DNA of 64,000 nt from positions 14,427-78,426 of the forward strand of contig CAJMLO010000001.1 of the NCBI GenBank assembly GCA_905214245.1, given 5' to 3'. How positions within the stretch are numbered: position 1 is the stretch's first letter; each line of letters starts with the position of its first letter. This document shows positions 1 through 64,000 of this stretch, one piece after another. Origin of the DNA: an uncultured bacterium (lineage in GTDB: Bacteria > Bacillota > Clostridia > TANB77 > CAG-508). The position numbers and the translations under genes are program-made. A model generated the notes under the pieces. It searched no databases. It had not been told where the DNA came from and worked only from the letters and a program-made list of their open reading frames with translations.

Positions 1-421
1 CAGAAAGTAGATTGTTTGCAGATGTAATTGCATGTATATCTCCTGTAAAGTGAAGATTTATATCTTCCATAGGAGCAATTTGTGAATGTCCTCCACCTGT
101 TGCTCCACCTTTTATTCCAAATACAGGTCCAAGTGATGGCTCTCTTAATGCAAGAATTGCATTTTGTTTAAGTTTTCTTAGTCCATCTGCAAGTCCGATT
201 GCCATAGTTGTTTTTCCTTCTCCAAGTGGAGTAGGATTAATTGCTGTCACTAAAATAAGCTTTCCATCTTTTTTATCTTTTAGTCTTGTCATAGCATTTA
301 ATGATATTTTTGCTTTATATTTTCCATAAAGCTCAAGCTCATCATCTTCTATTCCTACAGCTAAAGCAATTTCATTTATCTTCTTTAACTCTGTATTTCT
401 TGCAATATCTATATCTTCCAT
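1..421 (-). CDS. fhs: formate--tetrahydrofolate ligase, N-terminal portion; the gene runs off the window start
   Basis: Minus-strand translation from the ATG at 419-421 reads [19 protein letters not shown]...[16 protein letters not shown]...[15 protein letters not shown]...[11 protein letters not shown], which are typical Fhs motifs. The plus-strand ORF 301..666 is an antisense artefact. Confidence 0.75.
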
Positions 422-437
422 TCTACATTTTCTCCTT

Positions 438-860
438 TTATGCAAAAATCAATCCAACTATAACTCCAATAATTGCTCCAACTATAACTTGTGTTGGTGT
501 ATGTCCTAATACTTCTTGTAATTTTTCTGTAACTTCTACTCCAGAAAGTCCAGGTGTATTTACAATCATATTTAATATGTGTGCTTGCTTTCCTGCTGCT
601 CTTCTAATTCCTGCTGCATCATACATTACAACAAATGCAAATATTGTAGCAAGTGCAAACATTTGAGAGTCAAAGCCTTGATTTATTCCAATCATTGTTG
701 CAAGTGATGTTACAACAGCCGAATGTGAACTTGGCATTCCTCCTGCACCTAGAATTCTTTTAAAATTAAACTTTTTTGTTGTTACTAAATCATAAATTAA
801 TTTAAATAACTGTATAAAAAACCACACAGCAAATGGTATAATAAGATATTTGTACTGCAT
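438..860 (-). CDS. divergent PAP2/DUF212 (YuiD-like) membrane protein
   Basis: 140-aa polytopic membrane protein with [11 protein letters not shown] and [12 protein letters not shown] motifs typical of the acid-phosphatase/vanadium-haloperoxidase-related DUF212 family. Confidence 0.55.
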
Positions 861-911
861 TATAAATCCGTTTCATCCTTTTCTTTTACTCCCCTTTATT
901 TTTAATATGTA

Positions 912-1145
912 CTATTCTTCTGTTTGTACAAAATTCTCTTCTACTAATTCACCATTACTGTTTTTTATTAGCATTGTAATTTTTCTTTCTGCTTTTTCCA
1001 AAATGTCACTACATTCTTTAGAGATTTTCATACCTTCCTCAAATTTTTTTACAGAAGTATCAAGGTCCAAATCTCCCTTTTCTAGTTCATTTGCAATTTC
1101 TTCTAATTTTTTCATATTATCTTCAAAATTTATATCTTCACTCAT
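912..1145 (-). CDS. xseB: exodeoxyribonuclease VII small subunit
   Basis: 77-aa acidic coiled-coil protein (FEDNMKKLEEIANELEKGDLDLDTSVKKFEEGMKISKEC) immediately downstream of xseA. Confidence 0.8.
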   Translation of the reverse strand: MSEDINFEDNMKKLEEIANELEKGDLDLDTSVKKFEEGMKISKECSDILEKAERKITMLIKNSNGELVEENFVQTEE

Positions 1146-1195
1146 TTTTTATCTTTAGAGGATATTTTCCTCTTTCTCCTTTCGTTTTACTTTTA

Positions 1196-1672
1196 TTAAA
1201 ATTCTGTTACTATTCCTTTTTCTACATCAACTAAATAAAATGCTAAGGAATCTGTTGTTTTGCTGTTTCTTACAGAAACAATATATCTTCCATCAGAATT
1301 TATACTCTCATTTGAAAAATATACTCCTGATGTACTTCCCCATTTCTTTTTTGCAAGTTCAATAGCTTTTTCTTCTTTAGTTGTTACCTTTTCTGTTGTA
1401 TCTGGTTCGTTATCTTGAATTATATTCTCTTTGCTTTGATTATCATCTACTACATTTTCTGTAATACTATTTTTAATTTCATTTTCAATTGAATCATTTT
1501 CAAACAAATCATTTATGATATTATCAAGACCTGTATTTCCATCAACTAAATTTGAATTACTATTTGTTTCTACTGTGTCTTTTTTGAACATGTCATAGAC
1601 AAACCATATAATTATAAATACTACAATAACAATAGCAATTATTATTAAACTTTTCTTTACTGTTTTATTCAT
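1196..1672 (-). CDS. hypothetical N-terminally membrane-anchored protein
   Basis: 158 aa with one N-terminal TM segment and an acidic, N/D/E-rich extracytoplasmic region. Confidence 0.4.
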   Translation of the reverse strand: MNKTVKKSLIIIAIVIVVFIIIWFVYDMFKKDTVETNSNSNLVDGNTGLDNIINDLFENDSIENEIKNSITENVVDDNQSKENIIQDNEPDTTEKVTTKEEKAIELAKKKWGSTSGVYFSNESINSDGRYIVSVRNSKTTDSLAFYLVDVEKGIVTEF

Positions 1673-1683
1673 ATGTGCACCTC

Positions 1684-2871
1684 CTACAATATCTTTGCCT
1701 TTGCACTTCCATCACTTAGCCTTAATTCTACTTCATCATCCTTATTAAGATCTTTTGCAGATTTTATACTTTTTCCATTTAAAGAAACTATACTATATCC
1801 TCTCATTAAAGTTTTAAGTGGGCTTAAAGCATCAAGTTTTGCAATCAATTTCATTGCATTACCTTTTTTATCTTTGTACATTGCTTCTGCACTATTTTGC
1901 ATTGATTTAATTTTCATATCAATTACAATATACTTTTCTTGTATTTTTTGCAAAGGTTCCTTAAATACTCTTTGATTCATACATTTTTCATATCTAAGTC
2001 TCATAAATTCAACTTTCTTTTTTAATGCAAGTTGATACCTATTTTTATATGAGTTAATTTTTAATGTTACATCAGCAATGTTAGGTACAGCAAGTTCTGC
2101 AGCAGCAGATGGTGTTGGTGCTCTTAAATCTGCTACAAAATCTGCTATTGTAAAATCTGTTTCATGTCCTACAGAAGAAATAACAGGTAACTCAGAATTG
2201 TATATTTCTCTTGCTACAATCTCTTCATTAAAAGGCCACAAATCCTCAAGTGAACCTCCACCTCTTGCAAGAATTATTACATCAGCAAGTTTTTGTTCAT
2301 TCATTGTTCTAATTGCTTCTGCAATTTTAACTGCAGCTCCTTCTCCTTGAACCGGAACAGGCAGTAACTTTATATATACATTTGGATTTCTTCTTGTTGA
2401 AACATTTATTATATCTCTAATAACTGCTCCTGTATTTGATGTTAAAACCCCTATACATTTTGGCATAGCAGGGATTTTCTTTTTATGTGCCACATCAAAT
2501 AATCCCTCTTTTTCAAGCTTTGCTTTAAGCTCTTCATATGCTGTATATAAACTTCCCATTCCATCTTCTTGCATAGCTTTGCAGTATATTTGGTAAACTC
2601 CATCTCTTTCAAAAACAGAAACAGTTCCAAATACCATAACTTTCATACCATCTTTTGGCATAAATTTTAAATTACTCGTGTATGTTTTAAACATAATACA
2701 CTTTATTAATGAATTTTCATCTTTTAAAGTAAAATACATATGTCCTGTATAGTGATTTTTAAAATTTGAAATTTCACCTTTTACTAAAACATTGTTTAAT
2801 GCTTCATCATTTGCAATCTTATCTTTAATGTATTTGTTTAAATCTGTTACACTAATTGCATCATATTTCAT
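1684..2871 (-). CDS. xseA: exodeoxyribonuclease VII large subunit
   Basis: 395 aa with an OB-fold N-terminus (ISVTDLNKYIKDKI...GEISNFK) and a catalytic core (GVLTSNTGAVIRDII, RGGGSLEDLWPFNEE). Confidence 0.9.
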   Translation of the reverse strand: MKYDAISVTDLNKYIKDKIANDEALNNVLVKGEISNFKNHYTGHMYFTLKDENSLIKCIMFKTYTSNLKFMPKDGMKVMVFGTVSVFERDGVYQIYCKAMQEDGMGSLYTAYEELKAKLEKEGLFDVAHKKKIPAMPKCIGVLTSNTGAVIRDIINVSTRRNPNVYIKLLPVPVQGEGAAVKIAEAIRTMNEQKLADVIILARGGGSLEDLWPFNEEIVAREIYNSELPVISSVGHETDFTIADFVADLRAPTPSAAAELAVPNIADVTLKINSYKNRYQLALKKKVEFMRLRYEKCMNQRVFKEPLQKIQEKYIVIDMKIKSMQNSAEAMYKDKKGNAMKLIAKLDALSPLKTLMRGYSIVSLNGKSIKSAKDLNKDDEVELRLSDGSAKAKIL

Positions 2872-2877
2872 TTGTTT

Positions 2878-3303
2878 TTATTGCTCCTCTATCTTATTCT
2901 TTTTTACTACACTTGCTAAAATTCCATTTACAAAAGCAGGAGTACTATCATCTCCATATTTCTTTGCAAGTTCAACAGCTTCATTTATTACTACTTTATA
3001 TGGAACTTTCGCATATATCATCTCATATACTGCAAGTTTTAAAATAGTCAAACTAATTTTTGAAAGTCTGCTTATCTCCCATTTTTCTGATAATTCATCC
3101 TTTATTTGATTTATTATTTCTTTTCTATTTGCTTCTATTCCATATACTGCATCTTTGATATATTTTTCAACTTTTTTATCTTCTATCTCATTTGCCTCTA
3201 AAAATAACTTTATTTGTTCTTCATACTCATATTTTTTCAATTTTTGAAGCTCTAAACTGTACAAGAATTTTAATACTACTTCTCTTATTTCTGATCTATT
3301 CAT
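2878..3303 (-). CDS. nusB: transcription antitermination factor NusB; the likely start is at the internal Met (MNRSEIREVV)
   Basis: NusB-like N-terminus and helical fold, e.g. LAVYEMIY..VPYKVVINEAVELAKKYG. The ORF-track start at 3345 adds 14 residues that are not NusB-like. Confidence 0.8.
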   Translation of the reverse strand: MNRSEIREVVLKFLYSLELQKLKKYEYEEQIKLFLEANEIEDKKVEKYIKDAVYGIEANRKEIINQIKDELSEKWEISRLSKISLTILKLAVYEMIYAKVPYKVVINEAVELAKKYGDDSTPAFVNGILASVVKKNKIEEQ

Positions 3304-3384
3304 TATTATAACAACCTTTCTCCTTACTTTTATAAATCTTTTCAATGTGCTTTTTTCAATTGTTTATTACAGTAATATTCAATT

Positions 3385-3588
3385 TTATAATCTATCAATA
3401 AAATTCTTTAGTTTTTCTTTTACTTCAAATTTATTATGTTGAATATAATTTCCTGCATATCCACATACAAAAATCAAAATAATTCCTATTATCAATCTGT
3501 ATAATTGTGTACATAAAAGTACTATTGCAACTATAATTCCTATAATCATACCACCATATTGTGACATAAATTTTTTAAATTCATCCAT
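3385..3588 (-). CDS. small integral membrane protein (DUF2273-like), Asp23-operon associated
   Basis: 67 aa with two TM segments, upstream in the same operon as the Asp23-family gene. Confidence 0.45.
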   Translation of the reverse strand: MDEFKKFMSQYGGMIIGIIVAIVLLCTQLYRLIIGIILIFVCGYAGNYIQHNKFEVKEKLKNFIDRL

Positions 3589-3605
3589 GGAATCTTCTTC
3601 CTTTC

Positions 3606-4160
3606 TTATTCTATAATTTCCCTTTCAGGTTCAATATTTTTTACTTTAATATTTACTTCTTTAACATCTAAATCTGATGTTTTTTTAATAGTCTCTTTTA
3701 TTTTAGTTTGTAAATTTGTAGATAATTCTTTAATTACAGCATTTTCTTTTACACTAAGATTTACATATATGCTAACTGTATTATCTTTTCCAAGTTCAAT
3801 CTTAGTATTTACATCTTCTGCACTATCAAATCCTTTAACAACACCATTTACAAGATTTTCTATAGTTTCTTTTGAAATTAATAATTTGCCATCAGAATTT
3901 TCAAGTAAAATTCCATTTTTGTATTCATTTTTTTCTTTGCTACTTGAATCAAAAAATATGCAACGAATAGAAAGTAAAATAAATATAACATTTAATCCAA
4001 GCACAATATTTGAAGATACTGTATTATTTGTAATTCCAGTTACAATTTCATCTACTATGTCAAAATCAAGCCATCCAAAAATCACAAGTGATCCTATTAT
4101 AGATATTATTAACATTAATGTTGAAAATAGTACTAATGTTGTTTTTTCAATTATTTTCAT
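3606..4160 (-). CDS. membrane anchor protein of the Asp23 system (AmaP-like)
   Basis: 184 aa with an N-terminal TM pair plus an extracytoplasmic domain, lying between the DUF2273-like gene and Asp23 in the same operon. Confidence 0.45.
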   Translation of the reverse strand: MKIIEKTTLVLFSTLMLIISIIGSLVIFGWLDFDIVDEIVTGITNNTVSSNIVLGLNVIFILLSIRCIFFDSSSKEKNEYKNGILLENSDGKLLISKETIENLVNGVVKGFDSAEDVNTKIELGKDNTVSIYVNLSVKENAVIKELSTNLQTKIKETIKKTSDLDVKEVNIKVKNIEPEREIIE

Positions 4161-4254
4161 ATTTTTTACCCAATATAATATATTATTAAAATATACCCTT
4201 TCTTATGATTTAAATATGGGCACAGATTTTCTTTGTGCCCACCATCTTAGATAA

Positions 4255-4704
4255 TTAATCTTCTGAATTTTCGTCTTGAACATTTTCTTGTTGTGTTTTA
4301 ACACCTTGAATATGAACATTTACCTCTGAAACTTTAAGTCCTGTCATTCCTTCAACAGCTTTTTTTACTCTTGTTTGAATTTCGTATGCAACATCTGGAA
4401 TTCTTACTCCATATTCAACAATGATATTTACATCTATTTTTGTCTCTTTATCTCCAGTTTCAACTTTGATTCCTTTTGCAAAATTCTTCTTTCCGCTAAA
4501 TACTTCAGAAATTCCACCTGCAAATCCACCTGCCATTGATGCAACTCCTGAAACCTCTGATGCAGCTGCTCCAGCAATTACAGCAATTACATCATCAGCG
4601 ATTTTTATATTAGTATTCTCTAAAGTTACTTCCCCTTGATTTTCCATAACTTCCTCATTTTTAACTTCTTCATTTTCTTCCATAATATATACCTCCCAAA
4701 ACAT
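4255..4704 (-). CDS. Asp23/Gls24-family envelope stress protein
   Basis: DDVIAVIAGAAASEVSGVASM and KVEV..E motifs typical of the alkaline shock protein 23 family, with an acidic C-terminus. Confidence 0.8.
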   Translation of the reverse strand: MFWEVYIMEENEEVKNEEVMENQGEVTLENTNIKIADDVIAVIAGAAASEVSGVASMAGGFAGGISEVFSGKKNFAKGIKVETGDKETKIDVNIIVEYGVRIPDVAYEIQTRVKKAVEGMTGLKVSEVNVHIQGVKTQQENVQDENSED

Positions 4705-4782
4705 ATATTTTACATTATTAGTATACCAATTTATTCAAAAATTTACAACATATTTTAGAAATTTTATTATTCAAGTATTACT

Positions 4783-4826
4783 AGATAATATTGCAAGTTT
4801 CTAAGAAATATTATATCGCTTATGCT
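4783..4826. repeat. core-less copy of the same repeat family (the AT-rich termini plus the gcaagtttctaag box only)
   Basis: ataatatt-gcaagtttctaagaaatattatatcgcttatgcta is 34/36 identical to the right end of copy B but lacks the GC-rich core. It lies between fmt and the Asp23 operon. Confidence 0.55.
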
Positions 4827-4828
4827 AA

Positions 4829-5815
4829 TTATTCGAATAAATTTCCTGCATCTATATGATTTCCACGTAAAAAATCATTCACATTCATTCTCTTAGAATT
4901 CTCTGCTTGAACCTCTTTTGCACTAATTATTCCATCTTGTCCTTTTATGAATAAACCTTTTTTATCATCAGAAAATAAAACTGTTCCAGGCATTAGTTCT
5001 TTCATTTTATATGAATATTCCTTTAATTCTGGAAATATCTCCATTAGCTCATTTTCATCTAAAATATCAACTTTCCAGAATTTAATTTTCTTTCCATCTA
5101 AAAAGCTATATGCTCCCATGATAGGATTTAATCCTCTTACAAGATTTTTTATTTTAGATACACTCATATCTTCCCATTCAATTTTAGCCATTTGCTTATC
5201 AAGCATAGGTGCCATTGTAAAGTCTGGGCCTTGTTTCTCTCTTGGAGCTTCTCCTTTTTCAATTGCCTCAAGTGTTTTAACAAGTAAGTCTGCTCCAATA
5301 TCAGAAAGTTTATCCCATAGCTCTCCTGTTGTTTCATCTTCGCCTATCTCAACTTCTCTTTTTAAAATCATATCTCCTGTATCCATTCCAGCATCCATAT
5401 ACATTGTAGTAATTCCTGTTGTCTTATCCCCATTAAGTACTGCCCACTGTATTGGAGCTGCTCCACGATATTTTGGAAGTAAAGAGCCATGTACATTTAT
5501 ACATCCCATTTTAGGAATATCTAAAAGTTCTTTTGGAAGTATTTTTCCATATGCAACAACACATATAACATCAGGATTTAAACTTTTAATCTCATTAATA
5601 AATTCTTCATTATTTCTTATCTTTTCAGGCTGATAAATAGGTAAACTTTTCTCTAAAGCAAATTCTTTAACAGGTGTAGGAATCATTTTCATTCCTCTAC
5701 CTTTTGGCTTATCTACATTTGTAACAACACCTAAAATTTCATAACCTGCATCATATACTTTTTCCAAAGATTTTCTTGCAAAATCTGGTGTTCCCATAAA
5801 AACAATTTTAAGCAT
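4829..5815 (-). CDS. fmt: methionyl-tRNA formyltransferase
   Basis: MLKIVFMGTPDFA N-terminus, NVHGSLLPKYRGAAPIQWA formyltransferase core and a C-terminal domain. The def-fmt gene order is conserved. Confidence 0.9.
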   Translation of the reverse strand: MLKIVFMGTPDFARKSLEKVYDAGYEILGVVTNVDKPKGRGMKMIPTPVKEFALEKSLPIYQPEKIRNNEEFINEIKSLNPDVICVVAYGKILPKELLDIPKMGCINVHGSLLPKYRGAAPIQWAVLNGDKTTGITTMYMDAGMDTGDMILKREVEIGEDETTGELWDKLSDIGADLLVKTLEAIEKGEAPREKQGPDFTMAPMLDKQMAKIEWEDMSVSKIKNLVRGLNPIMGAYSFLDGKKIKFWKVDILDENELMEIFPELKEYSYKMKELMPGTVLFSDDKKGLFIKGQDGIISAKEVQAENSKRMNVNDFLRGNHIDAGNLFE

Positions 5816-5824
5816 ATTTCCTCC

Positions 5825-6307
5825 TTATTCCTCATTCTTTGGCTCAACATATTGAAGTGTTCCAGGTATCATTTTGTCAATAAATAATACACCATCTAAA
5901 TGATCAAGTTCATGGCAAATTGCCTGTGCAAGAAGTCCTTTTGCTTTTATCTTTATTTTCTTTCCGTTTTCATCAAGAGCTTCTGCAACAACTTCTGCTG
6001 GTCTAATCATTTTTGCATACTTATTTGGAAAACTTAGACATCCCTCTTCTACTTCTTGCTCACCTTTTGTTTTTAATATTACAGGATTTACAAGTTTAAT
6101 AGGACCTTTGTCATCATATAAATCAATTACTACTAATCTTTTTAAAATACCTACTTGAACAGCAGAAAGACCAACTCCGTTGTACTTATGCATTGTGTCA
6201 ACCATATCATCTAATAAATCACGTATTCTATCATCTACTTGTTCTACTTCTCTTGATTTTTTTCTTAAGATTTCGTCTCCTTCTTCTCTTACAATTCTAA
6301 CTGCCAT
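5825..6307 (-). CDS. def: peptide deformylase
   Basis: Motifs GVGLSAVQVG, EGCLSFP and HELDHLDG. Confidence 0.9.
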   Translation of the reverse strand: MAVRIVREEGDEILRKKSREVEQVDDRIRDLLDDMVDTMHKYNGVGLSAVQVGILKRLVVIDLYDDKGPIKLVNPVILKTKGEQEVEEGCLSFPNKYAKMIRPAEVVAEALDENGKKIKIKAKGLLAQAICHELDHLDGVLFIDKMIPGTLQYVEPKNEE

Positions 6308-6338
6308 CTATATTTCCCCCTTTTTAACTTGCCCTATT

Positions 6339-8589
6339 TTAATGAGCCATATCATTTGGATTTACATCAATTATAACTTGAGTTTCTTTTGCTTTTATCT
6401 TGCTAAATTCGTCAAGCATATCATTCATTAAATCTATCATTGTATCATCAAATTTACATTTTACAATCATTCTCCACCTGATTTTATTTTTAATTTTGTC
6501 TACTGGTGCAGACACAGGTGGATATAAAATCATACCTATATTTTCACTTTTTAATCTAAACTTTAAATAATGGTATAATTTGCTTGCAACTTCCATCAAT
6601 TCTTTTTCATCTGTAGAAGTCATACCAATTAATATTATATCGCAAAATGGCGGATATTTCAAGCTTTGCCTAATTCCTATTTCTGTTTGATAAAATAAAT
6701 CGTAATTTTGCTCCCTACTACACTCTATTGCAAAATTTTCTGGATTATATGTTTGAATAATTACTCTTCCCTTATCCTTTTCTCTTCCAGCTCTTCCTGC
6801 AACTTGTGTTAGTATTTGAAATGTCCTTTCATTTGCTCTAAAATCATCTATATTTAAACTTCCATCTGCTGCAATAACTCCAACCAAAGTAACATTTGGA
6901 AAATGATGTCCTTTTACAACCATCTGAGTTCCAATCAAAATATTGATATTTTCATCTTTGAATTTTTGCAAAATCTTTTCATGTGAATCCTTTTTTGTAA
7001 CAGTATCCACATCCATTCTAATCGTTGTAGCATTTGGAAATATCTTTTTTATTTCTGCTTCAAGCTTTTGTGTTCCTGTTCCAAAATATCTTATTTGCAA
7101 GCTCCCACATTCTGGGCAAGTTGTTAAAACTTTTGTCTCATATCCACAATAATGACATTTTAAAGTATGTGTATTTGCATGATATGTAAGATTTATGTTA
7201 CAATTCTTGCATTTAGCTGTATACCCACATTCTCTACACATAACAAATGTAGAATATCCTCTTCTATTTAAAAATAATATTGTCTGTTTGTTATTTTGCA
7301 AATTATCAGAAATAGCATCATATAGTTTTTTACTAATCATAGATTTATTTCCGTTTAGCAAGTTCTTCTCTTAAATCTACAACTTCAATATCTGGAAGGC
7401 TTGCCTCATTTGCTCTTTTAGTCAATTTTAGTAAAGTTATTTCCTCATTTTTAGCTCTAAAATAGCTTGTAAAATCAGGTGTTGCACTTCCTAAAACAAG
7501 TGGTATATTATTTTCCTTTGCAATTTTTCTTGCAACCTCTTTTGCATCATATCTTGGAACTCCTTCTGCCTTATACGAGCTATCATGTTCTTCATCAATA
7601 ATAATTATACCTAAATTTTCTACAGGTGCAAATATTGCAGATCTAGCACCAATTATAATTTTTGCTTCTCCATTTTTTATCTTATACCATTGGTCATATC
7701 TTTCACCCACTCCAAGTTTGCTATGAAGAACCGCAATATTTTCTTTACCAAATCTTGAAATAAATCTATTAACAGTCTGTGGTGTAAGTGAAATTTCTGG
7801 AACAAGTACAATACTTGTTTTACCTTCTTTTAGCACTTTATCTATAAGCTGAATATATATTTCAGTTTTACCACAACCTGTCACACCATCAATTAAAAAC
7901 TCTGAAAACAGCATATCATCCATAGCATCACAAATAGTATCATATGCATTTTGTTGTTCATCTGTAAATTTCAAATTAACTGACTTTTCTATATTTTTAT
8001 TTTTAAAAGGATCTCTTTCAACTTGTTTTTGAATTATTTCTAAATATCCATTTTTACAAAGTGTATTTATAATCGCCCTTGAAACATCTGCCTGTACCTC
8101 TAAATCTAAAACAAGAGAATCACCATTATTCATTATAAATTCTAAAGCCCTTATCTGTTTTTCTGATTTAATTTTTTTACTCTCAATCGCAAATTTTATA
8201 TATTCAATATCCTTTTTTAAAGTAATAAAATTAACATTTTTTTCTTTTGCCCTTTTTTCTATATCCTTATTGGCGGTACCTGGTGGAAGCATAAGCTTTA
8301 GGCAATCAGAAATATTACAAAAATATCTCCTTGCCATCCATTTTGCGAGTTCTATTTTTTCATTATCTAAAATATTTTCACCTTGCAGGCTTGCAATCTC
8401 TCTTACCTTATATTCTGAAAAAGGCTTTATTCCAACCACAAATCCATTTTCTAGCTTTTTCATGTTCCCTAAAGGCACAAAAACTCTTGACCCAATATTT
8501 ATCTTATCTTCAATCTCATATGGTATTTCATAATCAAATATTTTATTTAAATTTTTTACATTACTTTGTATAATTACTTCTGCAATCAT
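6339..8589 (-). CDS. priA: primosomal protein N' (PriA), reading frame interrupted by a frameshift near 7345-7361
   Basis: ORF 7345..8589 carries the N-terminal 3'-binding domain, the helicase Walker A (GVTGCGKTE) and DEEH (IIIDEEHD) motifs. ORF 6339..7361 continues in another frame with the Cys-rich zinc region (CRECGY..CKNC..CHYCGY..CPECG) and the C-terminal helicase domain. The two ORFs overlap by 17 nt in different frames. Confidence 0.8.
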
Positions 8590-8650
8590 TAAAATTTTCT
8601 CCTATTTTTTTGTAATATACAGTATATCAGTTATTTGCAAAAGACACAAG

Positions 8651-8680
8651 AAAAAGTCTAGTAAAATACTAGACTTTTTC
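8651..8680. terminator. bidirectional rho-independent terminator hairpin
   Basis: Perfect inverted repeat agtctagta/tactagact with a 3-nt loop. It is flanked by an A-run 5' and a T-run 3', downstream of the minus-strand 70-aa gene. Confidence 0.5.
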
Positions 8681-8734
8681 TAAGGTACATCACCAGGTAG
8701 TTGTTTAGGCACATCTTTATGTACTATCATATAA

Positions 8735-8947
8735 CTACTCCAAATACAATTCAAATATGTCATAAACTCCGATTTCTTTTAACCTTTCAAGGTTATTTAA
8801 ATCCATGAGGTCTGTAACCTCCATGAATTCTCTTCTTGCTACCCGGCATATAATTGATACACCTTCCTGCAAAAATTCTTCTGCTTCTTTACGAGTCATT
8901 TTAGTCAATTTCTCTGCATCATTTGGCTCCATGTTAAGCATCTTCAT
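8735..8947 (-). CDS. hypothetical 70-aa protein
   Basis: Clean ORF between priA and gmk. The protein is acidic and helical, and no family is recognised. Confidence 0.35.
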   Translation of the reverse strand: MKMLNMEPNDAEKLTKMTRKEAEEFLQEGVSIICRVARREFMEVTDLMDLNNLERLKEIGVYDIFELYLE

Positions 8948-9053
8948 AATTTTTGCCCTCCTGCTAAATTAAGACTAGTATGCAAAATTTCACATACTAT
9001 AAAACCTTTGTGCATAATCTTATTATATTACTTTTTTTATATTATGTCAATCT

Positions 9054-9082
9054 TATCTTGACATTTTTAACTTTTTATGTTA
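9054..9082 (+). promoter_or_regulatory. sigma-A-type promoter (TTGACA-17-TAATAT) for the 67-aa plus-strand gene
   Basis: Consensus -35 TTGACA (embedded in the palindrome ATGTCAAtcttatcTTGACAT), then 17 bp, then TAATAT. It lies about 45 nt upstream of the AGGAGG RBS at 9114. Confidence 0.4.
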
Positions 9083-9127
9083 ATATATAGTTATCTTATA
9101 AATATTTATATTACAGGAGGATACATT

Positions 9128-9331
9128 ATGATTATCATGACAGCAATGAATGGAAAACAGTGGAAGGTTTACGGAATCAACGTGATTCCATCTGATAGCA
9201 TTTATCAGCGGATATTAGAAGTAATTAACAGCGGTAATGTTACAGAAAGAGCCCTTCAGGGCGGTACCGGACACAGAGCTCCGATCATTATTGATACAGA
9301 AAAAAGAACTATCTCTTTTGAGAGATTTTAA
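9128..9331 (+). CDS. hypothetical 67-aa protein (MIIMTAMNGKQWKVYGINV...) with unusually high GC
   Basis: Strong RBS caGGAGGa 8 nt upstream of the ATG. It is a plus-strand island in a minus-strand region, has about 39% GC against a background of about 27%, and is followed by the hairpin gcggg...cccgc. Confidence 0.45.
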   Translation: MIIMTAMNGKQWKVYGINVIPSDSIYQRILEVINSGNVTERALQGGTGHRAPIIIDTEKRTISFERF

Positions 9332-9378
9332 GTGATTCTAATTTCTTATCAACTGTAAACAAAAAGCGGGAAAGGTTA

Positions 9379-9957
9379 TTAACCTACCCGCTTCCTTCTT
9401 TTTTCAAGCCTTTTTTCATTTTTTAAAATAGTCATGATAATATCAACTGTTTTTTCTAAATCATCATTTTTTATAACATAATCATATAGACCAATTTTTG
9501 ACTCTTCATATTCTAATCTGCTTAATCTCAAGTCTATGCTTTCTTTGCTCTCTCCTCTTTTCTCTAAACGAGAACGAAGTTCTTGTTCATCAACTTTTAA
9601 AAATATAGTTATCAACTTAATCTCATTTTTTAATATATTTATTAAATTTTCGGTTCCATTTACTTCTATATCTTTAATAATTATTTTTCCACTTTCAATT
9701 TTCTCATTCATCAATCTTCTTGATGTTCCATAATAATTTTCATGGTGAACATCATATTCGTAGAACTCATTATTCTCAATTCTATCTTTAAATTCATCTT
9801 TAGAAATAAAATGATATTCTACTCCTTCTTGTTCTCCATCTCTTGGCTCTCTTGAAGTATAAGATGGAAGTGTTATAACATCTTCCATCTTATTCATTAA
9901 TTCCTTTTTTACTGTATCTTTTCCTGCTCCTGAAACACCTGATAGTATTACTAGCAT
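9379..9957 (-). CDS. gmk: guanylate kinase
   Basis: P-loop LSGVSGAGKDT and SYTSREPRDGEQEGVEYHF, matching the gmk signature TTR...G.DY.F. Confidence 0.85.
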   Translation of the reverse strand: MLVILSGVSGAGKDTVKKELMNKMEDVITLPSYTSREPRDGEQEGVEYHFISKDEFKDRIENNEFYEYDVHHENYYGTSRRLMNEKIESGKIIIKDIEVNGTENLINILKNEIKLITIFLKVDEQELRSRLEKRGESKESIDLRLSRLEYEESKIGLYDYVIKNDDLEKTVDIIMTILKNEKRLEKRRKRVG

Positions 9958-10139
9958 ACATATACCTTCCCTTCATTTATTTCAATTGCAGCTATAGTAA
10001 CTGGAGCTTCTTCAGTAGTATCTACTAAAACTTCTGCTCCACTTGCTATTTCTCTTGCTCTTTTAGCTGTTGCAACAACAAGCTCAAAACGATTATCTGT
10101 TTTTGTTAATAATTCCTTTACGGTTGGTTTAACCATCAT
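9951..10139 (-). CDS. rpoZ: DNA-directed RNA polymerase subunit omega
   Basis: 62 aa, with ...RFELVVATAKRAREI... matching the RpoZ core. Its stop overlaps the gmk start (ATGCTAG). Confidence 0.8.
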   Translation of the reverse strand: MMVKPTVKELLTKTDNRFELVVATAKRAREIASGAEVLVDTTEEAPVTIAAIEINEGKVYVC

Positions 10140-10165
10140 AATTACATTACCTCCAATTTATATTA

Positions 10166-10429
10166 TTATTCTTCTGATGCTGAAGTATTTACATCATCTT
10201 TATCAAGTCTTCCTGCAACTGTTTCTGGTTGAACTGCTGATAAAACAACATGTCCTGAATCCATAATAATAACAGCTCTTGTTCTTCTTCCATAAGTAGC
10301 ATCTACCGCCATTCCTTCATCCTTTGCTACTTGAACAATTCTTTTAATAGGTGCTGATTCGGGACTAACAATTGCAATAATTCTATTTGCTGAAACCATG
10401 TTACCAAAACCAATATTAATTAATTGCAT
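10166..10429 (-). CDS. remA: DUF370 extracellular matrix regulator RemA/YlzA
   Basis: [30 protein letters not shown]...[32 protein letters not shown] is near-identical to the RemA family. Confidence 0.85.
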
Positions 10430-10444
10430 CTTAAGCTCCCTCCT

Positions 10445-11317
10445 TTATTCTATATTCTGTATTTGTTCTCTAATGTCCTCTAAAATAGTTTTTAAATCAA
10501 TTACACAATTTGTAATGTTTATACTTCCAGATTTTGAACCAATTGTATTAACTTCTCTATTCATTTCTTGAATTAGAAAATCCAATCTTTTTCCTACGGG
10601 CTCGTCTTTTTCAATTAATTCATTAAATTGCGAAATATGACTTTTTAGTCTTGTTAGTTCTTCTTCAACTGAACATTTATCAGAATAAATAACAATTTCT
10701 TGCATTAGCCTATTCTTATCCACTACATCTGTTTTTAAAATTTCATTTACTCTATTCTCTAATTTTACTACATATTCGTCAATAAGTCCAGTAGAATAGC
10801 CAGAAATTTTATTTACATTTTCCTCGACTTTCTTAATTCTTTTCTTTAAATCTTGTTTTATTTTTTCGCCTTCATTCTTTCTCATCTGTAAAAATTTTTC
10901 AAGAGCTAAATTTAAACAATTTAAAAGTTCACTCCAAAGCTTATCTGTATCTTCACTTTCTTCAACATTTAATACATCTGGAAGCTTTGTTATTTCGGTA
11001 ATTGTAATATTATCACTAACATTATTTTCTCTTGCAAGCTCTCTTAATTCGTCTATGTACAATTGCGCAAGTTTTTTATTTATTATTACGTTCTTTCCTT
11101 CTACACCATAATTGAGATAATTAATATATATATCAATTTTTCCTCTTGCTATTTTATTAAGCACTATTTTTCTAATTTTGTCTTCAAGCCCCATTAAACT
11201 TCTTGGTGCTTTAAGTGTTATGTCATTATATTTATGATTAACTGATTTAATTTCAACAGTAAATTCTCGTGAATTTTCTGCTATGTTTGCCCTTCCAAAG
11301 CCTGTCATACTATTCAT
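10445..11317 (-). CDS. yicC: YicC-family stress-induced protein
   Basis: N-terminus MNSMTGFGRA and a C-terminal DUF1732 (LIQEMNREVNTIGSKS). Confidence 0.85.
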   Translation of the reverse strand: MNSMTGFGRANIAENSREFTVEIKSVNHKYNDITLKAPRSLMGLEDKIRKIVLNKIARGKIDIYINYLNYGVEGKNVIINKKLAQLYIDELRELARENNVSDNITITEITKLPDVLNVEESEDTDKLWSELLNCLNLALEKFLQMRKNEGEKIKQDLKKRIKKVEENVNKISGYSTGLIDEYVVKLENRVNEILKTDVVDKNRLMQEIVIYSDKCSVEEELTRLKSHISQFNELIEKDEPVGKRLDFLIQEMNREVNTIGSKSGSINITNCVIDLKTILEDIREQIQNIE

Positions 11318-11320
11318 ATT

Positions 11321-12022
11321 TTACTCTTCTTCCTTGTCTTTTATAATTTCCTTCATTCCATCTACAAAATATTTTTTACGTTTTTTTAAATAAATAACGA
11401 CAGATTTTATTAAATAATAAATTGCAAAAATGTATGAAATTGATGTTAATATAACTGAATATCTTGAAGATAACATTAGTCCAACATATATAAGTGATAT
11501 AGTTGTTAATGAAAGAACAATCATTTCGATTCCAAACACTGCCAATCTTCCACTATCATCTTTATAGGCCTTTTCTAAAAGCATTATTGCAAGCAATAAT
11601 ATACACATTCCAAACACTTTTAAATCTGTTACATATACATTTAATTGTATATTTTGTTTTCCTAAATTTAAAAATATAAAGTAAACAATTATAGCAATTG
11701 CAACCATAATGTTTTGAAATAAGTATCTATTTATCTTATTGCTTTCTTCTTTTGGAAGGCTTTGTTTTTCTTTCATTGTCTTTTTTATTTCTTTTAATGA
11801 AATCCACTGAATTTTTTTAGCAAGCTTATTTTCTGATTTTTCTTTAGCTGTATTTTCTTCTTGTTTATCCTCTATAACTTCTTCTTTAATTTCTTTAGCT
11901 TCATCTTTCTTTTCTGTTTTTTTTACTTTTACATTTTTTTCTTGTTTTGTATTTTTCTTTACTTCTTCTTCATTTATATTTTGTTCAACTTTTTTTCTTG
12001 GCATTAGCCTCTCCTCCAACAA
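11321..12022 (-). CDS. hypothetical membrane protein with a lysine/glutamate-rich N-terminal tail
   Basis: 233 aa with a K/E-rich low-complexity N-terminus and 4 TM segments. No family is recognised. Confidence 0.4.
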   Translation of the reverse strand: MLEERLMPRKKVEQNINEEEVKKNTKQEKNVKVKKTEKKDEAKEIKEEVIEDKQEENTAKEKSENKLAKKIQWISLKEIKKTMKEKQSLPKEESNKINRYLFQNIMVAIAIIVYFIFLNLGKQNIQLNVYVTDLKVFGMCILLLAIMLLEKAYKDDSGRLAVFGIEMIVLSLTTISLIYVGLMLSSRYSVILTSISYIFAIYYLIKSVVIYLKKRKKYFVDGMKEIIKDKEEE

Positions 12023-12128
12023 ATTTGATATATCTATTATATCATAAATTTTTATAGTTTCAAGTGGTACCTTTTGATGAAACTTACCTCAGATACCAGA
12101 CAGCTGTTTATGCTGGTATATTACATCA

Positions 12129-12884
12129 CTAGGATTCGAACTCGTACATAATATTACTTGTTATTGCAATTGGTGCTGTTTCTGTTCTAAGTATCCTACT
12201 TCCAAGTGTAATTATTTTCGCACCACATAATTTAAGCTCATCTATTTCTTGCTTATCAATTCCACCTTCAGGGCCAATTACAACTCCTATTTTACTACTT
12301 TCTTTTTCTAAAATTTTATCTTTATTTGCTTGCAATATTTGCTTTAATGTAACTTCTTTTTCCTCTTCATATGCTACGATAAATAAATCAAATTTTTCAA
12401 TTTCTTCTTTTAACTTATTTATTGTTATTACATTTTTTACATTTGGAATCATATCTCTTCCAGATTGTTTTGAAGCAACCTCTGCAATCTTTTGCCATCT
12501 TTCTATTTTCTTTGCTTCATCTTTTCCATTTAATTTTACAATACATCTTTTTAAAGCAACAGGTATAAATTCCACAGCTCCAAGTTCTGTGCATTTTTGT
12601 ATTATATATTCCATTTTATCTGCTTTTGGAAGTCCCTGAAATATACTTACTTTTACCTTGCTTTCAACTTGCTTTGCAATTTCATTTTCAATTTTACATA
12701 CTACTTTTTCTTTCAATATTTCTTCAATTTTAGAATTATATGTAATACTATTTTGTTTATCACATACTAAAATATAATCATCTTTTTTTAGTCTAAGTAC
12801 ATTTGTTATATGATTTACATCTTCTCCTGTAATTGATATTCTGCTACCTTCAATTTGATTATCATCTACAAAAAATTTTGGCAT
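12129..12884 (-). CDS. rsmE: 16S rRNA (uracil1498-N3)-methyltransferase
   Basis: An N-terminal PUA-like domain and a C-terminal SPOUT knot (GPEGGIDKQEIDELK...LGSRILRTETAPIA). Confidence 0.85.
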   Translation of the reverse strand: MPKFFVDDNQIEGSRISITGEDVNHITNVLRLKKDDYILVCDKQNSITYNSKIEEILKEKVVCKIENEIAKQVESKVKVSIFQGLPKADKMEYIIQKCTELGAVEFIPVALKRCIVKLNGKDEAKKIERWQKIAEVASKQSGRDMIPNVKNVITINKLKEEIEKFDLFIVAYEEEKEVTLKQILQANKDKILEKESSKIGVVIGPEGGIDKQEIDELKLCGAKIITLGSRILRTETAPIAITSNIMYEFES

Positions 12885-12898
12885 AACTTTTTCTCCCT

Positions 12899-14050
12899 TT
12901 ATTTATTATAATCTTTATTATCTAATTTTGGAAATTCAAATTTCATGCTATTTTGTGATAAATATCCATCTTCATTATGATTTTTCAAAAAGTTATCTGC
13001 ACCTTTTAGAAAATATTGATATCTTAGTTTATCACTAAGCAGTCCTCCACCTTTTATTATTGGATCATCCCATGTTACATCAATCGCATACCATTTGTCA
13101 TTTAATTTCACATAATTCCAAGCATGGCTTTCAGTTGAATTATTTGAGTTTGTCGCAGTTCCAGAGACAAGAACATTTTCTATTTCTAACCCATCAAGTA
13201 AATATTTTAATGTTCTTGCATATCCTTCACATACAACCTCTCTTTTTGCAAGTGCACCATATACATTGTGTATATCTTCTTTTTTATAAGTTGTATCATA
13301 TTTCAAATTATCAATTAGCCAATTATGTATATATTTAATTTGGTCATATTTTGAATATCCATTTAAGCTTTCTATAATTTTTTGTTTTGCGCTTTCCAAA
13401 TATCTTTCTTTAGCAAGTATATCTTCTCTAGATGAAATGTTTTCTGTAAAATAATTTTCATAACTATCATTTGAAAGAGATACTTTGTGTGTAGAAAAAC
13501 TACCTATACTTGTTGTTCTTGTTGTAAGTATTAACTTACTTACATCTATATAAAACACCTCTGGATAATCATATGTAAATGCATTCCATGCAGACTGAAA
13601 TGCAATGTTTAATTTGTGTTCTCCATCACTTTGATTTACTAATGTATTAAACTTCGTTCCAAAATCAATTTTATATGTTCCACTTTTCATATTATCTATG
13701 TTACTTTCAATTCCATCATATATTATTTTTGCATACTCATCTAGTTGATTGTAGTAATAGTGATTTGTCGATATTTCCTTTGCATAATTATTACTATTTT
13801 CATTTATTAATGGCTCTATTTTCTCAATATTACTATCATTGTTATTTTGAATAATACTTGCCCTATCTGATGTAAAGTTTTCAATTGCTTCTGATATAGA
13901 TTCTATTGGATTTTTATTTTCTTGCCAATTAATATCAAATACATCTATATAGAATATTTCATACACTAAAAACACTACTAATATCAGCATTAACATTGAT
14001 AGTATTATTCCTATTAAAGATATGCCTTTATTATTTTTAGATTTTTTCAT
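12899..14050 (-). CDS. membrane-anchored transglutaminase-like cysteine protease-family protein
   Basis: An N-terminal TM segment and a C-terminal transglutaminase core with a Cys-His-Asp triad (VVCEGYARTL ... ESHAWNYVK ... AIDVTWDD). Confidence 0.6.
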   Translation of the reverse strand: MKKSKNNKGISLIGIILSMLMLILVVFLVYEIFYIDVFDINWQENKNPIESISEAIENFTSDRASIIQNNNDSNIEKIEPLINENSNNYAKEISTNHYYYNQLDEYAKIIYDGIESNIDNMKSGTYKIDFGTKFNTLVNQSDGEHKLNIAFQSAWNAFTYDYPEVFYIDVSKLILTTRTTSIGSFSTHKVSLSNDSYENYFTENISSREDILAKERYLESAKQKIIESLNGYSKYDQIKYIHNWLIDNLKYDTTYKKEDIHNVYGALAKREVVCEGYARTLKYLLDGLEIENVLVSGTATNSNNSTESHAWNYVKLNDKWYAIDVTWDDPIIKGGGLLSDKLRYQYFLKGADNFLKNHNEDGYLSQNSMKFEFPKLDNKDYNK

Positions 14051-14077
14051 TCACATTTCATCCTCTCGAATTTCGTA

Positions 14078-15329
14078 TTAGTTAGCCTCTTTTAGTTGTT
14101 GTATCATTATATCTGCAAAAACAGCATATCCTGCTGTTGGATCATTTACAAGAACATGTGTAACCGCACCAATGAATTTATCATTTTGAATTATTGGAGC
14201 TCCACTCATTCCTTGTATTATTCCTCCTGTTTTTTCTAAAAGTCTTTCATCTGTGACTTTTATGAACATGCTTTTATTATTCTCATTATTATTGTAGAAT
14301 ATTTTTTGTATTTCAATATTATATTTTTCTGTTTTTCCATTTTCGAGTTCACATAATATTTGTGCTTTTCCTGTTTTTATCTCATTTCTAAATGCAACTC
14401 CGCATTTGTTTTCCATTTGATATATTTAATGATGATAATTTATTTACATTACCATAAACACCAAATTTAGTGTTTTTCGAAATAGTACCTATTGTATTAC
14501 TATTTTCTATTGAACCTTTAATTTCGCCTGGCATTCCTTTTTTTCCTTTTACAATTGATAAAATATTTGTACATACAAGTTCACCACTAGAAATAGTAAT
14601 AATTTCAGATGTATCTATATCTGTAATCCCATGCCCTAGTGCAGCAAATTTCTTAGATCCTGGCTCATAAAATGTCATTGTTCCAACACCAGCAGTACTA
14701 TCTCTTACCCACAATCCAATTTTATATTCTTCTTCTTTTGTCATAACTGGCTTTATACTTGTAGTCATTGTTTCATCATTTCTTTTATATGTTATATTTA
14801 TGTCATTACCATTGCTTTTATTTACAGTTTTTATTAATTCGTCAGAGCTACTTATTTGTTTGTTGTCTATTTTAATTATTCTGTCTCCTTCTTGTATTCC
14901 ACTATTTTCATATGGTTTTTTACCATTTATTTCAGACATTCCAACCACTAGAACTCCATCTGTATATAATTTCATTCCAATTGCTTTTCCGATAGGAATA
15001 ACCGCTGTTCTTTCCACAACATTTACTTTTGTTTCTTTTAATGGTATCTTTCCAAATAAATTTAAGCTTACATCTATTGTTCCACTATCACTAATCTTCT
15101 TTTTATTTATATTGCTAGATGTTTGCATAGAAGAATCGTCGCAAAGAATTAACCCTAAAGCAGTTTTATAGTTAAGTTCTTCTCCTTGCATAATTATTAT
15201 CTTATTTGGAAAAAATGTAATATTACATACATACACATATAATATTATTAGACAAATTAAAATAATTGCTTTTTTTATAAATTTCATGGTTACTCCTAAT
15301 ATTAATTTTCTTAATATTAGAGTAACCAT
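14078..15329 (-). CDS. spoIVB: SpoIVB-type S55 sporulation peptidase, interrupted by a frameshift near 14390-14416
   Basis: ORF 14388..15329 has the signal anchor, the PDZ domain (QEGDRIIKIDNKQI) and the catalytic His region (AALGHGITD). ORF 14078..14416 carries the catalytic Ser motif (GMSGAPII) in a different frame. The frame switch lies in a ggaaaacaaa stretch. Confidence 0.7.
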
Positions 15330-15350
15330 AATTTAATTTTTTAAACAAAT

Positions 15351-17234
15351 TTATTCAAAATTACTTTTATACAAATCTCTTCTTTCTCTTGCAAGTCCAG
15401 ATAAAAATGCTCTTCTTACTGCTACTAATTTATCTTTGTCATATAATAGCTTTCCTGTAGAATAATCACGTATCTGTCCTGAAATTATGCTATCTATATC
15501 ATAATCTCCAGATGCATTTACAATGCAATTATAGCACCCTGTTGTAAGTTTTCCTACTCTTGATTGAGGATAGAAGTATCTTGATTGAACCTCACTGACC
15601 TTAACAGTTTGTCTCTCAAAGCTAAGAGATGTATATGCTATTATTGATAAATTTGGATTATTTTTTTGCTTTTCTATAAGTTCTTTGCATCCAGGTTGAT
15701 GATATTCAAAATTTCCATCATCATTTTGAACTACAAGATAAATTGATTGTTCATTAATTACTTCTTCATTTTTAGTATTTGTTATAACAACATAATTATT
15801 AAAATATTTGTGTCCAATTGGCATTCCTTGCATAAACGAAATAAGTGAAACATTATTTACAATTTTATACCAATTTTCGTCATCAATTACAGGCATTACA
15901 AATTCGTATGTATTTCCACTTTGCTTATTATAATTTGCAATTGCTGTCGTCAAATTTGTTTCGATTGATTTTCGTATAACTGCCATTCTATGAACATTAA
16001 ATGTTGAACTAGACATTAACGGATCATTTCCTGTTTTCGTAGTATCAAAAATATAAGGTGTATTTCCTTCTATATTGTTTGTGTCAACAGATAAATAAAT
16101 ATCTCCATTAGATTTATATGCACCTATTGTTCCATCATTTTGGATAATTCCAGACTGTGTAACAGATGCAAGTCCACTCTCTTCTACAACCCATTTACTA
16201 AACTCATATGCTTTAGTATAATATTCATATGCACTTATGCTTTTATATCCTATCTTATTCACAAGTCTATTATTTGAATCTAATCTAAGTAAATTATTGT
16301 CAGTTAAATATTTTATAAAATTAACTCTGTCACCTTGTAAATATGTTTTTTTATAATTATCATACCAGAAAAACTTAGGTGCTGCAATTGCTCTATATCT
16401 TATATTTCCGTTTCCATCATATAATGCTCTTCCATTTGAATCATAAAGTGGAATTTGAACTGTTTCGTATACAGGCTGTCCCTGCGAATTAACATCTTGA
16501 TAAACCTTTTTATTGTTGTAAACAATATATGGATAATCTCCTTGACTTGGCTCAGTATTATCATCAATAATTGTTATTAAATGTTCTTTTAAACTTTCTG
16601 GCAATATTGTAACACCATCATATGTTAGAGTTTTACTTTCTGAATTAATATTTTGGACTTTTTGATAATTAATTAAATAACCTGACCTTGTTTCATATCC
16701 ATTTCCAAAATCTCCATAAAAAGTAATAGCATTGTCCAAAGTATAATTTGCAATTATTGTTTTTCCCGTTGATAATCTATATTGGCATGAATAATAAATA
16801 TAAGGTCTTAGCCCTTTTTGATAATTGCGATTGTCAGCTATTTCGACCTTATCACTACTTGAGGAATAAACATTATCATATGAGCTATAAATATAATATC
16901 CATCATATAATGTAAATAACATTGCTGGAATATATGATGATAAATCATCTTTTGACGAAATATAATCATTCATAGCTGTTCCAAGTGAATTATAAAACGT
17001 ATTTACAGATGCTTCTATATCCCTTATTTTTGAATCACTTAAGCTTGAATATTTATTATTTGCAGAGTTAATCTGAAAAGCCTTTAGTGCATCAGATGTC
17101 GCTGTATTTAAGCTTGTCGTGTATGCTGTTTGTAATTGTATTGTACTAATTTGAGTATTAACATATTCTGTAAGTACCATAGAAATAGGAATTATAATTA
17201 GTACAAATATAACTGCTAAATGTTGTAGTTTCAT
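15351..17234 (-). CDS. large secreted/N-terminally anchored protein at the distal end of the pilin-like gene cluster (candidate pilus-associated or TadG-like protein)
   Basis: 627 aa with a single N-terminal TM segment. It is rich in S/T/N/Y and has no recognised catalytic motif. It is assigned by position downstream of the pilin-like operon. Confidence 0.45.
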   Translation of the reverse strand: MKLQHLAVIFVLIIIPISMVLTEYVNTQISTIQLQTAYTTSLNTATSDALKAFQINSANNKYSSLSDSKIRDIEASVNTFYNSLGTAMNDYISSKDDLSSYIPAMLFTLYDGYYIYSSYDNVYSSSSDKVEIADNRNYQKGLRPYIYYSCQYRLSTGKTIIANYTLDNAITFYGDFGNGYETRSGYLINYQKVQNINSESKTLTYDGVTILPESLKEHLITIIDDNTEPSQGDYPYIVYNNKKVYQDVNSQGQPVYETVQIPLYDSNGRALYDGNGNIRYRAIAAPKFFWYDNYKKTYLQGDRVNFIKYLTDNNLLRLDSNNRLVNKIGYKSISAYEYYTKAYEFSKWVVEESGLASVTQSGIIQNDGTIGAYKSNGDIYLSVDTNNIEGNTPYIFDTTKTGNDPLMSSSTFNVHRMAVIRKSIETNLTTAIANYNKQSGNTYEFVMPVIDDENWYKIVNNVSLISFMQGMPIGHKYFNNYVVITNTKNEEVINEQSIYLVVQNDDGNFEYHQPGCKELIEKQKNNPNLSIIAYTSLSFERQTVKVSEVQSRYFYPQSRVGKLTTGCYNCIVNASGDYDIDSIISGQIRDYSTGKLLYDKDKLVAVRRAFLSGLARERRDLYKSNFE

Positions 17235-17394
17235 ATTTTTTACCTTTCTTTTGTCTACACATTAGAACAAAGCAACTTTAATTCGCCCTTTGTCCAAAAC
17301 CAATTTGAATTTTCTACTAAAAGAAGAAAATTTCAAAGACAATGGAGATTGTAGCATTTTATATACTAAGAAATTTCTCATTTTCTAGTATATA

Positions 17395-17425
17395 AAACAA
17401 AGAGGGAAGAAATGATTTCTACCCC
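17395..17425 (-). terminator. putative terminator hairpin after the pilin-like operon
   Basis: gggaagaaa/tttctaccc stem with one mismatch and a 3-nt loop, followed on the minus strand by a T-rich tract. It lies between 17444 and the 627-aa gene. Confidence 0.35.
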
Positions 17426-17443
17426 CTTTTATGTACTGCGTTT

Positions 17444-17977
17444 TTATTTACTATTTGTGCTACCATTTACTGTAACAACTCCTGAATGTTGTGCTTCAAT
17501 TTGGTAAGTATCATCTCCTGAAACCATGTAGAAAAAGTTTCTTAATAATTGTGCAATCGTTTGATTCGTGTTTCTTACTGTAACTGACACAATATCTCCT
17601 TCTTTTAAAGTAATTCTTCCTTTAGAATTTAATTTTTCTTCAACCTGTGATGTGTACATATTATAATATACATTTTCACCTATTTTTGTAGTTTCCGCTT
17701 GAGTTGTTTTTACTCCTGGGTTTTCATCAAGCTGTTGAATCAAAATATCTGTTTCAAATGAATTACCTGTCGCAACAATTGTATTGATATATTTTTGGTA
17801 ATCATCTAAAGTAAGCTTTCCAGTTGTCTTTATTCTATCTACAAATTCTGTTGTAGCTGTTTGTACAGCTAATTGCGAAATATTGTCTGTTCTTTCTGAT
17901 AATGACATCAGTGGAAACACAAACATTAAAATTGCTGCTAAAAAAATTGCTATAACTGTAATTAAACTATCTCCCAT
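17444..17977 (-). CDS. pilin-like N-terminally anchored protein (candidate minor pilin/TadE-like)
   Basis: 177 aa with a hydrophobic N-terminal segment MGDSLITVIAIFLAAILMFVFPLM followed by a soluble domain. It is the last gene of the Tad-like operon. Confidence 0.45.
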   Translation of the reverse strand: MGDSLITVIAIFLAAILMFVFPLMSLSERTDNISQLAVQTATTEFVDRIKTTGKLTLDDYQKYINTIVATGNSFETDILIQQLDENPGVKTTQAETTKIGENVYYNMYTSQVEEKLNSKGRITLKEGDIVSVTVRNTNQTIAQLLRNFFYMVSGDDTYQIEAQHSGVVTVNGSTNSK

Positions 17978-17991
17978 TTTATTCCTCCTAT

Positions 17992-18651
17992 TTAATTATG
18001 CAAAGTATATATAATTACTCTTTTCTTTCTATTCTTAATTAATCCAGAATCATAATTTCCATCAGTTGCTTCACTATTATCTGCATTATATACATATTCG
18101 CCAAGGCTTTCAGTAAATTTTCGATTTTTATATTTATATAATCCTTCTCCAAAATTTATAGTCTGTACTCCTCTGCTATCTGTATATATATAGTTTCCTC
18201 CCTGAATAAATATATCTAGCATTCTTTTGTTTTCTGTTTCGCTACCTGTCCAAGGTTCATGCCTTCTTGTTTCTTCATTTACATCAAAAGAACAAACCTT
18301 TGTATTTTTACCACCATAATATCTATTTGTAAATCCTGCACTCCATAAATCCGTATTTGTCTTTGTTTCATATAAAGATAAATAACTGCCTGAGGCATTT
18401 CTAAATATTACAGTGTAGTTTTCTTTATAGTATTTGTACAATGTTGGAATAATAGTTTCAAGCCCTACAATTCTATTTTCTGAGCCTTCTTCTGGTTCTA
18501 TATATTCCATATATGATGACATATCCGAGCTATGTAAAACCAAATCAGCGGTTTGTCTCGCATTTGAAAACATATACATTGTAAGGGATAATGCCATAGC
18601 AAAAACTAAAACAGCAAACCCTATTTTTAATGCGTCAACTGCATTTTCCAT
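17992..18651 (-). CDS. pilin-like protein, divergent member of the MENA-leader family
   Basis: N-terminus MENAVDALKIGFAVLVFAMALSL is related to the conserved MENASKALI N-terminus of the three upstream paralogues. Confidence 0.45.
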   Translation of the reverse strand: MENAVDALKIGFAVLVFAMALSLTMYMFSNARQTADLVLHSSDMSSYMEYIEPEEGSENRIVGLETIIPTLYKYYKENYTVIFRNASGSYLSLYETKTNTDLWSAGFTNRYYGGKNTKVCSFDVNEETRRHEPWTGSETENKRMLDIFIQGGNYIYTDSRGVQTINFGEGLYKYKNRKFTESLGEYVYNADNSEATDGNYDSGLIKNRKKRVIIYTLHN

Positions 18652-18680
18652 ATTCCATCATCCCTTTAATGTAAAATTTA

Positions 18681-19121
18681 TTATTTTATTGTTACTTTTG
18701 TAATACTTATTACTTTAATTAAGCCTGTTGAAGTATAATCAAATGCAACTTCATATCTTGTTCCTGCATTTAAAGTATTTTGAGCAGTTGTAACTTCTTG
18801 TGATGTTGAACCAGCTGTTGTATCTTCTACAGTTGCTCCTGTACATTTTGTTTTAACATCTACAATAATTTGTTTAGACACATCATCATTTGTTTGATTG
18901 TGTGTACGAATTGTAGCACATAATGCTTTAGCTGTAGCGCCATTTACTTTTCCTTCGTATTTACTAAACTCTGAATTATATGCTTCTATTTCTTGTGCTG
19001 ACATATTAGCTGAACTAATTGTTCCTGATGCCATTTGAAATACAGCCATACCAATTCCTATGATAGCAATTGATAATAAAATTGCTCCTGCGATAATTAA
19101 TGCTTTTGATGCATTCTCCAT
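18681..19121 (-). CDS. pilin-like protein with conserved MENASKALIIAGAIL N-terminus (candidate Tad-system pilin)
   Basis: 146 aa. The N-terminal ~60 aa are conserved with 19718..20260 and 20285..20995, ending in a downstream EAYNSEFSKY motif. The C-terminus is variable. Confidence 0.5.
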   Translation of the reverse strand: MENASKALIIAGAILLSIAIIGIGMAVFQMASGTISSANMSAQEIEAYNSEFSKYEGKVNGATAKALCATIRTHNQTNDDVSKQIIVDVKTKCTGATVEDTTAGSTSQEVTTAQNTLNAGTRYEVAFDYTSTGLIKVISITKVTIK

Positions 19122-19195
19122 AATAAATTTCCTCCTTTTTTAACTTTTGTAATATATTTATTTGAATATTTCTATTCAAAATAAAATCAATTTAA

Positions 19196-19651
19196 TTATA
19201 TATCTGAAACTTCCTCAAATGTAACATTTTTTACATTATGAGTTTTTTCATGATATTCTATTTTAGTACATTTAAAATTTGCTGTACTATATACTTTCAC
19301 AAATGATTCAGCACCAGTACTTGCAATTTCCTCCATTGAAATAGTTTTTGTATCATTCTTATATTTGAATTCTACATTTATTTTAATAGAATTTTCGCCA
19401 TTGTCCACAAAATATCCCTTATCGTCTTTTGTAATATTGTTTTTTGTGTTTAAATCAATGGTCTTATTTATAATACTTATTAACTCTGTTCCTAAAACAT
19501 TTATATTGTAATACTGTTCATATTCTCTATTTTGTTTTTGAATTTGATAGACATTTGTTCTATATCTGTATACAGAGTAAACTCCTACTACCAGTATAAT
19601 AGACAGTATCAACAAGATTATTAAAATTTTTTTCATGTACATCACTTTCAT
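19196..19651 (-). CDS. small N-terminally anchored protein within the pilin-like cluster
   Basis: A hydrophobic segment KKILIILLILSIILVVGVY near the N-terminus. The real start is probably the internal Met at about 19636. Confidence 0.4.
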   Translation of the reverse strand: MKVMYMKKILIILLILSIILVVGVYSVYRYRTNVYQIQKQNREYEQYYNINVLGTELISIINKTIDLNTKNNITKDDKGYFVDNGENSIKINVEFKYKNDTKTISMEEIASTGAESFVKVYSTANFKCTKIEYHEKTHNVKNVTFEEVSDI

Positions 19652-19717
19652 TATAATATTTTCTTAAATGTTATGCAAGTATTTTGCTTTATTTTTTACA
19701 ATTTTCCATTAATTTGC

Positions 19718-20260
19718 TTAAATTTCAACAAATCTTACATAATTTATTTTTTTATTACTTCCATATGATGTACAATCTGTACATCTAAAATATTTTACTT
19801 CTGTTTTATTACCCATATAATCATTTGTTAAATCATTTTGCTTTATCAAATTTGTAATATATTTTTCTGATTTTAATTCTAAATTTTTTATATTGCCTAA
19901 ATCAATCTGAATGTATTCTGAATTGGTAGTACTTATATTTGATTTGATTTGATAATCATTATTTCCATTTGTTTTATCAACTTTCTCAATAAGATCTTTC
20001 TCAAGATTATTTTTTTGTGCTAAATTTGCAAGTCCTACTATATTATGTATTGTACATTCAATTGGCTTTCCATCTTGTCCATTTCCGTAATATATTAAAA
20101 ACTGAGAATTAAACTCGGCTATTTGTGTATCTTCTATTTTTTTATATCTTTCGCTACTATAATTTGCAAACATATTAAACAAATACACTCCAACAGATAT
20201 AATCATAACACCAATTAAAATCTCTGCTGCCATTATTAAAGCTTTTGATGCATTCTCCAT
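19718..20260 (-). CDS. pilin-like protein with conserved MENASKALIMAAEIL N-terminus
   Basis: 180 aa. The N-terminal domain is paralogous to 18681..19121 and 20285..20995, and the first ~28 nt of the coding sequence are near-identical. Confidence 0.5.
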   Translation of the reverse strand: MENASKALIMAAEILIGVMIISVGVYLFNMFANYSSERYKKIEDTQIAEFNSQFLIYYGNGQDGKPIECTIHNIVGLANLAQKNNLEKDLIEKVDKTNGNNDYQIKSNISTTNSEYIQIDLGNIKNLELKSEKYITNLIKQNDLTNDYMGNKTEVKYFRCTDCTSYGSNKKINYVRFVEI

Positions 20261-20284
20261 AAATTTTTCCTTTCTTGAAGTAAT

Positions 20285-28930: not shown

Positions 28931-29841
28931 TATTCTTTTTCCTTTTTTGCTCTTTTTCTTATAAGTCTTTTTGTATTATCAGCAAGATTATTTTCTGGTG
29001 TAAATCTTTTTGTAATCACATTTTTAATAAGAATATTTTTAAGTGCATCTTCTTTCAAATCTGCAATTAATGTACCATCTTTTGCAATTGAAATTTTACC
29101 AGTTTCTTCTGATACAACAACAGCAATAGCATCAGTTTCTCTTGATATTCCTAGAGCTGCTCTATGTCGTGTTCCAAGACCAGTTGCCATATCCTTATCA
29201 TCTGCAAGAGGTAAAATACATGCTGCTGCCGCAATTTTATTATTACTTATTATAACAGCTCCATCATGAAGTGGTGTTTTAGGTACAAATAAATTAACAA
29301 GCAATTGTGGCGAAACATCTGCATCAATTCTAACGCCAGAATCCATTATATCATTTATTTGTATATCTCTTTCAATAACAATAAGTCCACCAATTTTCTC
29401 ATTCGAAAGTTCTTTTGCAGCTATAACAATCTTATAAATATCTTCTTTCATTTTTGATGCAACATCTTTTTCTACACCAATTCCAAAATATCTTATAAAT
29501 TTGCTTGTACCAATTTGTTCAAGTATCCTTCTAAGTTCTGGTTGAAATATAACAATAAGTGCAATTACACCATATGGCATAAAAGATGTAAGAATATAGT
29601 TAAGTATTTTAAATTGTAATACATCACTTAAAATTGTAATTAAAATTATAAAAACAATTCCTTTTAAAAGTTGCCAAACTCTTGAATGTCTTGCAGATTT
29701 CACAAATTTATATAATACAAAAATAACAATACAAACATCCAAAACCATAGTTACAAATCTAAATGGATTGTATGCAATTTCAGTAAAATAGCTTACTACC
29801 CTCTGCCATAAATCACTAAAACTAATTGAAAAACCTTCCAT
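28930..29841 (-). CDS. cdaA: diadenylate cyclase (DisA_N/DAC domain), membrane-anchored CdaA type
   Basis: Three N-terminal TM helices, then a DAC domain with the HDGAVII and GTRHRAAL motifs. Confidence 0.75.
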   Translation of the reverse strand: MEGFSISFSDLWQRVVSYFTEIAYNPFRFVTMVLDVCIVIFVLYKFVKSARHSRVWQLLKGIVFIILITILSDVLQFKILNYILTSFMPYGVIALIVIFQPELRRILEQIGTSKFIRYFGIGVEKDVASKMKEDIYKIVIAAKELSNEKIGGLIVIERDIQINDIMDSGVRIDADVSPQLLVNLFVPKTPLHDGAVIISNNKIAAAACILPLADDKDMATGLGTRHRAALGISRETDAIAVVVSEETGKISIAKDGTLIADLKEDALKNILIKNVITKRFTPENNLADNTKRLIRKRAKKEKE

Positions 29842-29877
29842 ATTTCTCCTTTTTTCTCTAGATATTTTAAATTAAAA

Positions 29878-29997
29878 TTATGCAACAACTAAATAATAAA
29901 TTAGTGTACCTGCAAATGCTGCTACCATTAGTACTGCTAAAAATCCTGCAATAATTTTTGTTGCAATTCTTCCTATATCATGTTGTTTTTTTGCCAT
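29878..29997 (-). CDS. small membrane protein (39 aa from MAKKQ...)
   Basis: A GGAGAG RBS is correctly spaced for the internal ATG (MAKKQHDIGRIATKIIAGFLAVLMVAAFAGTLIYYLVVA), followed by one TM helix. Confidence 0.4.
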   Translation of the reverse strand: MAKKQHDIGRIATKIIAGFLAVLMVAAFAGTLIYYLVVA

Positions 29998-30075
29998 AAC
30001 TCTCATCTCTCCTTTAATTATAAATTCTTCACATATAAATATAATAACACATTTTACATTAAGTATCAATTATCT

Positions 30076-31447
30076 TCAAACTTTTTCTCCTATAAGTTCT
30101 GTCTTATCAGTTCCTATAATTCTTACAAATTGAATACTATTTTCCTTAATCATATCATCATTATTTTTTACTTTAACAACAATGTAATTTGTAGTGTGCC
30201 CTTTAATATAATGCTCATCATTTTCTTGATGATTTTCCTCAAAAAGAACCTCTACTTCTTTACCAACATATTCTTTATTATACATGTTTTCAAATTCATC
30301 AGATAACTCTATAAGCTTTTTGCTTCTTTCTTCTTTAACATTTCCATCAATTTGATTAGGCATAACAGCTGCCTTTGTACCTTTTCTTGGAGAATACTTA
30401 AAAATGTGCATTTTATAAAACTTTATATCTTTCAAAAACTCATATGTTTCATTAAATTCTGCATCAGTTTCTCCTGGAAATCCAACAATTACATCTGTTG
30501 TAAGCGATACATTAGGATAATATTTTCTAAGAATTTGAGTTACTTCCTTAAACTCCTCTGCAGTATATCTGCGGTTCATTCTTTTTAAAGTTTCTGTGCA
30601 ACCACTTTGAAGTGATAAATGAAAATGATTGCATATCTTATCAAGTTTAGATAACCTTTTAGCAAATTCTTCTGTAATAAGCTTAGGTTCTAAAGAGCCC
30701 AAACGAATTCTCTTTATTTTTTCTATTTTATTCATATCTTCAAGAAGATCAATCAACCTATATTCATCTTTTTGCTCATTTAATTTTTCGTTAATCTCTT
30801 TTATTGTATCTTCTCTAAAATCTTTTCCATATGATGCAATATGAATTCCAGTTATAACAACCTCTTCAATGCCATTTTCAGCATTTTTAGAAACTTCATC
30901 TAAAATGCTTTCTGGCCTTCTACTTCTTACTCTTCCCCTAGCATATGGAATTAAACAGTATGAACAAAATCTATCACATCCATCTTGAACCTTTATAACG
31001 GCTCTTGTTTTTTCTGTATATGTAACAGTTCCAAAATCGGCAAATTCTTTCTCGTGAAGTACATCAGAAACAGATAAAATGCTTTCTTCATCTTGCATAT
31101 ATGCTTCAACATATTGCACGATATCTCTTTTCTCGTTTGTACCAAGTATTAGGTCAATTTGATTCATTTTTTCAAGTTCATCTTTTGCAACTTGAGCATA
31201 ACATCCAACTACAACCAAAATTGCATCTGGATTTTTTTCTTTTACTCTATGAAACATTTGACGTGATTTTTTATCTGCCATATTTGTTACTGTACAAGTA
31301 TTTATAACATATATATCTGCAAGTTCATCAAATTCTACTACTTTGTATCCGTGATTTATAAATGATTGCATCATTGCATTTGTTTCATATTGATTAACCT
31401 TACATCCGCAATGTGCAAAAAGCCACTTTATTTTCTTTGTATTCCAT
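30076..31447 (-). CDS. mtaB: radical-SAM methylthiotransferase (MtaB/MiaB-like), N-terminus frameshifted near 31405-31410
   Basis: The ORF has the radical SAM CxxxCxxC motif (CSYCLIPYARG) and a TRAM domain. Upstream there is an ATG plus MEYKENKVAFCTL, which in a +1 frame continues as GCKVNQYETNAMMQSF, the canonical MTTase N-terminal Cys motif. One extra base (ttgcgga) breaks the frame. Confidence 0.75.
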
Positions 31448-31680
31448 ATTATTACTGCCTTTCGATAATTATTATTTTCTCTATTTTATTTTCGAATAAT
31501 TTGTCCTCAAAATCATTTACTGCCTATTATACCATGTATATAAAAAAATGTGAAACATTTTTTATGATATTTCTATCATTTTGTTTCACATTTTTTATAG
31601 TACTTCCGCAACATTTTTACAATAAATTTGACATTTTATTACCCAATGTTATCGAAAAGCTACGTCCCTATTGACAATTA

Positions 31681-33739
<2,059 letters not shown>

Positions 33740-33741
33740 TA

Positions 33742-33770
33742 TTTATATACCTATTAATAAAAAAAGTCAA
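33742..33770 (-). promoter_or_regulatory. sigma-A-type promoter of groES-groEL
   Basis: On the minus strand, TTGACT then 17 nt then TATAAA, immediately upstream of the CIRCE-like element. Confidence 0.45.
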
Positions 33771-33839
33771 TACATAAATGTAATTTTCACATATTTTTCA
33801 CATTATTTATAATTTACTTATGGTATAAGTTTTATATTA

Positions 33840-33978
33840 GTGTAAGCAATATAATATTTCTTAGAAACTTGCCGTTCGCAGCCAATCAAAATTGATTGAC
33901 GGCTGCTCGAATCGCACTCAGCCTTCGGCTTCGTTTGGTCGCTGCGCGTTTCCTTGAAATATTATATTGTGCTTACAC
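33840..33978. repeat. GC-rich structured repeat (~135 bp) with AT-rich terminal inverted repeats, copy A
   Basis: Terminal inverted repeats agtgtaagcaatataatatttc and gaaatattatattgtgcttacac flank an ~80-nt GC-rich core. The core contains a gccUUCGggc-type hairpin and nested palindromes. It is highly similar to the reverse complement of 53961..54092. Confidence 0.7.
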
Positions 33979-34094
33979 GTCTTTTATAAAACAGTATCCA
34001 GTAATGACTCCTTAGCAATTTAGCACATCATATATTGATTAATTTATAAAAAATGTGATATATTAGTAGCATCAAACAAAAAGGAGGAAAATTT

Positions 34095-34805
34095 ATGTCA
34101 ATACACTGCAATGCCAATATCGGTGATATAGAAAAAACTGTTTTAATGCCAGGTGATCCGCTTCGTGCAAAATATATAGCAGAGAATTTTTTAGAAAATG
34201 CAAAACTTGTAAATACCGTAAGGAATATGCTTGCATATACTGGAACATATAAAGGAAAAAAAGTAACTGTATTTTCATCTGGAATGGGAATGCCAAGCAT
34301 GGGAATTTATTCATATGAATTATTTAAATTTTACGGAGTTGAAAGAATTATTCGTATAGGTTCGTGTGGAGCATATAATGAGGATTTAAATTTATTTGAT
34401 ACAATTTTAGTAGATAAATCTTATACAGAGGCAAATTTTGCACACTCTTGGGATGAACAAGATTGTCACATTGCCGAGGCAAGTAAAGAATTAAATGATA
34501 AGATTGAAGAAACAGCAAAGAAAATTAATATTCCGTATATAAAAGGAAATACTCTATGTAATGAATGTTTTGATGGATATTTAGACGATATAGAAAGCTT
34601 TATAAATCGTTTTCCAAAAGATTTGAATATTATAGCTTGTGAAATGGAAGCTTTTGCTCTATTTTATATGGCAAAATATTTTGGAAAAGAAGCATCTTGT
34701 CTACTTACTGTAGTTGATTCTCACTATAAAAATCAAGAAAGTACTTCTGAAGAAAGAGAAAAATCATTAAATGATATGATTAAACTTGCTTTAGAAAGCA
34801 TTTAA
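34095..34805 (+). CDS. deoD: purine nucleoside phosphorylase, DeoD type
   Basis: 236 aa with PNP/UDP phosphorylase family motifs (VLMPGDPLRAKYIAE, SSGMGMPS, RIGSCG). Confidence 0.85.
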   Translation: MSIHCNANIGDIEKTVLMPGDPLRAKYIAENFLENAKLVNTVRNMLAYTGTYKGKKVTVFSSGMGMPSMGIYSYELFKFYGVERIIRIGSCGAYNEDLNLFDTILVDKSYTEANFAHSWDEQDCHIAEASKELNDKIEETAKKINIPYIKGNTLCNECFDGYLDDIESFINRFPKDLNIIACEMEAFALFYMAKYFGKEASCLLTVVDSHYKNQESTSEEREKSLNDMIKLALESI

Positions 34806-34810
34806 AATAA

Positions 34811-34836
34811 AAAAGCGGAATGATTTCCGCTTTTTT
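34811..34836 (+). terminator. rho-independent terminator of deoD
   Basis: gcggaa/ttccgc stem with loop tgat, followed by TTTTTT. Confidence 0.55.
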
Positions 34837-34917
34837 ATTATTTTTACAATAAGTTTAGGTTACCTTTGGCTGTGCGTATTTCTTTGGCACTACTGCACAT
34901 GTGGTAAAGCCACTTCT

Positions 34918-35397
34918 TTATTTTGTAATTGATACAATTTTGTATTTTATAACTCCTGCTGGAGCATTAACTTCAACTGTTTGGCCTTTTTTTGCACCTA
35001 AAAGAGCTGATCCAATTGGAGATTCATTTGATATTTTGTTTTGAGATAAATCAACTTCTGTAGAACCAACAATTGTATATGTCTCTTCTTCATCAAACTC
35101 TACATCTAATATTTTTACTGTATTTCCAACTTGTACAGTTTTTGTATCTATTTCTGATTCATCTATAATTTTAGCATATCTTAATTTGTTTTCTAATTCT
35201 GCTATTTTAGCTTCGTTTGCAGCTTGTGCTCCCTTTGCTTCATCATATTCAGAATTTTCTGATAAATCACCAAATCCAAGTGCTATTTTAATTCTTTCTG
35301 CTATTTCTCCTCTTTTTTCAGTTGTCAAATATTCAAGTTCTTTTTCTAGATTATCATATCCTTCTTGTGTCAATAATACTTCTTTTTCTGAGTCCAT
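34918..35397 (-). CDS. greA: transcription elongation factor GreA
   Basis: An N-terminal coiled-coil carrying the acidic tip (DLSENSEYDEAK) and a C-terminal FKBP-like domain. Confidence 0.9.
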   Translation of the reverse strand: MDSEKEVLLTQEGYDNLEKELEYLTTEKRGEIAERIKIALGFGDLSENSEYDEAKGAQAANEAKIAELENKLRYAKIIDESEIDTKTVQVGNTVKILDVEFDEEETYTIVGSTEVDLSQNKISNESPIGSALLGAKKGQTVEVNAPAGVIKYKIVSITK

Positions 35398-35469
35398 ACT
35401 GTATCTGCCTCCTTCTTTATGTATAACGTTAAATTAATTGTTATATTAAATAACTCGATATATATTAAA

Positions 35470-36438
35470 CTAATTTTTATATTTTGTCAAGTTGTTTAAT
35501 GTAGAAATTTTAACAAACTCACTTTCGCCTATTCGACCATTATTTCCTATAAGACCGGTTATTTTTATGCCATCTTGTTTAATTATTTTTTCTTCTATAT
35601 TTTCCACTTTTTCACATTTTAATACATTTAACCTTCGTTTTTCTGTGTTCAATTTTTGCATTAAATATACTTCATACAATTTTGTTAAGTCAAATTCATT
35701 CTGATTATTTATGCACTCAAATTGTTCTATATATTCATCTGGCAAAGAGATTTGCATATAATTTATATTTATCCCATTAAATCCAGGATTATTATAGTAC
35801 ACCATATTTTTCAAATTAATAATAATTGCATCTCGATTTATCTTGTATTTTTTTATATCATTTTCATCCATATTAACGTTCAAAATATATCTCGCTCTTT
35901 TTAACGCTTTACTTTTATTGTTTGATATTCCAATGAGTATATTTTCATTTTCATATATTCTTTCTTGTACTTCTTTAAATCTAGCTATATCATTTGTTAC
36001 AATATTAACAGTTTTACAATTTTCAATAAATTTTGATAAAAATTGTAAATTTAAATCATTATCCTTTTTTATCAAAAAGTAAACATCTGCATTGTTAACA
36101 TCAATATTTTGAATATTTAAAATATATATCAGGATATCATATTGCATATAAATCATAAGTTTTCTGCCATCACATACAGTTCCCTTGTCCAAGTTATTAA
36201 TAACTCTAAAAGAAAATTCTGTGTAAATTAATTCGTTAGAAAAAACTATATTATCTATTTCAAGTTTTTTTATGATTTTTGAAACCTTATTTATCATTTT
36301 ATCTGTGCTACCTTTAAAAGGAATTTCTAAAACATACCCCATATTGCACTGCGTTACTTTAACAATTTTAAAAAAATACTTTATTTTATCTATCAACTCA
36401 ATTGGCTTATCTTGCTTTTTTATATATCCAACTATCAC
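35470..36438 (-). CDS. hypothetical protein (322 aa)
   Basis: Clean long ORF, N/K/I-rich and soluble. No family is recognised. Confidence 0.4.
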   Translation of the reverse strand: MIVGYIKKQDKPIELIDKIKYFFKIVKVTQCNMGYVLEIPFKGSTDKMINKVSKIIKKLEIDNIVFSNELIYTEFSFRVINNLDKGTVCDGRKLMIYMQYDILIYILNIQNIDVNNADVYFLIKKDNDLNLQFLSKFIENCKTVNIVTNDIARFKEVQERIYENENILIGISNNKSKALKRARYILNVNMDENDIKKYKINRDAIIINLKNMVYYNNPGFNGININYMQISLPDEYIEQFECINNQNEFDLTKLYEVYLMQKLNTEKRRLNVLKCEKVENIEEKIIKQDGIKITGLIGNNGRIGESEFVKISTLNNLTKYKN

Positions 36439-36505
36439 AAAAGTACCTCCTATATACTGCTTGCTTTTTCTATATATATGAGGTACTTTTATTATTTATT
36501 CTTTT

Positions 36506-38206
36506 TTATTTTACATTTAATTTATTAGATATCATATTCCAAATGCTGTTTGGTTCTGAGTCTTTTTTCCAGTAAGCAGCACCTGCTAGGTTGTACTCAG
36601 AAATAAGTGATAATTTCGCATCAAGTGATTTTTCATCTTCTATCCATACTTTATATTTTCTTCCATTTTTTGTGTACTCTGTTACATATTGCTTTAAACT
36701 GTCATCCCATGTTTTTTTGCTACCACTTGGAATTATTTGATCAAGTCTTTTCATATCTACCGCAACAGATCTTTTCTGTCCATTTTCATTTGTGTACCAA
36801 ACTCTAGTGTAAAATGGCACTGCAAGTATTACTTTTTTAGAATCTATTTCTTCCTGCGTTCCAACAAATTTCTTTATATTTACCTCTGTCCAATCACATC
36901 CTGCTGTTGTGCCTTCTTTGCTATCTCCATTTTGGTCATATGCCATATACACAATATAATCTGCAACTTTTCCTATTGTGTGTCTGTCATAACACATAGA
37001 CCAATTTTCACTTCCATCTGGTGCTGTAACATCTACAGACACAACCTTTCCATATTCTTTTAATCTTGGTGTAAGTTCTATAATAAATCTATTAAATAAT
37101 GATTTATCCTCTGCTTTCATATTTTCAAAATCAATGTTTATTCCATCTAAATCATATTTTACAACAAGACTTACTATCTTATTTATTAAATTTTGTCTTA
37201 ATTTGTAATCTCTCATAATGTCTGATGTTGTATTTATATATGAATTATTTGAAATACTTGGCCATACTTTATAGCCATTATTGTGTGCCCATGTTATATA
37301 TGCAGTTCCAGAATTTCCTACATTTTCTATTACTTCTCCTTTTCCTTCATCTTTTAATGTAAAGAATGTTGGAGAAACAACATTTACTCCTTGCAATTTT
37401 CCCTGTCTTGTAGGTGCTGAGCCATATTCTGAAAAATATTCCCATATCATGCTTATATTTTCACTCTCTGGAATTTGTTTTTCAAAAGTCATATCTTCTC
37501 TTATTGTTATGCTATTTGAAAGACTACTTTGCTTTACATATCCAAGTTTTCCTGTACTAGTTCTTACTTTAACCCAGTCATCTCCATCTTTTATACTGCT
37601 TGTAACTACAGTTACACTATCTCCTGCCTCTATCTTATCCACAGTTCTTGATATTGATGTTCTTTCTTGCTTAATACTGTTATTTTTGTTGCTATCTGCC
37701 ACAACATATTTTCTATCGAGTGAATCAATTATAACTGTATTTGTTTTATCTACATAACTTGTTTTTGTATTATATACATTATCAATCGCAGAAAATGGAA
37801 TATAATAAGTTTTATTTTTTTGAATTACACTTCCAGAAATATTAACATTAGAGCCATTGTTTGTTATTTTGTTTTCTCCAACTACCATAGATGCAATTTT
37901 TGTGTCTGAACCTGTTATTATTTGATTGTATTTACTATCATAATATATATATGGATCAAAGAAATTTTGTATATCTTCTTTAGAAATATATACAACACCA
38001 TCTTTCACAAATACGTCTTTCTTTAGAGATGTCGTTATATTATTGTTATTTATTACTAAATTAATTTTATCTGTTACATCATTTCTAACATAATTATATG
38101 CATATTTTAAAACAAACACAACACTTACTAAAAATAGAACTGTTACTATCAATTTGCTAAATATTTTACTCTTTGGTTTTTCCATTCTTTTTTCTCTTCT
38201 TGACAT
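36506..38206 (-). CDS. glycoside hydrolase family 18 (chitinase-like/spore peptidoglycan hydrolase-like) protein with signal anchor and SH3-like domain
   Basis: The GH18 catalytic motif DGINIDFE and an N-terminal TM segment. A mid-region SH3_3-like segment (GDSVTVV...DGDDWVKVRTSTGKLGYV). Confidence 0.65.
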   Translation of the reverse strand: MSRREKRMEKPKSKIFSKLIVTVLFLVSVVFVLKYAYNYVRNDVTDKINLVINNNNITTSLKKDVFVKDGVVYISKEDIQNFFDPYIYYDSKYNQIITGSDTKIASMVVGENKITNNGSNVNISGSVIQKNKTYYIPFSAIDNVYNTKTSYVDKTNTVIIDSLDRKYVVADSNKNNSIKQERTSISRTVDKIEAGDSVTVVTSSIKDGDDWVKVRTSTGKLGYVKQSSLSNSITIREDMTFEKQIPESENISMIWEYFSEYGSAPTRQGKLQGVNVVSPTFFTLKDEGKGEVIENVGNSGTAYITWAHNNGYKVWPSISNNSYINTTSDIMRDYKLRQNLINKIVSLVVKYDLDGINIDFENMKAEDKSLFNRFIIELTPRLKEYGKVVSVDVTAPDGSENWSMCYDRHTIGKVADYIVYMAYDQNGDSKEGTTAGCDWTEVNIKKFVGTQEEIDSKKVILAVPFYTRVWYTNENGQKRSVAVDMKRLDQIIPSGSKKTWDDSLKQYVTEYTKNGRKYKVWIEDEKSLDAKLSLISEYNLAGAAYWKKDSEPNSIWNMISNKLNVK

Positions 38207-38392
38207 TTGCCCTCTCCTTTGTTTTTTTTACTACTATATCATATTATATCAAAAAATAACATATTTTTTGCAAATTTTTTATATAAGTTGTCAAAAAGCT
38301 ACGTTCCTTTTGACAACCATTATTTTTTTGTATAAATTAAACTTTTTTGGAAAATATATAGATATATTTTAATTAATGGAGGTTGATTTTAG

Positions 38393-38605
38393 TTGGGAAT
38401 AGAAAAACATTTAACAATCACAGGAACATCAACAGTTTCATGGAAAGATGCGGTTGTACAAGCAGTTGCAGAAGCATCTAAAACTCTTGATTATTTATCA
38501 TCTGTTAGAGTACTTGACCAAAGAGCACGAATTGATGGAAAAAAACTAATTCAATATTATGTGGATTTAGACATTGCATTTATAATCGACAGAGATAGAG
38601 ATTAA
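38393..38605 (+). CDS. dodecin-family small flavin-binding-like protein
   Basis: 70 aa: HLTITGTSTVSWKDAVVQAVAEASKT...VRVLDQRARIDGKKLIQYYVDLDIAFII, matching the dodecin beta-alpha-beta-beta pattern. It sits at the head of the spoVA operon. Confidence 0.55.
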   Translation: MGIEKHLTITGTSTVSWKDAVVQAVAEASKTLDYLSSVRVLDQRARIDGKKLIQYYVDLDIAFIIDRDRD

Positions 38606-38716
38606 ACATGGTTTATAGGTATCCATTTTAAAAGCCTAAATACTTAAAAAAGGAGTATTTTGCATAGCAGACTTGCCATAATCACATTGTAGGTAAACTA
38701 TGCAAATAAAAGAAAA

Positions 38717-39166
38717 ATGAAACCAATTGAAACAAAACAAGAATATAGCGATTATGTTGACCAAAAATCACCTAATTCGCCTATTCTAAAAAATTGCTTT
38801 AATGCCTTTTGGGTTGGAGGTCTTATTTGCAGTATAGGTCAAATAATATTTGATTTTTGCAAATTCAAAGGTATGGAAGAAACCGCCTGTTCAACAACTG
38901 TTTCTATCATTTTAATAGGAATTGCAGCTATACTTACAGGGCTTAATATTTTTAATAAAATTGGAAAATTTGCAGGAGCAGGCTCACTTGTTCCAATCAC
39001 AGGATTTGCAAACTCAATTGTGTCACCTGCAATCGAATACAAATCTGAAGGATATGTAATGGGTGTTGGCGGAAAAATGTTTACAGTAGCAGGTCCTGTA
39101 CTTGTATTTGGTATTTCTGCATCTGTAATTATTGGTATTCTTGCAACATTATTTAATGGAATTTAA
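38717..39166 (+). CDS. spoVAC: stage V sporulation protein AC
   Basis: Four TM helices, with VPITGFANSIVSPAIEYKSEG characteristic of SpoVAC. Confidence 0.85.
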   Translation: MKPIETKQEYSDYVDQKSPNSPILKNCFNAFWVGGLICSIGQIIFDFCKFKGMEETACSTTVSIILIGIAAILTGLNIFNKIGKFAGAGSLVPITGFANSIVSPAIEYKSEGYVMGVGGKMFTVAGPVLVFGISASVIIGILATLFNGI

Positions 39167-39190
39167 TTTTATGAAAGGAATGAAAATAAA

Positions 39191-40195
39191 ATGAGACACA
39201 TTGGAACTCAAACAATTATGTTTGATAATCCCCCTACAATACTTGAAACATCTTCAATAGTTGGTCCAAAAGAAGCTCAAGGTCCACTTGCAAAATATTT
39301 TGATCAATGTTTGGAAGATGAATTCTGGGGAGAAAAAAGCTGGGAAAAAGCTGAAAGTAAGATAATCAAAGAAAATGTAAATTCTGTTATTTCAAAATCT
39401 GGAATTCCTGCAACACAAATAGATTATTGTTTTGCAGGCGACCTATTAAATCAATGTATATCATCTAGTTTTGGATTAAGAGAATTAAATATGCCATTTT
39501 TTGGAGTTTTTGGAGCATGTTCAACTTTTGTAGAAAGTCTTTGCCTTGGCAGTGTTTTTGTTGAAGCAGGTGCTGCAAAAAATGTACTATGTGCAACTTC
39601 AAGTCATTTTTGTAGTGCAGAAAAACAATTTAGATTTCCATTAGAGCTTGGAAATCAAAGGCCTCCTACAAGTCAATGGACAGTAACAGGTTCAGGAGCA
39701 GCCATTGTATCAGCATCTGGAAAAGGTCCATTTATTACTCATATTACCCCAGGAAAAATAATTGATATGGGTATAAAAGATGCAAACAACATGGGAGCTG
39801 CAATGGCACCTGCTGCACTTGATACTCTAATAACTCATCTTAAAGATACAGGCAGAAAGCCAAGCTACTATGATGCAATAATAACTGGAGATTTAGGACA
39901 TATCGGTAAAGAAATAGTCACAGAAATGGCATCTTCTAAAGGATATAATATAAAATCAAACTACAACGATTGTGGTGTTTTAATATTTGATAAGCAAAAA
40001 CAAGATACACATTCTGGTGGAAGTGGATGTGCATGTTGTGGAACTGTTTTTTCCGGATATTTCTTTAAACAGCTAAAGGATAAAAAAATAAATAAAATTT
40101 TACTAATTGCAACAGGTGCATTAACAAACTCTACAAGTTCTCAACAAGGTGAATCTATCCCAGGAATTGCCCATGCAATTGCAATAGAAAATTAA
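39191..40195 (+). CDS. spoVAD: stage V sporulation protein AD
   Basis: Thiolase-like fold with GACSTFVESL and a C-terminal GGSGCAC. Confidence 0.85.
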   Translation: MRHIGTQTIMFDNPPTILETSSIVGPKEAQGPLAKYFDQCLEDEFWGEKSWEKAESKIIKENVNSVISKSGIPATQIDYCFAGDLLNQCISSSFGLRELNMPFFGVFGACSTFVESLCLGSVFVEAGAAKNVLCATSSHFCSAEKQFRFPLELGNQRPPTSQWTVTGSGAAIVSASGKGPFITHITPGKIIDMGIKDANNMGAAMAPAALDTLITHLKDTGRKPSYYDAIITGDLGHIGKEIVTEMASSKGYNIKSNYNDCGVLIFDKQKQDTHSGGSGCACCGTVFSGYFFKQLKDKKINKILLIATGALTNSTSSQQGESIPGIAHAIAIEN

Positions 40196-40220
40196 TTTTA
40201 ACACTGTTTGCTTATTTTAT

Positions 40221-40631
40221 ATGCAAGCAAGAAAGGACGTTTTTATGGAATTTCTACAAAGTATTGATTGGATGCAAATGCTCAAATGTTTTGTAGTTGG
40301 TGGACTTATTTGTATAATCGGTCAAATACTAATAGATAAAACAAAGCTAACTCCTGCAAGAATTTTAGTTATATTTGTTACAACAGGTGCTATACTTGGT
40401 GGACTTGGAATTTACAAATATATTATTGATTTTGCTGGATGTGGTGCAACAGTTCCACTTACAGGATTTGGAGCAAATCTTGCAAAAGGTGCAATTCAAG
40501 AAGTTAAATCAGCTGGATTACTTGGTGCATTTATAGGTGGTGTAAAAGCCTCTGCTGGTGGAATTGCAGCTGCAATATTCTTTGGATATATTGCTTCTCT
40601 TATTGCAAAGCCAAAAATCAAAAAGCAATAG
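40221..40631 (+). CDS. spoVAE: stage V sporulation protein AE (SpoVAEb)
   Basis: Membrane protein with VPLTGFGANLAKGAIQEV, the third gene of the spoVA C-D-E block. Confidence 0.8.
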   Translation: MQARKDVFMEFLQSIDWMQMLKCFVVGGLICIIGQILIDKTKLTPARILVIFVTTGAILGGLGIYKYIIDFAGCGATVPLTGFGANLAKGAIQEVKSAGLLGAFIGGVKASAGGIAAAIFFGYIASLIAKPKIKKQ

Positions 40632-40799
40632 TACGAAAATCGAATACTGTCGAAGAAAGTCGAAATATTTTTCTTGACTTAATTCTTTAATTAGTATATT
40701 ATTACAGTATGTATTTTAAACATATACGTATATAATGAGTTATTAGTATAACTTATTATATTATAGGCTGATATGAACATTTCATTATGGAGGATGTTC

Positions 40800-41291
40800 A
40801 TGAAAAAACTTAATATTTTATCAAAGATTTTTGTTGTAGCAGTTCTTGCACTAAGTATTAACATTACATCATTTGCTGCAGAAGCAGATAATAATAGTAG
40901 CAACACATATGTTGCAAGTAATGTTTTACTTAATGATACTCTTTCTGCTCGCAGTTACAAATCTGTTTTGGATTATACTAATTCAAATTTCCGTATGGAA
41001 ATAAATGATAAAGCTTTCAAGCCTTCATTTAGCAGCAACAATACAAGAATTATCGTTGCTGCCAAAAATCTTGATACTTCATCAGTTGGTACAATTCGAG
41101 TAGACGTGTACAAAAAGACTGGAATTCTAAACATAAAAACAAAAGTAATTTCTTTTGAATGCAAAGCAGATGGTTCAAGCCATACAAGCAATAGTTTTGC
41201 AATTACAAAAGGTTCTAACTATGTTGTAGATATTACATCTTCAAATAGTTTTAAGCACGTACTTGCAGTAAATATTGTAGCACAGCAATAA
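40800..41291 (+). CDS. secreted hypothetical protein (signal peptide, 164 aa from MKKLNIL)
   Basis: Signal peptide ending in an AEA cleavage-like site, then a beta-rich mature region. The gene is flanked by 13-bp inverted repeats. Confidence 0.5.
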   Translation: MKKLNILSKIFVVAVLALSINITSFAAEADNNSSNTYVASNVLLNDTLSARSYKSVLDYTNSNFRMEINDKAFKPSFSSNNTRIIVAAKNLDTSSVGTIRVDVYKKTGILNIKTKVISFECKADGSSHTSNSFAITKGSNYVVDITSSNSFKHVLAVNIVAQQ

Positions 41292-41318
41292 CTTTTACTA
41301 CGTTCATATCAGCCAAAC

Positions 41319-41344
41319 TTGCTTGCTCATTTTTGAGCAAGCAA
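41319..41344. terminator. stable hairpin (11-bp perfect stem ttgcttgctca/tgagcaagcaa) after the 40800..41291 gene
   Basis: Perfect inverted repeat with a 4-nt loop. The downstream T-tract is weak, so a terminator function is uncertain. Confidence 0.35.
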
Positions 41345-41370
41345 ACATTATAAATAAACGGAGGAAAATT

Positions 41371-41991
41371 ATGAAAAAATCAACTAAAATTCTATTATTA
41401 GTAATATTCTTACTAATCCTATCTTTTTCAATTTATTTTATACTTAATCAAAACAATACTCATTCCCTTGCATTTGTAAAAAAAGTAAATCAATATTCTA
41501 AAAATCAAACTAATTATTCTGCTGTTATCAGCAAAAATATTGACAACACAAATTTTATCGAAAATATTATCTTTAATAACGGTATTAAAAAAATAATATA
41601 TAAAACAGGTGATAATATAACAGATATTAGATGGATAACTTCAGATAAAATAATAAGCGAGTATTCTAAAATCTACGTTGATAGTTCGTTTGTACCAAGT
41701 GATCTTGATACTTTAGACATATATCTTTCTGGAAATTATACATATAAATTTTTAAGAGAAGAGAATTATAATAATTCCAAATGTATTGTTTCTGAATTTA
41801 CAAATAAAAATTCATCTGAAAAAACTGTAGTATGGATTGATATTGAAAGGAAATTACTTGTTAAACAAGAAATTTATGATAACAATAATCAACTAACTCA
41901 ATCAGTTACATATAATATAACGCTAAATAATGTAACTAGTGAAGATGTTAAATTACCTGATTTAACAAATTACACTTACAAAAAGCAATAG
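41371..41991 (+). CDS. N-terminally anchored hypothetical protein (206 aa from MKKSTKILLLVIFLL)
   Basis: A GGAGG RBS lies 8 nt upstream of the internal ATG. One TM segment, then an N/Y/K-rich domain. Confidence 0.5.
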   Translation: MKKSTKILLLVIFLLILSFSIYFILNQNNTHSLAFVKKVNQYSKNQTNYSAVISKNIDNTNFIENIIFNNGIKKIIYKTGDNITDIRWITSDKIISEYSKIYVDSSFVPSDLDTLDIYLSGNYTYKFLREENYNNSKCIVSEFTNKNSSEKTVVWIDIERKLLVKQEIYDNNNQLTQSVTYNITLNNVTSEDVKLPDLTNYTYKKQ

Positions 41992-42134
41992 TAAACTTGC
42001 TGAATAATGATTTCTAGATATTGCTTATGCCTTCATAAACTATTTTAAAAGATAACTATTTTCAAAATATAGTTGTCTTTTTTTATTTGTTTCGTTATAA
42101 TAACAAGGTACACAAAAATAAGGAGGAATTTGAA

Positions 42135-42722
42135 ATGAATATAGGAATAGATATAGACGGAGTTATTGCAGATATTTCAAGATTTATAATAGATTTTGGT
42201 GCAAAGTTTAGATATGAAAACAATATCACTACTAAAATTTGTGAAAATGAATATGATGAAGCAAAAGCCTTAGGTCTTACAGATGAGCAGGCAGAAAAAT
42301 TTTGGAATGAATATTTAACATATTATGCAAGTAAATATCCAGTAAGAGATTTTACATCAGAGGTTATAAAAAAATTGAGAAAACAGGGTCATAAAATCTT
42401 TATTATAACTGCAAGAAATGAAGATGGACTTCCACCAGAAACATATGGAACAATGCAAACAATGGTTAAAAATTGGCTTAAAGAAAATGATATTGAATAT
42501 GACGGTCTTGAATTCACTGCTGGAAGCAAACTTCCATATTGCAAAAGAAATAATATAGATGTTATGATTGATGATTCTCCAACTAATGTATTAGATATAT
42601 CAACCAAAATACCTGTTTTATGTTTTGATAACCCATATAACAAAACACTAACTGGTAACAACATTACTCGTGTTTATGGTTGGTATGAAATACTATATAA
42701 AATAGAAAACAAAGAATTTTAG
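42135..42722 (+). CDS. HAD-superfamily 5'(3')-deoxyribonucleotidase-like (NT5C family) protein
   Basis: Start MNIGIDIDGVIAD carries the DxDxV phosphoryl-acceptor motif. An AGGAGG RBS lies upstream of this internal ATG. Confidence 0.55.
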   Translation: MNIGIDIDGVIADISRFIIDFGAKFRYENNITTKICENEYDEAKALGLTDEQAEKFWNEYLTYYASKYPVRDFTSEVIKKLRKQGHKIFIITARNEDGLPPETYGTMQTMVKNWLKENDIEYDGLEFTAGSKLPYCKRNNIDVMIDDSPTNVLDISTKIPVLCFDNPYNKTLTGNNITRVYGWYEILYKIENKEF

Positions 42723-42796
42723 AACAATAAGAAAAGTGTTTTTACCATATGTTCAGAGTTACTTTGCAACAAGGTAACTTACCCTTGTTACAAAAC

Positions 42797-42837
42797 AAAA
42801 AAACAATACATTCAAGAGTGACTGTATTGTTTTTTTA
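42797..42837. terminator. bidirectional terminator between the NT5C-like gene and rplT
   Basis: acaataca/tgtattgt stem flanked by an A-run 5' and a T-run 3'. Confidence 0.5.
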
Positions 42838-42844
42838 TTATTAA

Positions 42845-43201
42845 TTACGCATTTTTTGCTACTTCTGCAAGTTGTGCAAAAGCTTTTGGATCTGTAATTG
42901 CAAGGTCAGCTAACATTTTTCTGTTGATAACAACATTTGCTTTCTTTAATCCTGCGATCATTTTGCTATATGTTGTTCCATTCATTCTAGCTCCTGCATT
43001 AATTCTAGCAATCCATAATTTTCTGAAATTACTTTTTCTGTCTTTTCTTCCTACATAAGCATACATTCCTGATTTCATAACAGCTTGTTTAGCCATTCTA
43101 AATCTGTAATGTTTTGCTCCATAATATCCTTTTGCTCTTTTTAATATTTTTTTATGTTTTTTACGAGTGATAACTGCTGTTTTAACTCTTGCCATTTTCA
43201 C
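42845..43201 (-). CDS. rplT: 50S ribosomal protein L20
   Basis: [29 protein letters not shown]... Confidence 0.95.
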
Positions 43202-43234
43202 TGCCTCCTTATTCTAATTTAATATTTTTGAATT

Positions 43235-43438
43235 CTAGTTACCATATGGTAATAATCTTTTAATTCCTGCTTCACATGTTTTATCTGCATAAGCATCTTG
43301 AACTTTTCCTCTTGATTTTGCTCTTGGTGTTTTGTTAGCTAAAAGATGTCTTCTGTTTGATTTTGTTCTTTTAACTTTTCCTGTTGCTGTATATGAATAT
43401 CTTTTCTTTGCAGCTTTATTTGTTTTTAATTTTGCCAT
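43235..43438 (-). CDS. rpmI: 50S ribosomal protein L35
   Basis: MAKLKTNKAAKKRY... basic 67-aa protein between infC and rplT. Confidence 0.9.
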   Translation of the reverse strand: MAKLKTNKAAKKRYSYTATGKVKRTKSNRRHLLANKTPRAKSRGKVQDAYADKTCEAGIKRLLPYGN

Positions 43439-43503
43439 GGTTTTTTCCTCCCTATTATTTAATTAAATTGTCAAAAAACAATTCTATATTTTAACATTAA
43501 CTT

Positions 43504-44024
43504 CTATGCCTTCGTTTCAGGCTTTTTAGTTAATATAATAAACATGTTTTTACCTTCAAGTACTGCTTTTTTCTCAGGTTGAGCGATATCTTCTAATGCA
43601 TCGATAAATTTGTTTAAATTAGCTTCTCCTAATTTAACATAATTTAATTCTCTTCCTCTAAATCTAACAGTAATCTTAACTTTGTTACCATCTTCTAAAA
43701 ATTTCCTAGCATTTTTTACTTTAAATTCGAAATCGTGTTGCTCAATATTTGGTGTAATTCTAATTTCTTTAAGTTCAAATACTTTTTGTTTCTTTTTAGC
43801 TTCTTTTTCTTTTTTTGATTGTTCAAATTTGTACTTTCCATAGTTCATAATCTTGCATACAGGTGGCTGTGCATTTGGTGCAACTAAAACCAAATCAAGT
43901 TTCTTGTCATATGCTATGTCAAGTGCCGAATTCAAACTCATAACTCCTCTTTTTTCTCCTGCATCATCAATTAATTGAACTTCTTTTGCTCTAATTTGTT
44001 CATTAATAGGTAATTCTTGTTTTA
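43504..44024 (-). CDS. infC: translation initiation factor IF-3, with a probable non-canonical AUA start
   Basis: IKQELPINEQIRAKEVQLIDDAGEKRGVMS... is the IF3 N-terminus. GGAGGTG lies 7 nt upstream of the ATA. There is no in-frame ATG, and the ORF-track start is a TTG overlapping the RBS. Confidence 0.85.
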
Positions 44025-44040
44025 TATAAAACACCTCCAA

Positions 44041-44218
44041 AAAAAATGACTTGCCTCACTAGACAAATCAACCCACTAAACAAATAAAATACAATTTATA
44101 TTTTTACATAAAATTATATTTAAAATTATTAACCTTTTTCTATATGATAAGGTGAGAAGTGGATTGCTTCTACTTTGTTCGACTTATAAATAATACTACA
44201 TTTTCCACCATTTGTCAA
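44041..44218 (-). promoter_or_regulatory. infC-rpmI-rplT promoter and ~170-nt leader (candidate L20-responsive leader)
   Basis: On the minus strand, TTGACA then 17 nt then TATTAT at about 44190-44218. It is followed by a structured leader (agaag...cttct hairpin) ahead of the infC RBS. Ribosomal-protein leaders are established in Firmicutes. Confidence 0.35.
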
Positions 44219-44227
44219 GTAATTAAT

Positions 44228-44259
44228 AAAAAAAATAGAGGTACCTTAACATGGTACCT
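44228..44259 (-). terminator. rho-independent terminator of the 44272..44619 gene
   Basis: Perfect 8-bp stem gaggtacc/ggtacctc with a 7-nt loop, followed on the minus strand by an 8-T run. Confidence 0.6.
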
Positions 44260-44271
44260 CATTTACCCTTC

Positions 44272-44619
44272 CTATCCGCATTGCTTCATTACATAGGAAT
44301 GGCTCTCAGGATACAATTCTATTTGCACTTCTCCTGCTTTGAGAGCATTTTTGAAAGTTTCTGCAACTTTCCATGTGATTTTCTCTTTAGCACAGAATTC
44401 ACATGCATCCTTCTGCATATCAAAGCTATAAGTTTCTCCATTTTCCTGAAGGACGATTATTAACTTCGCAGGCCTTTTTAAAATCCAGAGATCTCCATCT
44501 CTTTCTACAATTTTAAAACCCTTACGTTCAAAGCTTCTTACTTTGTCTCGGCTACCCCGAATCTCCTTCATAGCTTCTTCAATAAACTCTCCACCAAGAT
44601 ATTTTGCCATAATAGACAT
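44272..44619 (-). CDS. hypothetical 115-aa protein with unusually high GC (~40%)
   Basis: Clean ORF (MSIMAKYLGGEFIEEAMKEIRG...) with its own terminator. Codon usage is G/C-richer than in the neighbouring genes. Confidence 0.45.
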   Translation of the reverse strand: MSIMAKYLGGEFIEEAMKEIRGSRDKVRSFERKGFKIVERDGDLWILKRPAKLIIVLQENGETYSFDMQKDACEFCAKEKITWKVAETFKNALKAGEVQIELYPESHSYVMKQCG

Positions 44620-44721
44620 CCTTTCTTTTTTTATTTACCATAAAAGGTAATAAATCTATTATTGCATTTTTTCTAATTAATGTCAAGTAATCAATTCTAT
44701 TTTTCGCTTTTTTTCGACAGA

Positions 44722-46209
44722 TTATTTATTGTGTTCTGCTTTAACTTGTTTTTTAGCAAATACAGCAATAACTGTAGCTATAACTATTAATCCAACATAT
44801 ACTAACACAAAATCTCCTGTAGCTGGGTTTTTAATTTTTTCTTCATTTTTTGTGTCTTTTTTCTCAACTTTTTCAAGTCCAGCAATTGCATCATTTATAG
44901 CTTTAGCATATTTATCAACTTCATCTTGTTCTGTAATATTCTTTTTGTACTCAACATTTTTTAAAGCGTCTTCAACTTTTGAAAAGTCTTTGTAATCTGC
45001 TTTATTTAATTTGTTAGCATTTTTTACTGCCTCATTTACTTTTGAATAATCAGCATCTTTGTATTTTACTACATATTTTCCATTTTCGTCTTTTACAACT
45101 TCTTTTTTAGAATCGCTTGATGGTAAAACAACTTTTACTCCCTCTGGAACTGTAAAGTTATCTCCTACAGAAACTGTATCTGTAATAGTTACTTCTGCTC
45201 CAGTTTTTGCATATTTAAGAACTGTTGATGGTGCTGTAACTTTTCCAACAACATCAATTCCATCTGCTTTTGTTAAACTTTCATGTATTTTGTCAACACT
45301 TTCATTTAACAAAGATTTTGTATATTTAAATGTACCACCATTTATTTTTATAGGTGTAACAACTCCTGTATATCCTTCAAGTAAATGCTCAGCTTCAAAT
45401 GTACCACCATTTATTGTAAGTATACCTTTATCTACAGAATCTTTACCATAATTTCCAATAAAAATGTTTGTTTTGTCATCACCTGTTGGTGTTAAGAATG
45501 TACCACCATTTACTGTTGCAACATTCCAGTTCATTAATGATACTTGTTTTGTATTTTTAAATGTACCATTTTCAATTACAATTTCACCTGCATCATCATT
45601 TTTAATTGTGTTTAATCCACCATCATAAATTCCACTGTAGATAGTAAGTTTTGGAGTAGCTTCATTTACTCCATTAACATGACCATTTCTTGGATTTGTG
45701 CTTGTAAAATTGTAATATCCATTTTCAAATAGACTTGATGTAAAATCATTTGATGTAATATTTGTGTTTTTAGTTTTCATAATTCCATGGTTTAATACAA
45801 CATAAAATGTATTGTTATTAACTGATACATCAAGATTTAATTTTGCACCATCAATTGTAACATTACCATTGTTATATATTGCTGCATAATTGTCTGCAGT
45901 ATATGAGTTTGTTATAGTACCATTTCCTGTAATAGTAAGTGTTGCTCCTTTCTCTACAGTTATAACATCTGCCTTAAGTCCTTTTGTTGTTTTGATTGTA
46001 TGACCATTTAAGTCAAGTGTTAGAGTTGTTCCAGCAGATACAACATAACCTGCATCTAATGTAACATCCTCTGTTAGCTTAACAACACCGTTGCTTGCCT
46101 CTGGCATTTTGCTTGCTGCTTTAGAACTTACTGTAAATATACTAAACAATAAGGCTACTGCAATAAGCATGCCACTTAGTGTCATAATTTTTCCTTTAGT
46201 GCTTTTCAT
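44722..46209 (-). CDS. cell-wall-anchored surface protein with beta-helix-like repeats and an NPATG sorting signal
   Basis: N-terminal signal peptide, then a G/T/N-rich repetitive beta-strand body. The C-terminal NPATGD is followed by a hydrophobic segment and a basic tail KKQVKAEHNK, the typical tripartite layout of a sortase substrate. Confidence 0.55.
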   Translation of the reverse strand: MKSTKGKIMTLSGMLIAVALLFSIFTVSSKAASKMPEASNGVVKLTEDVTLDAGYVVSAGTTLTLDLNGHTIKTTKGLKADVITVEKGATLTITGNGTITNSYTADNYAAIYNNGNVTIDGAKLNLDVSVNNNTFYVVLNHGIMKTKNTNITSNDFTSSLFENGYYNFTSTNPRNGHVNGVNEATPKLTIYSGIYDGGLNTIKNDDAGEIVIENGTFKNTKQVSLMNWNVATVNGGTFLTPTGDDKTNIFIGNYGKDSVDKGILTINGGTFEAEHLLEGYTGVVTPIKINGGTFKYTKSLLNESVDKIHESLTKADGIDVVGKVTAPSTVLKYAKTGAEVTITDTVSVGDNFTVPEGVKVVLPSSDSKKEVVKDENGKYVVKYKDADYSKVNEAVKNANKLNKADYKDFSKVEDALKNVEYKKNITEQDEVDKYAKAINDAIAGLEKVEKKDTKNEEKIKNPATGDFVLVYVGLIVIATVIAVFAKKQVKAEHNK

Positions 46210-46456
46210 TTAAATTCCTCCCTCAATTTTTAATTATATTATATATCTCTATACACTCACATTATACCCTTTAAATTTACAAATTGCAATAGGAAAATTT
46301 TTCAATTATTACTTGACATTTATATAAATTTGTTATAAAATATTTAAGCATTGTTTAAGTTTGTAACCCATATTTTTAAACTTCTCCCCGGTGGTTTAGG
46401 TAATATGGTTCTTATAAATAATAAATTAATTTTGAAATGGAGGAAATATTTTACCA

Positions 46457-46890
46457 TGAATAATACAACATATAGTGTTAAAAAAAGTGAAATTGAAAGA
46501 AAATGGTATATTATTGATGCAGAAAATAAACCTTTAGGTAGAGTTGCTACACAAGCTGCATTAATTTTAAGAGGAAAACATAAACCAACTTACACTCCAA
46601 ACCTAGATACTGGAGATCATGTAATTATTATTAATTGCAGTAAAGTTGTTTTAACAGGAAAAAAATTAGATCAAAAAATTTACAGACATCATTCTGGATA
46701 CATTGGTGGAATGAAAGAAATTTCAGCAAGACAATTATTAAACAAAGATCCAGAGCAAATGATGATGCGTGCTGTAAAAGGTATGCTTCCTCACAATAGC
46801 TTAGGAAGACAACAACTTAAAAAATTAAGAGTATATGCTGGTAGCGAACATGAAAACGCAGCTCAAAAACCAGAAATTTGGAATTTTTAA
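46457..46890 (+). CDS. rplM: 50S ribosomal protein L13
   Basis: [31 protein letters not shown]... A GGAGG RBS lies upstream of the internal ATG. The ORF-track extension is a leader. Confidence 0.9.
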
Positions 46891-46915
46891 GAAATAATAT
46901 AAGGAGGATTTGAAA

Positions 46916-47323
46916 ATGCCTAAAGCAAAAAAAGAGAATATAGTGTTCTATGGTACTGGAAGAAGAAAAAGTTCAATTGCTAGAGTTAGATTAGTAGAAG
47001 GAACTGGAGTTATTACAATTAACGGAAAAAATATTGATGAATACTTAGGAACAGATACTTTAAAAGTTATTGTAAGACAACCTTTAACAGCAACAAACAC
47101 AGTTGATAAATTTGATGTTATTTGTAAAGTACAAGGTGGAGGTTTCACAGGTCAAGCTGGAGCTATTCGTCTTGGTATTGCAAGAGCTTTATTAGAAGCA
47201 AATAGCGAATATAGACCAACATTAAAATCAGCAGGTTTCTTAACAAGAGATGCTCGTAAGAAAGAAAGAAAAAAATACGGTCTTAAGAAAGCAAGAAAAG
47301 CACCTCAATTTAGCAAGAGATAA
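46916..47323 (+). CDS. rpsI: 30S ribosomal protein S9
   Basis: [26 protein letters not shown]... ending in ...[12 protein letters not shown]. An AAGGAGG RBS lies 9 nt upstream of the ATG. Confidence 0.9.
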
Positions 47324-47344
47324 TTATTTATACAAAATATATGT

Positions 47345-47378
47345 AAAAGTCGGAAGTATTAAAACTTCCGACTTTTTC
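47345..47378. terminator. bidirectional rho-independent terminator
   Basis: Perfect 10-bp stem agtcggaagt/acttccgact with a 6-nt loop, flanked by an A-run and a T-run. It lies between rpsI and the convergent 698-aa gene. Confidence 0.6.
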
Positions 47379-47379
47379 T

Positions 47380-49476
47380 TTATTTACTTTGTTTCAATTT
47401 CAAATATCCTAACTCTTCCCAACTATTATATGCAAGATTAAGTCTAAATACAATTTTAGGTTTAGCACCCGCTCTGTTTTTATCAACTACGCATGCATAA
47501 TATCTTACATCTGGATCATCATATCTCTTTAAATCAAAAAACTTAGTATCAACTTCCTTTAAAGAATATTCATAGTCATCTAAATTTTCTCTATTAATTT
47601 GCTTTATCAAACAAAGTGTATCAAGAACTTCCTTTACAGTTCTACTAACTGCTAAATCATTTACAGTTAGGTTAACTGGAAGCGTTGAGCTTTCTGTAAG
47701 TTGAAGTGTTGAACAAATAAATATGTCAAAATTTTGTGCAAGGTTCGATAAGATCGTAGCTGTTTTCTTTATCTCTTCTCCACTTCCTATATGTTCTGTA
47801 TCTGTTTTTAAAGTATCATAAAAAATGTATTCTATTTTTTCTTTATAATAATAATTCATTATTACTTTTTTAAGTTCATCATTTGTATGGTCTGTAATAT
47901 TTATAAAATACATAGAATTTTCTATTTGTTCATTTGCCCAATTGGTTGCTTTTATTGTTTTATTAAATTCAGATGAAACTTTAGTAAGTCTTTGTACAAA
48001 TTCTTTTCTTGTTTCATTTTCTTCCTGAACTACAAACCCATCTTTGTCCACTTTCACTTTTTTAGTGTCATCTGGTCTAAATTCAAATTCTAGCAATTCT
48101 CCTTCTGTTTTGTGTAAGTCCTGTCCATGAAGTTTTTGAATCTCTGGATTATTAAGTATTGTAGTAATTAAACAAAGTCTCATTTTTTCTTCTGACATTT
48201 CATTTGAAATTATTAAAACTTTCTTTTTATGTACAAGTGACGTGTATGCTGCTAGATTTATTGTAAATCTACTTTTACCAGAGTTTGAAGGCATAGCAAA
48301 CGCCATTGTTTCGCCTTTTCTTATTCCTTTAAACACACTTGATATTATTGGAAATGGCATTTGCAATCCTTCTGTTAAATTGTTTTCCCCAAGCTTCAAA
48401 AATTCTGATAGTCCTTCACTTATAATCGCTCTTTTAAACTTTCCTGTATCATTAACTTGTTTTATTGCACTTTCTATTTCTTCTACTGACATTTGATTGT
48501 ATAGCTTGTAATTTACTATATCAACTATCCTGTCTTGTGCTTCTTTTATAGGTGTTTCAGTATATGCTTTTCTTAAAACAAACAATTTCTTTAAAGCAAT
48601 ATACAAAATCTCCATATCATATTGATTCTCTAGTGCATCTTCTTTCCATTCTGTTTTTAACTCACGAGATTTTTGTGTTTCTTTCGCAAAATTGAAACCT
48701 TGTTTTGCTTTTTCAGGAGTATATTTTGAACTTTCTGTAAACAATACACTTTTGTAATTATTTAATGCCATATCATCTTCAAAATAGCATTCGTGAAATG
48801 TAAAATAAAATTTTGTTATATATTTTGGATTAGTTAAAAGCATTCCTATATACGCATGTTCAAGTCTTATGTTAGACAATTCTTTTGGATATAAACTTTC
48901 TTCATCATCTTCTTGCTTTTCGTCTGTATCTACAATCTCCTGCTCATTATTTGAATATTTATTTACTACGTCATCAAATTCGTCATCATCTTGGTATTCG
49001 TCATCTTGTTCATCATCTGAATTGTCATTATCATTTTCTTCATTCGATTCATCGGAATCTTCTACATCTTCAACTGAATTTTCTTCTTCAAAATTTTCAA
49101 ATTCGTCATTTAGACCATTTTTTTCATAATCATCATAATCATCACTATAGATATCTTGTGGTTCATCACTTGGAAATCTATCTTCTTCTAAGCTATCATT
49201 ATTTGTATCGCTTTCCTCTGGCTCATCTTGTGTGGTCTCTTCTTGTTCTTCTACTACTTCTTTTTTAATTTTTTTAGGCTTTCTTCCTCTTCTCTTTTTT
49301 GGTTTTGCCTCTTCTTCTTTTCTTTTTGAATTTAATAGCTTTAGTTTTTCTAATGCTTCTGCGTATTGCCCATTTTCCATGTTTTTTCTTGTTTCTTCTA
49401 TCAACTTTTTGTTATCCTTTGTGACTTTAATACTATCTAGTAAATTGTATATTGCATCAATATTACTTTGATTCAT
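47380..49476 (-). CDS. DnaB-C-terminal-domain (RecA-like) ATPase with a long poly-acidic N-terminal region and an AT-hook
   Basis: The C-terminal half has the DnaB-like Walker A (FAMPSNSGKSRFTINLA) and the ISNEMS motif. The N-terminal ~200 aa are D/E-rich low complexity preceded by KPKKRRGRKPKK. Confidence 0.5.
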   Translation of the reverse strand: MNQSNIDAIYNLLDSIKVTKDNKKLIEETRKNMENGQYAEALEKLKLLNSKRKEEEAKPKKRRGRKPKKIKKEVVEEQEETTQDEPEESDTNNDSLEEDRFPSDEPQDIYSDDYDDYEKNGLNDEFENFEEENSVEDVEDSDESNEENDNDNSDDEQDDEYQDDDEFDDVVNKYSNNEQEIVDTDEKQEDDEESLYPKELSNIRLEHAYIGMLLTNPKYITKFYFTFHECYFEDDMALNNYKSVLFTESSKYTPEKAKQGFNFAKETQKSRELKTEWKEDALENQYDMEILYIALKKLFVLRKAYTETPIKEAQDRIVDIVNYKLYNQMSVEEIESAIKQVNDTGKFKRAIISEGLSEFLKLGENNLTEGLQMPFPIISSVFKGIRKGETMAFAMPSNSGKSRFTINLAAYTSLVHKKKVLIISNEMSEEKMRLCLITTILNNPEIQKLHGQDLHKTEGELLEFEFRPDDTKKVKVDKDGFVVQEENETRKEFVQRLTKVSSEFNKTIKATNWANEQIENSMYFINITDHTNDELKKVIMNYYYKEKIEYIFYDTLKTDTEHIGSGEEIKKTATILSNLAQNFDIFICSTLQLTESSTLPVNLTVNDLAVSRTVKEVLDTLCLIKQINRENLDDYEYSLKEVDTKFFDLKRYDDPDVRYYACVVDKNRAGAKPKIVFRLNLAYNSWEELGYLKLKQSK

Positions 49477-49560
49477 AGCTTTTCTCCTTTTCTAATTCTC
49501 TATTATATAGCAAATTATATCATAACAATTTTTTAGATACAACATCAATTTACTGTTTTT

Positions 49561-50316
49561 CTATTCAATTATATCTACCACATTATCTGAGGTTAATCCT
49601 TTTAAATTATAGTAGGTATCTGGAATATTTCCTACAATTACGCCTTCTGATAGCAAAATCTGATTTGTAATAACCTCTGTTATACTATTTATAGGTGTAA
49701 GAATTGAAACATTACATTTTACTTCAAGATATATCCTGTGGAGTGTTTGGTTAATTCCAGCTTCTTTAAATTCAGATTTCAAATCTGTTTCTATATCTCC
49801 AATAACAGACATTTTTATTTCCACTTTAGGTCCTCTTCCAGCTAAGATTCTGCTACCTGTAAATGTTCCAAGTCTAATATAAAATTTGCTATTTTCTACC
49901 TTTTCAAGTTCGTTTTGTATAAGAAGAGGAATATCTGATATGATTTTGTTAATTGTAATTGTATTTGCACTTATTAGTTTTATATTTCCATCTACTGTTT
50001 TATCAATATTTACAAAATCATCATACTTGTAATTCTTCATTACATTTGTTGCTTGCTCATTTGAAACTTTTGTTGCAATTGATTTTGCCATAGAACTGCA
50101 TTGTAAATCAATTATTGGCTCTACCGTTTTTATAACATAGTCAACTACCATAAATGCAATTAAAAGAACTACTACAATTTTTACAAATTTTCTTGTTTTA
50201 CCATTATTAAACCTATTTAAAATCATATTTTCTTTTTCTATTTTAGGAAACTTAATTCTATTTCTACTATATATTTTTTCTATTGTTTTTTCTTTATTAA
50301 AAATTCTTCTATCCAT
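49561..50316 (-). CDS. yunB: sporulation protein YunB
   Basis: 251 aa with one TM segment followed by a YunB-family domain (KFYIRLGTFTGSRILAGRGPKVEIKMSVIGDIETDL). Confidence 0.7.
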   Translation of the reverse strand: MDRRIFNKEKTIEKIYSRNRIKFPKIEKENMILNRFNNGKTRKFVKIVVVLLIAFMVVDYVIKTVEPIIDLQCSSMAKSIATKVSNEQATNVMKNYKYDDFVNIDKTVDGNIKLISANTITINKIISDIPLLIQNELEKVENSKFYIRLGTFTGSRILAGRGPKVEIKMSVIGDIETDLKSEFKEAGINQTLHRIYLEVKCNVSILTPINSITEVITNQILLSEGVIVGNIPDTYYNLKGLTSDNVVDIIE

Positions 50317-51838
50317 GATATCTAGGAATAAATAACTGCTGGCCTACTTCAAGTTTATTTTCATCTTCTACTGAATTAACCATCACTATCCTTTCAACAG
50401 TACTTCCAAATTTTTTTGCTATTTTCCACAAACTATCCCCTGATTTTACAAAGTAAATTACCATGCTATATGTTTTTATTTGTCTCGTTTCATCTTCTTT
50501 TATATCATCTATTATGTTTATATCTGCATTCTTTGATGAACTTGCTGTAAATTGTAAATCAATTTTTATATCTACACTGCTATCACTTGTCACAACAAAA
50601 TCTTGATTTGAAATTTCTATCATTGTTTCTATGTTTGAAGAAGCATTTATGCCTGCAAAATCCATAGTGTGTGTAAATGGTATTGTTATCATTTTTGTAT
50701 CAATTAATTTTGCTGTACTTGAAGCATATATAAAGTTTAACTTAAGCTCTCCTTCATACATTATTCTATTATTTTGCACTTTTTGGTTAGTTATATCTAC
50801 ATTAATTCCAACATCATATATTTTATTTCCTTGAATTTCTGGAATTGCCTGTGTTTCTCTTATATTACAGGTACTTTCACTCTTTTCTTTGGCACCCATT
50901 ACTTTTATCTGCTTTTGTGTAAATACAAGCTGTCTACTTGGGCTATATAAATCTTGAATTAATGTAATTTCTTGATTTTTATATACACTACACATTATTC
51001 CAATTTCTACTTCTACATATATTGAATGTTCTTCTACACTATTTGGCTTTATTATCATATTTTTTATCTCATATTTTACACTACATATATTTTCTTCTGT
51101 AATATCAGGTATATCTATAAATCCCATTACAGGAATTGTGTTTTCTATTGAATTTATTCTATTATCTTCTGTAAGATATAGAATTCTTACACTTAAATCT
51201 GATTTTGCTAAAACTTTGTTGTAGCTTATTTTTGTGTCTTTATTAATTATTTTTGCATCCACTTTCATTATCTCTGCGATGTTATCTATATTGTCTATTG
51301 TAAATGTATCTTTTGCATATACCTTTGTTGTACCACTTCCTATCATAGAATTTATATTTAAGCTTTTGCTTAATGTTTGAACATCAGTTACATTTACACT
51401 ATTTACAATGTCAACATTTTCATTTAAGCTAATCCTTGCATCTATATCAAGAATCGCTCTCAGACTTATTTTTCTTCCATTTACAACTCTGCACTCAATA
51501 TTTTTTAATGAAATATTTGTATCAAGTTGCATATCAGCTTTTGCTTTTGGCATATCAATTGTTTGGCTAAAATCCAAATTACTACTCATGCTTCTCACAC
51601 TTGAATTTTCATCATCAGCCAAATACATGATATATGTTTCTATACTTCCGTCTATTCTAATTCTTCCATCTAATATTTCTTTTTTATATATGCAAACTGT
51701 ACCACTTGTACTAATTGCACTTAGTATATCTGGCTTAACATCTGGAATAATGCTATCGGCTTCTATTATTGCACTCTCATTTTTTTGATCAATTATTTTA
51801 CTAATACATACACTATCCTTAACCGTTTCTACAGCCAT
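50309..51838 (-). CDS. sporulation-associated protein with repeated beta domains and a C-terminal LysM (SipL/SpoVID-like)
   Basis: The C-terminal LysM is YSMVIYFVKSGDSLWKIAKKFGSTVERIVMVNSV. Its size (509 aa) and position upstream of yunB suggest a SipL-like coat morphogenetic protein. Confidence 0.45.
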   Translation of the reverse strand: MAVETVKDSVCISKIIDQKNESAIIEADSIIPDVKPDILSAISTSGTVCIYKKEILDGRIRIDGSIETYIMYLADDENSSVRSMSSNLDFSQTIDMPKAKADMQLDTNISLKNIECRVVNGRKISLRAILDIDARISLNENVDIVNSVNVTDVQTLSKSLNINSMIGSGTTKVYAKDTFTIDNIDNIAEIMKVDAKIINKDTKISYNKVLAKSDLSVRILYLTEDNRINSIENTIPVMGFIDIPDITEENICSVKYEIKNMIIKPNSVEEHSIYVEVEIGIMCSVYKNQEITLIQDLYSPSRQLVFTQKQIKVMGAKEKSESTCNIRETQAIPEIQGNKIYDVGINVDITNQKVQNNRIMYEGELKLNFIYASSTAKLIDTKMITIPFTHTMDFAGINASSNIETMIEISNQDFVVTSDSSVDIKIDLQFTASSSKNADINIIDDIKEDETRQIKTYSMVIYFVKSGDSLWKIAKKFGSTVERIVMVNSVEDENKLEVGQQLFIPRYHG

Positions 51839-51919
51839 GGTAATCCCTCCTTCTAATTCTGATTATTAATGTATATGTAGTCCATAAAAAAAAATTCCTA
51901 TTTCTAGGAATTTTGTATT

Positions 51920-52189
51920 TTAAACTCTATGTTTTTTGTTATCTTGCAATGGTGGAATAATTGGGCTATACCCTTCTCCATCAAATACATCTACTTCAAC
52001 AGCTCTTGTTAATACATCTGTGTAACTATAAGTAACGTTTCCTTCTTCTTCCTCATATTTTATAACAAAAATATTCGGATATGCTTTTTCTAATGTTGCC
52101 TCTCTCTCAAACGATTTGCATCGTCCAATTGTTCCTTTTACTATTATCTTTTGTCCAATTTTTTCGTTAAGGTCTGTTTTTAAGCTCAT
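51920..52189 (-). CDS. veg: Veg (DUF1021) protein
   Basis: ...KIIVKGTIGRCKSFEREATLEKAYPNIFVIKYEEEEGNVTYSYTDVLTRAVEV matches the Veg family. It is adjacent to yabG, as in Bacillus. Confidence 0.75.
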   Translation of the reverse strand: MSLKTDLNEKIGQKIIVKGTIGRCKSFEREATLEKAYPNIFVIKYEEEEGNVTYSYTDVLTRAVEVDVFDGEGYSPIIPPLQDNKKHRV

Positions 52190-52314
52190 TATATCATTTG
52201 GGCAAATCATTATTGTATCACCTACTTTTCTATGTTGTACCTATTATATCACAATTACTTTACATTTTTGTTACATTATTATTACAATTACATTACATTT
52301 CGACATAATGTGTT

Positions 52315-53151
52315 TCAAATTTCTAAAATTTGCTTTTTTCCTCTTGCTCCTATTCCATTTACTCCTCTTTGCCCATCTCTAAGTTCATCTTCAATATCTT
52401 GTATTGTTATATATTTTGTATAATCTGTAGTTGCAACACGTTCTGCTACAATTAATGGATCTATAAAATCTATCAAAATTCTTGCAGGTGATGAAGCAAA
52501 ATTTGCCCCTGCCTGAATTAATTCTTCATAATAACTTTGGCAAGCACCTGCAAATATAACTAAATTTGGTTTACTTGCTCTCGTATTTCTTGCCATTTTT
52601 ACAGATTGTATAAAATATTTTGAATTTCGATAATTATATATATCATAATATCCTGTTCCACCTTTTATCATTCCATCATGACCTGTTATTACTAAAATAT
52701 CAGGCTTGTATCTTTCAATTAATCCAGATACAACAGCTGGTTGTCTACTTTCTGTAACACTTCGTACTACTGCCCTTAATCCCATTTTTTTATAGAACAA
52801 ACTTGACTTTTCTGCATATCTTTTGTCTCCATCCAAATGTAATATTTTGCCCGTATATACTATTTTGTTGCTTCTTTTGAGATACTCCTGTTTAGATTCA
52901 TCTTGTCCTTTTACACACTTATTTATTGTTTGAATAAATCTTTTCTCAATTTTTTTTTGTGACTCCTGCAGTGTTTTTTTATCAATAATTTCTAGGTCAT
53001 CTAAAAAACTATCTGCTTGAATACGAATATTTAAGCCTTTTAAAATTGCTATAGATTTAGAATTTGTTTGATTTATAATTCTTTCTACTACAAATAAAAT
53101 GTCTTTTCCATAAGATTTTCTACCAACAATATCCCCTTTTTTTATCTTCAT
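52315..53151 (-). CDS. yabG: sporulation-specific peptidase YabG
   Basis: MKIKKGDIVGRKSYGKDILFV... plus the downstream HDGM/GAC region typical of YabG. Confidence 0.75.
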   Translation of the reverse strand: MKIKKGDIVGRKSYGKDILFVVERIINQTNSKSIAILKGLNIRIQADSFLDDLEIIDKKTLQESQKKIEKRFIQTINKCVKGQDESKQEYLKRSNKIVYTGKILHLDGDKRYAEKSSLFYKKMGLRAVVRSVTESRQPAVVSGLIERYKPDILVITGHDGMIKGGTGYYDIYNYRNSKYFIQSVKMARNTRASKPNLVIFAGACQSYYEELIQAGANFASSPARILIDFIDPLIVAERVATTDYTKYITIQDIEDELRDGQRGVNGIGARGKKQILEI

Positions 53152-53307
53152 AGTACCACCTCTTTTACTAAAATACAAAACATTTCATTACTTACATTTT
53201 ATGTCGCATTTTGTAAAAATGTGCTTTTATGTTCTAAGAAGAATTTTTACAGAATACAATGTAGCAAACATTGCAAACTTAAGGGGGAGGTTTTATCATT
53301 GGGAAAA

Positions 53308-53571
53308 ATGTACATAGAAGAACGTGCAGTAAATTTAGCACATTATATTATAGATAGTAAAGATACAGTAAGAGGAGCTGCAAAAAAGTTTGGAGTTAGC
53401 AAAAGTACAGTACATAAAGATGTTTCAGAAAGGTTACTTAAAATAAATCCTGTTCTTGCATCCGAAGTAAGAACAATTTTAAATGAAAATAAAGCAGAAC
53501 GTCATATAAGAGGCCGGCCTTGCAACAAAATTAAAGTATCATCATTGAAAAAAGTTTTAGACTTTCAATAG
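53308..53571 (+). CDS. spoIIID: sporulation transcriptional regulator SpoIIID
   Basis: MYIEERAVNLAHYIIDSKDTVRGAAKKFGVSKSTVHKDVSERLLKINPVLASEVRTILNENKAERHIRG is near-collinear with SpoIIID. A GGGGGAGG RBS lies upstream. Confidence 0.85.
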   Translation: MYIEERAVNLAHYIIDSKDTVRGAAKKFGVSKSTVHKDVSERLLKINPVLASEVRTILNENKAERHIRGRPCNKIKVSSLKKVLDFQ

Positions 53572-53588
53572 TCTAAAACTTTTTTTAT

Positions 53589-53747
53589 CTATGCATTATT
53601 TCTTCTTTGTGCTTTTCTTGCTTTTCTGCATTCTGGACATCTTTGTGGTTCATTTGTAAATCCTTTTTCAGCATAAAATGCTTGTTCACCTGCTGTAAAA
53701 GTGAACTCTGCTCCACAATCTTTACATACTAATGTTTTATCTTCCAT
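53589..53747 (-). CDS. 52-aa zinc-ribbon protein (CxxC...CxxC); below the ORF-track length cutoff
   Basis: Minus-strand MEDKTLVCKDCGAEFTFTAGEQAFYAEKGFTNEPQRCPECRKARKAQRRNNA with a GGAGG RBS 9 nt upstream. Confidence 0.5.
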   Translation of the reverse strand: MEDKTLVCKDCGAEFTFTAGEQAFYAEKGFTNEPQRCPECRKARKAQRRNNA

Positions 53748-53960
53748 TGTAGATTACCTCCTTTTAATTTTTGATTTTAATTTTTCTTGACACATTGTCT
53801 TTTATACTTTTTAAGGAAAAAAGGAAATAGTCTACAAAATAATTAAATTCATTTAAACTTTTTTTCAAAGTCTACTAAATTATATCACAACATATTCACT
53901 TGTCAATATATAAAATTCTAAAATTTACCATTTAAAGTCATTAGATAACAGTTTTAAAGT

Positions 53961-54092
53961 CATAAGTGGTATAATATTTCAAGGAAACGCGCAGCGACCA
54001 AACGAACGTTAGTGAGTGCGATTCGAGCAGCCTTCAATCCTTTGGGATTGGCTGCGAACAGCAAGTTTCTAAGAAATATTATATCACTTATG
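53961..54092. repeat. GC-rich structured repeat with AT-rich terminal inverted repeats, copy B (inverted relative to copy A)
   Basis: cataagtggtataatatttc then a GC-rich core then gcaagtttctaagaaatattatatcacttatg. The core is about 85% identical to the reverse complement of 33874..33955, with a compensatory change in the inner hairpin (caatcAAAATTgattg versus caatcCTTTGGgattg). Confidence 0.7.
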
Positions 54093-54118
54093 CTAGTATA
54101 AATCTTAAAACTATTATC

Positions 54119-55447
54119 CTAGTACCCAATTTTTTTAGCAATTAAATCATATTCTTTTACATCTGTTATTGTGCATTTTACAAAGCTTCCTATTTGTATT
54201 TCCTCATCACTTTCTATATACACAACTCCATCTATTTCCGGAACATCCATATAGCTTCTTCCTATATATGTTTTTCCATCAAAAGATTTATCCTCTACAA
54301 GAACTTCTACTTCTTTTCCAATTTTATTTTTCAAATTTTGTTTTGATATTTTTTGTTGCAAACTCATAATTTTATTCAATCTGCTCTTTTTGGTCATAGG
54401 ATGAATTTGTTCTTTTAGTCTTGAAGCAGGTGTTCCATCTTCTTTTGAATATGCGAAACAACCTAATTTATCAAATTTAGCCTCTTGTAAAAATTCATAT
54501 AATTCTTCAAAATCCGCTTCTGACTCTCCAGGAAATCCTACCATAACAGTTGTACGAATAATTACTTCTGGAATTTCCTGTCTTAATTTTTTTATAAGAT
54601 TTCGTATACTTTCTCCATTACTTTGTCTGTTCATTCTTTTAAGTACAGAATCAGATATATGTTGAATTGGTATATCAAAGTATTTACATACCTTATCATT
54701 ACTTTTTACAACTTGTATAAGTTCATCATTTATTGTTTCAGGATATGCATATAAAAATCTAATCCATTTTATTTCTTTAATTTTGCTTATTTCTTCTATA
54801 AGCTTTGCAAGTCTTGGCCTTCCATATATATCAATTCCATATTTTGTAGTATCTTGAGCAGTTAAAATTATCTCATGATATCCTTCTTCTGCAAGTTTTT
54901 TAGCCTCCTCTATTATGTCTTCCATTTTTCTACTCATTTGAGGACCACGTATATATGGAATTGCACAATATGTACATCTATTACTACAGCCATCCGCAAT
55001 TTTCAAATATGCAAAGTTATCTCCTGTAGTAAGCACTCTATCCATCAAGTTCAAAAATTCTCTGTTTGATGGATTATCTGTATCTTCTATATCCTCATTT
55101 TCAAGCATTTTCTTTACTTTATCCCATAGACTATCATATTCGCTATATTTAATCCACAAATCAACCTCTGGTATCTCTTTTGCAAGTTCATCCCTATATC
55201 TTTCTACCAAACATCCCATTGCAATTAAAAATTTACATTTATCTTTTTTGTATTCAGCCATCTCTAAAATTGTATTTATTGCCTCTTCTTTTGCAGACTC
55301 TATAAATCCACACGTATTAATTACAATAATATCCGCATTTTCTGGCTTATTTACTATTTCAAAACCTTCTTCATTAAATATTGCTATTGTTTTTTCTGTA
55401 TCTACTAAATTTTTGTTACATCCTAGTGATATAAATCCTACTTTCAT
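54119..55447 (-). CDS. rimO: ribosomal protein S12 methylthiotransferase RimO
   Basis: N-terminus MKVGFISLGCNKNLVDTE is the RimO-type MTTase start. Radical SAM motif CSNRCTYCAIP and a C-terminal TRAM domain. Confidence 0.85.
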   Translation of the reverse strand: MKVGFISLGCNKNLVDTEKTIAIFNEEGFEIVNKPENADIIVINTCGFIESAKEEAINTILEMAEYKKDKCKFLIAMGCLVERYRDELAKEIPEVDLWIKYSEYDSLWDKVKKMLENEDIEDTDNPSNREFLNLMDRVLTTGDNFAYLKIADGCSNRCTYCAIPYIRGPQMSRKMEDIIEEAKKLAEEGYHEIILTAQDTTKYGIDIYGRPRLAKLIEEISKIKEIKWIRFLYAYPETINDELIQVVKSNDKVCKYFDIPIQHISDSVLKRMNRQSNGESIRNLIKKLRQEIPEVIIRTTVMVGFPGESEADFEELYEFLQEAKFDKLGCFAYSKEDGTPASRLKEQIHPMTKKSRLNKIMSLQQKISKQNLKNKIGKEVEVLVEDKSFDGKTYIGRSYMDVPEIDGVVYIESDEEIQIGSFVKCTITDVKEYDLIAKKIGY

Positions 55448-55464
55448 TATATATATCCTTTCAA

Positions 55465-56727
55465 TTATTTTAGCCCATTACTTGAATTTGCTAATTTTTT
55501 CAACCCTTGTATTAATTTATCATATGTCGATCTATCAATTCCGTATGGATTCCCTGATGTGTAGTTGTTTGCTGCACTTTTCATATCAATTAATTCATAT
55601 CGATTTTGTGCATCTTTTCCTCTGTCCAAAACATATATTGGTGTATAGTCAACTTTGTATAGTGATATACTTCCATCTTTTCCGTCTTTTCTAAGCTCTA
55701 TGTTTAGCACAAGCTCTGTCTTTGCATTTTCATCGTAAAGTGTAGAAATATACGTTCCAATAGAATATGCAATAAATACATTTTTACCATCTTTATTTTT
55801 CCTTACTTCCATTGGTTGAACAACTGATGGATGAGCTCCAAGTATCATATCTACTCCATTTTCAACCATAAAATCTGCCATTTTCTTTTGCTCATCTGTT
55901 ACTTTATCTGATATTGCATCTCCCCAGTGTATCATTACACAAATATACTTTGCTCCTTGTTTTTTTGCATATTTAATATCACTTTTTACTTGATTTTCAC
56001 TATACATATTAACAAGTTTCAAATCATCTTTTGATTTACTTGATTGATAATTTACACCATATGTATATGTTAAAAATGCAATTTTTGTGTTCTTTACTGT
56101 TTTTATTAATACAGCATTTTCATCATCAATTTTATCTCCAACAGTATTGTATCCAAGTTCCTTTAGTAACTTTTTAGTGTCTCTTAGCCCTGTACTGCCA
56201 TAGTCTAAACTATGGTTATGAGAAATTGTTACAACATTTATTCCAGAATTTTTTATAGCCTGTGCAAATTCTTTTGGTGTATTTTCACTTGTATATTTTC
56301 CAGATGTAAAATTGGTTTCCATTGTTCCCATTACAATATCTGCATTATCAATAAATCCAGAAACACCAGCAAACATATGTGAAAAATTATATGTATTTGT
56401 TTCAGCATTATATGCATCTTCAATCATAGATTCACTACAAAGAATATCTCCAACGGCAGACATTTTAATTATTTCATCTGCTTCTGATATATTTTGATTT
56501 GTTTGACTTATGTTATTTTCTAGTTCTGCAAATATTTGCTCTGATTGTTTAGAAAGCTCATCCTTCTGTCTTGCGAGCAATTGTTTATCTTCATAATTTT
56601 TGCAGGCATGTATTCCAAGTTCAATCACAATAATAACAAGCAACACTCCAACTATTGTCAAAAAAGTTTTCATATTCAAATATTCTTTTATTGGCCTTCT
56701 TCTTGTACTTCTTCTATTTCTTGCCAT
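55465..56727 (-). CDS. CapA/PGA_cap-family metallophosphoesterase, membrane-anchored
   Basis: N-terminal TM segment, then VGDIL...GTMETNF...HNHSLDYG...HWG...GAHPSVVQP motifs of the CapA family. Confidence 0.65.
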   Translation of the reverse strand: MARNRRSTRRRPIKEYLNMKTFLTIVGVLLVIIVIELGIHACKNYEDKQLLARQKDELSKQSEQIFAELENNISQTNQNISEADEIIKMSAVGDILCSESMIEDAYNAETNTYNFSHMFAGVSGFIDNADIVMGTMETNFTSGKYTSENTPKEFAQAIKNSGINVVTISHNHSLDYGSTGLRDTKKLLKELGYNTVGDKIDDENAVLIKTVKNTKIAFLTYTYGVNYQSSKSKDDLKLVNMYSENQVKSDIKYAKKQGAKYICVMIHWGDAISDKVTDEQKKMADFMVENGVDMILGAHPSVVQPMEVRKNKDGKNVFIAYSIGTYISTLYDENAKTELVLNIELRKDGKDGSISLYKVDYTPIYVLDRGKDAQNRYELIDMKSAANNYTSGNPYGIDRSTYDKLIQGLKKLANSSNGLK

Positions 56728-56912
56728 TTTCGCTTTCCCTTCTTTTGATTAAATTAACATATATATTTTACCAATACTAGACATAAAAGTCAATGCTAGA
56801 AAAAGTCATAATTTTCCTTATGATTTGTATTGCAATTAAGTCTTTTATAGTATAAAATATGGTAATAGAAATGTATTTACACGATAGCAAATGAAAGGAC
56901 TGATAGTCTATT

Positions 56913-58637
56913 ATGAAAAAAGATAAAAGAAAACTTTATGATAGTGAAAAAATGGCTGATTTTCGTCAGTTAGTAAATAGATATAAAACATTATATGCAG
57001 ATAAAACTGCATTTGAATTTAAAGAAAATCCTCATGCAAAAAAACACATAAAAATATCATATAAGCAATTTGTAGAAGATATTGAATCTCTTGGAACAGC
57101 TCTTCTAAGTCTAAATTTACATAGTGCAAGAATTGGAATTATTGCTCCAAATCGTTATGAATGGTGTGTTTCTTATCTCGCAGTTACCACATCAGATATG
57201 GTAGTTGTACCACTTGATAAATCTCTTCCAAATAACGAAATCGAAGATTTGGTTAAGAGAAGCAAAATTGATGCAATTATTTTTGATAAAAAATACTCAG
57301 AAATATTTAGCAAAATTCAAAAAGAACAATCTTCAGATTTAAAACATTTTATTTGTATGGATGAAAATACTGATTTTACTTCATACTCACATTTACTTAA
57401 TCAAGGGAAATCTCTTATAACAAATGGAGATACTTCATACAAAAATATAGAAATAGATAATAAAAAAATGTCAATTATGCTATTTACTTCAGGTACAACT
57501 TCTATTTCTAAAGCAGTAGCTCTTTCTCAATCAAATATATGTGAAGATATATATGCGCTATCTCAAATGACAGATATAAGAAAAGAAGATGTTTTTCTCT
57601 CATTTTTGCCTCTTCACCATACATTTGAGTCAACTTGTACATTTTTGTATGGAACATCTTGTGGAATTACAGTTGCATTTTGTGATGGCTTAAAATACGT
57701 ACAAAAAAATCTATCAGAATTTCATATAACTGGATTTGTTTGTGTTCCATTAATGCTAGAAATAATGTATAAAAAGATGAAAAAAGCTATAGATGAGCAA
57801 GGTAAAACAAAACTTGTTGCTACAATGTCTAAAGTTTGCAACTTTTTATTAAAATTTAAAATTGATATAAGAAGAAAAGTATTTAAGCAAATACTAAATA
57901 GTCTTGGTGGCAAGTTAAGAGTTCTTATTGCAGGTGGTGCTGCAATGAGCAAAGATGCAATTCAAGGATTTTTAGATTTAGGAATTAATTTGCTACAAGG
58001 TTATGGTTTGACAGAAACCTCTCCTGTTTTAGCGGGTGAAAATGATAAATACAAACGTGCAGGTTCTGTTGGTTTCCCTCTTCCTGGGTTAGATGTAAAA
58101 ATTGCAGATGCAAATAGAGATGGTATTGGAGAAATACTTGCTCACGGTCCTACAGTAATGATTGGATATGTTGACAATCAAGAAGCAACAGATGAAGTTT
58201 TAAAAGACGGATGGTTTCACACAGGTGATTTAGGATATTTTGATAAGGATGGATTTTTATTCATAACTGGCAGAAAAAAAGATGTTATTGTTTTAAAAAA
58301 TGGAAAAAATATTTTTCCAGAGGAACTTGAAATTCTAATAAATAAATTGCCATATGTTTCAGAATCAATTGTATTTGGAAAGCCTTGTGATGATGGAGAT
58401 TACAAAATATGTGCTAAAATCGTGTATAATATAGACGAACTAAAAAAATCTTTTCCTGATGCTAGTGAAAGTGATTATAAAAGTTTAATATGGAATGACA
58501 TTAAAGACAAAGTAAATCATACTATGCCTGCATACAAGTATATTAGAGAAATTATTATTACAGATATTCCATTAATTAAAACAACTACACAAAAAGTAAA
58601 ACGTCATGAAGAAATAAAGAAAATATTAAACTCATAA
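56913..58637 (+). CDS. AMP-dependent acyl-CoA synthetase/ligase (long-chain fatty acid-CoA ligase-like)
   Basis: AMP-binding signature LFTSGTTSISK, the GYGLTET motif and a C-terminal ...GKIQR-like K (TQKVKRHE). Confidence 0.8.
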   Translation: MKKDKRKLYDSEKMADFRQLVNRYKTLYADKTAFEFKENPHAKKHIKISYKQFVEDIESLGTALLSLNLHSARIGIIAPNRYEWCVSYLAVTTSDMVVVPLDKSLPNNEIEDLVKRSKIDAIIFDKKYSEIFSKIQKEQSSDLKHFICMDENTDFTSYSHLLNQGKSLITNGDTSYKNIEIDNKKMSIMLFTSGTTSISKAVALSQSNICEDIYALSQMTDIRKEDVFLSFLPLHHTFESTCTFLYGTSCGITVAFCDGLKYVQKNLSEFHITGFVCVPLMLEIMYKKMKKAIDEQGKTKLVATMSKVCNFLLKFKIDIRRKVFKQILNSLGGKLRVLIAGGAAMSKDAIQGFLDLGINLLQGYGLTETSPVLAGENDKYKRAGSVGFPLPGLDVKIADANRDGIGEILAHGPTVMIGYVDNQEATDEVLKDGWFHTGDLGYFDKDGFLFITGRKKDVIVLKNGKNIFPEELEILINKLPYVSESIVFGKPCDDGDYKICAKIVYNIDELKKSFPDASESDYKSLIWNDIKDKVNHTMPAYKYIREIIITDIPLIKTTTQKVKRHEEIKKILNS

Positions 58638-58762
58638 TTCTTTACTTTTTCTTAGTGAATAAGAACAGAGCGACTTTATGTCACCATTTTTCCAAAGCAG
58701 ATTTGAGTTTCCGACTAAAAGGATAAAATCTCAAAGGCAATAGCGATCATAGCATTTCTACA

Positions 58763-58834
58763 TACAAGGAAATGAGAAATTTCCTTGTATTAAAAAATAG
58801 GTACATCTCAAAAATGAAATGTACCTATTTTTTA
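58763..58834. terminator. tandem hairpins (11-bp and 10-bp perfect stems) forming a bidirectional terminator
   Basis: tacaaggaaat/atttccttgta with loop gag, then ataggtacat/atgtacctat, followed by a T-run. It lies between the convergent acyl-CoA ligase gene and the small membrane gene. Confidence 0.5.
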
Positions 58835-59080
58835 ATAACATTTATCTTGTCTTGCGATTAAACAACATATTGTTAGAATTATTTGTATAATTAATAATAG
58901 TACTAAAATTACGAGTATTGCTATAAATGCTCCTAGTCCAAGTATTGTGAATATATCTGTTAAAGCTCCTACAAAAATGCCTACTACAAATGTGATTAAT
59001 GCAATAATTAATGCCACAACTGGCTTAGAGCAAACACCTCTGCCTTTACAATAGCAATCATTATTATACATATTTACCAC
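58832..59080 (-). CDS. small Cys-rich membrane protein (82 aa)
   Basis: N-terminal CYCKGRGVC, two TM helices and a C-terminal TICCLIARQDKCY. No family is recognised. Confidence 0.4.
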   Translation of the reverse strand: MVNMYNNDCYCKGRGVCSKPVVALIIALITFVVGIFVGALTDIFTILGLGAFIAILVILVLLLIIQIILTICCLIARQDKCY

Positions 59081-59234
59081 CCCCTGATAGTATCACTAGA
59101 TACTATTAATATATAATATGAAAAAAGATGTAAAATTCTACAAAATTTTACATCTTTTTTAGAAAATTCCTAGCAGTTAATTTTTCACTATTCTTGATGA
59201 TACTTTTTGAGTTCTTCTAAAAAAATACCACTTT

Positions 59235-60398
59235 TTATCCGAATATTCCTTTTTTCTTTACAGGTGGTTGTTCATTCATTGTTTTTGCAAGCTCAAGCAA
59301 TATGTCTCTTTGCTCTTTTGATAATCTTTTTGGTATTTGAACAGAAACTGTAAATACAAAATTTCCTTGGAAATTACTATTTATATTTTTAAATCCTTTT
59401 CCTCTAATTGTAAACTTAGTACCATTTTGAGTTCCTTCTGGTATACGGTATGTTTCTTTTGTACCATCTACCATTGGAATTACAAGGTCTGCGCCAAGTG
59501 TTGCCTGTGTAAATGTAATAGGAATCTCACATAATACATCTTGACCTTTTCTTGTATAAATATTGTGGCGTTTTAGATGAATTGTTATGTATAAATCACC
59601 CTTATCTCCACCTTTTTCACCTGGTTCTCCCTCTCCTCTTAATACTATTGTCTGATTTTCATCAATTCCAGCTGGAATCTTTACAGATATACGAACCTGT
59701 CTTTTTACTTTTCCTTTTCCTTTACAATCTACGCAAGGCTCAGGTATTACTTCTCCAGTTCCATGGCAGTTTGTACAAGTTCTTACAGTTTGCATTTGAC
59801 CAAGTATTGTTGTTTGCATTTGTTTAATTTGGCCAGTGCCTCCACAAACTGTACATTTTGTCTTCTTTGTTCCAGGTTTTGCACCCTCGCCATGACAAGT
59901 AGAACAAGTTTCATTTCTTGTTATATTAACATATCTTTCTGTTCCTAAAAATGCTTCTTCAAAACTAATTTCTAAGTCATATCTTAAATCAGCACCTTTT
60001 TTAGGTCCATTACTAGCCTGTCTTGAACTTCTTCCTCCAGAAAATCCTCCTCCAAAAAACGAAGAGAAAATATCTCCTAAATCTCCAAAATCATTGAATC
60101 CATCAAATCCAGATGATGTATATGAATAATATCCATTTTGACCTCCAAATGGTCCTCCTGCTCCACCAAATCCTTGTGGATCAGCTGTTCCAAATTGATC
60201 ATACATTCTTCTTTTTTCTGGGTTTGATAATGTTTCATAGGCTTCATTTACTTCTTTAAATTTAGCTTCTGCTTCTTTTTTATTATCTGGATTAGCATCA
60301 GGATGATATTTTTTTGCAAGTTTACGATATGCTTTTTTTAGTTCGTCATCTGTAGCACTCTTGTCTACACCAAGTATTTCATAATAATCTTTATTAGC
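59235..60398 (-). CDS. dnaJ: molecular chaperone DnaJ
   Basis: J-domain (DYYEILGV...HPD), a G/F-rich region, four CxxCxGxG zinc-finger repeats and a C-terminal domain. The start is at [12 protein letters not shown]. Confidence 0.95.

Positions 60399-64000: not shown

Follow-up and report, generated by a model that had tools for sequence, protein, structure and literature searches.

What is the GC-rich repeat that lies between the divergent groES and deoD promoters of this uncultured Clostridia bacterium: a small structured RNA, a mobile element, or some combination of the two? A first-pass annotation of the window (the whole stretch of 64,000 nucleotides analysed here) placed the repeat at 33840–33978 on the plus strand and a second, reverse-complemented copy at 53961–54092 on the minus strand. 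Both copies do lie at these coordinates, in opposite orientation and with 87% column identity. Very probably, they belong to a new family of non-autonomous DNA transposons (MITEs) of ~176–197 bp each. This MITE is active or recently active in an uncultured lineage of spore-forming gut Clostridia that is common in human metagenomes. Below, loci and contigs other than the window are given as L numbers.

Boundaries and anatomy of the element

When 21 copies are aligned together with their flanks, homology runs ~27–35 bp past the inverted repeats by which the element was initially delimited; the original span covers the inner hairpin only, and the element is ~27 bp longer on each side. The 21–23-bp repeats described as terminal are real, but they are inner repeats, in which 33840–33860 pairs with 33956–33978 with a 2-nt bulge. 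The terminal inverted repeats of the unit are 14 bp long, 5'-GTTACTRGATAATG...CATTATCCAGTAAC-3'. The best-preserved copies end in 5'-GTTACT(A/G)GATAATG...CATTATCCAGTAAC-3' and the others, including copies 1 and 2 of the window, have degenerate termini. Read from its ends towards the middle, the unit begins with the terminal repeat and continues with an A/T-rich segment whose pairing is imperfect. Next come a stem of ~21 bp without mismatches (P1), a 3-nt internal loop and a 5-bp stem (P2, GAAAC/GTTTC), which enclose an asymmetric core of ~79 nt with ~55% GC. P1 is made up of an outer segment of ~10 bp (P1var), which differs in most copies (GCATAAGCGA, GCGGAATCAA, GTGTAAGCAA and others) with its complementarity kept, and an inner segment of 11 bp (P1cons, TATAATATTTC). 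The contrast in base composition is genuine but was overstated at 60% GC against a background of 27%; the 88-nt span that includes the 79-nt core has 54.5% GC, compared with 28.9% for the window. The features in the window are as follows.

33813–34005, plus strand: copy 1, full unit, 193 bp (bounds from alignment to copies with intact termini and duplications)
33813–33839, plus strand: left outer flank of copy 1, with a degenerate terminal inverted repeat and the A/T-rich imperfectly paired segment, homologous to GTTACTAGATAATGATTTTAAGATTTATATT elsewhere
33840–33860, plus strand: P1 5' arm of copy 1, GTGTAAGCAA (variable, covarying) and TATAATATTTC (conserved)
33864–33868, plus strand: P2 5' arm of copy 1, GAAAC, covarying with its partner arm
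33869–33947, plus strand: GC-rich core of copy 1, 79 nt, with the GCAGCC...GGCTGC hairpin, GGCTGCTCGAATCGCACTC, the optional AGCCTTCGGCT hairpin and CGCTGCGCG
33948–33952, plus strand: P2 3' arm of copy 1, GTTTC
33956–33978, plus strand: P1 3' arm of copy 1, GAAATATTATA and TTGTGCTTACAC
33979–34005, plus strand: right outer flank of copy 1, with the terminal inverted repeat at its end (...CAGTATCCAGTAAT), homologous to CCTACAAAAAACATTATCCAGTAAC elsewhere
53938–54125, minus strand: copy 2, full unit, 188 bp (inner hairpin 53961–54092, core 53989–54064)
4777–4829, minus strand: copy 3, internally deleted, in which the terminal repeat ATTACTAGATAATA directly abuts what is left of the core (its last bases) with a single P2 arm and a single P1 arm (GCAAGTTTCTAAGAAATATTATATCGCTTATGC)
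42000–42046, plus strand: core-less remnant, a fusion of the left outer flank CTGAATAATGATTTCTAGATATT with a single P1 arm and the right flank GCTTATGCCTTCATAAACTATTTT
56878–56884, no strand: unoccupied site, at which the MAG CAKOPZ01 (see below) has a divergent family member (L026:1335–1469, termed L026a) that is missing from the window

The truncated copy 3, which was found by a repeat scan of the window, and the remnant at 42000–42046 had escaped the original count of two; at the remnant locus, the MAG holds a full copy (L013:589–720). Two words of the core, the 19-mer GGCTGCTCGAATCGCACTC (33901–33919 in copy 1) and the 22-mer CGTTTGGTCGCTGCGCGTTTCC, each occur exactly twice in the window and are absent from shuffled sequence. 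Copy 1, between the groES and deoD promoters, has degenerate termini (TTTACT...AGTAAT) and its target-site duplication is not preserved. Copy 2 starts at the 3' end of a gene for a MiaB-like radical-SAM/TRAM protein, whose TAG stop codon (54119–54121) falls inside the terminal inverted repeat, and it lies upstream of the promoter of a gene for a 52-aa zinc-ribbon protein. The MAG allele of the MiaB-like gene ends instead at TAA, one codon earlier. The element has no coding capacity, and no open reading frame spans copy 1. Among the 21 copies, L017 alone has a reading frame across it, a mechanical listing of 96 codons that is not taken as a gene.

Copy number, host and distribution

A scan for the exact 19-mer in one genome per species (185,579 species representatives) returned 19 distinct copies, all of them in a single MAG, CAKOPZ01, which is labelled 'uncultured Clostridia bacterium' and comes from a Hadza gut sample. 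The remaining matches are single chance occurrences in high-GC genomes. A search with an HMM of the copies through 128 kb of MAG loci and the window (~190 kb in total) brought up no additional full copies, so that the 19-mer can be regarded as effectively invariant. A metagenome scan added 11 further human-gut contigs of the same lineage. There were no matches to the element in viral contigs, a plasmid collection or a phage collection, which speaks against an origin in a phage or plasmid. Three sister lineages (GroEL 88–92% identical), in which ~60 kb was searched, have no copy. The host species is itself common, its exact GroES protein occurring in 445 blocks of the assembly collection, and it is a spore former, as judged from its SpoVA, SpoIIID, YunB and SipL genes. 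As far as can be seen, the MITE family is confined to this one species of gut Clostridia.

Evidence for mobility

Perfect 8-bp direct repeats are present exactly outside the GTTACT...AGTRAC termini in four copies:

L010: duplication TTCAAAAT, unit of 197 bp
L012: duplication TTTTGAAG, unit of 195 bp
L027: duplication ATTATATT, unit of 194 bp
L020: duplication GCAAAATT, unit of 176 bp

A recognizable duplication is kept in only these 4 of ~21 copies; most older copies, copy 1 among them, have lost theirs. Duplication of 8 bp of the target on insertion points to an enzyme that acts in trans and makes staggered cuts, that is, a DDE-type transposase. The relative L084 provides an empty site, GCAAATTTTATTTGCAA, with a single 8-mer at the place where L027 reads GCAA-ATTATATT-(194 bp)-ATTATATT-TGCAA. 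A search of the window and of 19 of the fetched loci, among them all 16 MAG loci, brought up no other element that has these termini.

Copy 1 is identical or nearly so (one substitution in L048) in seven of ten other strains; in the other three, the segment is replaced by different DNA, and a clean empty site for copy 1 was found in none of them, since strains that lack the copy carry other DNA. Orthologues of copy 2 occur in the MAG (L026:4266–4398) and in eight independent strain contigs, where L062 and L055 come from the same contig. In L067, the copy 2 allele is core-less, and P1cons, P2, the core and one arm have been lost between short TATAA repeats; the remnant at 42000–42046 has the same type of junction at an independent locus. 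With copy 3 (4777–4829), this brings to three or more the loci at which the core has been deleted. Comparison of strains thus reveals polymorphism by presence or absence, by deletion and by inversion, in addition to one empty site in a relative. Together with the terminal repeats, the 8-bp duplications in four copies and the 19 copies in one MAG, it bears out the earlier suggestion of a MITE-like mobile element.

The inversion concerns L036:897–1045 and L021:5598–5751, which have collinear flanks and between which the whole element is inverted, with 92% identity over 154 nt; the variable stem segment differs at ~5 positions per arm. Inversion at this locus might be taken to mean that the arms are recombinase sites between which the core is flipped to switch neighbouring genes on or off. 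Perfect inverted repeats of 21–23 bp around ~95 bp in a gut bacterium would suit such an inverton, as would the opposite orientations of one locus in two genomes and the unexpected combinations of arms in some metagenome contigs. It is nevertheless extremely improbable. The core has a single orientation relative to its asymmetric flanks, in seven of seven strain contigs for copy 1 and in all eight independent contigs plus the MAG for copy 2. The inversion in L036 takes in the outer flanks, so that it is the whole element that is turned and not the core between its arms. Moreover, the core has no promoter, and the odd contigs, with ~1.3–1.7x coverage, may be assembly chimeras. Among these low-coverage contigs, L031, L039, L042 and L044 have the left arm and flank of one locus joined to the right arm and flank of another; such joins are evidently short-read mis-assemblies, unless they are real recombinants. 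Contigs L028, L029, L040, L041 and L081–83 stop inside the element.

Other kinds of repeat were also considered. An integron attC array, a retron msr-msd and a CRISPR are ruled out by the dispersed copies in both orientations and the target duplications, and the gene tables contain no integrase, reverse transcriptase or cas gene linked to the element. Resemblances of TATAATATTTCTTAGAAA to a Xer/dif-type site, of GATAATG...CATTATC to Fur-box halves and of UCGAAUC to a tRNA T-loop were dropped, each being a short AT-rich or partial match that is without the defining architecture.

Stem covariation and the invariant core

The arms of the stem change in concert. In an alignment of 24 copies, 13 of the 24 pairs of P1 and P2 change on both sides (48 cells); not one of 500 shuffles reaches 13 pairs, and slid controls give 2–5. 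Within P2, covariation is seen as GATACC/GGTATC in L009 and as GCACC/GGTGC in L011 and L026a. The arms of L009 have diverged by ~38% from the consensus and are still perfectly paired (21 + 5 bp), with a core that is ~96% identical; L011 and L026a have a compensated 1-nt insertion in the stem and a nearly unchanged core. The compensatory change in the inner stem that had been noticed between the two window copies is confirmed, with CAATCAA/TTGATTG in copy 1 becoming CAATCC/GGATTG in copy 2. On both strands and for both copies, folding is far better than that of shuffled sequence (z = -5.9 to -8.2). Selection on secondary structure, as initially argued, is therefore supported for the long outer stem by its 13 double-changed pairs, although such covariation could also arise at the level of DNA, through correction of one arm templated by the hairpin and through exchange between copies by gene conversion.

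By comparison with the stem, the core is nearly invariant. Its differences among the 24 copies are limited to hairpin loops and two alternative modules, one of which is an optional hairpin (AGCCTTCGGCT) or CTAACGT, and the other a small loop that reads GCGCG or CAAGCG. The modules differ between orthologous alleles (MAG L026b and window copy 2; L027 and L076), and the combinations are mixed. This swapping of modules between orthologous alleles, in several combinations, indicates gene conversion among the copies. The 24-copy alignment has no double changes in core pairs, for the reason that the core varies so little. Core helices proposed by RNAalifold were rejected; they lack double changes throughout, and the lower one is disrupted by one of the variant modules. 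The hairpin described earlier as gcc-UUCG-ggc with a tetraloop is in fact AGCC-UUC-GGCU, a 4-bp stem with a triloop. Copy 2 and several others have the unstructured CTAACGT in its place, which means that the hairpin is dispensable.

RNA, promoter and terminator signals

If the element were a known RNA, a match to a covariance model might be expected. Rfam 15, applied to the whole window at the gathering threshold, gives no match, and at E<=10 the region 33700–34100 gives chance-level matches only (P26, 16.2 bits against a gathering value of 36; atpB, 12 bits against 37.4). A sub-threshold match to Clostridium-PBP RNA at 34050–34097 on the plus strand (27.7 bits; gathering value 94.4) covers the deoD leader; it consists mostly of the Shine–Dalgarno region and is probably not meaningful. 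No tRNA or tmRNA was called in the window.

The possibility remains to be weighed that the copies are independent sRNA genes, in which a TATAAT in one arm would drive a trans-acting RNA of ~100 nt comprising P2 and the core. A perfect TATAAT does face inward in both arms, ~7 nt before P2, and in some copies it is preceded by TG, giving an extended -10. The GC-richness of the core, in a genome rich in AT, recalls stable RNAs, and the divergent promoters on either side of copy 1 should leave it outside both neighbouring mRNAs. However, there is no consistent -35 box in either orientation, and neither window copy has an intrinsic terminator on either strand, there being no U tract after the hairpin; the 3' flanks of the copies are A-rich or mixed. 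L009 is without TATAAT and has kept its pairing. An RNA that starts from TATAAT would miss the 5' arm of P1, leaving the covariation of P1 unexplained, and promoters in both arms would yield fully complementary RNAs. The copies, moreover, are dispensable. Such a gene family is improbable, and a small structured RNA remains a suggestion only, there being no Rfam match, no consistent promoter or terminator and no covariation in the core. The missing U tract also rules out an intrinsic (Rho-independent) terminator or a SPRITE-like repeat.

Strand preference and orientation

The two strands of the element are not equivalent. Transition mismatches in P1 and P2 are nearly all A.C on the plus strand (that of the 19-mer), which corresponds to G.U on the minus strand. 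G.U mismatches favour the minus strand by 20 cells to 4, or roughly 11 independent events to 1, and the minus strand is the more stable in 19 of 22 copies, by a mean of 3 kcal/mol. The alleles of copy 2 illustrate such a series on the minus strand, with C-G in the MAG and L065, then U.G in L034, then U-A in L064 and the window.

Symmetric ends would lead one to expect insertion in both orientations. Copies that lie between tandem genes are co-oriented with them in 10 of 11 cases, or in 12 of 13 if the 52-aa zinc-ribbon gene is counted. Location in promoter regions, which had been remarked on for the two window copies, is not specific: 14 of 21 copies follow a gene of the same orientation, 10–96 nt past its stop codon, and divergent promoter regions contain six, among them window copy 1. 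A replication-strand cause of the orientation bias was considered and set aside, as local GC skew is uninformative and confounded by the coding strand. The stem mismatches thus favour folding of the strand that is antisense to the neighbouring genes. Pairing kept on the minus strand, set against co-orientation of the plus strand with genes, speaks against selection that acts simply on hairpins of read-through transcripts.

These observations bear on whether the host makes use of the element. The MITE might be the vehicle of an RNA module acting in cis within 3' untranslated or intercistronic regions, as an RNase III site, an mRNA stabilizer or a protein-binding domain, with host purifying selection acting on the core. 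The near invariance of the core and inner stem, the covarying stems and the restriction of variation to predicted loops and one optional hairpin would all fit, as would the position of the 14 copies downstream of co-oriented genes. Some copies precede a gene's terminator (L018, L022, L024) or lie between operon genes (L011), and the perfect duplexes of 21–23 bp are long enough for RNase III, for which Correia elements are a precedent. Yet the mRNA would be the plus strand, and the mismatches preserve pairing on the minus strand. The core has been lost at three or more loci in healthy lineages, copies are missing from sister lineages and polymorphic among strains, and module swaps set orthologous cores further apart than their flanks. 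Nor does the core show covariation or belong to an Rfam family. We regard a host-used module as possible, if rather unlikely. Nothing in these data establishes a host function of the GC-rich core, and its recurrent loss at three loci argues against an essential one.

A model for the spread of the element

We return to the reading of the family as MITEs. Insertion duplicates 8 bp of the target and would be catalysed by a putative DDE-type transposase acting in trans; the hairpin and core are repeatedly deleted between short direct repeats. Ongoing exchange of sequence between copies by gene conversion may help the centre to stay uniform, and the arms may stay complementary because a single strand must fold. 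The need to fold could reflect selection on a transposition intermediate or an RNA intermediate, or else hairpin-templated correction of the DNA; correction of this kind in quasipalindromes can keep arms complementary. Transcripts that read through from upstream genes would contain the element as a long RNA hairpin, with a possible effect on the processing of the mRNA, by analogy with Correia, ERIC and bcr1.

Some features are not accommodated by this scheme. A classical MITE is most strongly conserved at its terminal repeats. In this family, conservation is far stronger in the centre (TATAATATTTC, P2 and the core) than at the ends, which a plain DDE model would not lead one to expect. Neither gene conversion nor hairpin correction explains why TATAATATTTC is fixed beside an adjacent 10 bp that is free to vary. 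The strand-specific wobble pairs and the greater stability of the minus strand lie outside every step of the MITE model. It is conceivable, and on balance unlikely, that the centre and the fixed inner stem form an undescribed structured module of RNA or single-stranded DNA that is needed in cis, either as a non-coding RNA motif spread by the MITE or for mobility that depends on a folded, strand-specific, single-stranded intermediate and not on the terminal-repeat sequence. A cis-required module of this sort would jointly explain the conserved centre, the covarying stem, the strand-specific wobbles and the orientation bias.

Relation to known repeats

A core between terminal repeats, duplication of the target and long stem-loops in RNA are typical of bacterial MITEs (PMC3184786). 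The present family shares these features, with small units (under ~400 bp), many intergenic copies and polymorphism among strains. Among bacterial MITEs, bcr1 of the Bacillus cereus group (~155 bp, bcr group A) is alike in that it occurs in a low-GC Firmicute, is dispersed between genes with a non-conserved distribution among strains, has short flanking direct repeats and no coding capacity, and has a stable predicted structure kept by compensatory changes (PMC3184786). The two have no sequence similarity, the present element being one long hairpin capped by a GC-rich core; furthermore, bcr1 is known to be transcribed. The Correia or nemis elements of Neisseria (MITEs of ~104–157 bp) share terminal repeats around a core, an intergenic or gene-proximal location, a long RNA hairpin and polymorphism between strains (PMC3184786). 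In Correia, however, it is the 26-bp terminal repeats that are conserved, and in the present family it is the centre, with a duplication of 8 bp and no promoter found. Correia elements have the target duplication TA and carry promoters and an IHF site, and their hairpins are cleaved by RNase III in co-transcribed mRNAs. Likewise, ERIC/IRU of enterobacteria and RUP of Streptococcus pneumoniae are MITEs in the form of small imperfect palindromes (107–127 bp), which lie in transcribed DNA between genes and can fold into long stem-loops (PMC3184786). They differ in sequence, host and target duplication, and none has a GC-rich, asymmetric, invariant centre in AT-rich arms.

The REPIN/REP-RAYT system offers a different comparison. 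REPINs are hairpin-forming doublets of repeats in which the whole hairpin is the evolving unit and its single-stranded state the presumed mobile form; their arms (REP) are conserved and their loop is variable, they make no target duplication and they depend on the RAYT (IS200/IS605-like) enzyme. The pattern is reversed here, with arms that vary, a centre that is conserved and 8-bp duplications. A palindromic element of the REPIN or IS200/IS605 type is ruled out by the terminal repeats, the 8-bp duplications and the variable arms.

Neighbouring loci

A number of observations were made on the surroundings of the copies. On the minus strand, a TTGACT-17-TATAAA promoter of groES-groEL is followed downstream by a CIRCE-like operator, TTAGCAATC-N9-GACTGCTAA (33712–33738 and ~33743–33771); with both present, the groES-groEL heat-shock promoter is intact and lies between groES and the element. 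Strains differ markedly at the groES-deoD spacer (window 33800–34030), a variation hot spot. In place of the element, L049:1035–3000 and L050:1692–3000 encode prepilin-type secreted proteins (N-terminal GITLIALVVTIVVL) of 426 and 255 aa, and L051:2628–3000 has an unrelated segment of 134 nt.

At 40632–41991 there is a 1.36-kb insertion with two small genes (163 aa, no Pfam match; 206 aa, TP_0789-like), which is bounded by a 12-bp direct repeat, AAAAAGCAATAG, and is present, partial or absent among strains. Near spoIIID, L061:16760–20408 contains a mobile insertion encoding Mob_Pre, HTH_36 and DUF6076 proteins, and L059, L060, L065, L066 and L068 (~16670–18130) have an extra gene of 433–484 aa, without a Pfam match, between spoIIID and the 52-aa zf_Tbcl gene. 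Another small repeat with a palindrome, GTGGTACTTTTTGAAGG...CCTTCAAAAAGTACCAC, is terminator-like and occurs at ~12064–12160 of the window, L012:5841–6080 and L014:5851. In L012, the element is inserted into the 3' arm of this palindrome. At the place of the palindrome, the window has a string like a tRNA T-arm, GGATTCGAACTCGTAC, with no tRNA called.

Significance

The element has practical consequences. Metagenome assemblies are broken or wrongly joined at its copies; the copies change the 3' ends of genes, as where a stop codon comes from the terminal repeat in copy 2; and they mark hot spots of strain-level variation. Selfish MITE repeats that form hairpins are known; what is unusual in this family is a near-invariant GC-rich centre held in a variable stem that nevertheless remains paired. 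The combination of that centre with a hypervariable, always-paired stem segment and strand-asymmetric wobbles amounts to an unusual anatomy. It makes the element a tractable case in which selection at the level of RNA can be set against hairpin correction and gene conversion at the level of DNA as the process behind 'compensatory' change. If the centre is functional, the family would represent a mobile structured nucleic-acid module.
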